Assembly (NCBI GenBank): GCA_041640035.1
Contig: JBEQBC010000001.1
Coordinates: 204,111-268,110 of the forward strand
Length of the DNA: 64,000 nt
Source of the DNA: Candidatus Nanohaloarchaea archaeon
GTDB lineage: Archaea > Nanohalarchaeota > Nanosalinia > Nanosalinales > Nanosalinaceae
Reading direction: 5' to 3'
The translations under genes were made by a program, and so were the position numbers. Each line of letters starts with the position of its first letter. Position 1 is the stretch's first letter. Under the pieces are notes generated by a model. The model did no database searches, was not told the DNA's origin, and saw only the letters and a program-made list of their open reading frames with translations. Below are positions 1 to 64,000 of this stretch, one piece after another.

Positions 1-1
1 A

Positions 2-214
2 CATGATTTCCGTGAAAAGATAGAAGATCTGGATTTCAGTGAAGAGCAGCTGAAGTACCTGAACCTTGTCTTCTATGTACCGGCTCCAGAGGAGGAGCAA
101 GTTGAGGAAGCAATCCAGGAAGGAAAGAGAAGAGCTGAAAAACTAGAGGATTTATCTGATGAGACCAATGTGGATCTGTTTGATGAGTACAGGGAGAGAG
201 TTTTGAGTGACTGA
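2..214 (+). CDS. 3' end of a hypothetical protein (partial), apparent paralog of 36629..37243
   Basis: Open frame from the window edge to TGA 212-214: ...LKYLNLVFYVPAPEEEQVEEAIQEG...RVLSD*. Confidence 0.7.
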   Translation, partial: HDFREKIEDLDFSEEQLKYLNLVFYVPAPEEEQVEEAIQEGKRRAEKLEDLSDETNVDLFDEYRERVLSD

Positions 215-271
215 AGTTACTTTCAAAACAGTTCACGGGGAAAACGGTTACAGAGGTATTCAAAAAATACT

Positions 272-1750
272 ATGTCACAGGAACTCGGAATAACGGTCAA
301 GAAAGACCAGGACCCTTCTGAATGGTACACACAGGTAGTCAAAAAAGCAGATCTAGCGGATTATGCACCGGTCAAAGGATGCATGGTCATCAAACCGTAC
401 GGAATGAAACTATGGGAATCAATTAAAGAGGACTTCGACTCCAAGATACAGGACACAGGAGTTGACAACGCATACTTCCCATTATTCATACCGGAAAGCT
501 ACCTTGAGAAAGAAAGCGATATTGTAGAAGGATTTGATCCCGAAGTTGCCTGGGTAACTCACGGCGGTAACAAAGAATTGGAAGAACGCCTGGCTGTACG
601 CCCAACAAGCGAGTCAATCATCGCACCTTTCATGAGCGACTGGATCCGCAGCCATCGAGACCTTCCCATGAGGCTTAATCAATGGGCGAATGTGGTTCGA
701 TGGGAGGCAACCGACACAAGGCCGTTCCTCCGTACCAGAGAATTCCTCTGGCAGGAAGGGCATACTGCTCACGCGTCCGAGGAAGGTGCTGACGAGGAGA
801 CAATGCTACGGCTTGAACAGTACCGAGAAGTAATCGAAGACCACCTCGCAATCCCATCAATTCTAGGATACAAGCCAGAGCACGACAAGTTCCCTGGAGC
901 AAAATATACTACAACTATCGAAACCCTGATGCCGGACGGAAAAAGCATCCAGTCAGGAACAAGTCATCAATTAGGTCAGCACTTTGCAGAAGCCTTCGAT
1001 ATAACATACGAGGGAAGAGATAGCAACGAGAACACTGCATGGACCACAAGCTGGGGACTATCCACCCGTACAATCGGAGCACTCATCATGGCGCATGGAG
1101 ACGATGACGGTCTTCGACTCCCTCCAAGCATCGCACCAAAACAGGTCGTAGTAGTACCTATCTTCCAGGAGGACAACAAGGAGGAAGTAATGGATTATGC
1201 GGAAGAAGTCTCAGATAGTCTTGAAGAACAGGGTGTTCGTGTGGAGTTTGATTACAGAGAGCATCGTACCCCTGGCTACAAGTTCAATGAGTGGGAGCTG
1301 AAGGGAGTGCCTCTCAGGGTAGAGGTCGGACCGAACGAGATGGAAGATGAAGCAGTTACAACTGTGAGACGAGACACCGGAGACAAGGAGATGGGTCTCG
1401 ATCGTGAAGAGTTCATAGAAACTGCAGAAGAAACTCTCGACGACATCCAGGAGTCAATGTACAACGAACTGGAAGAATACCTTGAAGAAAACATTCGAGA
1501 AGCAGAATCTAAAAACGAGATCCTTGCCACCATCGGCAAGAACCGGGGATATGTCAAAACCCGATGGTGCGGAGACGAAGAATGCGAAGAAGAAATCAAA
1601 GACGAAGTCAGTGCGGAGATCGTCGTACTACCATTCCAGGAAGACTCCAAACCAGCCACCATCCAGGATGAGGATGAAGAGATCGACGGCGAATGTAGCA
1701 TCTGCGGAGAAGAAGCAGAACGCTGGGCATACTTCGCAAAGAACTACTGA
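272..1750 (+). CDS. proS: Prolyl-tRNA synthetase (archaeal/eukaryotic type)
   Basis: RPTSE, VRWE..TRPFLRTREFLWQEGHT, TSWGLSTR motifs; C-terminal Zn domain ending FAKNY. Confidence 0.97.
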   Translation: MSQELGITVKKDQDPSEWYTQVVKKADLADYAPVKGCMVIKPYGMKLWESIKEDFDSKIQDTGVDNAYFPLFIPESYLEKESDIVEGFDPEVAWVTHGGNKELEERLAVRPTSESIIAPFMSDWIRSHRDLPMRLNQWANVVRWEATDTRPFLRTREFLWQEGHTAHASEEGADEETMLRLEQYREVIEDHLAIPSILGYKPEHDKFPGAKYTTTIETLMPDGKSIQSGTSHQLGQHFAEAFDITYEGRDSNENTAWTTSWGLSTRTIGALIMAHGDDDGLRLPPSIAPKQVVVVPIFQEDNKEEVMDYAEEVSDSLEEQGVRVEFDYREHRTPGYKFNEWELKGVPLRVEVGPNEMEDEAVTTVRRDTGDKEMGLDREEFIETAEETLDDIQESMYNELEEYLEENIREAESKNEILATIGKNRGYVKTRWCGDEECEEEIKDEVSAEIVVLPFQEDSKPATIQDEDEEIDGECSICGEEAERWAYFAKNY

Positions 1751-1792
1751 ATTTCGATATATTTTTTATTCTTTTCTTCTATCAATAGCCTA

Positions 1793-3364
1793 ATGGAGCT
1801 AGGAGAGAAATTGGATGTGCGTTTGGCTTGGAATAAGACCAAATTTGCTTATGGAGATCGTTCATTTGTTGATAGCCCTTATTTTGTAGATTTGTTGAAC
1901 GAAAATCGAGGTGAGTGGTTATCTCGCGTAGAAGAAGACTTAAATCAAGGTTATAATACGAACAATTCTAGAATTGCTGATATGCCTAAAGGAAATTTCC
2001 ATGTGCGTCCTGTCTCTATATTAAAAATTTCTGACTCTTTAATTTACTCTGCTCTTTTAGTTGAGTTACATGAGGATATTGCTGAAACAATTAGTTGGTC
2101 GGAGGGAATCTATAGATATTCGCATATATTAAAACAAGATATAGAGGACAAGAAATGGCTTGAATACTATTATGATTATTGGCAAAGTTGGAATGATAAA
2201 TCTCGCCGATTGATATCTGAGGATTATAACTATGTGGTTTTCAGTGATGTAGCTGGTTTTTATGAGAATATTTCAATTAAACGGTTAATTTCAGATCTTA
2301 GGCAAATATCAGATAAGGATGAGGTTATTAACCAGCTGAGAGATTGTCTCCAAACTTGGGCAGAGCCTAGAAACTCTGGAATTCCGCAAGGTTATTATCC
2401 TTCGGATATACTCGCCGAAGTATATCATAACTCTATAGATAAACGGCTTAGTAATAATGGATATAAGTTCCTGAGATACAATGATGATTTGAGAATATTT
2501 ACGGAGACCAAAGAGGAGGCAAAATTAGCTCTCAAATATTTATCTAACTTATATAGGGAGAAAGGCCTTAATTTGCATTCTGCGAAGACTTCTATTCTGG
2601 CAAAAAATAAAGCTGAGAAAAGAATAGATGAAGTGGATGACAATATTAAGAAAATCCAGGAAGCTCAGGAAGCGACAGAAATTGACTGGGATGCTGAATG
2701 GGAAGAAGTCATTAGTTATGGGGATGAATCTAAGGAGAATGAAGAACGAAAAGAGGATAAGAGACCTAGCCAAGATTTGGTTGAAGATGCCTTCAAAAAG
2801 TTCTATATTGATGACGAAGAGGAGGGCAATAAGCATTTATTCCGGTTCTTGGTTAGCAATCTAGGTTATCACAAGAGCCAAACTGGAGTGGAATATTGTA
2901 TAAACCATATTAAGGAGGGGAGGAGAGATATATCAAAAATATTAGAGGGTTATTTTTCTGAGTTAGATAATAAAAAAGATATTGGAGATATGCTTGCGGA
3001 AATGCTGGCTAATGATGAGCTAATTTACTCTTATCAGACTTATTATATTGTAAGATGGTTATTTGAAGAAGAAATTAGATCTGAAAAAATACTTACTGCT
3101 ATAAGATCGTGCTTAGATAAAGCTAAGATGCAGGAAACTCGGAATTATTGTATCGCGTATCTTGGTGAGTTTGGAGATAATTCAGATCTTGATAAAATTC
3201 AAAAGGAATATCACGAGGAAATAAGCCCAGTTACTAAATCCATTATTGTTATCGCTCTATATAGAATGGAGAAGTCTCGCAGAAATGCATTTTATGGGAG
3301 AATAGAAGATGATCATGAATTTGTCCGGTATGCTATCGAAAAAGCTAAAAATAAAAGTCACTAA
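1793..3364 (+). CDS. Reverse transcriptase, UG/Abi-like, with C-terminal helical region
   Basis: RT motifs PKG..RP, SDVAGFYENI, GIPQG, RYNDDLRIF, GLNLHSAKT; visibly AT-rich versus flanks. Confidence 0.9.
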   Translation: MELGEKLDVRLAWNKTKFAYGDRSFVDSPYFVDLLNENRGEWLSRVEEDLNQGYNTNNSRIADMPKGNFHVRPVSILKISDSLIYSALLVELHEDIAETISWSEGIYRYSHILKQDIEDKKWLEYYYDYWQSWNDKSRRLISEDYNYVVFSDVAGFYENISIKRLISDLRQISDKDEVINQLRDCLQTWAEPRNSGIPQGYYPSDILAEVYHNSIDKRLSNNGYKFLRYNDDLRIFTETKEEAKLALKYLSNLYREKGLNLHSAKTSILAKNKAEKRIDEVDDNIKKIQEAQEATEIDWDAEWEEVISYGDESKENEERKEDKRPSQDLVEDAFKKFYIDDEEEGNKHLFRFLVSNLGYHKSQTGVEYCINHIKEGRRDISKILEGYFSELDNKKDIGDMLAEMLANDELIYSYQTYYIVRWLFEEEIRSEKILTAIRSCLDKAKMQETRNYCIAYLGEFGDNSDLDKIQKEYHEEISPVTKSIIVIALYRMEKSRRNAFYGRIEDDHEFVRYAIEKAKNKSH

Positions 3365-3424
3365 TTTTACCGCTTAACTCTAATTGCTTTTGATTCTTAA
3401 ATCTCAGGTCTCATTTACGACTTT

Positions 3425-4693
3425 GTGATACTCAAAAACATCCGATACCTGGTTACTCAGAACCGTGAAAGGGAGATTTTGGAGAATGTTGACATCTTGA
3501 TTAGTGGTTCTGAGATTGCTGCGATCGGAAGAGATATTCCGGAAGGCAATCACGAAGTCCTTGACTGCAGTGATAAGGTTGTTATGCCGGGTTTGATTAA
3601 TGCTCATACTCATGCTTCTATGACTCTTTTGCGTGGTATCTCCGACAATAAGGAACTGCAGGAGTGGCTTGAACAGGATATCTTTCCTGCGGAAGAGAAA
3701 CTGGATGAGACTGATGCGTATGTAGGTTCTCTCTTGGCTTCGATAGAGATGCTTGAAACCGGTACCACTACTTTCAACGATATGTATGATAATATGGATC
3801 AGGTAGCTGAAGCAGTGGATCAGACCGGTATCCGTGCGGTTCTTGGAAGAGGACTGATGGATATGGATGGAGAAATCGAGGAAAGAATGGAGGAAGCAGT
3901 TGACCTGGTGGAGAACTACAGTAGTCATGAGCGGATCACTGCCTGTTTCGCACCTCACGCCGTATACACTGCTTCAGAACAGCTTTTACTGGAGGCCAAG
4001 GACTGTGCAGAAATATTCAACACGCCGTATCACATACATGTATCTGAGACAGAGCAGGAGAAGCTTGATGCTATGGAGGAACAGGGAGAAACACCTCTCG
4101 AATACTTGGACCAGCTCGGACTCGTAAATGATGATTTAGTAGCTGCTCACGGTGTCTGGCTCACTGAAACAGAGAAAGAATTACTTGAGAACCAGGGCGG
4201 AAATGTGGTACACAATCCTGCAGCTAATCTCAAACTGGGAAGCGGTATCGCAGATGTACCCGATCTACTCAACCGAGGGATAAATGTAGCTCTGGGAACA
4301 GATGGAGTAGCATCCAACAACAACCTGAACCTTTTCGAGGAAGCCAAGCTAACATCTATCCTTCATAAGAGAGGTTCTCCTGAGGATATCGATGAGCAGC
4401 AAGTCCTTGATATGGCGACGATCAACGGAGCGAAAGCATTAGGAATCAATGATCAAGTAGGTTCTATCGAACTAGGTAAACAAGCTGATCTGATAACGAT
4501 AAGTCTTGATAAGCCGTCGATGAATCCGGTTCACGGGGAAAGAGGATTGATATCCAACCTTGTGTACTCCTTCAGCGGCGATGTAGATGAAGTGATTGTG
4601 AACGGTGATCTTAAAGTGAAGAACGGAGAAGTTCAAACTGTTAAGAAAGATAGGATAGTTGAAGAGGCTTCCTCCCGTTCCAGCAAGTTCTAG
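3425..4693 (+). CDS. Amidohydrolase, MTA/SAH deaminase-like
   Basis: PGLINAHTH, HIHVSET, AHGV, ALGTDG motifs. Confidence 0.88.
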   Translation: MILKNIRYLVTQNREREILENVDILISGSEIAAIGRDIPEGNHEVLDCSDKVVMPGLINAHTHASMTLLRGISDNKELQEWLEQDIFPAEEKLDETDAYVGSLLASIEMLETGTTTFNDMYDNMDQVAEAVDQTGIRAVLGRGLMDMDGEIEERMEEAVDLVENYSSHERITACFAPHAVYTASEQLLLEAKDCAEIFNTPYHIHVSETEQEKLDAMEEQGETPLEYLDQLGLVNDDLVAAHGVWLTETEKELLENQGGNVVHNPAANLKLGSGIADVPDLLNRGINVALGTDGVASNNNLNLFEEAKLTSILHKRGSPEDIDEQQVLDMATINGAKALGINDQVGSIELGKQADLITISLDKPSMNPVHGERGLISNLVYSFSGDVDEVIVNGDLKVKNGEVQTVKKDRIVEEASSRSSKF

Positions 4694-5748
4694 TAATTTC
4701 TGAGGAACTCCTTGATAATTCTCTCAAACTTTTGCATACTCTGCTTTAAAATGTACTCTTCGTCGCCATGAATTCCACCACCTTTTGGACCCATTACAAC
4801 GCTGGGTACATCTTGTTCCGAGAAATGCCGCATATCACTCGCTGCAGTCTTCCTCTCCAAGACAGCTTCACTCCTTTCTGAAGCGATATCCAAGAGTTTC
4901 TGAACATTCTGATCTTCTCTATCAGTTTTCAGCTTCGGATCAACATGAGTCATATCCCATTCAAGCCCCTCTATTTCACTCAAGTCCTCTCTGATCTCTT
5001 CAGGACTATACTCCTCAGTATATCTGATATCCAGCCCTGCTTCAGCCTCATCCGGGACCACATTCATCGCACCCGGCGATTCAAAGTATCCAAGGTTGAC
5101 AGTTGTCGTCCATTCTCCTTCCTCGTTCCTGAAGTTCTCTCTGAACTCGGAGTATTTGCTCCACAGCTTTTCAGCAGCGTTTTCACCATTCCAAGGCTGC
5201 GATCCGTGCGCATTATCCCCCTTGGCTTTTAGTTTCAGCCGGATTACTCCTTTCTGATCTGTGACTATCTGCATCTCGTTTTCGCTGGAGTTAGGTTCAG
5301 CGCTTAACGCAAATTCAGGGCTGTATTCCTTTGCGAGTGGTTGCGCGCCGTCGAAACCACCGATTTCCTCATCTGAAACAATCATCAGACCTACTGATCC
5401 AAGTTGATTCTCTTCTGATAGTTCTTTGACTGCTTTCATGAGGCATGCAAGCCCTGATTTCATGTCTGCTGCGCCTCTGCCGTAGATTTTTTCCTCGTCC
5501 TCTGAAGGTTCGAACATTTCCTCATTGGCATCTACCACATCTAGATGGCCGTGAAGCAAGACATCTGGGTCTTCCTCCGTGGATATGACCATAGTTGTGT
5601 GTCCATTTATCTCATGGCGGCGTATATCCAAATCTGTGTTGCTGAAGTAGTTCTCTATGTATTGGAATCCTCTTTCGAACTCTTCTGTGTTTTCTTTGAC
5701 TGTTCTGAATTTGACAAGGCTTTTCGTGATCTGTTCCAAGCTTTCCAT
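4690..5748 (-). CDS. M20 metallopeptidase/deacylase (ArgE/DapE family)
   Basis: HGHLDVV, YGRGAADMK, SDEEIGG, AHGS motifs and C-terminal H. Confidence 0.9.
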   Translation of the reverse strand: MESLEQITKSLVKFRTVKENTEEFERGFQYIENYFSNTDLDIRRHEINGHTTMVISTEEDPDVLLHGHLDVVDANEEMFEPSEDEEKIYGRGAADMKSGLACLMKAVKELSEENQLGSVGLMIVSDEEIGGFDGAQPLAKEYSPEFALSAEPNSSENEMQIVTDQKGVIRLKLKAKGDNAHGSQPWNGENAAEKLWSKYSEFRENFRNEEGEWTTTVNLGYFESPGAMNVVPDEAEAGLDIRYTEEYSPEEIREDLSEIEGLEWDMTHVDPKLKTDREDQNVQKLLDIASERSEAVLERKTAASDMRHFSEQDVPSVVMGPKGGGIHGDEEYILKQSMQKFERIIKEFLRNY

Positions 5749-5752
5749 AATT

Positions 5753-6931
5753 TTACACCTCTAATGCCTGTGAAGTACCGTAATCTGTATCTTCCTCTGC
5801 ATCGCTGTACGGTATGCCGGCTTCATCCATGAATTCGGCAGCTTCGTTTACAAACTGTTTGACATATGTCTCATCGGATGGACGGTACTGAAGTTCTAAG
5901 GCGTCACGGTTTTCATCTCCTGACTCCAGTTTTCCAGGGTTGAATCCTGCGTACTCGAACCCGAGATCATGTAGTTGCTGGGCTGCATCCATACCTGCTG
6001 GACTGTTCGCATCAAGCGATATTCCTACCCAGAAGTCGTCGCCTTCGGAGATATCTCTCTGGGCATCGACTATTTCACCGAGCACATCGTCCCAGGTGTA
6101 GTCACCGTCTTCATCCGCTACAACTGATACCTCAGCGAAGTTCATAGGATCATCTTCTGGTTTATCGACTGCCTTGGACTCAACACTGTACCTCTGATCT
6201 TCCCTACTTTCTGATTCGTTGAGAACATCTCTGGTGATATCTTCCAGGCTCTCATCTCTTTTATCTTCAATATTATCCAGTGCTGAGTTAACCAGGCTTT
6301 CGGCTTCTTCCGGCGTGTAGACCTCTTCCTGGTCGTTCTCTATACGGCTGTCGGCCCAGAGCATATCCACGACTGTTACTCGGCCTTTTCCTTCGTAGGC
6401 AATCGGGAACTTCTTGTCGTAGACACCTGTTACAGCGAAGTCGTGTTTATCGGCTGTATGTTGTGTGGCTGCGGATTTATCCGCCAGCAACTGTGTATTA
6501 ACTAGGTCTACAGCACCTTGATCCTTTAGCTGAGCGGCTGCATCAAGTCTTTCCTCGAAAAGCCTGTCGTATACGCCCTGTCCTTCAGGTGTACTGCTTT
6601 CCCGGTACTCAGGTACTATTATAGTTGAACCTAGTTCCGCAAGGTTTTCATGGAACTTGATGGCTCCGGCTCCGACAAAATCACGGTTATCTTCGTTTTC
6701 AACCGCCCATAGCATTTCTTCAGGCGGATCTTCAGGATCTACCTGTTCTGGCATCTCTTCAGTGAACTCTTCGAGTGCTTCTGTGTCTACATATTTTCCG
6801 TAGTATTTGACATATTCGTCGTTGAATGCTTCTACTATTTTTTCTGCGTGCTGTGTTTCAGCTGTCTGTATATCCGGTTCTACGGAATCGTGTTGCGTGG
6901 CGTCGTTCTGTGCGTTGTTCTGTATTGACAT
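5753..6931 (-). CDS. Divergent GNAT-family acyltransferase, probably two GNAT-like domains
   Basis: AELGSTIIVPEYR...GQGVYDRL acetyl-CoA-binding-like motif; later LGFEYAGFNP. Confidence 0.6.
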   Translation of the reverse strand: MSIQNNAQNDATQHDSVEPDIQTAETQHAEKIVEAFNDEYVKYYGKYVDTEALEEFTEEMPEQVDPEDPPEEMLWAVENEDNRDFVGAGAIKFHENLAELGSTIIVPEYRESSTPEGQGVYDRLFEERLDAAAQLKDQGAVDLVNTQLLADKSAATQHTADKHDFAVTGVYDKKFPIAYEGKGRVTVVDMLWADSRIENDQEEVYTPEEAESLVNSALDNIEDKRDESLEDITRDVLNESESREDQRYSVESKAVDKPEDDPMNFAEVSVVADEDGDYTWDDVLGEIVDAQRDISEGDDFWVGISLDANSPAGMDAAQQLHDLGFEYAGFNPGKLESGDENRDALELQYRPSDETYVKQFVNEAAEFMDEAGIPYSDAEEDTDYGTSQALEV

Positions 6932-7000
6932 TATTTTGTCTTAATCACCTGTTGAGAAAGCGGTTCACCCATTTTGGAAATTATAGTTGGGAAAACCGAT

Positions 7001-7069
7001 TCAGAAGCTATAGAAGTAGAAATAGCTGGAGCTACTCATCAAAGATGCAGATAGAGTGTTTCCAGCCAT
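7001..7069 (-). CDS. Putative leader peptide MAGNTLSASLMSSSSYFYFYSF (22 aa)
   Basis: ATG 21 nt after TATA-like TTTAATTA (7091-7098); hairpin 6961-6998 after the stop, then AGGTGA SD of the GNAT gene. Confidence 0.6.
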   Translation of the reverse strand: MAGNTLSASLMSSSSYFYFYSF

Positions 7070-7135
7070 ACCCAAGATGTTACCCGGTGATAATTAAATA
7101 CCTTTTGACTAAGGGAAAGAAGAAAAGGAAGGATA

Positions 7136-7891
7136 TCATCCCTGTTTTCTGGCTTTGAAACCTACCATATCATCATATCCTGTCGTTGACATCAACACAG
7201 GGTAGAAATCTTCATCTGCCTTCAGCTTGTCTCCTGGTTTCTCGGCGTATGTTTCTCCTTTCTGTACTTTCTGGAAGTTCTCCTTCATGAACTGATATCC
7301 GCTGCCCTGAACAGTCTCGTATATCCGGTACTTCTCAGGGTTCCTCTGTTTGACTTCTCCAGGAAGAACATCATTCGCCATCAGGAAGTTCTTCAGCACC
7401 GAGTAAGCGTTCCTGATCGTCTTTTCCGAACGCACATATCCACATTCAACAGCAATCCTATCACATCCGGGTATCTGATGACTGTAAGCTTCCTCGATGC
7501 TCACCGCTTTATCCACGCCAAGGTTCCTCAACTGTTTACTGGAGAAGTCCGAGCCTTCAGTCTCCAGTCCGAACGCCTCCGGATGTGAGAAAGAGGAGTG
7601 TATGTCCAAAACTTTCTTTCCTCTGATCTCTTCTTCGATTTTCCTGGCCAGTTCCTTTTCATGAGTGTCCTCTGAGTCTGTGCTCCAGACACGGTTGAGG
7701 TCGTCTTCCAGCTGGCTTCTACCCTTGCTGTATGCTTTCTCGTTCGCGAATACGAACTTGACAGGTTTCTGAACTTCAATGTCTCGATGCATCAGTCTTT
7801 CTACTGCCAGTTTGCCGCATGGTTCGTTTCCGTGTACGCAGTACATGACCGCGTGTTCAGGTTCGCCTTCTCCCAGTTTCTTTACCTTCAT
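7136..7891 (-). CDS. Succinylglutamate desuccinylase/aspartoacylase family (M14-like) hydrolase
   Basis: HGNE, DLNR, LDIHSS, AVECG motifs; ATGA overlap with the upstream gene. Confidence 0.88.
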   Translation of the reverse strand: MKVKKLGEGEPEHAVMYCVHGNEPCGKLAVERLMHRDIEVQKPVKFVFANEKAYSKGRSQLEDDLNRVWSTDSEDTHEKELARKIEEEIRGKKVLDIHSSFSHPEAFGLETEGSDFSSKQLRNLGVDKAVSIEEAYSHQIPGCDRIAVECGYVRSEKTIRNAYSVLKNFLMANDVLPGEVKQRNPEKYRIYETVQGSGYQFMKENFQKVQKGETYAEKPGDKLKADEDFYPVLMSTTGYDDMVGFKARKQG

Positions 7892-9339
7892 TGTAACTCC
7901 CTCTCTGCATCGTATGCCGTCAGGTTTCTAGTCATGTAAGCTACCTGTCCGGCATCATCCAAGGCGTTTTCAAGCTCGGATAAAGCTACTTCTCTACCTG
8001 CTACTTCTTCGAATAGTTCCTGGTTACGGTCGTAGAACTGTTCTAGGCTTTCTACATCGAACTTCTCCGATCCACGGTTCACATTCAGGTTGTCATCGTC
8101 GTCTGAAACTCTCGCAATATATGAAGCAGTGTCTGGTTCTCCGTTGGATACTATCAGTGGTACGAAGTCGATTGGACCGCCGTCAGCTTCAACTATGTGG
8201 TATTTATCGCCGTCCATCTCTGTGGTTCCTGCAGCAGCTTGCTCCATTACTGCGTAATCCGTATCTCCACGGCTATAGAATCCCTCTTCTCCTACCAGGT
8301 CTATATCTCCTCTGTTTGATTTCTCTGAGACTCTGGCGGACTCACTGTCAATCATCACATCCACATAGTCCTGGATATTATCTGAAGCGTTTTGCCCGTC
8401 AAGAAGCGCTCTCCCGCTGTATTCTCCTTTCACGAACTGTCTCTGCACTGCGGTCTGAAAATCTTCGTAGTCGAATACGACGATGCTGTCTCCCCAGCTA
8501 CCCATTGGATCAGTCTTCAGTACAACTGATTCTCCATCCTGGAAACTGTCCTGAACCATCTCGTAGATCTCTTCTCTGCTCTCCACTGTCTGTGCATCTA
8601 CTGCCTGCGCCTGATCGAACCCCTGCACCACGGAGTTGGCTTTATCCATCAACGCGGGTTTCTGTGTCTCTTCAAGTCCGGAGTTCCATACTGCTGTAGG
8701 AGCATTCACGATATTTCCTAATGCAGCCGGCTCAGAGATTCTTTCTGTAAGGTTTTCTCCTCGATCACTCAGATTGATACATCCATCAACGGTTCTACCA
8801 TCATACACAATCTCGCCCTCTATATCTTCGATGTTCCGTCCGCCGTATGTCAGATGAACAGTTTCTACACCTTCTGCATCAGGAATACCTGAGAGACCAG
8901 AGCTTCCATATTCGGCTCCTTTTGCAAGATTCAGTTTCTCCTCTATCAGCCATTCCTCGCTCAATCCAAGTTCTCTTATCTGACTGCTGAAACCGTCATC
9001 TTGAGGATCAGGTAGTTCCTCTGCTGTAACGAGGCCTTCATCGCCGGTGAAAGCGTATTCGGGCAGGTTTACAACTATCTCGCCGTTGACCTGTTCAGTC
9101 AGTGCTTCTGCCACCTGGCCTGTGATATCCTCTTCTTGAAGGCTGCTGTGCTTCATCAGTCCTTCGGGGAACGCGTTGATATCTCCGACTATGACGGCTT
9201 CGTATTGGTCCCTGTCCTCGTTGTATGCCAGTTTGGTGTCAGCGCTTGTCAGCGCCGAAGCCTCCAGATTTTCTGTTCTGGTTTCTGGTGCGTCCGGTTC
9301 CAGAGCTTCTTCAACGCCTTTCAGTTTTCCGGCGCTCAT
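7888..9339 (-). CDS. Divergent ATP-grasp (RimK-like) ligase
   Basis: MDK, VVLKTDPMGSWGDSIVV (cf. VVLKP..GSxG.GV), VMEQ, IARVS...NVNRG; paired with an AstE-like hydrolase as in known rimK operons. Confidence 0.6.
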   Translation of the reverse strand: MSAGKLKGVEEALEPDAPETRTENLEASALTSADTKLAYNEDRDQYEAVIVGDINAFPEGLMKHSSLQEEDITGQVAEALTEQVNGEIVVNLPEYAFTGDEGLVTAEELPDPQDDGFSSQIRELGLSEEWLIEEKLNLAKGAEYGSSGLSGIPDAEGVETVHLTYGGRNIEDIEGEIVYDGRTVDGCINLSDRGENLTERISEPAALGNIVNAPTAVWNSGLEETQKPALMDKANSVVQGFDQAQAVDAQTVESREEIYEMVQDSFQDGESVVLKTDPMGSWGDSIVVFDYEDFQTAVQRQFVKGEYSGRALLDGQNASDNIQDYVDVMIDSESARVSEKSNRGDIDLVGEEGFYSRGDTDYAVMEQAAAGTTEMDGDKYHIVEADGGPIDFVPLIVSNGEPDTASYIARVSDDDDNLNVNRGSEKFDVESLEQFYDRNQELFEEVAGREVALSELENALDDAGQVAYMTRNLTAYDAERELQ

Positions 9340-9470
9340 AGAGCTCTGTACCTGCCTTTGTTTCCGTTAGAAGGTTTTGAATTGCGGCGTTGGGTTGCGT
9401 TTGCGTAGTTCTGTTTAATTGTTTGATCACCTTGTAGAAGTACGAGTAAGTCTATATTCGGAGACTTACT

Positions 9471-9548
9471 CTATTTCATAAACTCAAAGAAAAAGCTGAA
9501 GCTGCCACTAAAGTTCTGAATGTCAGATTCTTGGCAGCCTGTAGACAT
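9471..9548 (-). CDS. Putative leader peptide MSTGCQESDIQNFSGSFSFFFEFMK (25 aa)
   Basis: ATG 24 nt after TTATTAAA (9573-9580); perfect 10-bp hairpin 9444-9471 begins at the stop codon. Confidence 0.62.
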   Translation of the reverse strand: MSTGCQESDIQNFSGSFSFFFEFMK

Positions 9549-9660
9549 ACTCCAAAATAGTGGTGTCTGTTCTTTAATAATTTACCCTGCGTAGAAAGTT
9601 CTCATCTATGCCGTGCAGAAGGGAAATAAAAGGGAGAGAAAGAGATGTGGAGAGTACTTT

Positions 9661-10779
9661 TTATACATTCGCGTCCTTGAGATCTGGTTTCTCGTCGATA
9701 CGCGGTATATCAAGTGAGCTCTTGATCTTTCTGAACTTCTGGTGGTCGTTGCTTTCCAGAAGTGTGATTGCTTCTCCTTCTCGTCCCTGTCTTCCGGCTC
9801 GACCGATTCTATGTGTGTATGTGTCGGCTGTATCCGGTACATCGTAGTTGAATACATGTGTTACTCGGTCTACATCGATTCCTCTTGCTGCTACATCTGT
9901 TGCCACGATTACTTTGATATCGCCGTTTTCGAACTTCTCCAGTGTATCTTCTCTCTGGTTCTGGCTCATGTCGCCGTTCAGTTCCTGTGCATCGATACTG
10001 TTTTTCCTTAGTTTGTCGGCCAACCATCGTGTAGTGTTCTTGGTCTGGCAGAAAACTATTGCGAGATCTCTGTCCTTCTCTTCGAGGAAGGTGTAGAGGT
10101 AGGAGAGCTTGTTATTGTTCTTCACATTAACATACTTCTCCTCAAGCTCTGCGGTGTGCTCTCCAGGTTCAATCCTGATGATCTCCGGATCGATATCGTA
10201 ACGGTCGCACATCTTCGTCAAAGCCTTCGGAATCGTTGCTCCGAACAAGAGATTCTGTCTTTCTTCCGGCAGGAAGCTGATGATTGATTCCAGTTCGTCC
10301 TGGAATCCCATGTCGAGCATCCGGTCTGCTTCGTCAAGTACAAAGTACTCTAGGTTTTCTACATCGATCTTTCCTTTCTGCAGAAGGTCGAGTACCCGTC
10401 CTGGTGTTCCGACTACGATGTTTGCGGTCTTTGCGCCTTCGATCTGTGGTTCATATGAAACTCCTCCGTAGATTGTTACTGCGTCAATCTGTGAGGATGC
10501 CATTTCGATCTCTGCTGTGATCTGTTTGGCTAGTTCTCTTGTTGGTGAGAGGACGAGTGCTTTGGTTTCGTCGCCTTCCAGTTGTTCGATTATTGGTAGT
10601 GAGAAGGCTAGTGTTTTTCCTGATCCGGTCTCTGATTCGACCAGCAGGTCTTTGCCTTCGAAAACTTTTGGTATTGCTTTTTCCTGTACTTCTGTAGCTT
10701 CTGTGATGCCTTCTTTTTCAAGTCGCTGAACGGTGTGTTGTGAAATATCTAGTTCTGAGAAATTCATGCTGTAATTCAA
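9661..10779 (-). CDS. DEAD-box RNA helicase
   Basis: TGSGKT, PTRELA, DEAD, ARGID, HRIGRAGR. Confidence 0.96.
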   Translation of the reverse strand: MNYSMNFSELDISQHTVQRLEKEGITEATEVQEKAIPKVFEGKDLLVESETGSGKTLAFSLPIIEQLEGDETKALVLSPTRELAKQITAEIEMASSQIDAVTIYGGVSYEPQIEGAKTANIVVGTPGRVLDLLQKGKIDVENLEYFVLDEADRMLDMGFQDELESIISFLPEERQNLLFGATIPKALTKMCDRYDIDPEIIRIEPGEHTAELEEKYVNVKNNNKLSYLYTFLEEKDRDLAIVFCQTKNTTRWLADKLRKNSIDAQELNGDMSQNQREDTLEKFENGDIKVIVATDVAARGIDVDRVTHVFNYDVPDTADTYTHRIGRAGRQGREGEAITLLESNDHQKFRKIKSSLDIPRIDEKPDLKDANV

Positions 10780-10856
10780 ACTCGTTATAAAAAGAATATG
10801 GTGGGGGAAGGCTTTTAGAACTGACCGCAGATAGAAATCGTTTCTGATTCTGGGAA

Positions 10857-11978
10857 CTAGCTGTTTTTAACGGCCAGACGCTTGCTTATCCCGTAATAAG
10901 CGTTTCTCAATTTCTTCAGGGTCTCTACCTCACACATCTCGTTCTCCCCATGAACTGTTTTTTGATTGGTTCCCAGTTCTATGAACGGAGTATCCTTTTC
11001 TGCGAAGAATCTTCCGTCGCTGGCTCCTCCGTCAGTAATCTCATCAGGACGGTTTTCACGAACTTCCTTCAATGTTTCTATAGATGCCTCTCTGAAATCA
11101 GGGTCCTGAAGCTCGAAAGCACCGCCGTGATCCTGTTCGACTTCTACTCTGAAACCGCACTCTATTCCTTCTAAAGCGTTTTCAACATCTTCCACGATTT
11201 GTTCGATGCTCTGGGATGGCAGGTACCGTATATCCATTCCGATCTCCAGTTCTCCAGGAACGCTGTTATAGGTCTGAGTTGTTTCTATCCGTGTTACTTC
11301 CTTGCTTGGGTCCGGTAGAGTACCTTTATTCTCGAATGTAAGCTCCATATTGTTTAAACGATCCAGTACCTCTGGTAGCTCCTCCATAAGATGGATTTCC
11401 GCCAGATTTGCTCTACTGGCATGTATTCCCTCTCCTTCTAGCTGGATGTTCAGCCAGACCACTCCGCGTGTACCGACCTGTACATTCATATCGGTGGCTT
11501 CACCGACAATCGCATAGTCGAAGCCGTCTCCTTCACTGTAGTATTCATCTACAAGTGGTTGAGAGCCTTTGAAACCACCGATTTCTTCGTCTCCAACAGC
11601 CATGAGAACTGCTCTTCCGTTGAACTCACTGTCCCTGTGGAGGTCGATAAATGCTTTGACCTGTGCTGCGAGTGCTGCTTTCATGTCGGCTGCGCCTCTT
11701 CCGTACAGTTTTCCGTCCTCGATTACAGGGTCAAAAGGTTCTGTGACGCTCCATTGACCTTCTGGTTCTACTACATCAAGGTGTCCGTTGAGGCAGATGC
11801 TTGGTCCTTCGTCTCCTGTCTCTGCTGTCAGGTTGTATACTCCGTCGATTTCGTGTATCTCTGCCTGTATGCCGTGTTCTTCTAGCAGTCCTTTCAGGTA
11901 CTGGAATATTTCAGGGTTTTCAACCGGTGAAACGGTTTCGTACTTCATAAGTTCCATTGCTATTTCTTCTGTCTTCAT
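10857..11978 (-). CDS. M20 metallopeptidase (DapE/ArgE family)
   Basis: NGHLDVV, YGRGAADMK, DEEIGG, GGASDGRFF; starts 2 nt after the ligase stop. Confidence 0.9.
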   Translation of the reverse strand: MKTEEIAMELMKYETVSPVENPEIFQYLKGLLEEHGIQAEIHEIDGVYNLTAETGDEGPSICLNGHLDVVEPEGQWSVTEPFDPVIEDGKLYGRGAADMKAALAAQVKAFIDLHRDSEFNGRAVLMAVGDEEIGGFKGSQPLVDEYYSEGDGFDYAIVGEATDMNVQVGTRGVVWLNIQLEGEGIHASRANLAEIHLMEELPEVLDRLNNMELTFENKGTLPDPSKEVTRIETTQTYNSVPGELEIGMDIRYLPSQSIEQIVEDVENALEGIECGFRVEVEQDHGGAFELQDPDFREASIETLKEVRENRPDEITDGGASDGRFFAEKDTPFIELGTNQKTVHGENEMCEVETLKKLRNAYYGISKRLAVKNS

Positions 11979-11980
11979 CC

Positions 11981-13882
11981 TTAGTCTGCACCTACTGAAT
12001 TTGTGCGTTTGTTGTCTTCGAATCCTGCATGTGGATTTGTTGATGTGGCTTGTTTTTCAATTTTCTCTGCCTCAGTTCCTTCATCAACATAGTTAAGCAT
12101 CTCTTCACGGTATGTATCGGTAAACCAGTCAACAAACTGGCTGTATTCATCTTCAAATTCGTCAACACTGTATGTGCCGGGTTCAAGATCTTTTTCATCG
12201 TACAGCTGAGCGGTGTAATCCGCAAAATCGGATAAATCATCGAACTGGCTATCCAAGTATCCTTCAAAGCTGTCATAATGATCTAGATCGTCAAGAACAA
12301 GTTCAGCAGAGAAAGGAAGTTCGCCGCTGAAAGATTCTCTGACTCCCTCCGCAAGAATATCCACAAGCTCGTTCTCATAAACTGCGTCTAGATCAGCACC
12401 ACTTGGAAGCTCTGCATCAAGCCCGTTTCTCTTCGCGTCTTCACGGAACTCCAACGCGTTTTCTGTCTCCAAGCCGTGTTCATGGAATAGTTCCTGAACC
12501 TGATCGTAGACATTTATCAGGCTTTTCTGGGTTAGAAGCGCTTCATGGCTTCTCGGACTGTTGCTGAATGAACGGAACTCGATTATCCCATCGTTCTTCG
12601 GAGCGATATCAGGTCTGACAAAGGTATTATGGTATGTAAAGTATCCTGCCTCATCTTCAGTTCCAAGGCCTGCTACTTCCAGGAATTCTTCGGTTGAGAG
12701 ATCTGAGTGATCGACCTTGACAGGTTTCATCACTTCTTCGCCGTCTTCCTCTACCAGTATCTCTCCAAGGTACTGCTGATCCTCAGCGAACTGTTCGAAG
12801 GTGACTACTGACTCCTCTATTCCGGAGAGCCCAGGCATCACCCAGGTTGATTCCATTCCGTACTCTTCATCTACAGTTCCCTCTGGCTGGTGTGTTTCTT
12901 CATCCAGAACCTGTATCTCTGATCCGTCAACTTCGGGAGAGAGGATCATCGGCCGTTCCATAACCATCTCTATATAGTCCTCGTGGTCTTCTACATCGGA
13001 TAGATCCTCTATATTTCCGTAGTTCTCGTTGGTAGGTAGTGCTTCGTCAAGTACATCGCCCCAGCGCTCTGTTCCGTTCCGCAGAGCTGCTGGAGAATTG
13101 GAGACAAACAGGTCATATATCAGGTCTCTTCCGCCTTCAGCAACTGCCTCATACAGTCCGTCTTCGTCCTCTTCTAGTACAGGGTCGTTGGAGAATAGTG
13201 TGTCTACCCCGGGTATTACATCGAGCATTCCTGGTTTTTCTCCGCCGTTAAAGAAGCTGTGGAAGAATTCCTCTATCTCCTGCTCTTCTCCTACAGGTGT
13301 ACCAGTGTTGAGCTGTGTTGCTGCAGGCCAGCCCATAGCATCGAACAGTTCTCCGTGTCTGCTTCTCAAGCCGGTGTAACGCGGCTTTGGTCTTCTGTTC
13401 CTGTCAGCTTCACCTTCAGTGGCGAACTCCCTCATCAGACCGTTTTCGTATGCTTCATGTCCTTCTGGCAGGTTCCGGTCCCTCATCTGTGAGAGGTGTT
13501 CCATCCGGAACATCATATCTGACGGGTTCTGGAATACTTCAGTTGCTATCTCGCTCTGAGCCGGGTGGTAGTCCGTATCGATTTCCGCTGAGAAATCTTT
13601 GTGTTCTTTGAAGTTATCGTCTTCTACGCTGACGCCGAGCATTTTTTTCTCTCCGTTGATTTCCTCAGTCTCAGGTTCGGCGTCTTCGTTTGCAATTAAG
13701 TTTTGGAACGCTTCTACTGCTTCTTCGTTGTCGATCAGTCCGTCTTCTTTTCTGATGATGTCTTCTTTTTCTGCTCCGACATTTGCTTGGCTGTTTTCTG
13801 TAAAGTTTTCATCCCAGAGTGTTCCCAGTGATTCTACTAACTGGTTCTGAGTACTTTTGCTTTTTTGCTGGCTTGCTGACAT
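11981..13882 (-). CDS. Divergent glutamate-cysteine ligase (GCS2/EgtA)-like carboxylate-amine ligase
   Basis: VGAEKE, AATQLN, LFSNDP, YHNTFVRPDIAPK..IIEFRSF resemble GshA/EgtA motifs. Confidence 0.65.
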   Translation of the reverse strand: MSASQQKSKSTQNQLVESLGTLWDENFTENSQANVGAEKEDIIRKEDGLIDNEEAVEAFQNLIANEDAEPETEEINGEKKMLGVSVEDDNFKEHKDFSAEIDTDYHPAQSEIATEVFQNPSDMMFRMEHLSQMRDRNLPEGHEAYENGLMREFATEGEADRNRRPKPRYTGLRSRHGELFDAMGWPAATQLNTGTPVGEEQEIEEFFHSFFNGGEKPGMLDVIPGVDTLFSNDPVLEEDEDGLYEAVAEGGRDLIYDLFVSNSPAALRNGTERWGDVLDEALPTNENYGNIEDLSDVEDHEDYIEMVMERPMILSPEVDGSEIQVLDEETHQPEGTVDEEYGMESTWVMPGLSGIEESVVTFEQFAEDQQYLGEILVEEDGEEVMKPVKVDHSDLSTEEFLEVAGLGTEDEAGYFTYHNTFVRPDIAPKNDGIIEFRSFSNSPRSHEALLTQKSLINVYDQVQELFHEHGLETENALEFREDAKRNGLDAELPSGADLDAVYENELVDILAEGVRESFSGELPFSAELVLDDLDHYDSFEGYLDSQFDDLSDFADYTAQLYDEKDLEPGTYSVDEFEDEYSQFVDWFTDTYREEMLNYVDEGTEAEKIEKQATSTNPHAGFEDNKRTNSVGAD

Positions 13883-13892
13883 TCTAGTTTGT

Positions 13893-14014
13893 TTCCACCT
13901 TGTTGTTGGTTGTGTTCTTGGTGGAATGCAGAAACAGAGACTGTTTATTTTACCAAACAGTTCTTCGAGGTCCCGTCCCCGTTTCTACATTCCGATCTGT
14001 AGGGAAGGACCTCG
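13893..14014 (-). promoter_or_regulatory. Attenuator-like hairpin series including an SD-sequestering stem
   Basis: CGAGGTCC/GGACCTCG (13966-14014), ACTGTTT/AAACAGT (13940-13961), and TTCCACC/GGTGGAA (13893-13926) covering the AGGTGG SD. Confidence 0.55.
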
Positions 14015-14015
14015 G

Positions 14016-14108
14016 TCATACAATAATTGAGATAATAATGATAGCGATAAGGCTAACCAAACCTGCTGAACCAGTACTTTCTGTCTCTTGGTTAGCCGTT
14101 AAAGACAT
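14016..14108 (-). CDS. Putative leader peptide MSLTANQETESTGSAGLVSLIAIIIISIIV (30 aa)
   Basis: Downstream of TTTAAAA (14138-14144); 7 Ile in the last 10 codons; followed by several hairpins. Confidence 0.65.
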   Translation of the reverse strand: MSLTANQETESTGSAGLVSLIAIIIISIIV

Positions 14109-14172
14109 GTTTACAAACATTCCTTGTTGCCAAACGGTTTTAAAGGTACTCTAGGCCCCGGATGGTTGTACC

Positions 14173-15903
14173 TCAAACTACTCTCGGACTAAGTTCCTCC
14201 TGAACTTCCGGCGAACCTGAAAGGCGTTCCTCTACATATTCTGCGAAGCCATCCGCGTACTCCGGAGCCATTGCTTCCGCAGTCGCCATCACATCATCAT
14301 CGTAGACCTCTCTGAATACTTCTCCCCAGACCTCTTCATCATCGTAGTCTGGAACTGTTTCGGGATTCGATGGGTCGATACCTTGCTGTTCCATTGCTTC
14401 ACGGATCTTATCGCCGTGAGGCATTATCGCAGCTTTCGCGAGTGCTACGCTTGGTTCGTCTTCATAGTTCTGACGGGAGTTTCTGTACTCGAATCCTCCG
14501 GTCTGGAATTTGGGTCTTACATCGTGGTGTAGTCCGCCGATGTGTTGTTCCGAAAAGTTGCCCTTATGATACTCCTTGAGCTCGTCTTCGCTCATACCTG
14601 TTAGATCGACCGTTCCACGGACTCGTTTCAATCCGTCCTCTCCATCTGTGACTATCTTGGTGAAATCTACTTCGCCGTCCTCGATATACTCTCTCGGCGT
14701 CTTTGGATTTTCAGGATCGACTGTCAGCATAGCCACACTTTCATAGTCAAAGTCTTCAGGTACATCGTCCTTGAACTCGACATGTTCTCTGTCAGGTTTG
14801 GCTATCCAAGCCATGTGGTGGCCGGTCATGTACTCATCTACCATTCCTTGGAAGGCATCTCCGTCACTGTCCATAATCGAATCGATGACATTCCATGGTG
14901 TACCGGTTCTATCAAGCGCTGCCTCATCTACATCGGCATCATCGAGGAAGTGCTGACCATATGCACTGTTCTCCCAGTAGTCCTGGTTAACACCGGTTTC
15001 CGGCTGTCCCTCATCTTCCTCGCTGTAAACATTAGAGGTCAATACATCGAAAGCTCCTTCAAACACTATCCGGTAAGCCATCTCTTCAGACATGCGTTCG
15101 TCTACATCGATTTCTCCGTCATCGCTCCAGAGACCGGATGTGAGCTGTGTGGATCCTCCGAACATGTTCTCCATTATCTGAGGTCCGAAGATCGTACTGA
15201 TGTAATCGGCACAGTACTCCACAGAGCTGAAATGATCGTAAAACTCCTCTGAGAACTCTACAGCTTCATCTCGTCCGTATTCGTCTCCTAAGCCACGCTT
15301 GACAACTTCACGGTCACCGATCTCGTCAGGTGTCCTCTCCGGTTCACGGAATTGACGGGTTAAACCTTGATCTGCGAATTCAAGGTCGGGGTGGTTCTCC
15401 TGTATGTATTTTCTCGTTCCTTCTCTCAGGCTTTTCAGTACATCAAGAAGTGTTCCGAAGTTTCCGGAGCCGTCTATCTGGAAGGCACCTGAGTCTATCT
15501 CGATCTGAGGTCCGATCTCCCAGTCTGCTGCTGGAGCACCGATAACCTGATCTGACTCCTGACTTTCTTCAACCTCTATCTCTGCTGGTCTATCCTCGAA
15601 ATGACCTTTTTCCTTAACGCCCTTGAGTTCGAAGCTGAATTCTTCTCCGTAGCCGTCTACATTCTCTTCGAGTTCTTCCTCGATGCTCTCCCAAAGTCCT
15701 TCGCTGATTATATCCTGATAATCTGGGGCTAACGGCATAACACCGTCTTCTTCTCTGACTATCGGGTTCTCGCTCTCCACGCCCATGCCGGTTGGCCCGA
15801 CATTTTCCTCATAGTTGTCCTTGAATTCCTCTGTGAACTCTTCTACGATTTCATCGTAGTCAAGTTCTGCGGCAGCGGTGGAGGTTTCGCCTGTTGCTGA
15901 CAT
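14173..15903 (-). CDS. Divergent glutamate-cysteine ligase (GCS2)-like carboxylate-amine ligase
   Basis: GMGVESE, EIGPQIEI, GGSTQLT, HHDVRPK..GGFEYRN motifs. Confidence 0.62.
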   Translation of the reverse strand: MSATGETSTAAAELDYDEIVEEFTEEFKDNYEENVGPTGMGVESENPIVREEDGVMPLAPDYQDIISEGLWESIEEELEENVDGYGEEFSFELKGVKEKGHFEDRPAEIEVEESQESDQVIGAPAADWEIGPQIEIDSGAFQIDGSGNFGTLLDVLKSLREGTRKYIQENHPDLEFADQGLTRQFREPERTPDEIGDREVVKRGLGDEYGRDEAVEFSEEFYDHFSSVEYCADYISTIFGPQIMENMFGGSTQLTSGLWSDDGEIDVDERMSEEMAYRIVFEGAFDVLTSNVYSEEDEGQPETGVNQDYWENSAYGQHFLDDADVDEAALDRTGTPWNVIDSIMDSDGDAFQGMVDEYMTGHHMAWIAKPDREHVEFKDDVPEDFDYESVAMLTVDPENPKTPREYIEDGEVDFTKIVTDGEDGLKRVRGTVDLTGMSEDELKEYHKGNFSEQHIGGLHHDVRPKFQTGGFEYRNSRQNYEDEPSVALAKAAIMPHGDKIREAMEQQGIDPSNPETVPDYDDEEVWGEVFREVYDDDVMATAEAMAPEYADGFAEYVEERLSGSPEVQEELSPRVV

Positions 15904-15951
15904 CAGGAAGACCTCCGAGAAACAGTTGAATTATTGATTTTAGAAATAGTT

Positions 15952-16017
15952 TTAGAACTGTCCGTAGATGTGGATCTCGTCCTGCAGAACGCGTCCACCT
16001 GTGATTGCTACTGACAT
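15952..16017 (-). CDS. Putative leader peptide MSVAITGGRVLQDEIHIYGQF (21 aa)
   Basis: ATG 25 nt after TTTAAAA (16043-16049); shares GGTGGACGCGTTCTG (GGRVL) with the leader at 33874. Confidence 0.6.
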   Translation of the reverse strand: MSVAITGGRVLQDEIHIYGQF

Positions 16018-16223
16018 ACCATGCCTGTTAGTAACTTAACGGTTTTAAATGTTGTTCAGTTCCACATCTTTTCCAGAGAACCTGCGAGCCATCTATATAA
16101 ATCTAGGTCGAGTATACTTTGGTAGAGCGAGCACGGTCTGTCTAAGCGGATCGTTGTTAGAGAACTGCTCTGAATTTAAGTTTCTGATCTATTATACAAA
16201 CAAAAAATGGAGGATAAAGGATA

Positions 16224-16880
16224 ATGGTTGAACAGATGCAACACCGTCAGCAGAAGGAAATGGAAGAATTCGAAACCGGTACTACAACACTAGGACTTAC
16301 AACAGAAGAAGGAGTCATCCTGGCAGCAGACAAAAGAGCTGCACTGGGAGGACGACTGGTAAGCAACAAGCACGCCAAGAAAGTCTTTGAACTGGATGAC
16401 CAGCTAGGACTTACGATCGCAGGAAGCGTAGGAGACGCACAGAAGATTGTCCGCGTAATGAGAAGCCAGCTGAACCTGCACAAGCTAGAGACCAAGGAGC
16501 TTTCGGTCAAAGGAGCAGGAACACTACTCTCTAACATCCTGCACGGCAACAAGATGATGCCGTTTATGAACCAGTTCATCCTTGGAGGAGTAAGAGAAGA
16601 CGAAGGCGGAATTGTTTACAGCCTTGACCCTGCAGGAGGACTAATGGGACATGAAGACTACACAGCTACGGGTTCCGGAAGCCAGATGGCATTCGGAGTA
16701 CTCGAAGACAACTACGAACATGGTATGGATCACGAGGAAGCTAAGGAAGTAGCTGCCAACGCAATCGAGGCAGCGATGGAAAGAGATACAGCTTCCGGAA
16801 ACGGTATCATGGTCGCTGAGATCACTGAGGACGGTTATGATGTAGTCAGTGATCAGGAAGTTGAATCCAAGCTGAAGTGA
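16224..16880 (+). CDS. psmB: Proteasome beta subunit
   Basis: Propeptide-G/TTT site, AADKRA, GSGS, RDTASG. Confidence 0.96.
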   Translation: MVEQMQHRQQKEMEEFETGTTTLGLTTEEGVILAADKRAALGGRLVSNKHAKKVFELDDQLGLTIAGSVGDAQKIVRVMRSQLNLHKLETKELSVKGAGTLLSNILHGNKMMPFMNQFILGGVREDEGGIVYSLDPAGGLMGHEDYTATGSGSQMAFGVLEDNYEHGMDHEEAKEVAANAIEAAMERDTASGNGIMVAEITEDGYDVVSDQEVESKLK

Positions 16881-17004
16881 TTATATAAGAGTAGGCTTCG
16901 TTTACAGGTTTTACCGAAAAGGGGTTTTCTCCCTGTAAATTTTTGTTATACACGAAAAACCCTTTTCTCACGATTTACTCATTCAATAGAGGTTTACAGA
17001 ATTT

Positions 17005-18879
17005 ATGGAAGAACTTGATGACATTAAAGACATGCTGCCGGATAACGCACAGGTTGACGAACTTCGATACGAAGCTTCAGATATCGTAGTCTACACTGGT
17101 AGCAAAGAATTTTTCTTGAATAACTCAGATGTTGTAAAAGAAATTGTATCCAAAATCAAGAAGCGAGTGGAGATCAGACCTTCATCCAAACTATTCATGG
17201 ATCCAGAACGAGCAGAAGAGAAAGTTCATGAGGTAGTTAGTGATGATGCAGGTCTTGAAGAAGTTATTTTCCAGCCTTCACTCGGTAAAATGATACTAAG
17301 AGCAGAAAAACCTGGAAAGGTAATTGGGAACAACGGCAGAGGACTTGACGAACTAAGAGAGAAAACGATGTGGAGTCCACAGGTCGAAAGAGTTCCTGCA
17401 ATCCAGTCAAATGTAGTTGACCGAGCAAGAGAGCTTACAGTAGAGGATCCAGAGTTCAGGAAAGACTTCCTCCACGATGTAGGTCAGAAGATCAGACTGG
17501 ACAAATCAGTAGGAGATGAATGGATAAGAATCTCCTCACTAGGAGGATTCCGGCAGGTAGGGCGCTCATGCGTACTACTTCAGACAGAGGAATCAAATGT
17601 ACTGATGGACTGTGGAATCGATCCAAGCGCTGAACCAGGCAGTAGGGAGAACTTCCCGTACCTGAACGCACCTGAACTGAACCTTCAGGAACTTGATGCA
17701 GTGATTCTATCACACGCACATATGGACCATGTCGGAATGATACCGTACCTGTACAAGATGGGGTATGATGGCCCGCTTTACTGTACAGAACCGACCAGAG
17801 ATCTGATGATTATGCTTACACTGGATTACATCGGCCTGGCGCATTCAGAGAACAACAAGGCGCCTTATGACTCCAGTGCGATTAAAAAGGCGGTCAAGCG
17901 TACAATTACTCCTGATTATGGAGAGGTTACTGATATCACTCCGGATATGCGTTTGACTTTGAGAAACTCAGGTCATATCATCGGAAGTGCATTGACCCAT
18001 ATCCATGTTGGAGAAGGACTGCACAACATCCTGTACACCGGAGATTACAACTATGATACTACAGAGATGCTGAGTCCTGCATCCACCAACTTCCAGAGAG
18101 TGGAGACCATGATCACAGAATCCACTTACGGTGGACGCGACGACGAGCAGACTCCGCGTGAGGAAGCGAACAAGAAGTTCCTCTCCAAGGTTAAACAGAC
18201 ATTGAACAAGGGAGGAAAGGTTATCGTTCCGGCGTTCGCTGTCGGTAGAAGCCAGGAAGTACTTGGTCTTCTCGCAGATGAGATGGACCGAAGCTACTTC
18301 GACTACAATGTATACATAGACGGTATGATCAACGATGTCAACGCGTTGCATACCGCTTACCCTGAGTTCCTTTCCGATAAAGTACAGAACAAGGTGCACC
18401 GAGAGGACTCACCTTTCCTCAAGGAGAACATCGAGGTCATAGGAAGCCACCGGGAGCGTGAACAAGTGAAGGAAGACGATGGATGCGTTATTCTGACAAC
18501 TTCCGGAAGCCTCACAGGAGGCCCCGTTCTCTCATACCTGAAAGAGTTCGCCGACGACCCAGACAACGCACTGGTCTTCGTAGGATACCAGTTCGAAGGA
18601 TCACTAGGACGAAAGATTCAGGAAGGAGCCGACCATGTAGAGATCGACGGCGAGTCAGTAGAAGTCAATCTTGAAACAGAAACCGTATCAGGTTTCTCAG
18701 CACATAGCGACAGACAGCAGATAATCAACTTTGCGAAGAACCTGCGTTCCAGTCCAAGAAGAGTGTTCACTAACCACGGGGAGGAGAAGAAATGCTTCAG
18801 CCTAGCTTCCACACTTCATAAAGTGCTGAATATCGATACATCCGCACCTCAGAACCTGGAAGTCAACAGGCTGGAATAA
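17005..18879 (+). CDS. fttA: aCPSF1/FttA beta-CASP ribonuclease with KH domains
   Basis: N-terminal KH, LGGFRQVGRS, SHAHMDH, GHIIGSA, FSAHSD; conserved position after psmB. Confidence 0.95.
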   Translation: MEELDDIKDMLPDNAQVDELRYEASDIVVYTGSKEFFLNNSDVVKEIVSKIKKRVEIRPSSKLFMDPERAEEKVHEVVSDDAGLEEVIFQPSLGKMILRAEKPGKVIGNNGRGLDELREKTMWSPQVERVPAIQSNVVDRARELTVEDPEFRKDFLHDVGQKIRLDKSVGDEWIRISSLGGFRQVGRSCVLLQTEESNVLMDCGIDPSAEPGSRENFPYLNAPELNLQELDAVILSHAHMDHVGMIPYLYKMGYDGPLYCTEPTRDLMIMLTLDYIGLAHSENNKAPYDSSAIKKAVKRTITPDYGEVTDITPDMRLTLRNSGHIIGSALTHIHVGEGLHNILYTGDYNYDTTEMLSPASTNFQRVETMITESTYGGRDDEQTPREEANKKFLSKVKQTLNKGGKVIVPAFAVGRSQEVLGLLADEMDRSYFDYNVYIDGMINDVNALHTAYPEFLSDKVQNKVHREDSPFLKENIEVIGSHREREQVKEDDGCVILTTSGSLTGGPVLSYLKEFADDPDNALVFVGYQFEGSLGRKIQEGADHVEIDGESVEVNLETETVSGFSAHSDRQQIINFAKNLRSSPRRVFTNHGEEKKCFSLASTLHKVLNIDTSAPQNLEVNRLE

Positions 18880-18896
18880 CGCCTTTAATCCTCTCT

Positions 18897-19439
18897 TTAT
18901 TTTTCTCCATATTCTATTGGTATCTTTCTAGCAGTATTGTTCTGAATTTCTGCAGTAGCTATTACTACACCGTTGCCTCTGACTGTTCCATTTTCTACAT
19001 TGATCGTTTCTGGTCGGTATCCAGGGAAGACAAATATTTGATCACCATTCAGTATTTTACTGGAGACATTACCTCTTGGGCCTATTACCGTCAGTGTATC
19101 GTTGATCTGAAGTTCTCCATCAATAGCGGATTTGTTCTCCTTACTTCGCCACCTACCTTGGCTAACCCTTCTCTCACCGCTGATTACTGCTGGAAAAGTA
19201 CTTTTATCCCGTCTTATGAACACATTTAGGTTTAAAGGTTCTGAATTTGTGGTGTCTTTAACCATAATCTGTGCTGTTTGATTGCTTTGATTATAGCTGA
19301 TATCAAGCTCCGGTATCTCAAGGATACTTTCTTCAATCGAGGGCGAGGGATTCAGGGTACTGTTAAAACTGACTATGTAAACTGACAGAATCGCTATCAT
19401 AAGGACTGATAGCAGAGGGATTAATTTTGTACTTTTCAT
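18897..19439 (-). CDS. Hypothetical protein with N-terminal membrane anchor
   Basis: Hydrophobic N-terminus; 1 nt downstream of the protease; AT-rich. Confidence 0.65.
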   Translation of the reverse strand: MKSTKLIPLLSVLMIAILSVYIVSFNSTLNPSPSIEESILEIPELDISYNQSNQTAQIMVKDTTNSEPLNLNVFIRRDKSTFPAVISGERRVSQGRWRSKENKSAIDGELQINDTLTVIGPRGNVSSKILNGDQIFVFPGYRPETINVENGTVRGNGVVIATAEIQNNTARKIPIEYGEK

Positions 19440-19440
19440 T

Positions 19441-20601
19441 TCAGTAGAAGGTTCCTCCTAATTCGTTTTCAACAGTTTCAGCGCTTGTTCCTATAATGCG
19501 TTCGTAGTAATCATCACCATTACTGTCGTACTTTCCTATATGTACACCACCGATTTTGGCATTATGATGGTTGTCAGAGGAGTCATAAACTTCTAGAAAA
19601 TAAGGTCCACCGGAGTCCCCACCTTCTGATGTGCGCGTATCGAGGGTTACAGCTTGTACGTTGCCAAAGATATCTTCAATAACTCCATCTACATATGTAC
19701 TAACGCGACAACTTGTTTGTCCTTGCATATTCATATCCCAGCTTTGATCGTCTACATGGTTTCGGAGGGCATCATCAGTTAAAACCCCGGATTCAAGTTC
19801 TCGATTTTTATTGCTAGTGTAATCGCTCGAGGCTATCCACTCTATAGGGTCTATATCTCCGGTTGGCTCTATGAAGGTACAATCAATATAACCAGAGTCA
19901 GTATAGTCTCTAGTTACTCCAATTTTTTCTGTTACTCCGTCAACTTCGTGGAATACATCCACATTATTTCCGCCAGCAACATGACCTGCAGTTACCCATC
20001 CATCACCATATTCATTTGAATTGAAAGGACCGGCAATTGTTCCGAGATTGTCTCCTCCGGCACCGAGTAATATAGGCGCTGCACCTGAGACATTATCATA
20101 TAAGGTGCTGGAATCATAGCAGTCTGTATTCTCTTCTATTATATCAGGGGTTTCAATTCGGACTGGAATTTCATTAGATGCTTCAAAACCATTTCTTGTC
20201 GCTCTTCCCCTGATTTTTCTAGGAATGATGCTTTCAACATGGCTTTTGTCTTCATAATTTTCTCTTAGAATAACCTCAACTCCAAAACCAGTCGGACTAT
20301 CATCCATCCCCGTGAATCTCAGATGAGGTCTAGGAATGTTAGACTCGTCTTCTAGTTTTTCTCCTAGGCTTTCCAAGCCTTCTTGAGTTGTATATATTTC
20401 CTCCCATTCCTGTCTAGTTAGTGTTTTATACACTGGCTTTCTCTCAGGTCCAGAACTGGTGTTTACTGTTTTGTAAGAATGTAGATATGGTATTTTTTCA
20501 TTTTCTGTACTTCTTTCTTGTGGTTGAGGAAGCCCTATAGTTAAGCCAGCAACTCCAGCTTTCTTCAAAAATTCTCGGCGGTTGTGTGAATCCTTGTCCA
20601 T
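19441..20601 (-). CDS. Tat-signal trypsin/chymotrypsin-like (S1) serine protease
   Basis: NRREFLK twin-arginine signal (start taken as ATG 20601); TAGH, DCTFI, GDSGGP catalytic triad motifs. Confidence 0.8.
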   Translation of the reverse strand: MDKDSHNRREFLKKAGVAGLTIGLPQPQERSTENEKIPYLHSYKTVNTSSGPERKPVYKTLTRQEWEEIYTTQEGLESLGEKLEDESNIPRPHLRFTGMDDSPTGFGVEVILRENYEDKSHVESIIPRKIRGRATRNGFEASNEIPVRIETPDIIEENTDCYDSSTLYDNVSGAAPILLGAGGDNLGTIAGPFNSNEYGDGWVTAGHVAGGNNVDVFHEVDGVTEKIGVTRDYTDSGYIDCTFIEPTGDIDPIEWIASSDYTSNKNRELESGVLTDDALRNHVDDQSWDMNMQGQTSCRVSTYVDGVIEDIFGNVQAVTLDTRTSEGGDSGGPYFLEVYDSSDNHHNAKIGGVHIGKYDSNGDDYYERIIGTSAETVENELGGTFY

Positions 20602-20766
20602 ATGCACTTTTAGTCTCCCTAAAGTTTGTTTAAAAATCTTAGGCTTCATTTCGAGGCTTTTTTTGTTTATAACTAGTTTTGATCTGATTTAGGCCTATTT
20701 TGGGCTTAAATATAGGACTTATTTTACCACACTGGTTTTTTATTTCAGAGAGGTTAACTAAGTTGT

Positions 20767-21027
20767 ATGGTTTATTCTAAAAAGTGTGTGAACTGCGATA
20801 AGCTTATTGATTTCGGAAGTACTGATCCAGAGGAAGATAACTTGAAGCCGGCTGAGCTTCCTGAGAATGCTATGAGATTTAACGGCGATCTTTACTGTAA
20901 GGAATGTGTGAAGGAGTTTGTTCAGTTCGGTACCGGTGATCTTCAGTCCCGTATCGAGTTCCTTGAGGAAAAAATGGAGGATGTAGCTGAAGCACTTGGA
21001 ATGCAGAAAACACTCAACTCAGAATAA
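20767..21027 (+). CDS. Small CxxC...CxxC zinc-finger protein with C-terminal coiled coil
   Basis: CVNC and CKEC pairs. Confidence 0.7.
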   Translation: MVYSKKCVNCDKLIDFGSTDPEEDNLKPAELPENAMRFNGDLYCKECVKEFVQFGTGDLQSRIEFLEEKMEDVAEALGMQKTLNSE

Positions 21028-21111
21028 TATTTCTTTCATTTCTTGTAGAACAGAACTAGCTAGATTATAGATAAATAGAAAATTAGATAGATAGAAATGT
21101 AGAGTACTTTT

Positions 21112-21486
21112 TTACTCTTCCTGGACTGCGTCGCTACTTCGCTCAATTTCTGCAAAGCTTGGACATGCGATAACCCAGTCCTCGTCTACGCCTGCCATGT
21201 CTCCGTCGATAGCTTTGATCGTCTTCTTCAGTCTCTTGATTGCTCTCTTCAGCTTGGTCATGTCTTTGTTCTTTAGTGGACGGATGTTTACCCAGACGAT
21301 ATGGTTGTTTCTCAGGTGTTCCTGTACTTCGTCTACATCGTCAAATTCCTTCAGTGTAACCGCTCTTACTACTACTTTTTGTCTTTCCTCTGTTGCTACT
21401 GCGTCTAGTTCTACGAAGTCGTCGTCTACCGTTACATTTTCGGAGTCGTCTGAACTGTCTTTCTTTAGAAACCCAAGATCAACCAT
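21112..21486 (-). CDS. sepF: Cell division protein SepF (DUF552)
   Basis: Size and LKEFDDV...IVWVNI...IDGDMAGV..WVIACP pattern of archaeal SepF. Confidence 0.8.
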   Translation of the reverse strand: MVDLGFLKKDSSDDSENVTVDDDFVELDAVATEERQKVVVRAVTLKEFDDVDEVQEHLRNNHIVWVNIRPLKNKDMTKLKRAIKRLKKTIKAIDGDMAGVDEDWVIACPSFAEIERSSDAVQEE

Positions 21487-21597
21487 TTTTTGATTACCTC
21501 TTAGTTATAAGCGGTAACTTAGTTTTTTTATAGTTTATCAAGGCTGTATTACAGAACTTGGGAAATTGGTGGAAAATAAGTGGTGAGAATATGACTT

Positions 21598-21843
21598 TTA
21601 CTCCAGGCTTTCTACTTTGGAAGCGATGTTCCAGATCTCTGTCCTGGTATGCTGTCTGATATTGGGATCGTTGCTTACCTGGTCAAGAATGGATGATGCG
21701 CTGTTAACTCTTACTGAAATCTCTTTATCTTCGTTTTCGAGGATGTCTGCTGCTTCATCAAGTTTCTCTGCTACATTTGAGGGTATATCGTCTCCCTCGC
21801 TGAGGTCTCTTACTCTTGCGACTACTCCGTTTACTGATGCCAT
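21598..21843 (-). CDS. UPF0147 family protein
   Basis: IPSNV...LDQVSNDPNIRQHTRTEIWNIAS.VES. Confidence 0.85.
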   Translation of the reverse strand: MASVNGVVARVRDLSEGDDIPSNVAEKLDEAADILENEDKEISVRVNSASSILDQVSNDPNIRQHTRTEIWNIASKVESLE

Positions 21844-21893
21844 AAAAAATACACCTTGTAGAAAATAGGGTTTTGGGAACCGGTTTTATCCGG

Positions 21894-22229
21894 TTATTGC
21901 CCCATTTGCTGTCTGAATTTTTGCTGGCTTTCCTGCATTTCTTCTTGCAGGTTCTCTTCTTTCTTCTCTAGACTCTTGATTCTTACTTCTAGATCTTCTT
22001 TCTCTTCTTCTAGCTCTTCCTTAAGTTGGTCTGTGTCCTTTGCGATCATTAGATCGCCGACCTGTCTGTATACCTGGCCATTGTCTCCTTCCTCGATCTC
22101 GTCAAGTGCCTTTTGAACTCCTTCAAGTTCGTTTTGGCTTTCTTCTTTCTGAGCTGTGATTTCCTGAAGTTTCTGCTGATTTTCCTGAAGCTGCATCATC
22201 ATCTTCTGTGCGTCTTGTTGATCTGACAT
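21894..22229 (-). CDS. pfdB: Prefoldin beta subunit
   Basis: Coiled coils flanking VYRQVGDLMI; start taken as ATG 22229 (MSDQQ). Confidence 0.9.
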   Translation of the reverse strand: MSDQQDAQKMMMQLQENQQKLQEITAQKEESQNELEGVQKALDEIEEGDNGQVYRQVGDLMIAKDTDQLKEELEEEKEDLEVRIKSLEKKEENLQEEMQESQQKFRQQMGQ

Positions 22230-22237
22230 AGTTGTAG

Positions 22238-22462
22238 TTAAACCTCTTTTGAGTATATCTTGTCTGCAAGCATTATTAACCTGAACACTGAATCGGAACA
22301 ACCTCGAAGCACTCCTAGTTTCTCGGTTTGTATATTGATATCAAGAGAATCTTCCTGATTCTCCAATCTGTATGTAACTTTTTCGTTATTTTTGAGGCTT
22401 GGACGGACTGAATCAGCTGTAAGAACTGGTTCTGATAATTCAAAGCTGATATCGGTTTTCAT
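22238..22462 (-). CDS. pcc1: KEOPS complex subunit Pcc1
   Basis: 74 aa; LRGCSDSVFRLI resembles LRAxxNSxLR; canonical position between rpoP and pfdB. Confidence 0.7.
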   Translation of the reverse strand: MKTDISFELSEPVLTADSVRPSLKNNEKVTYRLENQEDSLDINIQTEKLGVLRGCSDSVFRLIMLADKIYSKEV

Positions 22463-22545
22463 ATTTTATCCTCCAAAGCTCTAAGCAATATCTGTGGATA
22501 TTGAAAAGGGAAAAATTAATTTTGAGGGGGAAAGCAGAGCGTTGT

Positions 22546-22686
22546 TTAAACTGCCTCTACTTCATTAGGTGTCTCTGGTCGTTTCTTGAAGAGAACTCTG
22601 TGACTGCATTTAGGACAGATTACTTTCTCATTGACAGGGTCGACTTCTACCTCTTCCTCACACTTTACGCATACATATGCTGGCAT
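22546..22686 (-). CDS. rpoP: RNA polymerase subunit P (Rpo12), absent from the ORF track
   Basis: MPAYVCVKCEEEVEVDPVNEKVICPKCSHRVLFKKRPETPNEVEAV; Zn ribbon directly after rpl37ae. Confidence 0.93.
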   Translation of the reverse strand: MPAYVCVKCEEEVEVDPVNEKVICPKCSHRVLFKKRPETPNEVEAV

Positions 22687-22697
22687 AAAGTACTCAC

Positions 22698-22982
22698 CTA
22701 TTCCTCAATCTGCTCTTTTGCAGCTTCAAGTTCCTCGGTTTCGACCTTTAGAGCCTTATCCAGAAGTTCGTCTGCTCCTGTATCCTGTTCGTATGCTCCA
22801 CCTGCTTCTTTATGACCGCATTTCTGACATTCCCATACTCCTGCTGCCGGTCTTTCCATCTGATCTGACCCGCATTCTGGGCATTCTTCATCTGTACGGT
22901 CTTCTGCTTCGTCTACATTCTTCCTGATACGGCTTCCGTAACGGGAACCGAATCTTTTGGAGGACTTGTTCTCTCGTGGCAT
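22698..22982 (-). CDS. rpl37ae: 50S ribosomal protein L37Ae (eL43)
   Basis: RFGSRYG, CPECG, GVWECQKC, AGGAY. Confidence 0.95.
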   Translation of the reverse strand: MPRENKSSKRFGSRYGSRIRKNVDEAEDRTDEECPECGSDQMERPAAGVWECQKCGHKEAGGAYEQDTGADELLDKALKVETEELEAAKEQIEE

Positions 22983-23032
22983 TGTTTTAGTCTTTCACCT
23001 TCTATATTGTGAGAGATGGGAGGGGAATTTTT

Positions 23033-23821
23033 TTATTCCTCCGCATCCCGGAGAAGTTCTCTCAGTTTCTCTGTCTGGTTTTTCGCTTCTTCCATGGTGT
23101 CCTTGATCTCTTCCTGACTGTAAGGCTGCATGCCTCCTTTCTGCATGGCTACTACACTGTCGTCTTCAGTCAGTGTAACTGTCATTCTTGCGTCGAGAGC
23201 TTCTTCCTCTTCGCCGGTGGTATCCCACATAAGTGAGTCCTCGATCTTCCGACCTGTAACTGTTACAGGTTCCTTCTCTAGAGGGATATCCTGACTTTCA
23301 TCATCTCTGTCAAGTGTGTCCTCTTCCTCGTCGTAAGGAGGTAGGTATCCTGTCTGAAGTGCTGCTACAGCTCCAAGAGCTGATGCATCAATCAGGTTAC
23401 CGTCGTCGTTGAGAACATGTACATCGATGAATAGTGTGTAGACTTTCTCTCCTTCTACGATGCAGAGTTCTTCAAGATCTACTGCTTCGCTTTCTCTTAT
23501 CCCTCGGTCGACTACCCGTGCTAGTTCTACTCCATCTTCCTGTGGCGGTCCGGATTCGAACTCTCGGGAAGCCATAGGTGCAAGTTCAGCGTTCGTGACA
23601 ATTGTACCTGATTCCGGTCTGTCCGGGTAAGGTTCCTCGATGTCTACGCTGAGTCCTACTACTACATCGGTGTCTCCGATCTTGACTCTTGCTGATCCCT
23701 GGCTTGTGGTTGGGATATAGTCTGTTTCTAACTGGATTTCTCTGTATTCGTCTAGGTCTCGGCCGTCCAGGCGTTCGCCGTCTCGGGCCATCTTCTTGAT
23801 TGTCTGTTCGTTAAGCTTCAT
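23033..23821 (-). CDS. rrp42: Exosome complex component Rrp42
   Basis: RLDGR, GSARVKIGDT, ELARVVDRGIRES, DDGNLIDA. Confidence 0.95.
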   Translation of the reverse strand: MKLNEQTIKKMARDGERLDGRDLDEYREIQLETDYIPTTSQGSARVKIGDTDVVVGLSVDIEEPYPDRPESGTIVTNAELAPMASREFESGPPQEDGVELARVVDRGIRESEAVDLEELCIVEGEKVYTLFIDVHVLNDDGNLIDASALGAVAALQTGYLPPYDEEEDTLDRDDESQDIPLEKEPVTVTGRKIEDSLMWDTTGEEEEALDARMTVTLTEDDSVVAMQKGGMQPYSQEEIKDTMEEAKNQTEKLRELLRDAEE

Positions 23822-24552
23822 TCGAAATCACCTGCTTCTTTATCGTACTTTTCTTTCAGTGCTTTTCTCTGCATCTCGTCAAGGTCTGCACATCCTTCCT
23901 TTGCTAGGCTGACACAGTCGTCAACCTGTTCGATTGTCAGGTCGCCGTCCATCTGGAGAAGTGTTATTTCGTCTCCGCCGTTGATGGTTGCGATCGGGAT
24001 GTCTGCGTTTCCTTCCTTATCTTCCTTTCCGATTACATCCAGTACGGGTGTATCGTCGACTACTCCTGCTGCGCATGCGGATACAAGTCCTTTCATAGGC
24101 ATTCCTGCGTCTGCTAGTGCTAGACTAGCTGCTGTGATGCCTGCTGCTCGTGTTCCTCCGTCACTTTCGATGATTTCCATGGAGATGTCGATTCCTGCGG
24201 TTGGGAATTCATCGAGTTCGATTGCTGGTTCTAGTGCGCGTCGTGCGACTAATCCGATTTCTTTTGCTCTTCGGTTTGGTCCAGGGCTCATTCTGTCGTC
24301 TACGGAGAATGGAGCCATGTTGTATCGCATCTTGATTACTGCTCTATCACTTTTTTGCAGGTGCTTTGGGTGCAGGTCCTGTGGTCCGAAAACGGAAGCT
24401 ACTACTCTGGTGTTTCCTACTTCTACCATTGCTGATCCGTCTGCTTCGGTGAGGACGCCTGCTTCCATGGTTGTTTCTCGCATTTCGTCTTTTTCTCTTC
24501 CGTCGATTCTCTTTCCTTCGTCGTCAAACCATTCTACTTCTTGTTCGCTCAT
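23818..24552 (-). CDS. rrp41: Exosome complex exonuclease Rrp41
   Basis: RIDGR, YNMAPFS, SDGGTR, KED motifs. Confidence 0.95.
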   Translation of the reverse strand: MSEQEVEWFDDEGKRIDGREKDEMRETTMEAGVLTEADGSAMVEVGNTRVVASVFGPQDLHPKHLQKSDRAVIKMRYNMAPFSVDDRMSPGPNRRAKEIGLVARRALEPAIELDEFPTAGIDISMEIIESDGGTRAAGITAASLALADAGMPMKGLVSACAAGVVDDTPVLDVIGKEDKEGNADIPIATINGGDEITLLQMDGDLTIEQVDDCVSLAKEGCADLDEMQRKALKEKYDKEAGDFE

Positions 24553-25250
24553 TGTTCGTCACCTTCGTTGTCTTCTGTTTTTTCTTCTAGCCATTCGGCT
24601 ATTCTGTCGGTCAATCCGTCTGTATGTGCTTCTTCTTCGACTTTCTTGACTGCCTTAGCTGCAAGGCTCATGTTGCCTCCGTTGATCCATACTAGTCCGT
24701 TCTGTCCGACCAGGATGTTTGCGTCTGTGTAGTCGATGATCTGTTTGACCATTGTTCCCTGTTTTCCGATTACTCGTGGGACTTTGCTTGGAGCGATTTC
24801 GATTATTCGTCCGCCTTCAAGCTTCTTGCATCTTCGGTCTTCCATGGACATGTCGACATCTTTGGATTCGCTGACTGATGTGATCTCGATCATTACTGCG
24901 TCTCCTACATCGAAGAAGTCTGTTAGGTCGTCTTCGTCTAGGTCGACATATTCGTCGGTTGCGTCTGCGATGTTCAGTGTTCCCTCGTATGGGGAGTTGA
25001 AGTCGACATTCCAGCGGGAGTAGCTTACCCGGCTGATTTCTCCGATTACGATGTCGCCTTCCTGTGGGACATATCTTCCGGAGAGTGGTCTGACCTGGAT
25101 GTGGTTGTTTTTGTACTGGACTGAGCCCAAGTATTTAGAGTAGATTTTGCCGTTTTTCTGGTAAACGCCTGATGCTGCGTCGACATCTGTTCCGTCGAAT
25201 ACAGCTTCTCCTGGCGTTACAATTTCATTAGAGTCTTTCAAACGAGTCAT
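24549..25250 (-). CDS. rrp4: Exosome complex RNA-binding protein Rrp4
   Basis: YVPQEGD S1 domain; PRVIGKQG KH; GQNG.VWI. Confidence 0.94.
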   Translation of the reverse strand: MTRLKDSNEIVTPGEAVFDGTDVDAASGVYQKNGKIYSKYLGSVQYKNNHIQVRPLSGRYVPQEGDIVIGEISRVSYSRWNVDFNSPYEGTLNIADATDEYVDLDEDDLTDFFDVGDAVMIEITSVSESKDVDMSMEDRRCKKLEGGRIIEIAPSKVPRVIGKQGTMVKQIIDYTDANILVGQNGLVWINGGNMSLAAKAVKKVEEEAHTDGLTDRIAEWLEEKTEDNEGDEQ

Positions 25251-25416
25251 GTGATGTTATTACCTCGAAAAAATTTGTGTTTAGCTGAGAGCCCCTGAAC
25301 CGTTGAAATGTATTATAGTTCAGAAGCCGTTATCTAGCTTTTCTTTATAGTTACAGTTTAAAGAAGAAGTTTTTTATAAGCTGATTACCTAGCCCCAGTG
25401 AAAGTCTTTACTGGTT

Positions 25417-26106
25417 CTATATGTCTTCCTTGACCTGTGTCTTACCTGAAGTCATCTCCTGCAGCTCTTCAAGAAGTTCTGAGAAAACTCCTGCCGGCAT
25501 GGTAACCTTTGCGTAGAAGTAGTCGCTACCCCATTCCTCTTTTTCAACTTCAGCCTGGCTCTGAATCTTGTCATAAGCCTTCCCAGATTCATCGTTCGGT
25601 ATCTGAAGAACAACAGTTTTCTCATCCAGCGAGACAGGGATAATCGGCCTGATCATATCTATAGCCTCCTGGAACTGATCTTCAACATCCTCGAACGCAT
25701 CAGCGTTGAAACCTGCTTCATCAAGTGCGTTCTCAACTCTCTGCGGCGGATGCGGGTTACCTGTCTTCGGGTTTTGAACCCTGCGTGCGATCATGTTAAC
25801 TACCTGTTTGTATTTGTCTTCCCGGATTTCTGCTTTCTGTTCGGTGGTTAGCTGCATCTCACCTTTCTCGAATATTTCCTCGGCAGCTTTCATTACCTGC
25901 TTGGTTCCAAACTCGTCTTCCAGTTCTTCTGCGGATGCTCTTTCTCCGGCTCCGGCGTCCGTGAAGATGTCCTGTACGAATAATAGTCTCTGTATATCGA
26001 CATCTTTACCTTCCAGTTTGGCTTCCTTCGCCAGGTCAGGGTCAACTAGAATTTCGAATTCCTTTCCGTTATCGTATCTTATCCGTACAGCATCCGATGT
26101 GTCCAT
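25417..26106 (-). CDS. Ribosome assembly factor SBDS/SDO1
   Basis: FEILVDP, QLTTEQK, NPHPPQRVENA. Confidence 0.94.
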   Translation of the reverse strand: MDTSDAVRIRYDNGKEFEILVDPDLAKEAKLEGKDVDIQRLLFVQDIFTDAGAGERASAEELEDEFGTKQVMKAAEEIFEKGEMQLTTEQKAEIREDKYKQVVNMIARRVQNPKTGNPHPPQRVENALDEAGFNADAFEDVEDQFQEAIDMIRPIIPVSLDEKTVVLQIPNDESGKAYDKIQSQAEVEKEEWGSDYFYAKVTMPAGVFSELLEELQEMTSGKTQVKEDI

Positions 26107-26122
26107 ATGTGTGGATGCGGGT

Positions 26123-26473
26123 TTATTCTTTAAACCTGTTTTTGACCTGTGTCGGTAGGAGTCTGTAGTACCATTTTTCTCTTTCTCTGGCCGCTATGTT
26201 CAGGATTAGGAGTGCGGTGGTCATGGTGAGTGTGACGAATGTTCCTGCTAGGGATCCGACCAGTAGATTGGTTCCTTCTGTCATTGTGCTGTTGATTATG
26301 ACTCCTGCTTCTGCCAGGAATCCTGCCATCAGGAGCAGCATAGCGGTTCTTACATCTCCATGGCTTAATGCGAGGTATTCAAGTGCCTGTTCAGGTTCTT
26401 CGTATATTCTTTTCAGCAGTGTTGCTGCAAAGAACGGTATCGGCAAGGTTATCAGAAAGGCAATCCAAGCCAT
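26123..26473 (-). CDS. Small multi-TM membrane protein (pair 1, second gene)
   Basis: About 3 hydrophobic segments; overlaps the upstream partner. Confidence 0.65.
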   Translation of the reverse strand: MAWIAFLITLPIPFFAATLLKRIYEEPEQALEYLALSHGDVRTAMLLLMAGFLAEAGVIINSTMTEGTNLLVGSLAGTFVTLTMTTALLILNIAAREREKWYYRLLPTQVKNRFKE

Positions 26474-26790
26474 CTACTTTCACGGTTGTTTACGATATCG
26501 TTCATGATTTTGAAGAATACAGCCCAGAAAACCAGGCAGGCATCGAATAACCAGGTCATCAAGGTGTAAGAGTCCTGTGCGAGAAAGAATGTTGCGGTGC
26601 TTGAGAGAACTGTGGCTATGAACATGGCTGAAAAGGCTATCTTTGATCTATCCTCGTTAAGTTTGATTAGATGTGCTGCTGTTTTACGGTCGTCTCTCCA
26701 GGAACGCTCAAAGCCAACAAGGTTGTATATAATGTATGCTAGAACTGCCAGTACCGTTAGATCTTTGGCGATCAGCAGTTCCTCGATCAT
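26452..26790 (-). CDS. Small multi-TM membrane protein (pair 1, first gene)
   Basis: About 3 TM; DDRKTAAHLIKL loop similar to the other pairs. Confidence 0.7.
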   Translation of the reverse strand: MIEELLIAKDLTVLAVLAYIIYNLVGFERSWRDDRKTAAHLIKLNEDRSKIAFSAMFIATVLSSTATFFLAQDSYTLMTWLFDACLVFWAVFFKIMNDIVNNRESRWLGLPF

Positions 26791-26902
26791 GTTGACTAAT
26801 TCAGGCTTTCAGCAGTTTAAACTTGTGGTGGAGAATTTGATCAAACTATTCGAAATTCTGGAGATAAATCAAAAGGAGAGAAATTAGAGGTAAAAAAGGG
26901 TT

Positions 26903-27613
26903 TTAAAGTCCTAGACCTCTTTCCTCAAGTTCTTCAGGAGTGATTCGCTGGAAGCTGTCGTCTTCGTCTACCTTGGACATTTCAAGGTTTGCTGTATCTA
27001 GTTCTTCTTCTCCCTGGTTGAGTGCTTCTACAGCAAGTTCGATTGCCTCTTCTTCGGAAAGATTTTCTTCCCAGTTTTCCTCTAGGTGTTCTTGAGCTTC
27101 TTTACCGTCTTTTCCGATTGCGATTGCCTGCCACTGGTTGAGTGTTCCGGAAGGATCGGTCTGGTAGACTGTTGCTTCTCCATCCTTGATCCCACCGCTG
27201 ATTGTGGCCAGTCCGTACGGTCTTACTCCTCCGTACTGTGTGAACTGCTGGCATCTATCGGCGACGAACTTAGCGAGGACGCTTGGGTCAATTGCTTCGT
27301 CGTATGTCATCAGGTTTTTCTGTGCTTCCTCTCTGGCTTCTTCAACAAGCGTTCTTCCGTCCGCTACAAGACCGGATGTTGCGATTCCGATATGGTCGTC
27401 AATCTTGAATACCTTTTCAGGGTTTCTTACCTGAAGCTCTGGAGTGCTTCTTGTGGCACCAAGGACTACACCGTCCTCGTAAACTATTCCAAGGCTTGTA
27501 GCACCTTTTTTCACTGCTTCCTTTGCGTATTCTACCTGGAAAAGTCTTCCATCAGGTGAGAAGATTGTTATTCCGCGGTCGTACTGAGCCTGCTGTTGAT
27601 TGGTCATCTGCAT
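26903..27613 (-). CDS. psmA: Proteasome alpha subunit
   Basis: YDRGITIFSPDGRLFQVEYA, RPYG, DPSG. Confidence 0.97.
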   Translation of the reverse strand: MQMTNQQQAQYDRGITIFSPDGRLFQVEYAKEAVKKGATSLGIVYEDGVVLGATRSTPELQVRNPEKVFKIDDHIGIATSGLVADGRTLVEEAREEAQKNLMTYDEAIDPSVLAKFVADRCQQFTQYGGVRPYGLATISGGIKDGEATVYQTDPSGTLNQWQAIAIGKDGKEAQEHLEENWEENLSEEEAIELAVEALNQGEEELDTANLEMSKVDEDDSFQRITPEELEERGLGL

Positions 27614-27783
27614 TATTATTTGGTCACCTATATATCATGTTTGAAAAGTTTGAGAAAACTCTGTATATACAGTATACTAATAGAATATTTATTAACCTGA
27701 TCCGGAGAACAAGAATCGCTGGAAAAAATAAGAAAGCCTTTTTTAGATTACACCCACCACAACACAGATATACAACACGCATT

Positions 27784-27910
27784 GGTCCATTAGCTCAGGG
27801 GTTAGAGCACCGTCCTTATAAGGACCTCACACAGAAAAAACCTTACTTGATCCTGTGTGTTGCCTCCATAAGAGAGGCGGCGGTCCCGGGTTCGAATCCC
27901 GGATGGACCA
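27784..27910 (+). tRNA. tRNA-Ile(UAU) with 54-nt intron (27821-27874) at 37/38
   Basis: Acceptor GGTCCAT/ATGGACC+A; anticodon stem CCGTC/GGCGG; anticodon TAT 27817-27819; T-arm CCGGG-TTCGAAT-CCCGG; CTTA/TAAG BHB-like helix. Confidence 0.88.
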
Positions 27911-27981
27911 ACAAATTTGTAGAGTGTTGGACTGTAACATTTCAGATACTTTTTTATCAGGGGTTGAGATTATATCTATTT

Positions 27982-28305
27982 GTGAATCTGGATTCTATCC
28001 TTGTCTTGGTAGACGGTTTTCGTGCTGTCATCGGTATTTTGTTTGGTCTCTTCGCACTGGCTATTTACTGGAAGGTCAGGAATGATAGCGACTTGGCGAT
28101 GAGCTCGTTCCAGTTGAATAAGGAGGAGATTAAACAGGACTACAGAATCATACTTTATGCTAATATTATGATGGTTTTCGCTCTTGTGGCGCATATTCTT
28201 GGAGCCATGAACATTATCGGTCTTCTTACCGGAAGTATTCTCAGAACAGTCTACATTGCAGTGATAGCGTTTGTTCTTATCAGATGGGTGAGAAACTTCC
28301 GATGA
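27982..28305 (+). CDS. Small 3-TM membrane protein (pair 2, first gene)
   Basis: GTG start about 23 nt after TTTTTTAT; DSDLAMSSFQL loop; ends RWVRNFR. Confidence 0.7.
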   Translation: MNLDSILVLVDGFRAVIGILFGLFALAIYWKVRNDSDLAMSSFQLNKEEIKQDYRIILYANIMMVFALVAHILGAMNIIGLLTGSILRTVYIAVIAFVLIRWVRNFR

Positions 28306-28640
28306 TAGAGCTTGAAATACTGTTTGGTGTCGTCAATCTTCTAATTTATCTGCCGGCAATTTACTTTACCCACCGTATTTTACAGCATCTGGAGGAGGAT
28401 GGAGATGTTGCTTCAGCAATGTTCTTTATCAAGAAAGATGCAGAGAAGACTTTCCGTATTTCAGCTATCCTGGTAGCTTTGGTGCTTGTCGGAGAAGTAT
28501 TTATATACGGAAGTCACTTCCGCGGTGATGTATATCTTGGTATAGGTTATGCTTTAGTCACAATTGCTTCGCTAGGGGTGCTTTACTGGGTTAAAACCCT
28601 TACCAGTGTAACTGCTAACCCTTCAGAAACTAAGGAATAG
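28302..28640 (+). CDS. Small 3-TM membrane protein (pair 2, second gene)
   Basis: ATGA overlap and GGTGA SD; VASAMFFIKK loop. Confidence 0.72.
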   Translation: MIELEILFGVVNLLIYLPAIYFTHRILQHLEEDGDVASAMFFIKKDAEKTFRISAILVALVLVGEVFIYGSHFRGDVYLGIGYALVTIASLGVLYWVKTLTSVTANPSETKE

Positions 28641-28650
28641 CTATTTGATC

Positions 28651-29385
28651 TCAGTTTTCCAATGCATGTTTTTCCACAGACCTTTCCACGACCTGGTTGT
28701 AGTGGTCCCGGTCGATCTCTCCTTCAGTTCTACCACTAATCCATGCCGCAGCTACAGCATCTTCAACTAAACTGCTATACTTCTCAGAATTAGCCAGGAT
28801 TTGATCAGGTTCTACATCGTATTCGTCCAATGTAAGTGCTACCTGGTATCCGGCCGCATGGTGCAAATCTGGATGATTTCCAGGGTTCTCTTCATATTCT
28901 TCCCATTCTGTCTCGTCCTCTTTTAGTTGTTCGAGGTTATCAAATTCGACATTGTAGGCTTCTGGAAGGTTGAAGTACTGTAACTGGTTTAGGTACGCCA
29001 GAGCCTCGGAAAATGCTTTATCGGTGGCTGAATCTGTAGCAGTAAAATCAATCTCTTCCTCAGTTGCTGCCTGTTCTAATGTTTCGTAGATGTTTTCGAC
29101 CTGGTGAGCTACTTCATGCGGAATATGTACAGGATCCTGCACATAGATCTGTAGTTCTCCTTCTTCGAACGGGTTATGTTTCCAGAGCGGTGGACTGTTC
29201 CCCGGCTCTCTCATCGGTCTGCCGTTCCGTTCACTGTACTCTGTAGGTCCGTCAACTGAAACAGTTTCTATATCCGCGAACTCTACTACTTCTTCAAATC
29301 TATCTGTAGTGTCTATGATTATTCCTTCCAGAATACTTCTTTCTTCCTCTCCCAGCTCCAGTTCATCAGTGAGTTCTATTTTCAT
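28651..29385 (-). CDS. Acidic hypothetical protein with HExxH motif
   Basis: PHEVAHQ with downstream SEALA suggests a zincin-like site. Confidence 0.55.
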   Translation of the reverse strand: MKIELTDELELGEEERSILEGIIIDTTDRFEEVVEFADIETVSVDGPTEYSERNGRPMREPGNSPPLWKHNPFEEGELQIYVQDPVHIPHEVAHQVENIYETLEQAATEEEIDFTATDSATDKAFSEALAYLNQLQYFNLPEAYNVEFDNLEQLKEDETEWEEYEENPGNHPDLHHAAGYQVALTLDEYDVEPDQILANSEKYSSLVEDAVAAAWISGRTEGEIDRDHYNQVVERSVEKHALEN

Positions 29386-29401
29386 CTTACTGTGAATAAA
29401 C

Positions 29402-30196
29402 CTATTTTACCCTAGCTTTGGTTATTATCTCGTTATCTCCGTCTTCCACTTCCTTTCTTTCCGCGTGTCTGCCCTCCATCTCGATATCGGTGAAACCGTT
29501 TTCTGTAAGCCATTTCTGAATTTCTTCTGGAGTGAATCCTCTATGTCTCTGAGTGTCCTCGAAGCTTACTTCTTCTCTGGTTGATCGATCGAATAATGTG
29601 TATTCAACATCCCAGGTCCATGTATGATTTTCAGGGTCGTAGTCTGATACCTCGTCATCTATCTCAACCATTACTCTGCCGAAATGGTACTGTCCGTGTC
29701 CACCAAGTCTTCCCTCCTGTGGATCGCCTGTATCTTCTCTGAAATTATCGAAAAGGAAAACACCATCTTCTTTCAGCACATCATTTACTTCATTCATCAT
29801 ATTGTCTACTTCGCTGTCTTCCGTGAGGTAGGTCATCGTCCTGCCCAGCATGATTACTGCGTCGAAAGAATCTTCCTGAATCGGTAACTGTCTGATATCG
29901 CCTTGTACATGTCCTGCTTCAGTCTTCTCCCGGGATATTTCAAGCATCTCCTGACTCATATCTAAACCTACGATATCGTAGTCGTTATCGATTCTGCCAG
30001 TAAGATTGCCTGAACCGTTCCCTAAGTAGAGTACTTTGCTGCCTTCAGGGATGTAGTCTCTAAGAACTTGTTCTTGCGTCTCATAGTCGTCGGTTCTTTC
30101 GTTAAGTGCGTCATAGAATTCTGCCTGGCTACCGTATGAGTCACCGTCTTTAACATCAACTTCTCCGTCCAGGATATCGTAGAATATCTCAGGCAT
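29402..30196 (-). CDS. Class I SAM-dependent methyltransferase
   Basis: VLYLGNGSG, GLDMSQEML, GDIRQLP, FDAVI, LKEDGVFLFD. Confidence 0.88.
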   Translation of the reverse strand: MPEIFYDILDGEVDVKDGDSYGSQAEFYDALNERTDDYETQEQVLRDYIPEGSKVLYLGNGSGNLTGRIDNDYDIVGLDMSQEMLEISREKTEAGHVQGDIRQLPIQEDSFDAVIMLGRTMTYLTEDSEVDNMMNEVNDVLKEDGVFLFDNFREDTGDPQEGRLGGHGQYHFGRVMVEIDDEVSDYDPENHTWTWDVEYTLFDRSTREEVSFEDTQRHRGFTPEEIQKWLTENGFTDIEMEGRHAERKEVEDGDNEIITKARVK

Positions 30197-30234
30197 ACAA
30201 CCGTTGTTATCAACAAGTTATAAAATAATTTTGT

Positions 30235-31212
30235 TTATGGTAGAGCTGCTCTGCTCTGGTCGATATTTTCCTCTATCTGACCTGCTTTCTGCTTTGCGTT
30301 CTCCAGTTTCTGAACATTCTTCTCTGCGATGTTCTTTGATTCCTGTAACTGTTCCTCTAGCTCCGGGAAGTCAAAGCTCGCTGACTGTATATCGCTCTCT
30401 AAGGCGTTCATCTCTGATACAGAGTTATTCATGTCCTCCAGTAATCGGTCGATTTCATTTTCCAGCTCGGATACATTATCTGCCTCGATCTGGATAATCT
30501 CCTCTATCTCAGCTTCATCCTGCTTTACGGCATCCTCCTCCTGGGATTCCAGTCTTTCGATTTTCTCTATGACTTCGGGATCTACATCGTGTCCCTCCTC
30601 CAGCTGTTCCAGGAACTTGATGTTGCTGTGATCTTCCTGCTTCATCTCCATCTCTTTTCTCTCCTCCTCGGATAGGTTTTCCACTTGTTCGCTTAGTCTA
30701 AGCATCAGGCTTACTGCTTCAACGGCCAGTTCAGCTTCCTTGTTCATCTCCTTCATCTCCTGAAGCTCGTCCGAGAAAGCTTCCTTCAGTAGATTCCTGT
30801 TTCCTGATTCCTCAGCTTTCTGTCTCTCCTGGTCGACCTGGTTAAGCTGCTCGCTCATCGTTCCCTCACTTTTCGAAAGTATATCGACCATCCTGGCTCC
30901 GTACTCCGCTACCTTTTTCTCATCTGCCGTTAAGTTATGAGTCTTGTCGATTATATCTTCATAGTTCTCTACTTCATCAATCTGAGAGGTGATAGCTTTC
31001 TGAACTGCTTTTCCTGGTAGAGAAGCGTTTCTAGCCTGCTCTTTACTCATCTCACGGCTCTTCTCTACAGCCTTCTGGTATGCACCGGTATCGCTTAGAA
31101 ACTGTGCTATCTCAGCTACTTGTTCCTGGTTTTCATCAAGTATGGTCGCTGCTTCTCTCGATAGAGAGTAACAGGTCTTCAATCCTTTTGCTACGGCTGC
31201 AGGTGCTGGCAT
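30235..31212 (-). CDS. Acidic coiled-coil hypothetical protein
   Basis: E/K/Q-rich heptads; start taken as ATG 31212 to avoid overlap with the GNAT gene. Confidence 0.7.
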   Translation of the reverse strand: MPAPAAVAKGLKTCYSLSREAATILDENQEQVAEIAQFLSDTGAYQKAVEKSREMSKEQARNASLPGKAVQKAITSQIDEVENYEDIIDKTHNLTADEKKVAEYGARMVDILSKSEGTMSEQLNQVDQERQKAEESGNRNLLKEAFSDELQEMKEMNKEAELAVEAVSLMLRLSEQVENLSEEERKEMEMKQEDHSNIKFLEQLEEGHDVDPEVIEKIERLESQEEDAVKQDEAEIEEIIQIEADNVSELENEIDRLLEDMNNSVSEMNALESDIQSASFDFPELEEQLQESKNIAEKNVQKLENAKQKAGQIEENIDQSRAALP

Positions 31213-31217
31213 AGATA

Positions 31218-31763
31218 TCAGTTTTCCTCCGTGGAGAAGTATTCGTCTTCCAGGATGCTCATCCAGATTACATCTTTCCATTCGCCGTTCACATACTTGA
31301 AATCTCTTCCTCGTCCTTCCTCGGTGAATCCGGCTTTCTCCATAACTATTCTAGATGCTTCGTTTCGTTCAAGATATCCTCCCTTCAGTCTGTGTCTATT
31401 CAGTGTCTCAAAGGCATATTTGACGATTAACTCTGTTGCTTTGGTACCGACACCTTGATTATGGTAGTCCGGATGTACTGATATCCCGAACTCGCTTTTC
31501 CTGTAAGCCTTATCTAGATCTCCTATGCTTATTGAGCCGGCTTTCTCACCTTGGTACATTATCAGGAAGCTTTCCTTATCTTCTCCATCAAGTGATTCGA
31601 TATGGTTTTCCTCCTGCACGAGGTTTACAGGTCTTGGATCCCTGCCTATAGTATCTCTAACTTCTGGATGCTGAACCAGTCTCTGCAGAAACTCTGCATC
31701 CTCTTTTTCGACGGGCCTGAGAACAACATCATCCTTTTCTAGGAACTTGCTTTTCACATCCAT
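31218..31763 (-). CDS. GNAT acetyltransferase, RimJ/RimL type
   Basis: LRPVE, PDYHNQGVGT, NEAS...KAGFTEEG. Confidence 0.9.
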   Translation of the reverse strand: MDVKSKFLEKDDVVLRPVEKEDAEFLQRLVQHPEVRDTIGRDPRPVNLVQEENHIESLDGEDKESFLIMYQGEKAGSISIGDLDKAYRKSEFGISVHPDYHNQGVGTKATELIVKYAFETLNRHRLKGGYLERNEASRIVMEKAGFTEEGRGRDFKYVNGEWKDVIWMSILEDEYFSTEEN

Positions 31764-32281
31764 TCACCTCGTTTCACACCAAGATAAACCACATCACGGT
31801 ACTCTCCTTCCGCAAAGGTATGATCTCTCAGTTTACCTTCCTGCTGGAAATCCAGTTTTTCCCATACAGAAATTGAAGGATTGTTGTCCTCTCTGGCTCT
31901 CGCGTATATCTTGTGATAGTCCAGCTGTTGGAAAGCATGGTCTGTAAGTAGTTCGGCTGCCTCTGAACCGTATCCTTTCCCGTGGAAGTCCGGATGCAGC
32001 CATATACCCAGTTCACCTATCTGACCCTCATCATCCTCATCTATCAATGAGATGATTCCTTTCGGATAACCATCTCTGCATATCATCAGGCTTATCCCGT
32101 CTTTATCTGATACAACCTCTTCGATAAATTCCTCTTCTTCATCAAGATTCTTCGGACGAGTGTTGCCCATCCAAACTCTTACATCCGGATGGTTTACGCC
32201 GTCTCTCAAGAACTCTGCGTCCTCTCTTTCAATAGTTCTGAGATTTACATCTTCTCCTTCGATAAAAACTGGGCCTGGCAT
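31754..32281 (-). CDS. GNAT acetyltransferase, RimJ/RimL type (tandem paralog)
   Basis: LRTIE, PDFHGKGYGS, NNPS...KLDFQQEG. Confidence 0.9.
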   Translation of the reverse strand: MPGPVFIEGEDVNLRTIEREDAEFLRDGVNHPDVRVWMGNTRPKNLDEEEEFIEEVVSDKDGISLMICRDGYPKGIISLIDEDDEGQIGELGIWLHPDFHGKGYGSEAAELLTDHAFQQLDYHKIYARAREDNNPSISVWEKLDFQQEGKLRDHTFAEGEYRDVVYLGVKRGEWM

Positions 32282-32307
32282 ACTTTCAACATGGATTTTA
32301 CTGGTTT

Positions 32308-33174
32308 TTACATGTTCCGCAGCCTTTCAATCCGTTTCTCCAGAGGAGGATGAGTTGAGAACAGGGAAGCCTTGTTCTTGAACGGGTTCGAGAAATACAG
32401 ATGGCTTACCGCCTTGTTCGAGTCCATGCTTGTACTCTGGTTATGAATCTTCTCAAGTGCTCCTGCCAGTCCCTCCGGGTAGCGGGTCATCTCAGCTCCG
32501 GTCGCATCTGCCAGGTACTCTCTTTTCCGGCTCATCGCCAGCTGTACAGCTCTTGCGGATATCGGTGCGAATATAGCCAGTAGAAGTCCGGCTGCTGCCA
32601 GCCATGGTGGCGCGTCATCGTCAGCTCCGAACCACATGCTGTGAAGCAGTAGTTCGCTGAGAATACTGATTACTCCGATCAAGGCGACTGCCAGGGTCAT
32701 GAACATCACATCTCGGTTCTGGATATGTGCGAGTTCATGTGCTAGGACGCCTTCCAGTTCGTCTTTATCCAGTTTTTCGAGTGCTCCTGTGGTGACCGAT
32801 ATTTTTCCGTTCTTGGGTTTACGTCCTGTTGCGAAAGCATTGATCTCCGGCTTGTCCTGTATGTACAACTCTGGTTTTGGTAGTCCGGATGCGACGGTAA
32901 GTCCTTCTACAAGGTTATGATACTGTCTGTACTGGTTTTCAGGTGCTTTCTGTGCTCCTGTTACCTGTATTATCATTTCATCGCTCTTGAAGTAGGAGAA
33001 TAGAACATAGATGACTGATACAGCGATTCCTAGTGAGAGAATCAGGAAAGGACTCATCGTAGGTACGAACATGCGTCCTATTACAAAGATAAGTGCCAGA
33101 AGAATCAGTGGGACTATGAAAAGTAGCGCATAACTTTTTCTCTGATTCCACTTTATCTGATCTTCCAGCATCAT
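32308..33174 (-). CDS. htpX: M48 membrane zinc protease HtpX
   Basis: NAFATG, HELAH, SRKREYLAD, STHPP. Confidence 0.93.
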   Translation of the reverse strand: MMLEDQIKWNQRKSYALLFIVPLILLALIFVIGRMFVPTMSPFLILSLGIAVSVIYVLFSYFKSDEMIIQVTGAQKAPENQYRQYHNLVEGLTVASGLPKPELYIQDKPEINAFATGRKPKNGKISVTTGALEKLDKDELEGVLAHELAHIQNRDVMFMTLAVALIGVISILSELLLHSMWFGADDDAPPWLAAAGLLLAIFAPISARAVQLAMSRKREYLADATGAEMTRYPEGLAGALEKIHNQSTSMDSNKAVSHLYFSNPFKNKASLFSTHPPLEKRIERLRNM

Positions 33175-33193
33175 CGGTCTAACTCACTTCTCT

Positions 33194-33763
33194 TTACTCT
33201 GATTCGCCGGAGAAATCGACTTCAGGAAGCTCACGGTCCGCTGTCTCAATCTGAAGCTGATCCTTCTCGCTGTGGCCGAAAATGTTAGCGAACACTACTG
33301 CCGGGAATGTCTCGATTGCGTTGTTGTATTCAAGTATCGCATCATTGTAGTGCTGTCGTGCGTATGCAACCTTGTTCTCGATGCTTGAGAGCTCCTGCTG
33401 CAGTTCCTTGAAGTTTTCACTTGCCTTTAGGTCAGGATAGTCTTCTGCTACTGCGAAAAGCGATTTCAGTGCTTCTCCCATTTCATCTCCGGCCTTGGCT
33501 TCCTCCTCAGGGCTCTGTGCATTCATTATTTTTTCACGGCTCTCAGAGACCCGGTCCATAACTTCTCTTTCATGCTCCATGTAGCCTTCTACAGTTTCCA
33601 TAAGGTTAGGTATAAGATCGGCTCTTTTCTTCAGTTGGACATCTATTTGGCTCCAGGAGTTATCGATACGGTTTTCTAGAGTAACAAATCGGTTGTAGTA
33701 GTAAACTGTCAGCAGACCTAGAAGGACTACTGCACCTATTCCACCATAAAGTAAAAGAGACAT
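33194..33763 (-). CDS. lemA: LemA family protein
   Basis: IDVQLKKRADLIPNL, AEDYPDLKAS, ARQHYN. Confidence 0.95.
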   Translation of the reverse strand: MSLLLYGGIGAVVLLGLLTVYYYNRFVTLENRIDNSWSQIDVQLKKRADLIPNLMETVEGYMEHEREVMDRVSESREKIMNAQSPEEEAKAGDEMGEALKSLFAVAEDYPDLKASENFKELQQELSSIENKVAYARQHYNDAILEYNNAIETFPAVVFANIFGHSEKDQLQIETADRELPEVDFSGESE

Positions 33764-33873
33764 AATAAATTTCTTTGCTCTCGCAATCTTATAACTTGAT
33801 TCGATTTAATATGAAGAAGTTGGCCGGAAGAGGGAAAACGATTATAATATATTAGTTCAATTATCTAATTACA

Positions 33874-33924
33874 ATGATTTCCGTCCTTAGAACTCAGGGT
33901 GGACGCGTTCTGGAGCATCAATAA
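33874..33924 (+). CDS. Putative leader peptide MISVLRTQGGRVLEHQ (16 aa)
   Basis: ATG 23 nt after ATTATAATAT; homologous to the leader at 15952-16017. Confidence 0.55.
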   Translation: MISVLRTQGGRVLEHQ

Positions 33925-33984
33925 TAGCTTCCAGAATAAAATAATTTCTAAAATCTCTAACTATCCGTTCGCAGGTGTTTTCCT

Positions 33985-34665
33985 GTGACTCAGGTGCTTT
34001 CTGACTGGGAGGTAAGCGTTGTTGACGCAACCTTGGAATGGCCTCGTTACAGCAACCGGTTCAATGAGCTTTTGGGCGATGATATCAAGAAGTACAAGGC
34101 GATGAAACATGAGTTTCCGGAAGATCCGGAAGTAGTAATTATCTCAGGCTCAACCTCCGGAATCTACGAGGACGAGGAATGGATCGACGCATTAGTGGAG
34201 AAGACTCGGGAATACATCGAGAACGATGTACCCGTGCTTGGCCTCTGCTTCGGTCATCAGGTGATTGCCAAGGCGATGGGTGCTGAAGTCGTTCAGATGG
34301 ATGAGTATGAAATCGGTTACCGGCCTGTAGAGTTGGGAGAAAGCGAGATATTTGAAGGACTGGACTCTGTGGAGTACCCGTTCAACACGCATCAGGATAA
34401 AGTGATTGACTTACCGGACGACTTGGAGACTATCGCTGAAACTGATGTATCCGTTCAGGGCATTCAGCATAGTAAGAAGAAGGTTTATGGTGTTCAGTTC
34501 CATCCGGAGTTGACGCCGCCCATCAAGGAGAAAGCGATCCGGACGAAGGATATGCCTGAGGCTAAGAAAGAGAGACTTTTGAGAGAAGTGAATGATGCGA
34601 ACTTTGATCGTGCGAAACGGGTTCTCAGGATATTCGAGAACTTTCAGAACATTTTAGTCAATTAA
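33985..34665 (+). CDS. Class I glutamine amidotransferase-like hydrolase
   Basis: LGLCFGHQ and GVQFHPE triad motifs; no synthase partner adjacent. Confidence 0.9.
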   Translation: MTQVLSDWEVSVVDATLEWPRYSNRFNELLGDDIKKYKAMKHEFPEDPEVVIISGSTSGIYEDEEWIDALVEKTREYIENDVPVLGLCFGHQVIAKAMGAEVVQMDEYEIGYRPVELGESEIFEGLDSVEYPFNTHQDKVIDLPDDLETIAETDVSVQGIQHSKKKVYGVQFHPELTPPIKEKAIRTKDMPEAKKERLLREVNDANFDRAKRVLRIFENFQNILVN

Positions 34666-34699
34666 AGACTAAAATCTTTTTTTCTCTACTTTTTATTCG

Positions 34700-35098
34700 T
34701 TATTCGCTGCTCGCTGGGCCTATGGAGTGATGGCTTTGGTGTAGTGAAGCTCCTTCTAGGTCAGTTATGTTCATTTCGACCCGTACTAGTTGATCGGGGT
34801 CTGCTTCGACTAGAACGGTGATTGGCTGGTTCTTGGAGACGCCGTCTATTCTACGGTTCTCTATTGATTCTCTTACTTCTCCGTTAACTGAGATGTTGTA
34901 GGTGGCCAGTACATTGATTGTTTCGTTGCTGTTCGGTATGTACAGGAATTCTGCGTCACCGTCTGCGTAACTGGATACTTCAACATTAAATCCTGGATCA
35001 GGATCTGTTTCAACCTGTGTAGGATCAAGTACCAGTATAGCGCCGGTAACTAGGAGAAGGGGTACACCGGTCGCGAACGCAGCATCTCGAATGTTCAT
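34700..35098 (-). CDS. Hypothetical membrane-anchored/secreted protein
   Basis: N-terminal hydrophobic segment; N-glycosylation sequons. Confidence 0.65.
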   Translation of the reverse strand: MNIRDAAFATGVPLLLVTGAILVLDPTQVETDPDPGFNVEVSSYADGDAEFLYIPNSNETINVLATYNISVNGEVRESIENRRIDGVSKNQPITVLVEADPDQLVRVEMNITDLEGASLHQSHHSIGPASSE

Positions 35099-35144
35099 AA
35101 CTACTGTTGAGACACAAAAAGTAAAATAGTTGATGGAGAGGTGG

Positions 35145-35909
35145 TTATCCTAACTCCATATCTCCCAGTTTGTCTCTTCTGTAAAGATCGAGTTCCGCGA
35201 CTGTGTTGTTCTGATCCTGTCTTGCAGCAAACACTATTCCATCAGCGATCTGTTCAGGCTCGGTAACGGATCCTTCTTCGAACTCTTCCTTGAAAGCTGT
35301 TCCTTCCTCTGAGTTGAACTCTGTGCGGACTTCAGATGGATTTACTACGGTTACTGCTACTCCTTCGTCACCTATTTGGCTTGAAAGGCTTCTGGCGAAT
35401 CCTCTTGTCCACCATTTTGAAGCTGCGTATACAGGGTTGACTCCTCGTGGATACTGGCCAGCGATGCTTCCCAGGAAGATCAGGTTACCCTGTGTTTCTT
35501 TCAGATACCTGATTGATTCCCGTGCTACATAGAACATTCCGTCGAGATTGACCGAGTTCGTTTTCTCATAGTGGTCGGTCGGCATATCTTCGACTTCGCC
35601 ACTGTATACTAGTCCTGCGTTGCTGACTACTATATCTATCTGTCCGAAGACTTCTTCTGTTTTATTAAACAGGTTTTCTACCTGTTCTTCACTAGTTACA
35701 TCTGTTGATACCACAAGTGTTTCCACGCCGTGTTCTGATTCGATTTTATCTGCTGTTTCCTGTAGTTCCTCTTTACTTCGTGAAGCCAGTACGATTTTGG
35801 CTTTTTCCTCTGCGAGTCTGTGTGCCGTTGCTTTTCCTATTCCGGAGGACGCACCGGTTATTACCGCGGTATTATCTTCTAGTTCTTGCATAGTTTTTAC
35901 CTCTACCAT
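35145..35909 (-). CDS. Short-chain dehydrogenase/reductase
   Basis: TGASSGIG, SNAG, YAASK. Confidence 0.93.
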   Translation of the reverse strand: MVEVKTMQELEDNTAVITGASSGIGKATAHRLAEEKAKIVLASRSKEELQETADKIESEHGVETLVVSTDVTSEEQVENLFNKTEEVFGQIDIVVSNAGLVYSGEVEDMPTDHYEKTNSVNLDGMFYVARESIRYLKETQGNLIFLGSIAGQYPRGVNPVYAASKWWTRGFARSLSSQIGDEGVAVTVVNPSEVRTEFNSEEGTAFKEEFEEGSVTEPEQIADGIVFAARQDQNNTVAELDLYRRDKLGDMELG

Positions 35910-35993
35910 TACAGTGTTGAATGGTTTGATTTATCATCTGGCTGGACGGCCGGATGTAATCGTTAAAAGACTTCGAGTCGGAAATCTGATTAT

Positions 35994-36626
35994 ATGAGTT
36001 TGAAACTCCTCGTGACCAGTGACTTCCACGCTGATGAAGAACTGAAGGAAGCCGCCGTAGAAGAAGCTAACAGCGGTGATTACGACCTTTTCATCAACCT
36101 GGGAGACTACATGGGATTTGATTATGCGGAAGACATGTTTGACCGTATCGATATCCCGGCGATAGGTACTACAGGTAACCGTGACTCGATGGATAAAGAC
36201 CGTTTCGAGGAAAGCAGCGTACCTGTATACAAGTTCCTGGAAGCAAATGTTGACGACGACTACCTTGTAATACTGATCGGAGGAAGCTTCCCGGATGATA
36301 TCAAGGATCAGGTGAATGAGATAATTGAGGAGCACGGAGACCCTGAAAAAGTTATAATCGGATCACATTATCCGCCGAAAAAGCTTCAGGACACGATTAG
36401 TTCAGGTCGACATATAGGTTTCGATCAGTTCCGTGAAATCATTATGCGGAAGAAGCCAGCTATCTGGATGTCGGGACATGTACATGAAGACTACGGTAGA
36501 GATTCCCTGTTTAATACTGAGATAATAAACGCGGCCTCAGAAGAAACTGGCAAAGGCTACAAGGTAGTGATGTCCGATGAAGGCGGTGTTGAAAGTATTG
36601 AAGAAGTAGTTCTGGTCGAAGAATAG
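35994..36626 (+). CDS. Metallophosphoesterase (Icc-like)
   Basis: SDFH, LGD, GNRD, GHVHE. Confidence 0.88.
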   Translation: MSLKLLVTSDFHADEELKEAAVEEANSGDYDLFINLGDYMGFDYAEDMFDRIDIPAIGTTGNRDSMDKDRFEESSVPVYKFLEANVDDDYLVILIGGSFPDDIKDQVNEIIEEHGDPEKVIIGSHYPPKKLQDTISSGRHIGFDQFREIIMRKKPAIWMSGHVHEDYGRDSLFNTEIINAASEETGKGYKVVMSDEGGVESIEEVVLVEE

Positions 36627-36628
36627 CT

Positions 36629-37243
36629 TCAGAGGTTATTCAGGTATCTTTTAAGAACCTCTTTTCCTACATCTAGTTGATGTTTTTCATCGAACTTTTC
36701 CACGGCTTTAACGTACTCTGATCCTTTATCTACACATCTCTTGATATTGTCCTCTTCTGGTTTCGGTACATAGCTTGCGACTTCTAGGTATTTCATGCTT
36801 CCCTGACCTATTTTCCTTTCCGATATCATTTGCTTTGTTTTTTCTCGTGCTTCAGGTTCTATCTGTCCGTCCTTTATGTTTTCGCTGAAATACTTAGCAT
36901 CCTCCTCAGGAAAGCCCAGAAACTTTCCTACATTTATATCGGTGTAGCCGCAGAAACGGCCGTTTTGCTTCTCCAGCAACTTCATCCGGTTTTTCTCATG
37001 GGTGATGAATACTGAAGTAGTGCTCAGCCGGGATTCACCTTCTTCAATTCTGTAGTAGAGATTGTAATCTTTGCAGAACTGTTTGATCTTCTCTATCTCT
37101 TTTTCTTCAAGGTTCATTATCAGGCAGGCCGGTCTCTTATCTATGAACATCAGGAAGAGGTCGAGCACATCTCGGTAAGGAAGTTCTTCCAGAAAGTAAC
37201 TGAAGTATTCCTGGATTTTGTCTTCCTGTTCTATTTCTGTCAT
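36629..37243 (-). CDS. Hypothetical protein
   Basis: 204-aa ORF; GKFLGFP motif; C-terminus resembles the partial ORF 2..214. Confidence 0.7.
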   Translation of the reverse strand: MTEIEQEDKIQEYFSYFLEELPYRDVLDLFLMFIDKRPACLIMNLEEKEIEKIKQFCKDYNLYYRIEEGESRLSTTSVFITHEKNRMKLLEKQNGRFCGYTDINVGKFLGFPEEDAKYFSENIKDGQIEPEAREKTKQMISERKIGQGSMKYLEVASYVPKPEEDNIKRCVDKGSEYVKAVEKFDEKHQLDVGKEVLKRYLNNL

Positions 37244-37360
37244 ATATCTGATAGGTTTCAGTGAATGGTTAATGCTTTTTCCGTTTAACTCTCTTTCAGA
37301 CCTGTTTCTTGGTTTCGATTATCGAAAAATCTATTAACATGTGATGGGGATTTACTGGTT

Positions 37361-37762
37361 ATGGATGAGGTTGATCAGAGGATAATTGAAATTCTGGAGG
37401 AGGATGCCCGTGCATCTTTTACTGATATTGCTGAAGAGGTTGGTGTCTCTGAAGGCACGGTCAGGAACCGTGTGGAGTCGATGGAAGAAAATGATGTTAT
37501 AGATAAGTATACTGTTGAACTGGGCGCTGGTAGCAGTATATCGGCTTTTATATCTGTGAAGGTTTCTGCTGATAGATCGTTCGATCAGATAACTTCCAAT
37601 TTTCCACAAGAACTCGAAGTGTACGAACTTGCTGGAGATATCGATATACTGATTAAGGTACGGAGAGATTCAGCGGAGCAGGTTAACGAACTTGTGGATG
37701 AAATCAGAGCTATAGAGGGAGTTAACTCCACTCAGACATACATGGTTCTGGCGGAAAAATAA
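37361..37762 (+). CDS. Lrp/AsnC transcriptional regulator
   Basis: MDEVDQRII..L..DAR..FTDIA...GVSEGTVRNRV HTH plus RAM domain. Confidence 0.93.
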   Translation: MDEVDQRIIEILEEDARASFTDIAEEVGVSEGTVRNRVESMEENDVIDKYTVELGAGSSISAFISVKVSADRSFDQITSNFPQELEVYELAGDIDILIKVRRDSAEQVNELVDEIRAIEGVNSTQTYMVLAEK

Positions 37763-37790
37763 ATGTGGAAAAACCGGTAATTTCGGGTGT

Positions 37791-38099
37791 TTAAATTGCT
37801 TCTTCGGTTAGTAGATTGTAGAGTTCTTCGCTGCTCTCCGGAAGAGCTTCGTAAGGGTTTTCTGATTCCACATAGGTCTCATGTTCTATGCCTTCTGGTC
37901 CTCTTACCTGTACATGATAGCTCTCATCTCTTTCAGTAACTGTTACATCGTACTCCTCGTCCAGTTCCAGAGTACCGCGTGCTTGATGGTACTCTCCGTG
38001 GAGAACTCCTTGTAGCCGTTCAAAGCTTACATCATCGACAGTGCTGAGTGCCATTTCTACTCCGAAGTCTGAATTTGAGTTACCTGTTGTTACGCTCAT
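37791..38099 (-). CDS. Acidic hypothetical protein
   Basis: 102-aa ORF with genome-typical acidic composition. Confidence 0.6.
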   Translation of the reverse strand: MSVTTGNSNSDFGVEMALSTVDDVSFERLQGVLHGEYHQARGTLELDEEYDVTVTERDESYHVQVRGPEGIEHETYVESENPYEALPESSEELYNLLTEEAI

Positions 38100-38337
38100 T
38101 ATGGGATCACAGTATAAATAATACGAAAAAACCTTATAAAATTATGATATTCGAAGTAATATTTGTATATCACTTATCTAATTATGTTGAAAGTTCTTTT
38201 TATCGAAAGGAACTTAAAGTATTGCATTAAATTATTGTTTCGTACCAATGACTGGTGACCGTTTTAAGATCGGACACATTTACGCAAACTACTCAAAATC
38301 TTTCTAACAGCCGTAGCTATACCCAAGGTGTTCTTCC

Positions 38338-39777
38338 ATGAGCTCAGAACAGGAAGAACGCGAGGAACTTATCTCCCAACTCCGTGAAAACGGTGAAGAA
38401 CCGTTCCCGCATAACTTCTCCCGAACACATACCGTGGAGGAATTAAACCGCCAGAGAGGAACAGATGAACAGGAACTACCTAGTCAAGAATTCAGTACAG
38501 CAGGTAGAATCATGGAGATCCGTGACTTCGGAGGAATAGCCTTCCTGGACCTGAGAGGAGAAAGAGAAGAAATACAGATAGTCCTAAGAAAAGAAGAACA
38601 CCTTGAAACACTGGAAAACCTTCACAGCGGTGATATAGCAGGAGTTACAGGTGACCTAACCTACACGGATAAAGGAGAGTTCTCACTGGAGGCTGACGAG
38701 CTGGAGCTTTTGACAAAAGCAGTGAAACCTGTTCCTTCAAGCTACTACGGACTTGAAGATCAGGAAACACAGTACCGTCAGCGCTCACTACACCTAATCG
38801 ACAGCATCGACGCACGAGAATCATTCAGAAATCGCAGCAGGATAATCAGCGAAATGCGAAGATTCCTTGAGGAAGATGGTTTTATGGAAGTAGAAACACC
38901 TGTCATCCAACCTGTGTACGGTGGAGCAAACGCAAGGCCTTTCACAACTCATGTGAACGACAAAGACATGGAAGCCTACCTCCGTATAGCACCTGAGCTG
39001 TACCTGAAAAGACTGATCATCGGCGGTTACGAAAAAGTGTTCGAGATAGGGAAAAACTTCAGGAACGAGTCAATAGATACAACTCACAACCCTGAATACA
39101 CAGCGATGGAGCTCTACCAGGCATACGCCGACTACGAGGATATGATGCAGATAACCGAGGAACTCGTCGAACACATCACAGAAGAAGTTACCGGTGATAC
39201 AGTGATCGAATACCAGGGAGTAGAACTTGATATGTCAGCTCCATGGAAAAGGATGACAATGAGAGAAGCCATCCTCGAGTACGGAGGCTTCGATGTAGAA
39301 AACCTTGGAGACGATGAGATCAGAGATAAAATGATTGAATATGGAGCGGAGCTTGAATCCGAATATGAGCGAGGGCTAGCTATCGCCGAACTATTCGAGG
39401 AAGTAGCAGAGGAAGAACTTGTTCAGCCCACATTCATAACTGACTATCCCCGTGAAACCACTCCGCTCTGCAAACTTCACAGAGAAAACGAAGACCTGAT
39501 CGAACGTTTTGAAGCCTTCGCAGCAGGAATGGAGCTGGCCAACGCCTACACCGAGCTCAGAGATCCTATCCAGCAGGAACAACATTTCAGAGAGGAACAG
39601 CAGAGAGCCGAACAAGGAGATGAAGAAGCCCACGAGATGGATGAAGACTTTGTAGAAGCGCTGCGCCACGGAATGCCTCCTACCGGAGGACTCGGAATCG
39701 GAGTAGACAGACTCGTCATGCTTCTAACCGACTCAGAGTCAATAAGAGATGTCATCCTCTTCCCCATGATGAAGTAG
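38338..39777 (+). CDS. lysS: Lysyl-tRNA synthetase, class II
   Basis: OB fold; YLRIAPELYLKRL, FRNE, HNPEYT, GMPPTGGLGIGVDRL. Confidence 0.96.
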   Translation: MSSEQEEREELISQLRENGEEPFPHNFSRTHTVEELNRQRGTDEQELPSQEFSTAGRIMEIRDFGGIAFLDLRGEREEIQIVLRKEEHLETLENLHSGDIAGVTGDLTYTDKGEFSLEADELELLTKAVKPVPSSYYGLEDQETQYRQRSLHLIDSIDARESFRNRSRIISEMRRFLEEDGFMEVETPVIQPVYGGANARPFTTHVNDKDMEAYLRIAPELYLKRLIIGGYEKVFEIGKNFRNESIDTTHNPEYTAMELYQAYADYEDMMQITEELVEHITEEVTGDTVIEYQGVELDMSAPWKRMTMREAILEYGGFDVENLGDDEIRDKMIEYGAELESEYERGLAIAELFEEVAEEELVQPTFITDYPRETTPLCKLHRENEDLIERFEAFAAGMELANAYTELRDPIQQEQHFREEQQRAEQGDEEAHEMDEDFVEALRHGMPPTGGLGIGVDRLVMLLTDSESIRDVILFPMMK

Positions 39778-39890
39778 AAGACGGAGGTTTAAGCGAAAAT
39801 TATCTTTTTCTTTCTCTTCTTATAATGAAATTGAGCAGGGTGAACTGAAGAATCCAGGTAATCAACTATGACTTCATACCTGAGAAAGGA

Positions 39891-40577
39891 ATGCAGAAAG
39901 ATGAAATGAAGCAAATGCAGAGAAAAATAGCTGAAAAAGCAGTCTTCGCCGACCAGAACGAACTTGAACGACCTGAAGACCTCACTGTCGTAGGTGTAGA
40001 TCAGGCGTTTACCGAGGATAGATGTGTAACTGCGGCGGTCGTCATGGAAGATGGGGAAACAGTTGAAGAAGCCTATGCTGATGTTGAACTGGAGATCCCG
40101 TATATTCCTGGTCTTCTAGCCTTCAGAGAAGGTCGATCTATCGTAGAAGCTTTGAAGAAGCTGGAATCGGATATAGATCTGATGATTCTTGACGGAAGCG
40201 GCAGAGTACATTTTAGACAGGCAGGGATAGCTACTCATATAGGAGTAATATTCGATAAACCCTCGATTGGTGTAGCGAAGAATCTTCTCTGCGGCCAAAC
40301 AGGTTGGAACGGAGAAAAACTCTCAAAGGATGAGCATAAGCCTATCAAACCGGATTCCAAGTTAGAAAGGGTTGAAGATGAAGTTCTAGGTTATCTCTAC
40401 CAGTCCAAGCAGTACAGCGGAGACAGAAAAGTTAATCCACTGTATATAAGTCCCGGTCACAGAATCAGTGCAGATAAATCAGTCGAAATGGTCGCTAACT
40501 ATATAGATGGATACAAATTACCTGAGCCGGTAAAAATTGCTGACAGCAAGGTAGCAGAGTTCAAAGATAATCTATGA
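39891..40577 (+). CDS. nfi: Endonuclease V
   Basis: GVD, PYIPGLLAFRE, DGSG..H, SIGVAK, YISPGH. Confidence 0.94.
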   Translation: MQKDEMKQMQRKIAEKAVFADQNELERPEDLTVVGVDQAFTEDRCVTAAVVMEDGETVEEAYADVELEIPYIPGLLAFREGRSIVEALKKLESDIDLMILDGSGRVHFRQAGIATHIGVIFDKPSIGVAKNLLCGQTGWNGEKLSKDEHKPIKPDSKLERVEDEVLGYLYQSKQYSGDRKVNPLYISPGHRISADKSVEMVANYIDGYKLPEPVKIADSKVAEFKDNL

Positions 40578-40684
40578 AAGATTTTTCACCTCGCCCTGAA
40601 TAACTCCATATAGATAACCTAATGGATGCTCCAATAATCTTTGTTTTTAAAACAATTACAGCCTGATACATGGGTATAGTGACT

Positions 40685-40758
40685 GGGCTCTTAGTTCAGC
40701 TTGGCGGAACGCTTCCTTGGCAGGGAAGAGGCCCCGGGTTCAAATCCCGGAGAGTCCA
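40685..40758 (+). tRNA. tRNA-Ala(GGC)
   Basis: GGGCTCT/AGAGTCC acceptor with G3:U70; CTTCC-TTGGCAG-GGAAG anticodon arm; TTCAAAT T-loop. Confidence 0.93.
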
Positions 40759-40935
40759 CTAATCCTCAACTTTCTTGATTAGCTTCGAACTGAAAAATGC
40801 TGATACAGGCAGGCTCACTGCGAACAGTACAAGTCCTGCAACAAGGTTAGAAAGAAATGTAGAAATTAATAGTATAGTCAGTGATATCAGGTTGGTTACT
40901 ACAAGTCCTTTACCTAGCTGAGCTCTTTCTTCCAT
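40759..40935 (-). CDS. Small 2-TM membrane protein (58 aa), absent from the ORF track
   Basis: MEERAQLGKGLVVTNLISLTILLISTFLSNLVAGLVLFAVSLPVSAFFSSKLIKKVED; starts 8 nt after the upstream gene. Confidence 0.55.
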   Translation of the reverse strand: MEERAQLGKGLVVTNLISLTILLISTFLSNLVAGLVLFAVSLPVSAFFSSKLIKKVED

Positions 40936-40943
40936 AGATTCTT

Positions 40944-41384
40944 CTACATTAATGCTTCAGCGATAGAAAGCTTAAGTTTGTTCCAGAATCCTTCTGCCTC
41001 ATATTCTATATCTCCATCGTTAAACTCGGTGATAGCTGTTCCAACCGGATTATTCGATTCTGCGATAGTACTTACAGTTTCCTGATCCGTAGTTATCTCG
41101 ATTGTGGCGTTCTCATATCCTTCTGCCTGCATCTCGGTTACAACCAGCCCTTCAATCTTTGCGCCCGCGGTAACATCCGTGCCGTCACTGTTCTCCATGT
41201 TCATGTTAACGGTCTGATTGCCTACAAGTCCTGAGAGAAATGGTGGAGCGTTATCTGTCTGATTGTTGATAACTGACTCGTACTGTCCTAAATCTCCGTT
41301 TTGAAGATCTGATACCTGGAAACCTGCTCCAGATCCGACCAGTAGAGCGATAGTAACCGCGAACAATAATCTCTTCATAAACAT
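40944..41384 (-). CDS. Secreted hypothetical protein
   Basis: Signal peptide MKRLLFAVTIALLVG. Confidence 0.7.
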   Translation of the reverse strand: MFMKRLLFAVTIALLVGSGAGFQVSDLQNGDLGQYESVINNQTDNAPPFLSGLVGNQTVNMNMENSDGTDVTAGAKIEGLVVTEMQAEGYENATIEITTDQETVSTIAESNNPVGTAITEFNDGDIEYEAEGFWNKLKLSIAEALM

Positions 41385-41420
41385 ACAGTAGCTGCCGTTA
41401 TGATATAAAACTGCTGGTCC

Positions 41421-43145
41421 CTACTTCACGGTCACGCTTTTCGCCAGGTTCCTCGGCTTATCAGGATTGTTATCCAGTTTCAGAGAGGTCCTGTACGCCA
41501 GTAACTGGAACGGTACAACCTTCAATATTTCCGAGTTCTCGTCTTCCGGTATCTGGATATGGAAGTCAGAGAAGTCATGTTCTTCATGGTCCACAGTTGT
41601 CACATTCGCACCTCGAGATTCAGCCTCCTTCGTATTGGAAACAATATCTTCTCTACCTGTATCTCCAATAAAGGATACAACTGCGGTGTCATCTTCGACA
41701 AGTGAGATGTTTCCGTGTTTGAATTCTCCGCCTGGGAAGCTCTCTGAGTGGATGTATGATAGTTCTTTCAGTTTCAGGTCTGCTTCCTTAGCTAGATCAT
41801 AGCTGGTGTATCTTCCGATGAAGTATACATGTTCTTTCTCCTTCAGGAACTTGCTGAGTTCATCAATAGTCTCCTCATTATCCTCAAGAACATCCTCTAT
41901 CATATCCGCGGTGTTCACGAGACTATCTCTACCCTCACGAAGCCGGTCTTCCAGAGTGTATTTGAGAAGTTTCAGTACTGCTACCTGTCCAGTGAATGCT
42001 TTCGTTGATGCTACCCCTATCTCCGGTCCTGCATTTATCAGAAGTGTGTGATCGCTGTCACGGTCAAGTGTTGATCCTTTCACATTCAGGATAGAGAGAA
42101 CAGGAGCTTCTATCTCATTAGTTACTGCAAGTAAATCAGCGGTTTCCCCACTCTGACTTATCGCGATTACAAGGTCATCCTCATCTACTTCATCTGTTCT
42201 GTACTCCATTTCGTGTGCTTGTTCTGCTACTGCGTCTATACCGCATGAGCGCAGGTATTTGGCTCCAAGGTCCGCTGCAAAGCTGGATGTTCCTGCTGCG
42301 GTTAGGTATACTTTTTCTGCTTCTTTAACCATTTCTCTGGCCTCTTCCATGTCGCTTTTGTCCTGGAAGGCAGCTCTCTTGACTGTTTTCGGTTGTTCAA
42401 GTATTTCTTTCTTCATGTAGTGGTTGTATTCTTTCTTTGATGCCTGCTGTGCGTCCCAGTCAATTTCTTTAACTTCTCTCTCGATTTTCTCGTCGCCATT
42501 GTGTATTTCCAACTGGTCTTTTTCTATGTGTGCGATGTCTCCGTCTTCGAGAAATACTGCTTTTTCTGTGTGTTCTAGGAATGGTGTTACATCTGATGCG
42601 ACAAAATGTTCTTCTTCGCCTTTTCCGATTACGAGAGGTGAACCTTCCTTGAATGCGATAAGCTCGTCTTCCTCTGTAACTACGGCTACAGCGTATGATC
42701 CTTCAAGTCTTTCGACCGTGTTTTTGACGGCCTGAAGTGTTGTCTCTGTGTATCTTCTTTCCTCTTCTATTAGTTTGGGTATTACTTCGGTGTCGGTTTC
42801 TGATTCGAATAGGTGTTCGCCGATTTCCTGTTTTAGTTCTTCGTAGTTATTGATTATTCCGTTGTGTACTACGGCTATGTCTTCTTCTGTGGATGTGTGT
42901 GGATGTGCGTTGGTGTCGTTGACTCCTCCGTGTGTTGCCCATCTTGTGTGTCCGATGCTTGTGTCTCCTGGTTTTTCTTTCGTTGATACTTCTTCGATGG
43001 TGCCTTCTCCTTTGCTTACATGGACCTGTTGGTCTACTGTGGCGATTCCTGCTGAGTCGTATCCTCGGTATTCAAGTTTCTTCAATCCTTTGTAAACTAC
43101 TCTAGAGGCTTTCTTATCTCCTCGGTATCCTACGATTCCGCACAT
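41421..43145 (-). CDS. glmS: Glutamine--fructose-6-phosphate aminotransferase
   Basis: MCGIVG, HTRWATHG, SQSGET, PRNLAKSVT. Confidence 0.97.
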   Translation of the reverse strand: MCGIVGYRGDKKASRVVYKGLKKLEYRGYDSAGIATVDQQVHVSKGEGTIEEVSTKEKPGDTSIGHTRWATHGGVNDTNAHPHTSTEEDIAVVHNGIINNYEELKQEIGEHLFESETDTEVIPKLIEEERRYTETTLQAVKNTVERLEGSYAVAVVTEEDELIAFKEGSPLVIGKGEEEHFVASDVTPFLEHTEKAVFLEDGDIAHIEKDQLEIHNGDEKIEREVKEIDWDAQQASKKEYNHYMKKEILEQPKTVKRAAFQDKSDMEEAREMVKEAEKVYLTAAGTSSFAADLGAKYLRSCGIDAVAEQAHEMEYRTDEVDEDDLVIAISQSGETADLLAVTNEIEAPVLSILNVKGSTLDRDSDHTLLINAGPEIGVASTKAFTGQVAVLKLLKYTLEDRLREGRDSLVNTADMIEDVLEDNEETIDELSKFLKEKEHVYFIGRYTSYDLAKEADLKLKELSYIHSESFPGGEFKHGNISLVEDDTAVVSFIGDTGREDIVSNTKEAESRGANVTTVDHEEHDFSDFHIQIPEDENSEILKVVPFQLLAYRTSLKLDNNPDKPRNLAKSVTVK

Positions 43146-43315
43146 AACAACTTCAATTCTTGAATGGAACTATTTAAAGGGTTTTGACTAGTAGAGAAGC
43201 CAGTAAAACGGTTTTTTGACAGGAAACAGGTTTTAGACTGAATCCTCCGCTCACTGTTAAAAGGCTTGACCGAAACCAGTAAAAAAGATGTTGTACCAGT
43301 AAAGAATTAATTGGA

Positions 43316-44236
43316 ATGGCTTTGATACTTGAAGAAGATGACGGCGGCTTCCTCAAACTTAAATCAAGAGAAATGACGGACGAAATGATCAACTCACTCA
43401 GAGACCAAACCCGCCGCAACATCCTATCAGAACTCGCAGAAGAACCAGCATACCCGGCAGAGATAGCACGCAAACTGGACATATCCAAACAGAAAACATA
43501 CTACCACATCGAAAACCTTCAGGATGCAGACCTGATAGAAGAAGAACGCAGCGAAAATGTCTCAGGCGGCACGGCCACAATCTACAGATCAAAGGTAGAC
43601 GCATTACACCTCAAATTTTCTGAGGGAACTGAATCAGGCTTCAAACCTTTAACCGAAGATATATCACAGTTCCTGAAACCTTTGAACAAGGAAGATGAAG
43701 AACTCTCGATAGTTGTTGGTTCACCTGATGAACACGGACCAGACCGAGTAAGAGCAAGAGACGGACATCTAGCAGGTGAAATCGGTCTCAGACTTGGAAG
43801 CTATCTACAACCCGATTCTGTCAAAGTTGTCCAGGATGTTGAACTGGTAAGAGATGAAGACTTCGATAGAAACATGCTTTTCCTCGGAGGAGTGCTTACG
43901 AATACTGTTAGCAAAAGGTTCAACGAACATTTCCCGGTTAAATTCTCTGGAGAAAGCTTCCCATACCGAGAGATCACCACCCCGGAATCGACATTCAGCG
44001 AGGAAAACATCGGGGTGATAACTCGGACTGAACATCCCGATAACCCGGATAAATCAGTGTTTATGGTGGCCGGAGTCCGGAATAAAGGTACGAAGGCTGC
44101 GGTGTATGCTTTCAAAAACCTGGAAACCATTATAGAGGATTACAGGGAAGGTGAGTTCTACGCAGTGGTGCGTGGACTTGACCTTGACGGGGATGGGGAA
44201 GTCGACAGCTTTGAGACCGTGGAAAAATCAACATGA
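43316..44236 (+). CDS. ArsR-type HTH regulator with unknown C-terminal domain
   Basis: TRRNILSEL..PAYPAEIARKL..SKQKTYYH HTH. Confidence 0.75.
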   Translation: MALILEEDDGGFLKLKSREMTDEMINSLRDQTRRNILSELAEEPAYPAEIARKLDISKQKTYYHIENLQDADLIEEERSENVSGGTATIYRSKVDALHLKFSEGTESGFKPLTEDISQFLKPLNKEDEELSIVVGSPDEHGPDRVRARDGHLAGEIGLRLGSYLQPDSVKVVQDVELVRDEDFDRNMLFLGGVLTNTVSKRFNEHFPVKFSGESFPYREITTPESTFSEENIGVITRTEHPDNPDKSVFMVAGVRNKGTKAAVYAFKNLETIIEDYREGEFYAVVRGLDLDGDGEVDSFETVEKST

Positions 44237-45441
44237 AAGACTGGAAAGTATTCCAACAGGATGTACTAGATGTACTTAGACAGTACGAAGGCTACTTCGA
44301 CTTCTTCGAAAGAGTAGGCAGCCTCAGCGACCGCTCAAGACCCGACTCAGTCGCACGGATCTCCCGTGAAGACAAGAAAGAGATCTGGATACTGGACGCC
44401 AAGAACAAGGACGAAGTCGACGAAGAAGACCTTGAACGCATGAACCAGTACATCAAGTCCCTGAAAAGAAAACCATTAGATGTAGGACTTGAAGAAGCAG
44501 AAATATCAAGCTACGAATTCAGACCTGTTTTCGTACTTTCTGATCGCTCACAGGTAGATATGGATGCAGACTTGGTGCCGTTCTCAGCACTACACCAGTT
44601 CCTACAAAGAGAACTAGTTTATACAGATACTTCAAGAGCTGTACGAGAAATCGCAAAGATGGCAGAAAGAAGACAACTCAGCCACGGACAGATAAGACTA
44701 CTAGCTCAAAGCCTGAAACCGTACGAAGACCGTGTGCAGACCGTAGTTGATGACCTGAAGAAACTTGAGACAGATTACTCATCACTTGAGCTTGAGAAAC
44801 CCTTCGAAGAAGGAGAAGCTCCTGTTGATGTAGTGGTCCGTCACAAACCGTCAGGACAAAAGTTCTTCTTCGATATTCCTTACTCTAGAGAAGAGCTTGA
44901 CCGTATCGATGACAGAGTAGAGGACCTAAAAGAGGTTGTAGATTCTGATGCCTCTGTGTATTACGCGGCTGTCAATACTTTCGAAGAGGTTGAATCGGAT
45001 TTCATTATCAGGAAAGAAAAACTGGAGAGAGAAATTAATGAAACGCTGGGAATACTATCTGTGGAGAAAGTAGCTGATGTATTTGAGCCCAAAGTTAAAT
45101 GTACTCGGAGCTATGGTGATGGATTTATCGAGATAAAGCCTGTTGATTCCGATGAGATGGTTCTGAAGGTCAATACTGAGGACGACCGCAGCTTCCGTGT
45201 AGAAGCTCTTCTCAGCGATGAGATAATCAGTAGGTTGAAGGAGAGAAAACTGAACTCCGGGAACTCTTTCGGCAGGATTGAGGACAATAGATTTATACAT
45301 GAATTCGAGGTCAATGAAGATCTCAGGATAGAGCATGATTCTGGAGAGGAAACTCTATCATCCTACAAAAGAAATGTCGCCGACTTCTACCATTCCGTGA
45401 TCAGCTCTTTCTTAGGAAAGAAGGTCAAGAAGAAGGTTTAG
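44233..45441 (+). CDS. PD-(D/E)xK (Mrr-like) nuclease-domain protein
   Basis: FQQDVL...RPD...ILDAK N-terminal pattern; ATGA-coupled to the HTH gene. Confidence 0.5.
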   Translation: MKDWKVFQQDVLDVLRQYEGYFDFFERVGSLSDRSRPDSVARISREDKKEIWILDAKNKDEVDEEDLERMNQYIKSLKRKPLDVGLEEAEISSYEFRPVFVLSDRSQVDMDADLVPFSALHQFLQRELVYTDTSRAVREIAKMAERRQLSHGQIRLLAQSLKPYEDRVQTVVDDLKKLETDYSSLELEKPFEEGEAPVDVVVRHKPSGQKFFFDIPYSREELDRIDDRVEDLKEVVDSDASVYYAAVNTFEEVESDFIIRKEKLEREINETLGILSVEKVADVFEPKVKCTRSYGDGFIEIKPVDSDEMVLKVNTEDDRSFRVEALLSDEIISRLKERKLNSGNSFGRIEDNRFIHEFEVNEDLRIEHDSGEETLSSYKRNVADFYHSVISSFLGKKVKKKV

Positions 45442-46079
45442 TCCTCTTCCTTATACCTGACGAACCGTACTTTCCCGTGTGAATATTCTTCATCGTTTTC
45501 TGAATCGTAAACTCTTATCTCCTGAACTGCTCCGGTTCCGACAGGACCCACAATTCTACCACCTTCGTTCAGATGCTGTTTTGCGTCATCAAATGTACTC
45601 TGTTCTACAGCGCATGAGAATATTATGCGGTCAAAACTGGACTGAACCTTTTCCAGGCCCTCACCGTGCACGATTTCAGTGTTGTCGTATTTCTGTAGTT
45701 TTTTCCGGCTGTACTCCGCTACCTCTCTATCGATCTCGACTCCGACTACTTCATCCGCAATACGGGAGATTATCGCTGCCTGGTATCCTGATCCTGATCC
45801 GATCTCCAGAACCCTTTGACCTTGCTCAAGTTCAAGTAGTTCAAGCATCTTCGCTACTACGGTTGGCTGGCTGATCGTGGATTCTTCGGTTAATGGATAT
45901 ACCTCGTTCATGTACGGGTTTCTTTCATGACTGAGGAATACCTCTCCCTCTCTATGGCTTTGATCTCTGTCAGGTGTGAAGTCACCACGGTCTACTTGTC
46001 GAAAAGCTGATTCCAGTTGATTTGATTTCAATGTTCCTTCATCTCTCAGGTAATCTACCAGTTCATCATTTGTCTCCAT
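45438..46079 (-). CDS. pcm: Protein-L-isoaspartate O-methyltransferase
   Basis: TISQP, VLEIGSGSGYQAA, VRFV. Confidence 0.92.
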   Translation of the reverse strand: METNDELVDYLRDEGTLKSNQLESAFRQVDRGDFTPDRDQSHREGEVFLSHERNPYMNEVYPLTEESTISQPTVVAKMLELLELEQGQRVLEIGSGSGYQAAIISRIADEVVGVEIDREVAEYSRKKLQKYDNTEIVHGEGLEKVQSSFDRIIFSCAVEQSTFDDAKQHLNEGGRIVGPVGTGAVQEIRVYDSENDEEYSHGKVRFVRYKEED

Positions 46080-46148
46080 ATACCAGAAAATTTTTTGATT
46101 CTCTGCGGTTAATAATTATGGTGTGAAGACAGGAGGAGTATCCAGAAG

Positions 46149-46574
46149 TTGAAAGATGAAGACTACAAATCTCTGAAACGCCTGGAGAAAGAAGTGGAAA
46201 AGATAGACAGGGATGTGTATTCGGTGATAGTAGAAGGTTTCAGCGATATGAAAGCGATCAAAGAACTTGGTTTCACCGGCCGGATCTACATGTCAGCAGA
46301 AAAATCTGTGGAAGATCTATCCGAAGATGTGATAAGAGGTTCCGAATCAGTCGCAATCCTCACAGATTTTGACTCACATGGTAAGGAGCAGAACCGGAAG
46401 ATTTCCCAAGTTCTACAGGAAGAAGTTATCGTTGATTTTTCAGCTCGGAAAAGCTTTGGAAAAGAGCTTACATCTCAAGACCGTCACGCAGTAGAGGATG
46501 TAATACCTCTGTTCAGTTCTTGGCGAGATAAGTTTACGGAAGCTACTTTAGACCGGCTTTTTCCCGGAGAATAA
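46149..46574 (+). CDS. Small Toprim-domain protein
   Basis: VIVEG..D and ILTDFDSHG. Confidence 0.85.
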   Translation: MKDEDYKSLKRLEKEVEKIDRDVYSVIVEGFSDMKAIKELGFTGRIYMSAEKSVEDLSEDVIRGSESVAILTDFDSHGKEQNRKISQVLQEEVIVDFSARKSFGKELTSQDRHAVEDVIPLFSSWRDKFTEATLDRLFPGE

Positions 46575-46614
46575 ACCGAGTTTTTATATTTGAAGCCAGA
46601 GAATTAACCAGTAT

Positions 46615-47100
46615 ATGTTGGGAAAGCCCGATGAAAACCGTAACAAGTTTCTCAGCTCAATTGTATTCCTCTTTGTCGCCGTAGGGTTCGGGCTCGGACT
46701 CACAGTTTTCATAGGATTAAATATACTGAATAACTCCCAGCTAGTATCAGACGGAGAATCATCAATCGCACTTCTCTCATTCGCATTACTTATCCTATCA
46801 TTCTTCATAGGTCCAGCAGTATCCGCATTCACAGGATTCATGACCGGGATGAAATCAGAATCATCCGGAAAAGGCATGACCACCAGCCTGTTTGGATCAT
46901 TTATCGGCTTCCTGCTGATGATGGTCCTAGCCCTGACTTTTGGTTCACAGGCTATTTCAGAAGAGCTTATGAATCAGTTGATCGGCGATCAGAACTTCCT
47001 GCGTTACATGGTCGGTCCTGTGCTTCAGGCAAGCATACCGACAAGCATAGTCGGACTGGTAGCAGCAATCGTAGGATTCAGATTCAACCAGGAAGATTAA
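46615..47100 (+). CDS. 4-TM membrane protein
   Basis: Four hydrophobic segments. Confidence 0.7.
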   Translation: MLGKPDENRNKFLSSIVFLFVAVGFGLGLTVFIGLNILNNSQLVSDGESSIALLSFALLILSFFIGPAVSAFTGFMTGMKSESSGKGMTTSLFGSFIGFLLMMVLALTFGSQAISEELMNQLIGDQNFLRYMVGPVLQASIPTSIVGLVAAIVGFRFNQED

Positions 47101-48062
47101 AAATCAGTAAGCGAGCTCTGATTCTCCTTCAAAGCCCTAGCATTATATCCATATTCTCTTTTCAGATGTGAGGCAAACTCAGAATCAAAACCGTGATGTG
47201 TGTAGACTTTTTCTGGATCAACCTGTTGGACAAGCTCTACGAGATCATCAAAACCACAGTGATCTGAAAGCGGGAATACCTTATCGTATCCTCCCCGGTG
47301 TCTATAGGATTCCTGCACGCCCCATCCTGAAAAACCGGCTTTAAGACCATCTGATTTCTCTACAAGCTTCTGTACTGCATCGCTCCGTGAAAAACTTGTC
47401 GGACCTATGAAAACCGCTTCTCCATCTCTAAGAAGATCCTTGTTCTTCCCGTATTCAAGTGCATCAAATGAAAGATCAGTATGTTCTTCTACGATTCTGT
47501 TCATCTTCATAACGCTTCCGTGTGCGACTATCGATTTATCCGTGCTGTTTTTGACGATGTGCTGTATCTTCTGCGCTTTACCTAGAGAGTAACCGAACAG
47601 GTAAGGTGTTTTACTGGTGTCCTGGATCCAGTCCCCGATCTGTTTCTCCACCTCTCTCTGTTCAGGTAAACGATAAGCTGGAATGCCGTAGGTTGACTCT
47701 ATTACCAGTTTGTCTGCCTGTACGGGTTGAAATCCTTCGAGGTAGACTCGGTTCTGCAGCGATACATCACCGGTGTAGAGTACTTTTTCGCCGTTCCCCT
47801 CGATAAGTACAGAGGAAGAACCGATTATATGTCCAGAAGACATCAGTTCGATGTTCCCGTGCTTTTCTGTTTCAATCTCGCTGTTAAGCCTCTCAGAACC
47901 AAGTTTTTGAGTTAGTTCAGAGGTTATAACAGGATTGTCTCCGCGGTGTACATGGTCCATGTGTGCGTGTGATACGACTGTGTGGTCACCTGATGCTTTT
48001 CTGGAGTCTATCACATACCTGTTTTCAAGTTCTATATGAATTCCATCCTTTTCTCGTATCAC
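47097..48062 (-). CDS. MBL-fold (beta-CASP-type) nuclease
   Basis: SHAHMDH, GHIIGS, YTGD, ESTYG, LSDH. Confidence 0.88.
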   Translation of the reverse strand: MIREKDGIHIELENRYVIDSRKASGDHTVVSHAHMDHVHRGDNPVITSELTQKLGSERLNSEIETEKHGNIELMSSGHIIGSSSVLIEGNGEKVLYTGDVSLQNRVYLEGFQPVQADKLVIESTYGIPAYRLPEQREVEKQIGDWIQDTSKTPYLFGYSLGKAQKIQHIVKNSTDKSIVAHGSVMKMNRIVEEHTDLSFDALEYGKNKDLLRDGEAVFIGPTSFSRSDAVQKLVEKSDGLKAGFSGWGVQESYRHRGGYDKVFPLSDHCGFDDLVELVQQVDPEKVYTHHGFDSEFASHLKREYGYNARALKENQSSLTDF

Positions 48063-48156
48063 GGATTACCTGTAGTAGTTGAACTCTTTTACCGGATTCC
48101 CTTTCCGTATAAAAAACCTGATACAAATGATTTGAAACAGAGGATTCCTTTTCAGA

Positions 48157-48294
48157 GGGAGTGTAGCTCAATCTGGGAGAGCGACCGCCTCCAGAACAAT
48201 TTACTGGAGGAATGAGAACCGGTTTGAACTGGTTCGATGATTAACTCTTCGTGGAGTAAGCGGTAGGTTGCATGTTCAAATCATGCCACTCCCA
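48157..48294 (+). tRNA. tRNA-Trp(CCA) with 64-nt intron (48195-48258)
   Basis: GGGAGTG/CACTCCC+A acceptor; ACCGC/GCGGT stem; CCA 48191-48193; BHB helix CTCC/GGAG. Confidence 0.9.
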
Positions 48295-48469
48295 ATTCTC
48301 AAATCATTTAGATGGTTCTAAAGGGTAGTTAAGGGTTTTAACATCATTTTTAGTTGGTTTTAAAAGGTTCCTTGATGTGTTAATGTATATTAGAGAAAGA
48401 GGATACCTGGGCTTTCCAATGTTTAAATCATGGGTCAGGTATCGCTCTTTTCGAACAGAGTGAGTTACA

Positions 48470-49030
48470 ATGGCAGATGAAGAAGAATCTGAAGATATTG
48501 ACAGTAACGAGGAGCAGGAACCGGAAGAAGTTCCAGAGGAAGAAGTAGTCGAAGAAATTGAAGAAGAGACTTCAGGCGGACTTCTAGGTTCCTTTTCAAG
48601 CGAAGCACTTCTGGCCGGAGGAGTTATCTTCGGTATCGCTCTAGGACTAATCACAGGATACGGACTGGCATCAACCAGCTCCGGAGTACAGAAAGTAAGT
48701 CCTGAAGAAGTTCAGAGCACAGTCAGTCAACTTGTTGGCGAGAACGCAGATGTAGGCACACCTGAAGTCCAGAACGGACTTTACAGACTGACAATTGAAA
48801 GTCAGAGAGAAGTAACCAACCAGACAACCAACGAGACAACCATGCAGACTGCAACGCAGGAAGTATACGCAACTCTCGATAACGAGAAGCTGTTCGCACA
48901 GTACCAAGGATCATTCTATGTCCTGACCGATGTGCAGACAGCTCTGAACAACTTGAACAACCAGCAACCTGCTCAAGGCACTGGAAATCAAACTTCCGGC
49001 AACCAGACCACTGGTAATCAAACAAGTTAA
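48470..49030 (+). CDS. Single-TM protein with acidic N-terminus and GNQT-repeat tail
   Basis: TM ALLAGGVIFGIALGLITGY; GNQTS/GNQTT sequon repeats. Confidence 0.7.
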   Translation: MADEEESEDIDSNEEQEPEEVPEEEVVEEIEEETSGGLLGSFSSEALLAGGVIFGIALGLITGYGLASTSSGVQKVSPEEVQSTVSQLVGENADVGTPEVQNGLYRLTIESQREVTNQTTNETTMQTATQEVYATLDNEKLFAQYQGSFYVLTDVQTALNNLNNQQPAQGTGNQTSGNQTTGNQTS

Positions 49031-49162
49031 TTGAGTTGCTCCTCGTAGAACGATTTTCCCCCCTTCCCCTCTCATATTTTTCTTAATTTATTTTTACTCC
49101 AAGGTAACTTCCTGCTTTATACAACTAACAGCCAAAATAGTCAATAAGGTGAATTTATTCTC

Positions 49163-49753
49163 ATGGTAGAACTTGCAGAACTAAAATACGATTATGACGC
49201 TCTTGAACCCGTAATATCCGAACAGGTCCTTGAATGGCACCACGATGTCCATCATCAGGGATATGTGAACGGCTGGAACCAAGCAGAGGAAGATCTTGAA
49301 GACCAGAGAGATAGTAAAGATTTCTCATCGACTGGAAGCATCCTGAACAGCTTCACACACAATTACTGTGGAACAGTTCTCCACGATCTCTTCTGGAATG
49401 TAATGTCTCCGAACGCGGGAGGCGAACCGGAAGGAGAGTTACTGGAGAAAATCGAGGAAGACTTCGGAAGCTACGAGAACTGGAAGAAAGAGTTCAAAGC
49501 AGCAGCAAAGTCAGCTGGCGGATGGGCACTACTGGTCTACATCCCGAGAACCGACAAACTGCATAATGTAGCAGTTGACAAGCATGATGAAGGAGCAGTT
49601 TGGGGAGCACATCCCGTACTTGCTCTGGATGTCTGGGAGCACAGCTATTACCACGATTATGGTCCGGATCGAGGCGAGTTTATTGATGGTTTCTTCGATC
49701 TTGTTGACTGGAGTCAGGTTGCGGATGAGTTTGAGAACTTGCCTGTACGGTAA
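49163..49753 (+). CDS. sod: Fe/Mn superoxide dismutase
   Basis: HHDVHHQGYV, LHDLFW, DVWEHSYY. Confidence 0.96.
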   Translation: MVELAELKYDYDALEPVISEQVLEWHHDVHHQGYVNGWNQAEEDLEDQRDSKDFSSTGSILNSFTHNYCGTVLHDLFWNVMSPNAGGEPEGELLEKIEEDFGSYENWKKEFKAAAKSAGGWALLVYIPRTDKLHNVAVDKHDEGAVWGAHPVLALDVWEHSYYHDYGPDRGEFIDGFFDLVDWSQVADEFENLPVR

Positions 49754-49786
49754 ATTATTTACCCGTCCGTTTCCTATTTTCTTTTT

Positions 49787-50104
49787 ATGCATTATAGTGT
49801 GCCGCTCAGCTTTTCACTTGCATTTTTCGGAGCCGCAGCGGCTTTTCTTTCAGTTATGATCTATATCAAGTTAAGAGAGGATAGCAAGACAGCTATGGTT
49901 TCCTTCCAGCTTAAGCCAAGTCAGTCAATCATGGATTTCCGTGCGATTTACTTGGCTAGTTTTATAGAGCTCCTATCATTTGTGATATACTTTTTCGGCG
50001 CTCTTTCATCCCATTCACTGCTTATGAACTTTGGTAGGATGCTTTCCGCATTGTTCGCGGCGATAACCCTGGTAGTGATGTATCGTTGGTGGAGGCGGTT
50101 CTAG
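49787..50104 (+). CDS. Small 3-TM membrane protein (pair 3, first gene)
   Basis: DSKTAMVSFQL loop; ends RWWRRF. Confidence 0.72.
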   Translation: MHYSVPLSFSLAFFGAAAAFLSVMIYIKLREDSKTAMVSFQLKPSQSIMDFRAIYLASFIELLSFVIYFFGALSSHSLLMNFGRMLSALFAAITLVVMYRWWRRF

Positions 50105-50108
50105 AAAG

Positions 50109-50459
50109 ATGTTTCTGCCTGATGTACTTTTCGGATTTTTCGGTACCCTCATCATGATTTTGATGACGGCATACTTGGCTATGATACAGCAGAACTTCCG
50201 TGAACAGAGAAAAATAGCTCTCACGATGTTTTTCCTCAGGGATAAAGGAGCAGGACATTTCAAAGTATTAGCCATATCGATGGTGATCTACTCGGCCTCA
50301 ATGTTTGCTGTAGGTATAGAAATGATCTATGACAGCTATCTCTTGGAGGTTATGTCGAGAATAACCATACTTGTATCTATGGCTGGACTGCTTTACTTCG
50401 TCCGCGGTGTGGAGTTGATTACTGGTATGAGTGAAGATGAGTTAGAGAAAAATAAGTAG
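50109..50459 (+). CDS. Small 3-TM membrane protein (pair 3, second gene)
   Basis: IALTMFFLRDK loop. Confidence 0.72.
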   Translation: MFLPDVLFGFFGTLIMILMTAYLAMIQQNFREQRKIALTMFFLRDKGAGHFKVLAISMVIYSASMFAVGIEMIYDSYLLEVMSRITILVSMAGLLYFVRGVELITGMSEDELEKNK

Positions 50460-50536
50460 AAAAATAGAGTTGGGTTATAGAGGCTTTTGGAAAAGTGATT
50501 ATGCCTCTATAAGGTTTGAGCGCCTTATTGAAGGGT

Positions 50537-50722
50537 TTAAGCTCTTTTTCCTTCAGATTTCCACTTGTTGACGATGTTGTTACCTTTGTTCGCTTTCTTG
50601 GTACTTGAGTCGTCACTTACATGTTCCTCAGCTCTGTGGATGCCTTCCTTGGTAATTGCATCCTGATCGTCGTCACTGTGGAACTCCTCCCCGCAATAAG
50701 GACATGTGGTTGATTCAGTCAT
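50537..50722 (-). CDS. Small CPxCG/C2H2-like zinc-finger protein
   Basis: CPYCG...HRAEEH; AGGTGA SD upstream. Confidence 0.7.
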   Translation of the reverse strand: MTESTTCPYCGEEFHSDDDQDAITKEGIHRAEEHVSDDSSTKKANKGNNIVNKWKSEGKRA

Positions 50723-50879
50723 CTATGTTGTCACCTTTGTATAATGATTATTTTATTCCTTTTGGCTTGCAGTCAATCACGACATGCAAAGGCCTAAGAT
50801 TTTCTAGTCTAAGAAGACTAACATATCTAAATCGAACGGTAATCTTTATAAAACAAATGGTTGTTTAACAGGGGTTTGT

Positions 50880-53192
50880 TCATTGAACCCGGAACTTTGG
50901 CAAGTCAGATTTGATCGGCTCCTTCTTATCCGGCTCACTTTCCGAGAGCTCTTTTCTCTCATCCAGCTCAGTGAAAAATGTACTCTGATTTCCTTGCTCA
51001 GCGGTGAAATAAAGATAGTTCTCCGCTCTAGTAGAAGCCACATAGAAAAGCCGCCTCTCCTCATCATAGTTATCAGGCAGAGCCTTCGTCAGTATCTCAC
51101 TCTTCCAGTTATCATAAACCACTCCGTCCTCCGCACTGTATATCTTCCTTTTTCGTATACCTGCTGTTTCATCGAACATGACTGCCGAGTAATTACTGTT
51201 GGTGCTCGGGAACTGATCTCTGTTAATATTGGAGACGAAGACGACAGGATACTCCAGCCCTTTTGCGGAGTGAATAGTCTGAACGGTGACAGCGTTTTCA
51301 GTAGTATTATTATCGGTTTGATAGGTCTCACCTTCCTCGATGTTCTGTTCTATGAACTCTATCAGATCTGAACGGGAGATATAGGTATTTGTGAAAGTAC
51401 TATCGATAACCTCTATCATTTTTGTCGTCAAACTGTTGATACAGCCGTATCTCTGGAAAACAGTTGCCGCGATTCCCTGAACAGTCTCCTTCTCACCCAG
51501 TTTATCCCTAAACTCCAGAAGGTTTCCAGGGTACTTCTCATTCTCCAGGATAGCTTCTGCCTCATCCAGGCTATAACCAGTGAACTCCAGAATCGGTGCC
51601 CAACCCTTCGATGAGTTCTTGTTGTTCAAAACTCTGAGCCAGGCAAGCAACAGTTTTCCGGGCCGAGTATTGAATATCTCCATACCTCCCTCATAAGCTG
51701 CTGGTATCCCGTAACTGTCGGCCATCCGCTGTATTTCTATCGCAAAGCTTCTGTTCCTTGATAGAACTGCTATATCTCTGTACTCTATCTCCCTGCTACC
51801 GTTCTCTGTTTCGATCTGGTAGTCAGAATTGTTTACTATCTCTTGTATCTTCGATAAAACTGCTTTATGTTCCTCAGGTGACTCTATCCTCTTTACTTCA
51901 CCATGGTTTTTCTCAACAGCTGATTCCAGAGAGGTGATATCAGGTGTTTCTACTCTTTCATACTGGTTAGCTTTGAGAGAAAGTGTTTTCTCCGCGGTAT
52001 CAAGTATCTCCTGTGAGGAACGGTAGTTCTGTACAAGTGAATGTCTATCCACCTCACTGACTTCGAACCCAACTCTTTTCGCTTCCTGATTCAGCTCTTC
52101 TGTGTAGTTAACAATTTTGTCTTGGAATTCACGGATGTTGTCGACATTTGCGTACTGGAAGCTGTAGATGCTCTGTTTCCAATCTCCTACCGTCATGATG
52201 TTCGGTTCATCAGCCAGTAAAAGCGCCAGCTTGAACTGTATCTCGTTTGTGTCCTGGAACTCATCGATCATAAGGTAGTCGAAGCTCTCGTTCTCCCGTG
52301 CATCTTCAGACTCATGTAGAAGTACATAGGCGAACATAAGGATGAAGCTGAAGTTCAGGTAGTTCCGGCTCAGACAGTAATCGATATACTCTGTAAAGAG
52401 ATCATGTACAAAACCGATAAGTTCTTCCCGATCCTCCTCGAAAGCCTTATTCTTGTACGCTGAACTGACTTTCTTGGTTCCATAACCTCCTCTCACATCC
52501 TCTACATCCGGCGCGTCGTCCGTGAAATCTTTCCATTTATAGCTGTAAAGTTTTCTGCGCAGCTCCGACTGTTTTGAGCCGTTTCCGTTCTGAACCGGCT
52601 GATTCATACTGTCGAACAGCTCCGAGAACTTTTCCTTATCACCTTCCAGATGCTTCCGGCTCTCACCGTACCAGCCATCAGAAGTTGGAATAACGCCTTT
52701 CACAGCCAGGTTTTTCAGCAGGTTAAGGTAGTCTGAGTCATCGTAGGTCAGTTGGAAGAAATTCTGGTGTTCGCTGTGCCGCTGCTTAAACTGTTTGATG
52801 AACCGGTTGAACTCTTGAACTTCTCTGATATTGCTCTCCATCACTGTGTACTGTTCAGGTAGCTGGTTGTCGAATCCCAGTGTTTCCGGTACATTGAAGC
52901 CGTGGCGTTTCAGTATCTTCTGGCAGTGGCTGTGGAAGGTGGATATAGGAGCATCCATAATCGTTGAAATCGGTTTATCTACTTTCTGAGCTATTCTCTC
53001 TTTCATCTGGTCAGCTGCGTTGTTGGTAAAGGTTACGAGGAATATATCTTCGGGTTCAGCTCCTTCCTCAAGTATCTTTCTGTACCTCCTTGTGATGGTA
53101 AAGGTCTTACCGGTTCCTGCTCCTGCGTCCACCACTTTGATTCCTTTTGTGTCCTGTATCAGTTTTTTCTGTTGCTTGTTTGGCTCAACCAT
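50880..53192 (-). CDS. UvrD/REP (AddA-like) SF1 DNA helicase
   Basis: AGAGTGKT, TFTNNAA, IDEFQD, GDWKQSIY, QNYRS, TIHSAKGLE, EERRLFYVA.TRA. Confidence 0.93.
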   Translation of the reverse strand: MVEPNKQQKKLIQDTKGIKVVDAGAGTGKTFTITRRYRKILEEGAEPEDIFLVTFTNNAADQMKERIAQKVDKPISTIMDAPISTFHSHCQKILKRHGFNVPETLGFDNQLPEQYTVMESNIREVQEFNRFIKQFKQRHSEHQNFFQLTYDDSDYLNLLKNLAVKGVIPTSDGWYGESRKHLEGDKEKFSELFDSMNQPVQNGNGSKQSELRRKLYSYKWKDFTDDAPDVEDVRGGYGTKKVSSAYKNKAFEEDREELIGFVHDLFTEYIDYCLSRNYLNFSFILMFAYVLLHESEDARENESFDYLMIDEFQDTNEIQFKLALLLADEPNIMTVGDWKQSIYSFQYANVDNIREFQDKIVNYTEELNQEAKRVGFEVSEVDRHSLVQNYRSSQEILDTAEKTLSLKANQYERVETPDITSLESAVEKNHGEVKRIESPEEHKAVLSKIQEIVNNSDYQIETENGSREIEYRDIAVLSRNRSFAIEIQRMADSYGIPAAYEGGMEIFNTRPGKLLLAWLRVLNNKNSSKGWAPILEFTGYSLDEAEAILENEKYPGNLLEFRDKLGEKETVQGIAATVFQRYGCINSLTTKMIEVIDSTFTNTYISRSDLIEFIEQNIEEGETYQTDNNTTENAVTVQTIHSAKGLEYPVVFVSNINRDQFPSTNSNYSAVMFDETAGIRKRKIYSAEDGVVYDNWKSEILTKALPDNYDEERRLFYVASTRAENYLYFTAEQGNQSTFFTELDERKELSESEPDKKEPIKSDLPKFRVQ

Positions 53193-53195
53193 GCT

Positions 53196-55715
53196 TTATT
53201 TGATCACCATGTCGTTGAAAGGTAACTGGCTTTCGTCCTCTTTCTCCACTGGGAAACCGCTTTCCTTGAACCTGTTGATCCTCTTTATTGACTGTTCCAC
53301 GAATTGCTCCACTCGGTCGAGATCTTCTTCGAAGAAACTGGTCTGATTGATTTTCACAAGTTTTCGTAAAGCGCTTTTGCAGCCTTTCTGAACATACTTG
53401 TAGTCGCCTACCTCACTCTGTGCGTATTCGATTAATTCGTTTGCGTATCCTTTCTGCTCCAGTTCATCGTAGTCAAAGGTTTTCGGAATAGGGTTTCTTT
53501 CCAGGAAGTTTCTGAAGCCTTCGTAACCTAGTTTTTCCAGAGTCTTTCTTCTGTCGTTGCTTTTGCTGACATCTTTGATCAGTGATTCGAACACTTCTCT
53601 TCTCTTGACATGTTCTGCGAATCTTCTAGGGTAGTAAACCAGTTTAACCTTGTTTTCCTCACTGTCGATTCCATTCATCTGGCTGTGGATATCGTTAAGG
53701 AAGTAGTAGTATGTGAAGTAAAGCTCCTGATCCGGGACATGTTTTCTGAGGAATGATAGATACATTGCTGGCTGGAAGTCCGGCCAGTCCACATCATCAA
53801 CTTTATCTACTGTGGAGGACTTCACAAGCTGTTTCTTGGATTTCTTTCGGCCCGACTTGTAATCCACAAGATGGTTGGTTTCCAGAACTAGGTCGATTTT
53901 TCCGTAAGTACCTTTCTCTTGATCCTCGAATCTTGCCTCAGCAACATCTGACCTGATATCTTTATTGAACTCTCTGGCGAAGTGGTTCGCTCTCTTGTTT
54001 CTTTCCAGGTTCTCTGTTAGTTCTCTGTCCGGTCTTTGGAATCCTTCTTCGTCAAGGAACTTTCTGATACTTCTCAAGCCTACATTTGTCTCTGTTTTGA
54101 TCATCTCTATCTCGCCGTCCTCCACTAGGCTTCTCATTTCATCGACGATTATCTCCTGGAAGATATCAAGGCCTTTGTCGTCCACGAATCCGGGATAGTT
54201 GACATAGAATTCCGCGAAGTCGTGGAAAAGGTTTCCTTTCATCCTGTTGACTTCATCGGCTTCGCTGACCAGTTTGGAAAGGTAGTATACTCTTGGGCTG
54301 ATTGCAAAGTTGTTGAGGCTGGTCTGGCTTATTTTCTCCAATTTTTCGTTTTCGATATTGGTTTCTAGTTTTCTGAAGCTGTCTGCCTCCCTGGTTTCCG
54401 CGGTGTAACGCTGGTAAGGTAGCTCTGTGAACTCGGTGAACTCTTTATCCAGGAGTTTGTTCAGGTAGAAACAAGGTATAACCGGTTGGTTCAGCTCCTG
54501 ATCGATAACCAGGTAGTGCTGTTTGTTTCCGGCCTGTATTATCGATTCGAAGTTTCTCTGTCTTCTCTCCTCCAAGGCCACTACATCTCTCCATTCACGG
54601 TTGATTATATCCTGGTTCCATTCAGAGCTGATCCCCAGTATGAATACATTTTCTCTATCAAGTCTGAGGTTCTCGTAAGGCCCTGCTATCTTGACACCGG
54701 TTCTCTCTGTCTCCTCCTCCAGGCTGAGCTGTTTCATAAGATACTCTAGATCATCTATCTCGTTTACAGGTGTTTCCAGGAAACCGATGTTCTCCGCAGT
54801 ATCTCTTATACTTGACAGATCCTCTCCTGAAAGCTCCTCGTAACGATCGATCACTTCTTCAAAACTCAGGTACTGAATCGCGTTAATCAAATCCTTTACA
54901 TCTTCCAGGTTATCGTCGTTGAGGCTTTCCAGAAACTTGTTACTATCTCTCAAATCTGTTTCCACACCCATACCGGTCAACAAAAGGCGGAGATCTCTCA
55001 GTCTTACTCTGTTACCTGTTAAACCTGTTCTGATCAAGCTGATAATGTTCCGGAAATGCGGGCTGTCTGTTATATCCTGTGAACGGTGGTAATCTATATC
55101 TTCGGAGTCAAGAAGAGATTTCAGCAGTGCACTATATTCCGAGTCTTCTCTGACTATAACCCCTGTTTCATCAGGATCCAGGTTCTTGATGTTTTCTACG
55201 ACTGAGGTAACTACCTGGTTCTTCGAAGTGAAAACCTTGAATTCGTCAGGTTCAAAATCTGATTCCTTAAAGTACTCTATATCTTCAACCTGAGAAAGAG
55301 CGTTCATCTCCACCTGGTTCAGATCATCTTTAAGCAGGAAACCAGATTTTCCGGGAAAATCGTGGTCTTGAAGCCTGCTGAAGTATGTATCAGTGCCTTT
55401 AACTATTTCTATTGCTTTTTCGACTTCTTCTCCTTCAAAACCTGTGTAGTCCAGTATGTTTTCCGGACTGCCTGTGTGTCGCCAGCAGTCGATTATGCTG
55501 TCCGCAAGATGTGCTGCCTGTTTCCAGCTTCCGCCTAGTTCTTCTCTTATGTTTATAACTGCTTTTTCTCTTGATTGATCTTCTGTTATACCTATCTCGG
55601 TCTCTAGGTTCCTGAAGCCTTCTATCTCCGCGATCGAGCTGTCCTTAGTATATACTACTTCGTATTCACTGGCTTTTTCCTCCAGTTCTTCTCTAGAAAG
55701 TGTTTCTCTGATCAC
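53196..55715 (-). CDS. AddB-like protein (degenerate helicase plus PD-(D/E)xK nuclease)
   Basis: ISQTSL, GNLFH, GKIDLV...VDYKSG, Q..MY; start at the ORF-track position. Confidence 0.82.
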   Translation of the reverse strand: MIRETLSREELEEKASEYEVVYTKDSSIAEIEGFRNLETEIGITEDQSREKAVINIREELGGSWKQAAHLADSIIDCWRHTGSPENILDYTGFEGEEVEKAIEIVKGTDTYFSRLQDHDFPGKSGFLLKDDLNQVEMNALSQVEDIEYFKESDFEPDEFKVFTSKNQVVTSVVENIKNLDPDETGVIVREDSEYSALLKSLLDSEDIDYHRSQDITDSPHFRNIISLIRTGLTGNRVRLRDLRLLLTGMGVETDLRDSNKFLESLNDDNLEDVKDLINAIQYLSFEEVIDRYEELSGEDLSSIRDTAENIGFLETPVNEIDDLEYLMKQLSLEEETERTGVKIAGPYENLRLDRENVFILGISSEWNQDIINREWRDVVALEERRQRNFESIIQAGNKQHYLVIDQELNQPVIPCFYLNKLLDKEFTEFTELPYQRYTAETREADSFRKLETNIENEKLEKISQTSLNNFAISPRVYYLSKLVSEADEVNRMKGNLFHDFAEFYVNYPGFVDDKGLDIFQEIIVDEMRSLVEDGEIEMIKTETNVGLRSIRKFLDEEGFQRPDRELTENLERNKRANHFAREFNKDIRSDVAEARFEDQEKGTYGKIDLVLETNHLVDYKSGRKKSKKQLVKSSTVDKVDDVDWPDFQPAMYLSFLRKHVPDQELYFTYYYFLNDIHSQMNGIDSEENKVKLVYYPRRFAEHVKRREVFESLIKDVSKSNDRRKTLEKLGYEGFRNFLERNPIPKTFDYDELEQKGYANELIEYAQSEVGDYKYVQKGCKSALRKLVKINQTSFFEEDLDRVEQFVEQSIKRINRFKESGFPVEKEDESQLPFNDMVIK

Positions 55716-55765
55716 AACAGGTAACAGCCTCTACAGAATCAGTCATGTTGAGAATCTTAAAACGG

Positions 55766-56506
55766 TTACCTCAACTCCGCCTCAACAATTTCTTCCAAAC
55801 GCCTTACCCCTTCTACAAGACGCGGTCCCGGCCGGTTCAACAAGGAGTCATTCAAAACGAACACATTTCCCTTTTCTACAGCTTCCAGGTTTTCCCAGCT
55901 TTCTCTTCCGGTTATCTCTGTTTTATCGGCTTTGACTCCGGCTCCACAGATATTCAGTATAATTATGTCGGGTTTAAAATCCTTTATTTCCTCTTCATCA
56001 GTTTCCCTGCTTCTTCCTTCAACTTCCATGTAACGGCCGTTTGCTTCCCTGATCAGGTCCGGTATCCAGTTACCTGATACCATCGGTGGATCGCTCCACT
56101 CCTCACAGTAAATTTTCTTACCCTGTAGGTCGACCTGGGAGATACGGTCTTTCATATCTTCTACGATTTCCTCGGCTCTTTCTTCCTGATTCACTTCTTC
56201 TCCAATCCGCTTTATGCTTCTATATACTTCTTCCAGTGTTTCCGGTTCTACATGAACTGTTTCAATCCCTGCGTCGGATAGCTTTTCTCTGAATTCTTTC
56301 TGCAATCGGTCGGATGTGAAGACCTTGTCGGGATTTTTCTCGATTACTTTTTCCAGATCTGCGTTGGTGCTCCATCCTCCGATAGATTCCTTTTTCCTGG
56401 CATCGGCAGGATAATCACATAGAGAAGTTGTCGCTACTATCTGGTTCCCTGCGTCCAGTTTGTACAGTATTTCTGTGTTGGATGGTGCGGCTGATATCAG
56501 CTTCAT
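55766..56506 (-). CDS. BtuF-like cobalamin/siderophore-binding protein without signal peptide
   Basis: ISAAPSNTEIL, CDYP, LNRPGPRL; start taken as ATG 56506. Confidence 0.85.
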   Translation of the reverse strand: MKLISAAPSNTEILYKLDAGNQIVATTSLCDYPADARKKESIGGWSTNADLEKVIEKNPDKVFTSDRLQKEFREKLSDAGIETVHVEPETLEEVYRSIKRIGEEVNQEERAEEIVEDMKDRISQVDLQGKKIYCEEWSDPPMVSGNWIPDLIREANGRYMEVEGRSRETDEEEIKDFKPDIIILNICGAGVKADKTEITGRESWENLEAVEKGNVFVLNDSLLNRPGPRLVEGVRRLEEIVEAELR

Positions 56507-56567
56507 AGCCTTTCCGTGTATCAGTATTTGTAACTTATTTATACGGATAAAGATGATTGATTGAATA

Positions 56568-56879
56568 ATGGCTTCAGTCTTGAGTATCGCCTTAGGTATT
56601 TCATCAGTAGCACTGGGAGTCGCGGCAGGACTGATAATATTCAAGTTAGGCCGTGACCGTGAGACAGCGATGACCAAGATGAAGCTGAAGGACAAGGAAT
56701 CCCGGATGGATTTCAACATGTTCTTCTATGTAAACCTTTTGATGGCAGGCTCAGCACTACTCCACTGGATCGGAGTAATTCTCCAGCAGAAATCGATTAT
56801 CGTGATTAACCAGTACATGATGGTTCTGTACGGAGTATTCTTGACACTGCTGTTCATGAGGTGGTGGAGACGATTCTAG
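56568..56879 (+). CDS. Small 3-TM membrane protein (pair 4, first gene)
   Basis: DRETAMTKMKL loop; ends RWWRRF. Confidence 0.72.
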   Translation: MASVLSIALGISSVALGVAAGLIIFKLGRDRETAMTKMKLKDKESRMDFNMFFYVNLLMAGSALLHWIGVILQQKSIIVINQYMMVLYGVFLTLLFMRWWRRF

Positions 56880-57238
56880 ACACAGTCACAGAACTACTGG
56901 TAAAGCACTACTCGGAGCTTCAGGCACTGGCAGGACTACTGCTATTCAGCATCACAGCCAAGTACAGCTACATGATAACACAGAACCTTGACAAGCACAA
57001 GGATTACTCATTGACTAAGCTGTTCATCGACCGGAGAGCCACTGTCAGCTTCTGGGTGATATCGATATCGTCCCTGATTATGGCGTTCGGAATGGCTTTC
57101 GAGAACATCGGCAGAAGATCAGGAGACAACACCATGATATCCCTGGGTCTGTTAAGCACCGTGCTCATGATGCTGGGGATAGCATACTTCTCATCCATGA
57201 TTTACAGGATAACCTCCCAGCAAATGGAAGAGGAATAA
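56861..57238 (+). CDS. Small 3-TM membrane protein (pair 4, second gene)
   Basis: YSLTKLFIDRR loop; overlaps the partner's RWWRRF codons. Confidence 0.68.
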   Translation: MVETILDTVTELLVKHYSELQALAGLLLFSITAKYSYMITQNLDKHKDYSLTKLFIDRRATVSFWVISISSLIMAFGMAFENIGRRSGDNTMISLGLLSTVLMMLGIAYFSSMIYRITSQQMEEE

Positions 57239-57268
57239 CTTAAATTTTTGTTACCTTACCGGTAAAAC

Positions 57269-57709
57269 ATGAGCCAGGCTGAACCACAGGACTATGTTCT
57301 CAGTGATGACGAATTCGAAGTACTGGAGACAGAGGAAGAAGGAAGAATAACAAGTGAAGAAGTCAAAAAGAAACTTGAAAGACCTGGAGACCCGATCCTA
57401 GGACCTATAGAACAGGATGACTTCGACAAAAAAGGATACACGCTATCCGACTACTTCCTGATGGATGAAGATGCTTTTCCAAGGAATCTGAAAGACAAAG
57501 AAAACCTTCGTAACTTTGCAGCAACGGCAATCGGTGCAGGAGCTGCTTATGGAGGTTTCGAGCTACTGACCGGTGAAGCCATAGCATCCAGTTATGTAGT
57601 AGGAGCCGCGATAGCAGCCACATATATAGGTTACAGAACTCAGGAGATGGATCTTGATGAAGCATTTGACAATTCTCGCGAGTACTGGAGCGAAAAAATT
57701 TCGAGATAA
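57269..57709 (+). CDS. Hypothetical protein with C-terminal hydrophobic hairpin
   Basis: Acidic N-terminus; two Gly/Ala-rich segments. Confidence 0.65.
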   Translation: MSQAEPQDYVLSDDEFEVLETEEEGRITSEEVKKKLERPGDPILGPIEQDDFDKKGYTLSDYFLMDEDAFPRNLKDKENLRNFAATAIGAGAAYGGFELLTGEAIASSYVVGAAIAATYIGYRTQEMDLDEAFDNSREYWSEKISR

Positions 57710-57744
57710 GTACAAATTTAACACTCTGCACACAATTCTCTAAC

Positions 57745-58587
57745 ATGCAAATTAGACTCGGAGCACATGTCTCAATCTCGGGAGGAATGGATAAAGCAGT
57801 TGAACGACAGGAAGATATCGGAGGTAACTGCGGACAGATATTCGCCGGAAGCCCCCGTACCTGGAGCGTATCAGAATACTCAACTGAAGAAGGAGAAAAC
57901 TTCCAAGAACTACGGGATGAAGAAGATCAGAACCCATATGTAATCCACTCAACCTACCTGGTTAATCTGGGAACACCGAAAGACGATTTATTCGAAAAAT
58001 CTTTGAACTGTCTTCAGTCGGAACTGGATGCGGCTGAAAAACTTGGAGTAGAGTATCTGGTTTTCCATCCCGGAGCGCACACCGGTTCAGGCCGTGAAAA
58101 CGGTATAGAACGAATCGCAGAGGGAATTGACGAACTGGACATCCCGGAGAATGTTACTCTACTGCTTGAGAACACTGCCGGAAAAGGAACCACACTGGGT
58201 AAATCGATGGGCGAGCTCAGAGAAATGATCCAGAAAGCTGACACGGACGACGAAAAGCTTGGAGTCTGCATAGACACCTGCCACGCACACGCAGCCGGCT
58301 ACGATCTAGCAAGCAGTGAAGGATTCGAAGACTTCATACAAGAAATCAAAGAAGACATCGGACTTGACATGATCAAAGTTCTACACCTGAACGACTCGAA
58401 AGACGAACTTGGTAGCGAAAAGGATAACCACCAACACATCGGAGAAGGAAACATCGGAGAGGAAGGATTCCGTAATGTAGTGAACGCAGACGAGTTTGAG
58501 GATTTGCCGATGGTTCTGGAGACACCGACTTCAGACGGTAAAAGCTACGAAGAGAATCTTGAGAAGATCCTGGAACTCAGAAACTAA
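57745..58587 (+). CDS. nfo: Endonuclease IV
   Basis: LGAHVSI.GG, HPG, LENTAG, CIDTCH, HLNDSK, LETP. Confidence 0.96.
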   Translation: MQIRLGAHVSISGGMDKAVERQEDIGGNCGQIFAGSPRTWSVSEYSTEEGENFQELRDEEDQNPYVIHSTYLVNLGTPKDDLFEKSLNCLQSELDAAEKLGVEYLVFHPGAHTGSGRENGIERIAEGIDELDIPENVTLLLENTAGKGTTLGKSMGELREMIQKADTDDEKLGVCIDTCHAHAAGYDLASSEGFEDFIQEIKEDIGLDMIKVLHLNDSKDELGSEKDNHQHIGEGNIGEEGFRNVVNADEFEDLPMVLETPTSDGKSYEENLEKILELRN

Positions 58588-58732
58588 GCTTTACCCAGTT
58601 CAATTTCATCATTATTTTTTCTCTTCTATAGGCACAGTTCTTTTAAGCCTGACAATTTATTTGGTTTTTGAAGACAAAAATTTGAACAACTTGAGGAAAA
58701 ACCTTCAGTTTTTTCTCGAAACTAACTAAGAT

Positions 58733-59245
58733 GTGAAATTTATGACGGAAATACAACAAGACCAACGAGTGGGCGTCTATGTAGATGTCCAAAATATGTA
58801 CTACAGTGCAAAAAATCTATACAGTGCAAAAGTCGACTTCGACAAGCTACTTGACTCTGCAGTAATGAACAGAGACCTCATCAGAGCAGCAGCATATGTA
58901 ATCGCAGCTGACACACCTGATGAAGAAAACTTCTTCGAAGCCCTACGCAGAATAGGCTACGAAGTCAAGATCAAACAGCTTAAAGAGTTCTACGGCGGAG
59001 AAAAGAAAGGAGACTGGGATGTAGGAATCACAGTAGACATGATCCAACAAGCCAAAAAACTCGATACAGTAGTCCTAGTCACAGGAGACGGAGACTTCGA
59101 AGTAGTAGTCGAACACCTCAAATCCATGGGCTGCCGTGTAGAAGTAATGAGCTTCGGAAGAAGCAGCGCCAAAGAGATCAGAGAAGCAGCAGACAACTTC
59201 ATCGACATGGACGAAAACTCCGACAAGTACCTTGTCAACCACTAA
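58733..59245 (+). CDS. NYN-domain (LabA/DUF88) protein
   Basis: VDVQN, KGDWDV, TGDGDF. Confidence 0.92.
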   Translation: MKFMTEIQQDQRVGVYVDVQNMYYSAKNLYSAKVDFDKLLDSAVMNRDLIRAAAYVIAADTPDEENFFEALRRIGYEVKIKQLKEFYGGEKKGDWDVGITVDMIQQAKKLDTVVLVTGDGDFEVVVEHLKSMGCRVEVMSFGRSSAKEIREAADNFIDMDENSDKYLVNH

Positions 59246-59260
59246 GGTGACAAACTAGCT

Positions 59261-60421
59261 ATGAAAAATATACAAGAACTATCAGCAGAAGAGATCGCAA
59301 ACAACGAACATGCAAAAGCCGATAAAACACAGTCAATCTCCCAGATCAAAAACAAAATGGAGGAAAACAACCTCCTAGCAATCCCAGTAACAGAAGAAGG
59401 AAAATTCAAGGGAGCAATAGGATACAGAGACCTTATCCGGCATATCCAGTTCAATCCTAACAAAACAAAACTGGAGAAAGTCATGCATCAACCACCGGAA
59501 TACGAGAACGGAGACAACCTGGTCGAACTAGCAGACCTTCGAATCAACTCAGGCCGCAAAATGCTGGTCCGAACAGAAGGAAACAAACTCAAAGGAGTAA
59601 TCGGAGAAAGCGAATTCCTGGAAGCACTTGACCAAGTGGATGAGGCACAGGACCTATCTACACGAGACCTTGCAACCTACGAAGTACTCACAGTATTTGA
59701 AGAGGACTCCGTGGAACAGGCACGGCACAAACTGCTGGACAACAACATCTCCCGTCTACCAGTACTTGACAACGACGGAAACCTGGTCGGAAAGATCAGC
59801 AGCATCGACATGCTGAAAACACTAGTACCAAGGGAAGGACAGGACGCAGGAGGAAACACACGGACAAAGCAGACAGAGAACCGTGGCGGAAACGAAAAAG
59901 ACAAGCTCTCCAGCATTCCCGTCAAAGAAGTAATGGATCGCACACCGACGGTAATGGAAGGTCATGGAGAAGCAGGAGAAGCCATCGACAAGATGATCAA
60001 GAACAACTCGAAAGAAGTCATCATCACCGACAGAGAATACCCTGAAGCAATCATCACAGTCAAGGACTTCCTGAAACACTTCAACGACAAGTACAACTTC
60101 CAAGACACCGTACTGGTCAATCTGATCGGACTGGAAGTCGACGAAGAAAAAGCAGCTGTACACGACAAGATTGAGAACCAGCTAAGAGGCTCGCTCGGAA
60201 GGAAACTGGACCGACCTGAAGAACTAAGCCTACACATCAAGAAATCCGAGAAAGACGGAAAGAAACACCGACATGAAATTGTAGCCAAGCTCTACAGTGA
60301 ATACGGCGTTACCACTTCAAATGTAGAAGATTGGGAACTTCTTGACGCAGTAGACACAGCGCTGGACGAACTGAACACGCAGATCAGAAAGAAGAAAGAG
60401 AAGCAGGAAGAGAGAAGATAG
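59261..60421 (+). CDS. Four-CBS protein with C-terminal HPF/RaiA-like domain
   Basis: CBS repeats (ISRLPVLD..G.LVG); C-terminal LSLHIK...HEIVAKL...WELLDAVDTALDELNTQIRK resembles HPF. Confidence 0.78.
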   Translation: MKNIQELSAEEIANNEHAKADKTQSISQIKNKMEENNLLAIPVTEEGKFKGAIGYRDLIRHIQFNPNKTKLEKVMHQPPEYENGDNLVELADLRINSGRKMLVRTEGNKLKGVIGESEFLEALDQVDEAQDLSTRDLATYEVLTVFEEDSVEQARHKLLDNNISRLPVLDNDGNLVGKISSIDMLKTLVPREGQDAGGNTRTKQTENRGGNEKDKLSSIPVKEVMDRTPTVMEGHGEAGEAIDKMIKNNSKEVIITDREYPEAIITVKDFLKHFNDKYNFQDTVLVNLIGLEVDEEKAAVHDKIENQLRGSLGRKLDRPEELSLHIKKSEKDGKKHRHEIVAKLYSEYGVTTSNVEDWELLDAVDTALDELNTQIRKKKEKQEERR

Positions 60422-60447
60422 GTTCGTCTCTCTATTTTTTTCTTTTT

Positions 60448-60810
60448 TTATTGCTGTCCTAGTTCTTCATTCTCCATTTTCTCAAGTTTACTGTCTTGAG
60501 ACATTCCGAACTTGTTGATAAGGTTCTCAAAGGACATCACTGTCCAAATCATGTATATGAACACGAAGATCAGTGCCAGGTACAGTGGTATCCGGGCGAC
60601 TGTGCTGCTGGACCACATTATGTTGTACATACCCCAGTAAAGCACATAGATATCTAGTACAAGTATTACAAGCATCAGTCTGCGGGAGAACTCCTTTACG
60701 AGCTCCTCATCTGTCCGGCTGTAAGCACTGAAAACCAGTAAGAGACTGATTAGTCCGATAGTAAATGTTATAGAAGTACTGACAGCCAACATCAAAACAT
60801 CCTGAGCCAT
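60448..60810 (-). CDS. Small 3-TM membrane protein
   Basis: Three hydrophobic segments. Confidence 0.65.
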   Translation of the reverse strand: MAQDVLMLAVSTSITFTIGLISLLLVFSAYSRTDEELVKEFSRRLMLVILVLDIYVLYWGMYNIMWSSSTVARIPLYLALIFVFIYMIWTVMSFENLINKFGMSQDSKLEKMENEELGQQ

Positions 60811-60845
60811 ATACTAGAACTTGATAGAATCCGCCTTAAATAGGT

Positions 60846-62009
60846 TCAACCTGCTTTAGCCACTTGTACCACTCTCAACTCCCGCTCACCGCTGTAACCG
60901 TCTCTGAAATCCTCCAGATCATGACTGCCAGCAACCACTATCAATATCTCGTCACGGGAAACATCGATCGAAATAAGATCTTCTCCAAAGAAATCCTCCG
61001 CAGACTGCCTTACATCATGTTCGGAACTGTATCCCTGGAAACCGTTCAAAGTAGCGTATCCTACCTGGAAAGCAAACAACATGATCAGTATAATCGACAA
61101 TGGAACCACAAACTGGATCCTCTCGGCCTCCTTCTTCTTGTAATAAGTGGAAGGCTGGAAACCTAAAAGCTGGAAAGTAAAGTAACCGGAAATAATCAAC
61201 GCAAGTATATTGATAACTGCTACCACCGCTGCATCGACTGCGAACGCCAGGTTCATCATCTTCAAACCGATACCAGCAGAGGCCAGTGGCGGAACAAGAG
61301 CGACAGCCACAGCAACACCAGCAACCTGATCACGGAGACCTGTAGTAAAGGTTAAGGCAGCTGCCGATCCAACAAGCAGTGAAAGAAGTATACTGACCAT
61401 TCCTGGCGAAACGATAAGCTCCAGTGTGGAGTTGATCTGAACCGGTACCGGAAGAACAGCCAAGAAAGCGACGGCAACAGAAATAACCACGCTCTTGATA
61501 CCGTAATGCAGTGAGTCCTTCATCAATGATCTATCGCCGATTACAAGCGAGAAAGCACCTGAGACAAACGGGCTGAGCATCGGAGCAAGCATCATCGCAC
61601 CTACAACGACAATAACATTATTTAGGGCAAGCCCGTAAGCAGCTATCGCTGATGAAAGGGCTACTAATCCCCATTCAGATCTGCTGAACTCTGAAGACTC
61701 CTGCGCCTTGCTGTATATCTCTTCCTGTGAAAGAGACTGCGAGGAACCTTTTGTCTTCTGTCCTTTCTCTATCAGGCTTTCCTGTTCAATTACTCGTATC
61801 GAGAGATCTCCTGAGGGAATAGATTTGATGCTTTTCAGGTCTTCAGTTATTTGATCCAGGTCATCTGCTTCAGCTGTCAGGGAGAACTCGATAGATTTCT
61901 CATCATTCATCTCCGCTTTTTTAGAACTGATATCATTGCTGTAGTCATCGAGAACTTCCTTCACTTTCTTCTTCTGGTCCCAGGGTGCGGTTACCTGTAG
62001 ATGACGCAT
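60846..62009 (-). CDS. TIGR00341/DUF389 membrane protein
   Basis: IAAYGL, VVGAMMLAP, GVAVAVALVPP. Confidence 0.88.
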   Translation of the reverse strand: MRHLQVTAPWDQKKKVKEVLDDYSNDISSKKAEMNDEKSIEFSLTAEADDLDQITEDLKSIKSIPSGDLSIRVIEQESLIEKGQKTKGSSQSLSQEEIYSKAQESSEFSRSEWGLVALSSAIAAYGLALNNVIVVVGAMMLAPMLSPFVSGAFSLVIGDRSLMKDSLHYGIKSVVISVAVAFLAVLPVPVQINSTLELIVSPGMVSILLSLLVGSAAALTFTTGLRDQVAGVAVAVALVPPLASAGIGLKMMNLAFAVDAAVVAVINILALIISGYFTFQLLGFQPSTYYKKKEAERIQFVVPLSIILIMLFAFQVGYATLNGFQGYSSEHDVRQSAEDFFGEDLISIDVSRDEILIVVAGSHDLEDFRDGYSGERELRVVQVAKAG

Positions 62010-62058
62010 CTATCTTTCAAGTCAATTTAATCAGAAGTTAGGATAAAAATAGAATGGT

Positions 62059-63852
62059 TTAAACCGTGACCTTCAGTAAACCGGACTCATACGATGATAG
62101 AATTTGACCGGCTAGCTCCGACTGCTTAGTGATGGATACCTCCCCTTTCTTTCCGACAGTCGCTGCGAACAGGAAGTCGTCACCACTGTAAACATCCAGT
62201 TCTTTTCCACTGAACTCGGTACCTACATCGATGACAACGCTGTTCCCTCTTTCCTCAACCTGGAAATTGATCTCATCCTTCAAAGTACTTCCACGAGGCT
62301 CAACAGTGATGCTAAGACCTAATTCATCTTCAAGCGCATCAATGTTCTCTCCACCGCTACCGATGATATGTGGGATATCTTCTTCATCAACCAGCAGCTT
62401 CACATGGTTGTCAGAGATAAATTCTATGTCAGGGTTGTCTACTCTTCCCTGGAGTTCATGTCTCAATTGTTTCCGTGCTAGTTCTTGGGCTTTGGATTCT
62501 TCCTGTGCTTCATCTACAGGTACTACTACGGTTTCCTCTCCGTAAGTGTAGATCTCGTACTCAGGCTTCTTGGAATCGAAGTCTCTTATCTCGATTACAG
62601 GTCTTGCTAGGTCTTCCTCTGTCATACCGGATGGAACCTTTACTCTTAGGCTTACATCGTAAACCTTCGCAATATCTGCGTTCTGGATATGGATGACGGT
62701 GTCTACTACCTGTGGAATCATTCCGAGTTCGACTCGTCCGATCAGTCTCTGTACTGCATCGACTGCCTGACTTGCGTGGACAATTCCGATCATTCCGACT
62801 CCAGCCATACGCATATCACTGTAAACCTCGAAGTCGCTTGTCTTCCTGACCTCGTCGAATACCGTGTAGTCAGGTCTTGCGAGAAGCAGGAAGTCTCCAG
62901 TGTTCTCCATGCTGTCCTCCAGATCCTTATACTGCGTGATGTTCGGTCCTACATCGAGGTCACGCGGTTTCTCCATGGTCTTGACTACTTCTCCTTGTTC
63001 TTCGTAGTATTCTGCCAGTGCCTGTGCGAATGTTGATTTTCCATGGCCTGGTGCTCCTGCTACAAGGATTCCTTCGGCTTCTGTCTTTAATCGGGTCATG
63101 AGTTCTTCACTCATGGTGTAGTCGTCTAGGCCGACTTTGGCTACAGGTCTTACTGCGGTTATCTCGGCTTTCTCGGAGAACGATGGTCTTGTGATGGCTA
63201 TTCGGTATCTTCCGATCTGTACGACTGTTGCTCCGTCTTTCTCCATCTCGATAAGTCCTTCGTCGCTGATCTCTGCTTTCTCGATGGTCTCGGAGATTAT
63301 TCTATCTATATCTTCCTTGCTGAGAGGCTTATCTCTTATATTCTGTAGTTCGAACTGTCCTGGTAGACCTCTCTTGGCCTTTGGTACTGCGTCCTGTTTC
63401 AGGTGGACGCTCATGGTTTCATCGTCGAAGTATTCTGTAAGTGAGAACTCTGTTACTCTTTCCTTTTCGAATAATCTGTGGTTGATTCCTTTGGCGTCCG
63501 CTACCCGTGCCTGTACTATATCCCCGGTGTAAAGTGTGGCTTCCTGTTCTTCAGCGATATCACGGATTAATGCGTCAATCCTTCCGTTGTTCGCTAGCCT
63601 GATCTCTTCTTCTGTCGGTTTGCGGCCTGTGAAGGATACTTCTAACCCTTTTTCTTCTGCAATTTTCCTTATCTTTTTGATCTCTTCGAGGCCTTTGTAC
63701 CCGGTTTCCTGTCCTTTGTTCGCCTGGTTCTCAAGTTCATCTACAACGAACTCAGGTATCAGTATCTCTGCCTCTATCTCACCCTGTTCCATTAGGTCTG
63801 AAAGCTTTCCGTCGATAAGAATTGAGGTGTCGGGTACAATCTTGTCGGTCAT
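62059..63852 (-). CDS. PIN-domain/VirB11-like ATPase with KH domain (PINA family)
   Basis: VPDTS PIN domain; GAPGHGKST; DEVR; IIGSGG KH. Confidence 0.92.
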   Translation of the reverse strand: MTDKIVPDTSILIDGKLSDLMEQGEIEAEILIPEFVVDELENQANKGQETGYKGLEEIKKIRKIAEEKGLEVSFTGRKPTEEEIRLANNGRIDALIRDIAEEQEATLYTGDIVQARVADAKGINHRLFEKERVTEFSLTEYFDDETMSVHLKQDAVPKAKRGLPGQFELQNIRDKPLSKEDIDRIISETIEKAEISDEGLIEMEKDGATVVQIGRYRIAITRPSFSEKAEITAVRPVAKVGLDDYTMSEELMTRLKTEAEGILVAGAPGHGKSTFAQALAEYYEEQGEVVKTMEKPRDLDVGPNITQYKDLEDSMENTGDFLLLARPDYTVFDEVRKTSDFEVYSDMRMAGVGMIGIVHASQAVDAVQRLIGRVELGMIPQVVDTVIHIQNADIAKVYDVSLRVKVPSGMTEEDLARPVIEIRDFDSKKPEYEIYTYGEETVVVPVDEAQEESKAQELARKQLRHELQGRVDNPDIEFISDNHVKLLVDEEDIPHIIGSGGENIDALEDELGLSITVEPRGSTLKDEINFQVEERGNSVVIDVGTEFSGKELDVYSGDDFLFAATVGKKGEVSITKQSELAGQILSSYESGLLKVTV

Positions 63853-63913
63853 AATTATTTTTTCCTTATGTACTGGTTTGGCTCAAAGTTTGAAAAAGAT
63901 GTTATCCGATGTT

Positions 63914-64000
63914 TCAGGGACCGTCTCTGCTCATGTATCTGTCAACAAGTTCTCTGTCGGTGTACTGAGCTACCATATCTTGGTTCCCTGGGATGTACGG
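63914..64000 (-). CDS. 3' end of a gene continuing beyond the window (partial)
   Basis: Open frame ...PYIPGNQDMVAQYTDRELVDRYMSRDGP*. Confidence 0.4.
   Translation of the reverse strand, partial: PYIPGNQDMVAQYTDRELVDRYMSRDGP

Follow-up and report, generated by a model that had tools for sequence, protein, structure and literature searches.

The synthesis of release factor 2 in E. coli (RF2, encoded by prfB) is autoregulated by a +1 frameshift, whose rate reflects how much is available of the factor that decodes the A-site codon. In bacterial leader-peptide attenuation (trpL, leuL, hisL and pheL), it is the speed of the ribosome at cognate codons that sets expression. The T-box RNA of Firmicutes is untranslated and binds uncharged tRNA directly. 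Bacteria regulate their aminoacyl-tRNA synthetases (aaRSs) by means of T-boxes and attenuators. We know of no description of an equivalent in archaea and, to our knowledge, how archaea tune aaRS levels to the supply of amino acids is essentially unknown. Also relevant here is the translational coupling found in operons, where stop and start codons overlap (AUGA, UGAUG).

A +1 shift when the A-site aminoacyl-tRNA is limiting is known from Gallant's work in E. coli and from the yeast Ty1 sequence CUU-AGG-C (PMC5009743). This 2016 review also covers the general points of the prfB frameshift, and it leaves open whether such "hungry-codon" shifting has a natural use (PMC5009743). Here we describe a family of nanohaloarchaeal leaders that may put it to use.

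Two leaders in the window and their family

The window (the whole stretch of 64,000 nt that was analysed) contains two such leaders: leader A, before the gene of a 576-aa protein (P0001), and leader B, before the gene of a class I glutamine amidotransferase-like (GATase) protein (P0002; Table 1). An earlier note on this DNA had drawn attention to the 15-mer GGTGGACGCGTTCTG, in frame in a small ORF of each, and both copies are where it placed them (the core motifs of Table 1). When up to 2 mismatches are allowed, the window holds 2 matches to the 15-mer where 0.04 would be expected, and 0 of 100 shuffles reached 2; with up to 1 mismatch, it occurs exactly twice in the whole 0.98 Mb genome. The 19-mer proposed as a second shared block likewise has a genome count of only 2. 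The spacing between TATA box and ATG was borne out, being about 24-25 nt in both leaders, and that of leader A recurs in orthologous and paralogous leaders. A block seen before the start codons ('AGGT..TTCCTG') resolves into the Shine-Dalgarno (SD) region and the final codons of an ORF in the +1 frame, the stop of which overlaps the main start in both leaders.

The two leaders are homologous cis-regulatory elements, as had been supposed, and they are kept upstream of the orthologues of both genes in other genera. Recent duplication, one of two origins offered for their identity, is excluded, because the leaders have drifted apart outside the two shared blocks and because each stays with its own gene from genus to genus. 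The other, constraint at the nucleotide level, holds: the GGT and GTT of the motif are invariant. The idea of a leader peptide also survives, in that the small ORF appears from its sequence to be translated; that of leader A is kept in G002, G024 and G008, and in the metagenome locus L077.

Table 1. Features of the two leaders and their main ORFs (positions in the window).
Feature	Position	Strand	Basis or remark
TATA-like box TTTAAAA, leader A	16043..16049	-	about 25 nt upstream of small-ORF ATG; sequence
Small ORF, leader A, frame 0, MSVAITGGRVLQDEIHIYGQF, then stop	15952..16017	-	sequence and conservation
Core motif GGT GGA CGC GTT CTG, leader A	15985..15999	-	genome scan
SD-like GGUGGA in core, leader A	15994-15999	-	
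Proposed P-site codon GUU, leader A	15988-15990	-	
Proposed sensor codon CUG (Leu), leader A	15985-15987	-	
Open +1 frame, leader A	15903..15986	-	27 codons, starting at sensor codon
Motif 2 (TCTAAAATC), leader A	15936..15944	-	about 40 nt upstream of main start
SD GGAGGT of main ORF A	15911..15916	-	sequence
Main ORF A (P0001), 576-aa acidic orphan protein	14173..15903	-	restricted to Nanohaloarchaeota
TATA-like box TTATAATA, leader B	33842..33849	+	24 nt upstream of small-ORF ATG; sequence
Small ORF, leader B, frame 0, MISVLRTQGGRVLEHQ, then stop	33874..33924	+	sequence and conservation
Core motif GGT GGA CGC GTT CTG, leader B	33898..33912	+	genome scan
Proposed P-site codon GUU, leader B	33907-33909	+	
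Proposed sensor codon CUG, leader B	33910-33912	+	
Hairpin, 5' arm beginning at motif end, leader B	33908..33936	+	fold and covariation
Open +1 frame, leader B	33911..33988	+	25 codons
Motif 2 (TCTAAAATC), leader B	33947..33955	+	38 nt upstream of main start
Predicted local hairpin UCGCAGG / CCUGUGA, leader B	33969..33988	+	fold, single sequence only
Main ORF B (P0002), 226-aa stand-alone class I glutamine amidotransferase-like protein	33985..34665	+	Pfam

The leader is not confined to the window. The pattern RGGTGGAYGCGTTCT, with at most 1 mismatch, is found in 44 of the 50 genomes of this nanohaloarchaeal family, and the reversed pattern, run as a control, gave 2 matches in total. After filtering, 78 distinct leader records were left. 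The window genome itself carries a third copy (proS) and a fourth (serS). Across the family, the downstream genes encode ProRS, SerRS, HisRS, TyrRS, ProC, LeuA, MazE/AbrB-like and GNAT-like proteins and many orphan acidic proteins.

The leader is a mini-ORF, M…G-G-x-V-X, written GGT GGN nnn GTT YNN, where X is the sensor codon. Gly-Gly-x-Val is preserved in frame 0 through synonymous changes (GGA/GGC/GGG, CGC/CGT/CGG), and in accepted leaders the distance from ATG to motif, which runs from 3 to about 100 nt, is always a multiple of 3. Minimal leaders read M-K-G-G-x-V-X, with 6 residues before the sensor codon and R, C, Y, H or D at x. No leader has an indel in the GGUGG-spacer-GUU-Y geometry. 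X begins with C or T in all leaders, the sensor codons being CUG, CUA, CCN, UCU, CAC, UAY and UGG; G or A follows GTT in 3 matches, 0 of them with the short-leader layout. Motif 2 is not tied to one reading frame across leaders, which marks it as a nucleotide-level element. Some leaders are elaborated. Long forms have a poly-Leu +1 ORF, a hairpin with a U run and a third small ORF, and at tandem tiers (G000 proS, G015 proC and the His-type loci) the +1 frame of the first mini-leader is frame 0 of the second.

Public pattern scans revealed the nanohaloarchaeal short-ORF layout at 6 of 39 metagenome loci (L071, L077, L084, L086, L096, L105) and at 10 of 32 genome-contig loci; the remaining loci mostly lack an in-frame ATG or lie inside long frames. 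Outside this family but within the order, the loose 15-mer is frequent, and the matches examined there (20 regions plus L028, L029, L031-L034 and L036), GGAGGA variants included, are all in long ORFs or without the layout. GGTAGA variants (L156, L212, L213) were found not to be leaders. At gathering scores, Rfam detects only three tRNAs in the whole window; at E values up to 10 it gives nothing for leader A and four chance matches for leader B (E 1.2-9.9). Judged from titles and abstracts, neither the literature on archaeal and nanohaloarchaeal frameshift or leader-peptide control nor that from 2016 on hungry-codon frameshifting and upstream ORFs describes such a leader.

Sensor codon, downstream gene and +1 frame

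The match between X and the downstream gene is, like the motif, the open +1 frame and the stop/start overlap, established at the level of sequence. CCN is found before bacterial-type ProRS in G000, G001, G021, G022 and G067, before archaeal-type ProRS in G004 and G023 (the two ProRS types are unrelated), and before ProC in G015. TCT precedes SerRS in 7 of 7 leaders (2 of these SerRS were run against NCBIfam, and both scored above the cut-off), CAC precedes HisRS in G007 and G010, TAT precedes TyrRS in G054, and CTG-TTG a 2-isopropylmalate-synthase-like (LeuA-like) gene in G053. In all, X is the cognate codon in 17 of the 17 aaRS genes found downstream of a leader. These counts overstate independence because related leaders are kin, and the independent codon-gene matches come from about six gene families. 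There are non-cognate cases. MazE/AbrB-like proteins are also found behind leaders of the His and Tyr types, and the Trp type stands before a GNAT-like family rather than TrpRS. The majority of Leu-type leaders, the two in the window among them, front proteins that have no known connection with leucine. For three Pro-type loci (L173, L175, L230) no gene could be assigned.

The frame that stays open past the motif is +1. Its open run after GTT has a median length of 31 codons, whereas the medians for frames 0 and -1 are 6 and 14, and 70 of 77 leaders have a longer open run in +1 than in -1. Among 36 short leaders, 28 have their +1 stop no more than 6 nt from a main-frame start (as ATGA, GTGA or TGATG); the corresponding counts are 0 of 36 in frame 0 and 2 of 35 in frame -1. 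In leader A the +1 stop TGA (15905-15903) overlaps the main ATG (15903-15901) to give TGATG at 15905-15901, and in leader B the stop TGA (33986-33988) overlaps the main GTG (33985-33987) to give GTGA at 33985-33988. The local hairpin predicted at the latter encloses the SD (AGGUG) and the GUG start of the GATase; stop/start overlap together with predicted pairing of SD and start is a signature of coupling. At some loci, such as those of the Trp-type GNAT-like proteins and the GATase of G015, the +1 frame is fused to the downstream gene.

Where the +1 frame is entered can be narrowed down. Of 78 leaders, 55 have this frame closed from the small-ORF ATG to the motif, and in 33 of 78 it contains no ATG, GTG or TTG after the motif. 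At Trp-type loci the alignment of a conserved protein begins at residue 3 past the shift site, and there is no start codon before +163 nt. To go by these sequences, the +1 frame must be entered at the motif. Read in +1, the invariant GGUG also contains a GUG, and the x codon of minimal leaders frequently makes an AUG or GUG in that frame, as it does in 7 of 7 Ser-type leaders. Such a GUG may be an ordinary start, and therefore the open +1 frame alone does not prove a shift.

A proposed hungry-codon shift and rival readings

Our best reading, to which we give an even chance, is that a +1 frameshift at a hungry codon feeds into translational coupling; both the shift and the direction in which it would control the main gene are inferred. 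To judge from the spacing, transcription would begin about 25 nt past the TATA box, at or adjoining the AUG, and the small ORF would be read from a leaderless message, because the TATA box sits about 25 nt before the AUG. Translation of M…Gly-Gly-x-Val would bring GUU into the P site and the sensor codon X into the A site. When the cognate aminoacyl-tRNA is abundant, the ribosome would keep to frame 0 and terminate a few codons on, far from the main gene, leaving the SD and start of that gene unused (those of the GATase are predicted to lie inside the local hairpin). When it is scarce, the empty A site would allow a slip of one base forward, driven by the 16S rRNA tail pairing with the SD-like GGUGG that lies 3-4 nt upstream, and by movement of the peptidyl-tRNA-Val(GAC) from GUU to UUY. 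The shifted ribosome would then follow the open +1 frame to the stop overlapping the main start (UGAUG or GUGA), where termination would open the start region and permit reinitiation on the main ORF by translational coupling. Shortage of Leu-tRNA would thus raise both the 576-aa protein and the GATase, and Pro or Ser shortage would raise the ProRS or SerRS of the window genome.

In every leader 3 nt separate GGUGGA from GUU, and GGUGGA is complementary to the 16S 3' tail of relatives (…GGAUCACCUCC); the 16S of G000 itself is absent from its assembly. The duplex of motif and tail is predicted at -7.3 to -8.6 kcal/mol, compared with -8.6 for the GATase's own SD and -14.7 for the GGAGGT of main ORF A. 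The genome has a tRNA-Val(GAC), but, as a point against the reading, this would keep only 2 of its 3 pairs on UUY after the +1 slip. The simple coupling model does not cover the long-form leaders.

The main rival dispenses with the frameshift and supposes two overlapping upstream ORFs (uORFs). The +1 ORF, coupled to the main gene, would start at the GUG in GGUGG or at an AUG or GUG of the x codon, and the leaderless frame-0 ORF would be a separate sensor, with a ribosome stalled at X covering the +1 start. The invariance of GGT does guarantee a GUG in +1, several x codons do yield an AUG or GUG there, the motif's C/T variation is silent in that frame (GAY), and the Trp-type proteins could simply begin M-D-A/V-F-G. 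The long-form +1 ORFs, with Leu runs and then a hairpin, also resemble classical leader peptides. We nevertheless think the overlapping uORFs unlikely. A ribosome stalled at X would cover the GUG 8 nt upstream, and starvation would therefore lower the +1 ORF and hence, coupling being positive, the cognate aaRS, the wrong direction for homeostasis. The GUG has no SD at a usable distance, whereas the main ORFs have SDs, and the +1 residues past it vary freely (D/G/A, A/V/G/T), whereas frame 0 holds G-G-x-V synonymously; cognate codons are missing from the +1 ORFs. The cognate codon in frame 0 would also be at home in classical attenuation, where a pause at X would alter folding, or termination at the U-rich motif 2, and the +1 frame would go unread. 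A stall of this kind is improbable: it leaves unexplained why 28 of 36 short leaders have an open +1 frame that runs down to the main start, why genes are fused and tandem tiers joined through +1, and why X always begins with C or T, and no alternative terminator/antiterminator pairing was identified. What speaks for it, besides the matched codon, is a hairpin and U run in the long forms, and a post-motif hairpin, then U-rich sequence, in the GATase leaders. The latter hairpin is supported by covariation across 12 GATase leaders, a test made on that named structure after it had been spotted by eye; RNAalifold, run on the same 12, gave only a weak invariant mini-helix within the motif, and the hairpin is missing from the P0001 and proS leaders. 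In leader B, the frame-0 stop is predicted to fall in its loop. The sequence 3' of the covarying hairpin is U-rich in the GATase leaders.

Two further readings would give the shift no part. An untranslated binding site, be it a DNA operator or a riboswitch-like RNA with the small ORF incidental, could account for the invariance of GGT and GTT at synonymous positions and for motif 2 as an element of the nucleotide level. It is made extremely improbable by the in-frame ATG and nearby stop that come with the motif, by an ATG distance that is always a multiple of 3, and by a post-GTT codon that tracks the amino acid of the gene; moreover the motif is non-palindromic and matches no Rfam family. The earlier note had taken the element as the mark of a split gamma-glutamyl ligase/hydrolase pair of the PuuA/PuuD kind, co-regulated by the leader. 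Both genes do have the same Leu-type leader, both are present in G008 and G024, and P0002 is a class I GATase (PF00117, 8.1e-28, 97.8 bits, cut-off 22.8) that also matches Peptidase_C26 (PF07722, 1e-07, 32.4 bits, cut-off 20.5), with no NCBIfam model or equivalog at its cut-off. For P0001, the 'GCS-like' label rests only on weak leads to carboxylate-amine ligases. Its atlas neighbours, with GCS2 in 14% of members and COOH-NH2_lig in 76%, have a score of 0.86, a lead only. Its AlphaFold model has a pLDDT of 48.8, too low to be relied on, and in a fold search with it nothing exceeded Z 5.5; PafA (Z 4.6), GshA of E. coli (Z 3.8) and a chain resembling YbdK (Z 3.3) stood amid helical noise. By sequence, P0001 matches no GCS or GS family: Pfam and NCBIfam gave no match, searches of PDB (by sequence and by profile) and direct ones with PF04107 and PF14395 were blank even at E up to 10, and a profile search of 1.84 billion representatives found 7 clusters only, all of its own kind. 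G001 retains the GATase with an unrelated 623-aa protein at the P0001 site, and G002 has P0001 with the GATase not found (this genome is 74% complete). The pair-specific reading, very improbable to us, fails on the very outcome named beforehand as refuting it, because the motif precedes many unrelated genes. What the two window genes have in common is the sensor codon CUG (Leu), rather than a demonstrated biochemical partnership.

Other identities were tried and rejected. For a nascent-peptide arrest leader of the SecM or TnaC type, the minimal leaders are too short and the x position too variable. A RiPP precursor or CAAX-like peptide does not fit a Cys that is replaced by Arg, Tyr, His or Asp in other leaders and does not lie at the C terminus. 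In a palindromic operator only ACGCGT would be palindromic, and the C/T variant breaks the palindrome. For a T-box riboswitch or other Rfam family, there was no covariance-model match for either leader.

Relation to known systems and significance

If the +1 frameshift is accepted, a close relative in mechanism is prfB, where too an SD-like element stands about 3 nt before a P-site NUU codon. There, slow filling of the A site triggers the slip, as we propose for the leader, where the shift rate would likewise report a supply. In the leader, however, the A site holds a sense codon, which can be exchanged (Leu, Pro, Ser, His, Tyr, Trp), whereas that of prfB is a stop, and the P-site codon is GUU rather than CUU. 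For the most part the shifted ORF of the leader is not the regulated protein itself but a short link, coupled to another gene, and the message is leaderless and archaeal. With the bacterial attenuators the leader shares a short ORF containing a codon for the amino acid handled downstream. It differs in having a single sensor codon in a fixed G-G-x-V context instead of a run of codons, in short forms where no terminator/antiterminator alternative was found, in an output that appears to pass via a second frame and a stop/start overlap, and in its proposed control of archaeal aaRS genes.

In function the leader is an analogue of the T-box, being modular, with an exchangeable "specifier" codon, and serving many aaRS and amino-acid genes; unlike the T-box, it appears to be translated and has no T-box match in Rfam. 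As in coupled operons, its +1 stop overlaps the main start with an SD just upstream, but here the upstream cistron would be reachable only from another frame, at the motif. The hungry-codon cases of Gallant and Ty1 are incidental or serve the expression of an element, whereas the nanohaloarchaeal leader would be a dedicated sensor.

We suggest, with confidence just short of even, that the leader is a modular and reprogrammable nanohaloarchaeal switch, in which shortage of the cognate aminoacyl-tRNA is turned into a +1 shift that brings the ribosome to the start of the regulated gene. It would then be the first case of amino-acid-specific control of archaeal aaRS genes, and a functional counterpart of the bacterial T-box regulon that works via ribosome slippage and not via a tRNA-binding RNA. 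It would also be the first natural regulon to sense through frameshifting at hungry sense codons, and would answer whether such frameshifting is ever purposeful. Tandem tiers would give steeper responses. The specificity of the 30-nt element should change with one codon. The module is also a possible tool, as a compact and programmable amino-acid sensor.

Host-dependent nano-archaea must rely on imported amino acids, and in this family a single short leader with an exchangeable sensor codon fronts ProRS, SerRS, HisRS, TyrRS, ProC and LeuA. If the switch operates as proposed, its Leu-type copies would serve symbiont-specific proteins as a general signal of starvation. The 576-aa protein and the stand-alone GATase of the window, along with dozens of acidic orphan proteins, would then be flagged as starvation-controlled, which may provide a handle on their role in symbiosis.

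The leader across the family

The 15-mer GGTGGACGCGTTCTG is the first of two blocks shared by leader A, which precedes the gene of a 576-aa protein, and leader B, which precedes a glutamine-amidotransferase-like (GATase) gene. Allowing two mismatches, the window holds 2 matches against 0.04 expected. In the whole genome (0.98 Mb in 24 contigs, with strongly acidic proteins) the 15-mer with up to one mismatch and the second block, a 19-mer, each occur exactly twice. Both 15-mers are in frame within small ORFs that start about 24-25 nt past a TATA-like box; the arrangement of 15-mer, 19-mer, TATA and ATG described in the earlier note is confirmed. Outside the blocks leaders A and B have diverged and align poorly, and therefore the recent duplication it hinted at is excluded.

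In other genera, the orthologues of the two genes are preceded by the same layout (TATA, ATG, in-frame GG[RC]VL, stop, second shared block or motif 2, SD, start), which upholds the homology proposed for the two leaders. The motif RGGTGGAYGCGTTCT, with up to one mismatch, is found in 44 of the family's 50 genomes, each with 1-5 copies, against 2 matches in total for the reversed pattern used as a control. In other families of the same order, the matches examined sit within long ORFs or lack the layout, and none is a leader; among public contigs, both metagenomic and genomic, the scans recovered the layout from nanohaloarchaeal-type DNA alone. With relaxed patterns and uniform filters (in-frame ATG; A/T-rich box 16-38 nt upstream; stop in frame 0, that of the small ORF, within 100 nt), 78 distinct leader records were gathered. 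Their common core is GGT GGN nnn GTT YNN, or G-G-x-V-X, where X is termed the sensor codon; minimal leaders are a bare M-K-G-G-x-V-X…. Standing family-wide before many unrelated genes, the leader is not the element specific to a ligase/hydrolase pair envisaged earlier, a reading now replaced by that of a family-wide, codon-specific leader. Three unrelated GC-rich contigs (L076, L101, L131; metagenome and bacterial) share a conserved segment of about 60 nt that includes ATGGGTGGATGCGTTCTC and translates to MGGCVLCQAGRSLSEIRS and a stop; this is probably a conserved element without relation to the leaders, or a gene read on its antisense strand.

Coordinates of leader parts and genes (window positions unless a contig or locus is named; G000, the window's own genome, with the window at G000:C1:204111-268110; L068, a locus of the relative G001)
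Feature	Location	Strand	Remarks
15-mer, leader A	15985-15999	-	
Small ORF, leader A	16017-15952	-	MSVAITGGRVLQDEIHIYGQF, then stop
Stop/start overlap, leader A	15905-15901		TGATG
576-aa orphan gene	14173-15903	-	acidic, no family match
Proteasome subunit gene	16224-16880	+	flanks leader A, opposite strand
FttA/aCPSF1-type termination factor gene	17005-18879	+	KH, beta-CASP, RMMBL; flanks leader A, opposite strand
tRNA gene	27784-27910	+	127 nt
Small ORF, leader B	33874-33924	+	MISVLRTQGGRVLEHQ, then stop
15-mer, leader B	33898-33912	+	
Stop/start overlap, leader B	33985-33988		GTGA
GATase gene	33985-34665	+	stand-alone, class I; PF00117 8.1e-28, Peptidase_C26 1e-07
tRNA gene	48157-48294	+	138 nt
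proS leader, two-tier Pro-type	G000:C1:201441-201650		~2.5 kb left of window; tier 1 ATGAACGGTGGCTGTGTCCC
serS leader, Ser-type minimal	G000:C16:8714-8735	-	MKGGDVS…
623-aa gene	L068:3359-5230	-	syntenic with the 576-aa gene

The GATase protein has no equivalog at cut-off in NCBIfam. The 576-aa protein has no sequence match in Pfam, NCBIfam or PDB; its 19 close homologues are all nanohaloarchaeal and unnamed or 'hypothetical', and profile searching against 1.84 billion representatives reaches just 7 clusters. Its structure model is poor (pLDDT 48.8). Weak fold-search rows from this model (PafA, GshA and a YbdK-like chain, Z 3.3-4.6) and language-model neighbours with GCS2 or COOH-NH2 ligase domains (score 0.86) are leads, nothing more. 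Because there is no family match, the model is poor and the leads are weak, the earlier label 'GCS-like ligase' is unproven. The syntenic site in G001, flanked as in the window by the proteasome subunit and the 633-aa ORF, codes for an acidic 623-aa protein without detectable similarity to the 576-aa protein and has the same Leu-type leader, which is also present with relatives of the 623-aa protein in G061 and G023. The two tRNA genes of the window are overlong for a 71-position model and presumably contain introns.

The sensor codon and the gene behind

Wherever an aminoacyl-tRNA synthetase (aaRS) gene lies behind a leader, X is a codon for its own amino acid (17 of 17).

Sensor codons and the genes behind the leaders (G, genomes; L, relative or metagenome loci)
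Codon	Gene	Source
CCN (Pro)	ProRS, bacterial type	G000, G001, G021, G022, G067
CCN (Pro)	ProRS, archaeal type	G004, G023
CCN (Pro)	pyrroline-5-carboxylate reductase (ProC)	G015
CCN (Pro)		L173, L175, L230
TCT (Ser)	SerRS, 7 of 7 leaders (2 of the 7 confirmed)	includes G000 contig 16
CAC (His)	HisRS	G007, G010
TAT (Tyr)	TyrRS	G054
CTG-TTG (Leu-Leu)	2-isopropylmalate-synthase-like	G053

Four genes of the window's own genome have the leader: serS, proS, the 576-aa gene and the GATase gene. Leu-type leaders are numerous; the genes behind them code for the GATase, members of the 576-aa and 623-aa families, a 390-aa protein and, in dozens of cases, small acidic orphans. Behind long leaders the orphans often have a (V/T)DGG motif (e.g., L038, L143, L148, L170, L189), and none of this type matches Pfam. 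There are exceptions to the codon rule. Behind Trp-type leaders lies a GNAT-like family instead of TrpRS, and His-type (two-tier) and Tyr-type leaders also precede, in the +1 frame, small MazE/AbrB-fold proteins (PF04014; L207, L209, L192), possibly starvation-controlled regulators or antitoxins.

Reading frames and entry into the +1 frame

In frame 0, G-G-x-V is preserved through synonymous changes (GGA/GGC/GGG, CGC/CGT/CGG) and position x is unconstrained (R, C, Y, H or D); the small ORF thus appears to be translated. GGT and GTT never vary, and therefore GGUG and GUU are constrained as nucleotides. The nucleotide-level constraint suspected in the earlier note is upheld.

Past GTT, it is the +1 frame that stays open, with a median run of 31 codons (frame 0, 6; frame -1, 14), and it outlasts frame -1 in 70 of 77 leaders. 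In 28/36 short leaders it stops no more than 6 nt from a main-ORF start codon (frame 0, 0/36; frame -1, 2/35), typically as ATGA, GTGA, TGATG or TAATG; the frame is fused to the gene in two others and stops 8-14 nt from a start in the last six. In G067 it is open for 300 nt and nevertheless terminates in ATGA on proS. Of the 78 leaders, 55 have the +1 frame closed upstream of the motif, and 33 lack any ATG, GTG or TTG in that frame downstream of it. At the Trp-type loci (L193, L196, L198, L245) a conserved protein is alignable from residue 3 past the shift point, with the first start codon not before +163 nt: the GNAT-like family (one member matches PF00583 at 6.9e-06) lacks its own start codon, and its conserved N-terminus begins directly past GGxV-UGG in the +1 frame. 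Judged from these sequences, therefore, the motif itself must be where ribosomes pass into the +1 frame.

How they enter is less certain. We put at about even the chance that they shift frame at GUU-X. The leaders have in common an SD-like GGUGG(A), a fixed spacer of 3-4 nt and the GUU codon. The 16S rRNA of relatives ends in …GGAUCACCUCC, and its predicted duplex with the motif (-7.3 to -8.6 kcal/mol) is as strong as that of the GATase's own SD. X starts with C or T in all leaders; three matches have G or A after GTT, none with the short-leader layout. A tRNA-Val(GAC) is present, whose G34 would be able to read the C or U following GUU. Shortage of the cognate aminoacyl-tRNA would leave the A site empty and increase +1 shifting, so that more ribosomes would translate down to the overlapping stop/start and more aaRS would be made, a response in the homeostatic direction. 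Conventional initiation at the GUG within GGUGG, opening the +1 frame without any shift, is in our view rather improbable. It accounts for the invariant GGT equally well, and also for the silent C/T (GAY in +1) and for the frequent creation of an AUG or GUG in the +1 frame by the x codon. However, this GUG has no preceding SD, the +1-frame residues past it are unconserved, and a ribosome stalled at X would cover it, so starvation would lower expression of the coupled gene.

Tandem tiers, in which the +1 frame of a first mini-leader is frame 0 of the second, are found at proS of the window's genome, at proC of G015 and at the His-type MazE/AbrB loci. Tier 2 of proS translates to MNYSTKGGRVPLTTN and a stop, its +1 stop falling within GTGA on the ProRS start. 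The tiers fit a frameshift and a GUG start alike, but they show the +1 frame in use. In many long leaders (e.g., L171, L145, L169, L222) the small ORF also has, farther upstream, a half-repeat GGTGGAYGTTTTAT (G-G-R/C-F-I/V). The +1 frame is usually open over the two repeats, and the half-repeat may serve as a second shift site beside Ile or Val codons.

Further leader elements and known systems

Motif 2 (TTCAAAAYC or TCTAAAAYC) lies 34-46 nt upstream of the main start in most short leaders. Its occurrences fall in each of the three +1-frame phases. It is an element at nucleotide level, perhaps an internal TATA-like promoter or an aid to reinitiation. GATase leaders have a hairpin whose 5′ arm starts from the CUG and whose loop holds the frame-0 stop. 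It covaries: across 12 such leaders, 72.6% of cells are paired vs. 15-46% when slid, and 13 cells are changed on both sides vs. 0/500 shuffles. Folding predicts local pairing of the GATase SD and GUG start, so the gene would depend on an upstream ribosome. In long-form leaders of relatives (L142-L150, L158-L171, L215-L226) the main start is 180-320 nt away, and the +1 ORF ends in 5-12 Leu/Ile codons (…LLLLLL and stop) whose sequence makes up the 5′ arm of a TAAAAA-loop hairpin. Next come a U-rich stretch, an SD and finally a third small ORF, rich in CA (e.g., MTTHNNTQ…), which ends on the main start some 100-155 nt farther along. These extras look like an added attenuator layer.

In prfB, an SD-like element, a spacer of about 3 nt and a P-site NUU codon precede a slow A site. 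The leader resembles prfB in geometry, and the T-box regulon and leader-peptide attenuators in control logic, and is a member of none of them; no Rfam family matched. Excerpts of a 2016 review of frameshifting (PMC5009743) give few archaeal cases, -1 and +1, all of other kinds, and leave open the natural use of hungry-codon shifting. Literature searches at the level of titles and abstracts returned no description of such a leader. If the frameshift is true, it would be a new use of recoding; under rival readings too, it is new that archaeal aaRS genes are preceded by a translated leader whose sensor codon is exchangeable.
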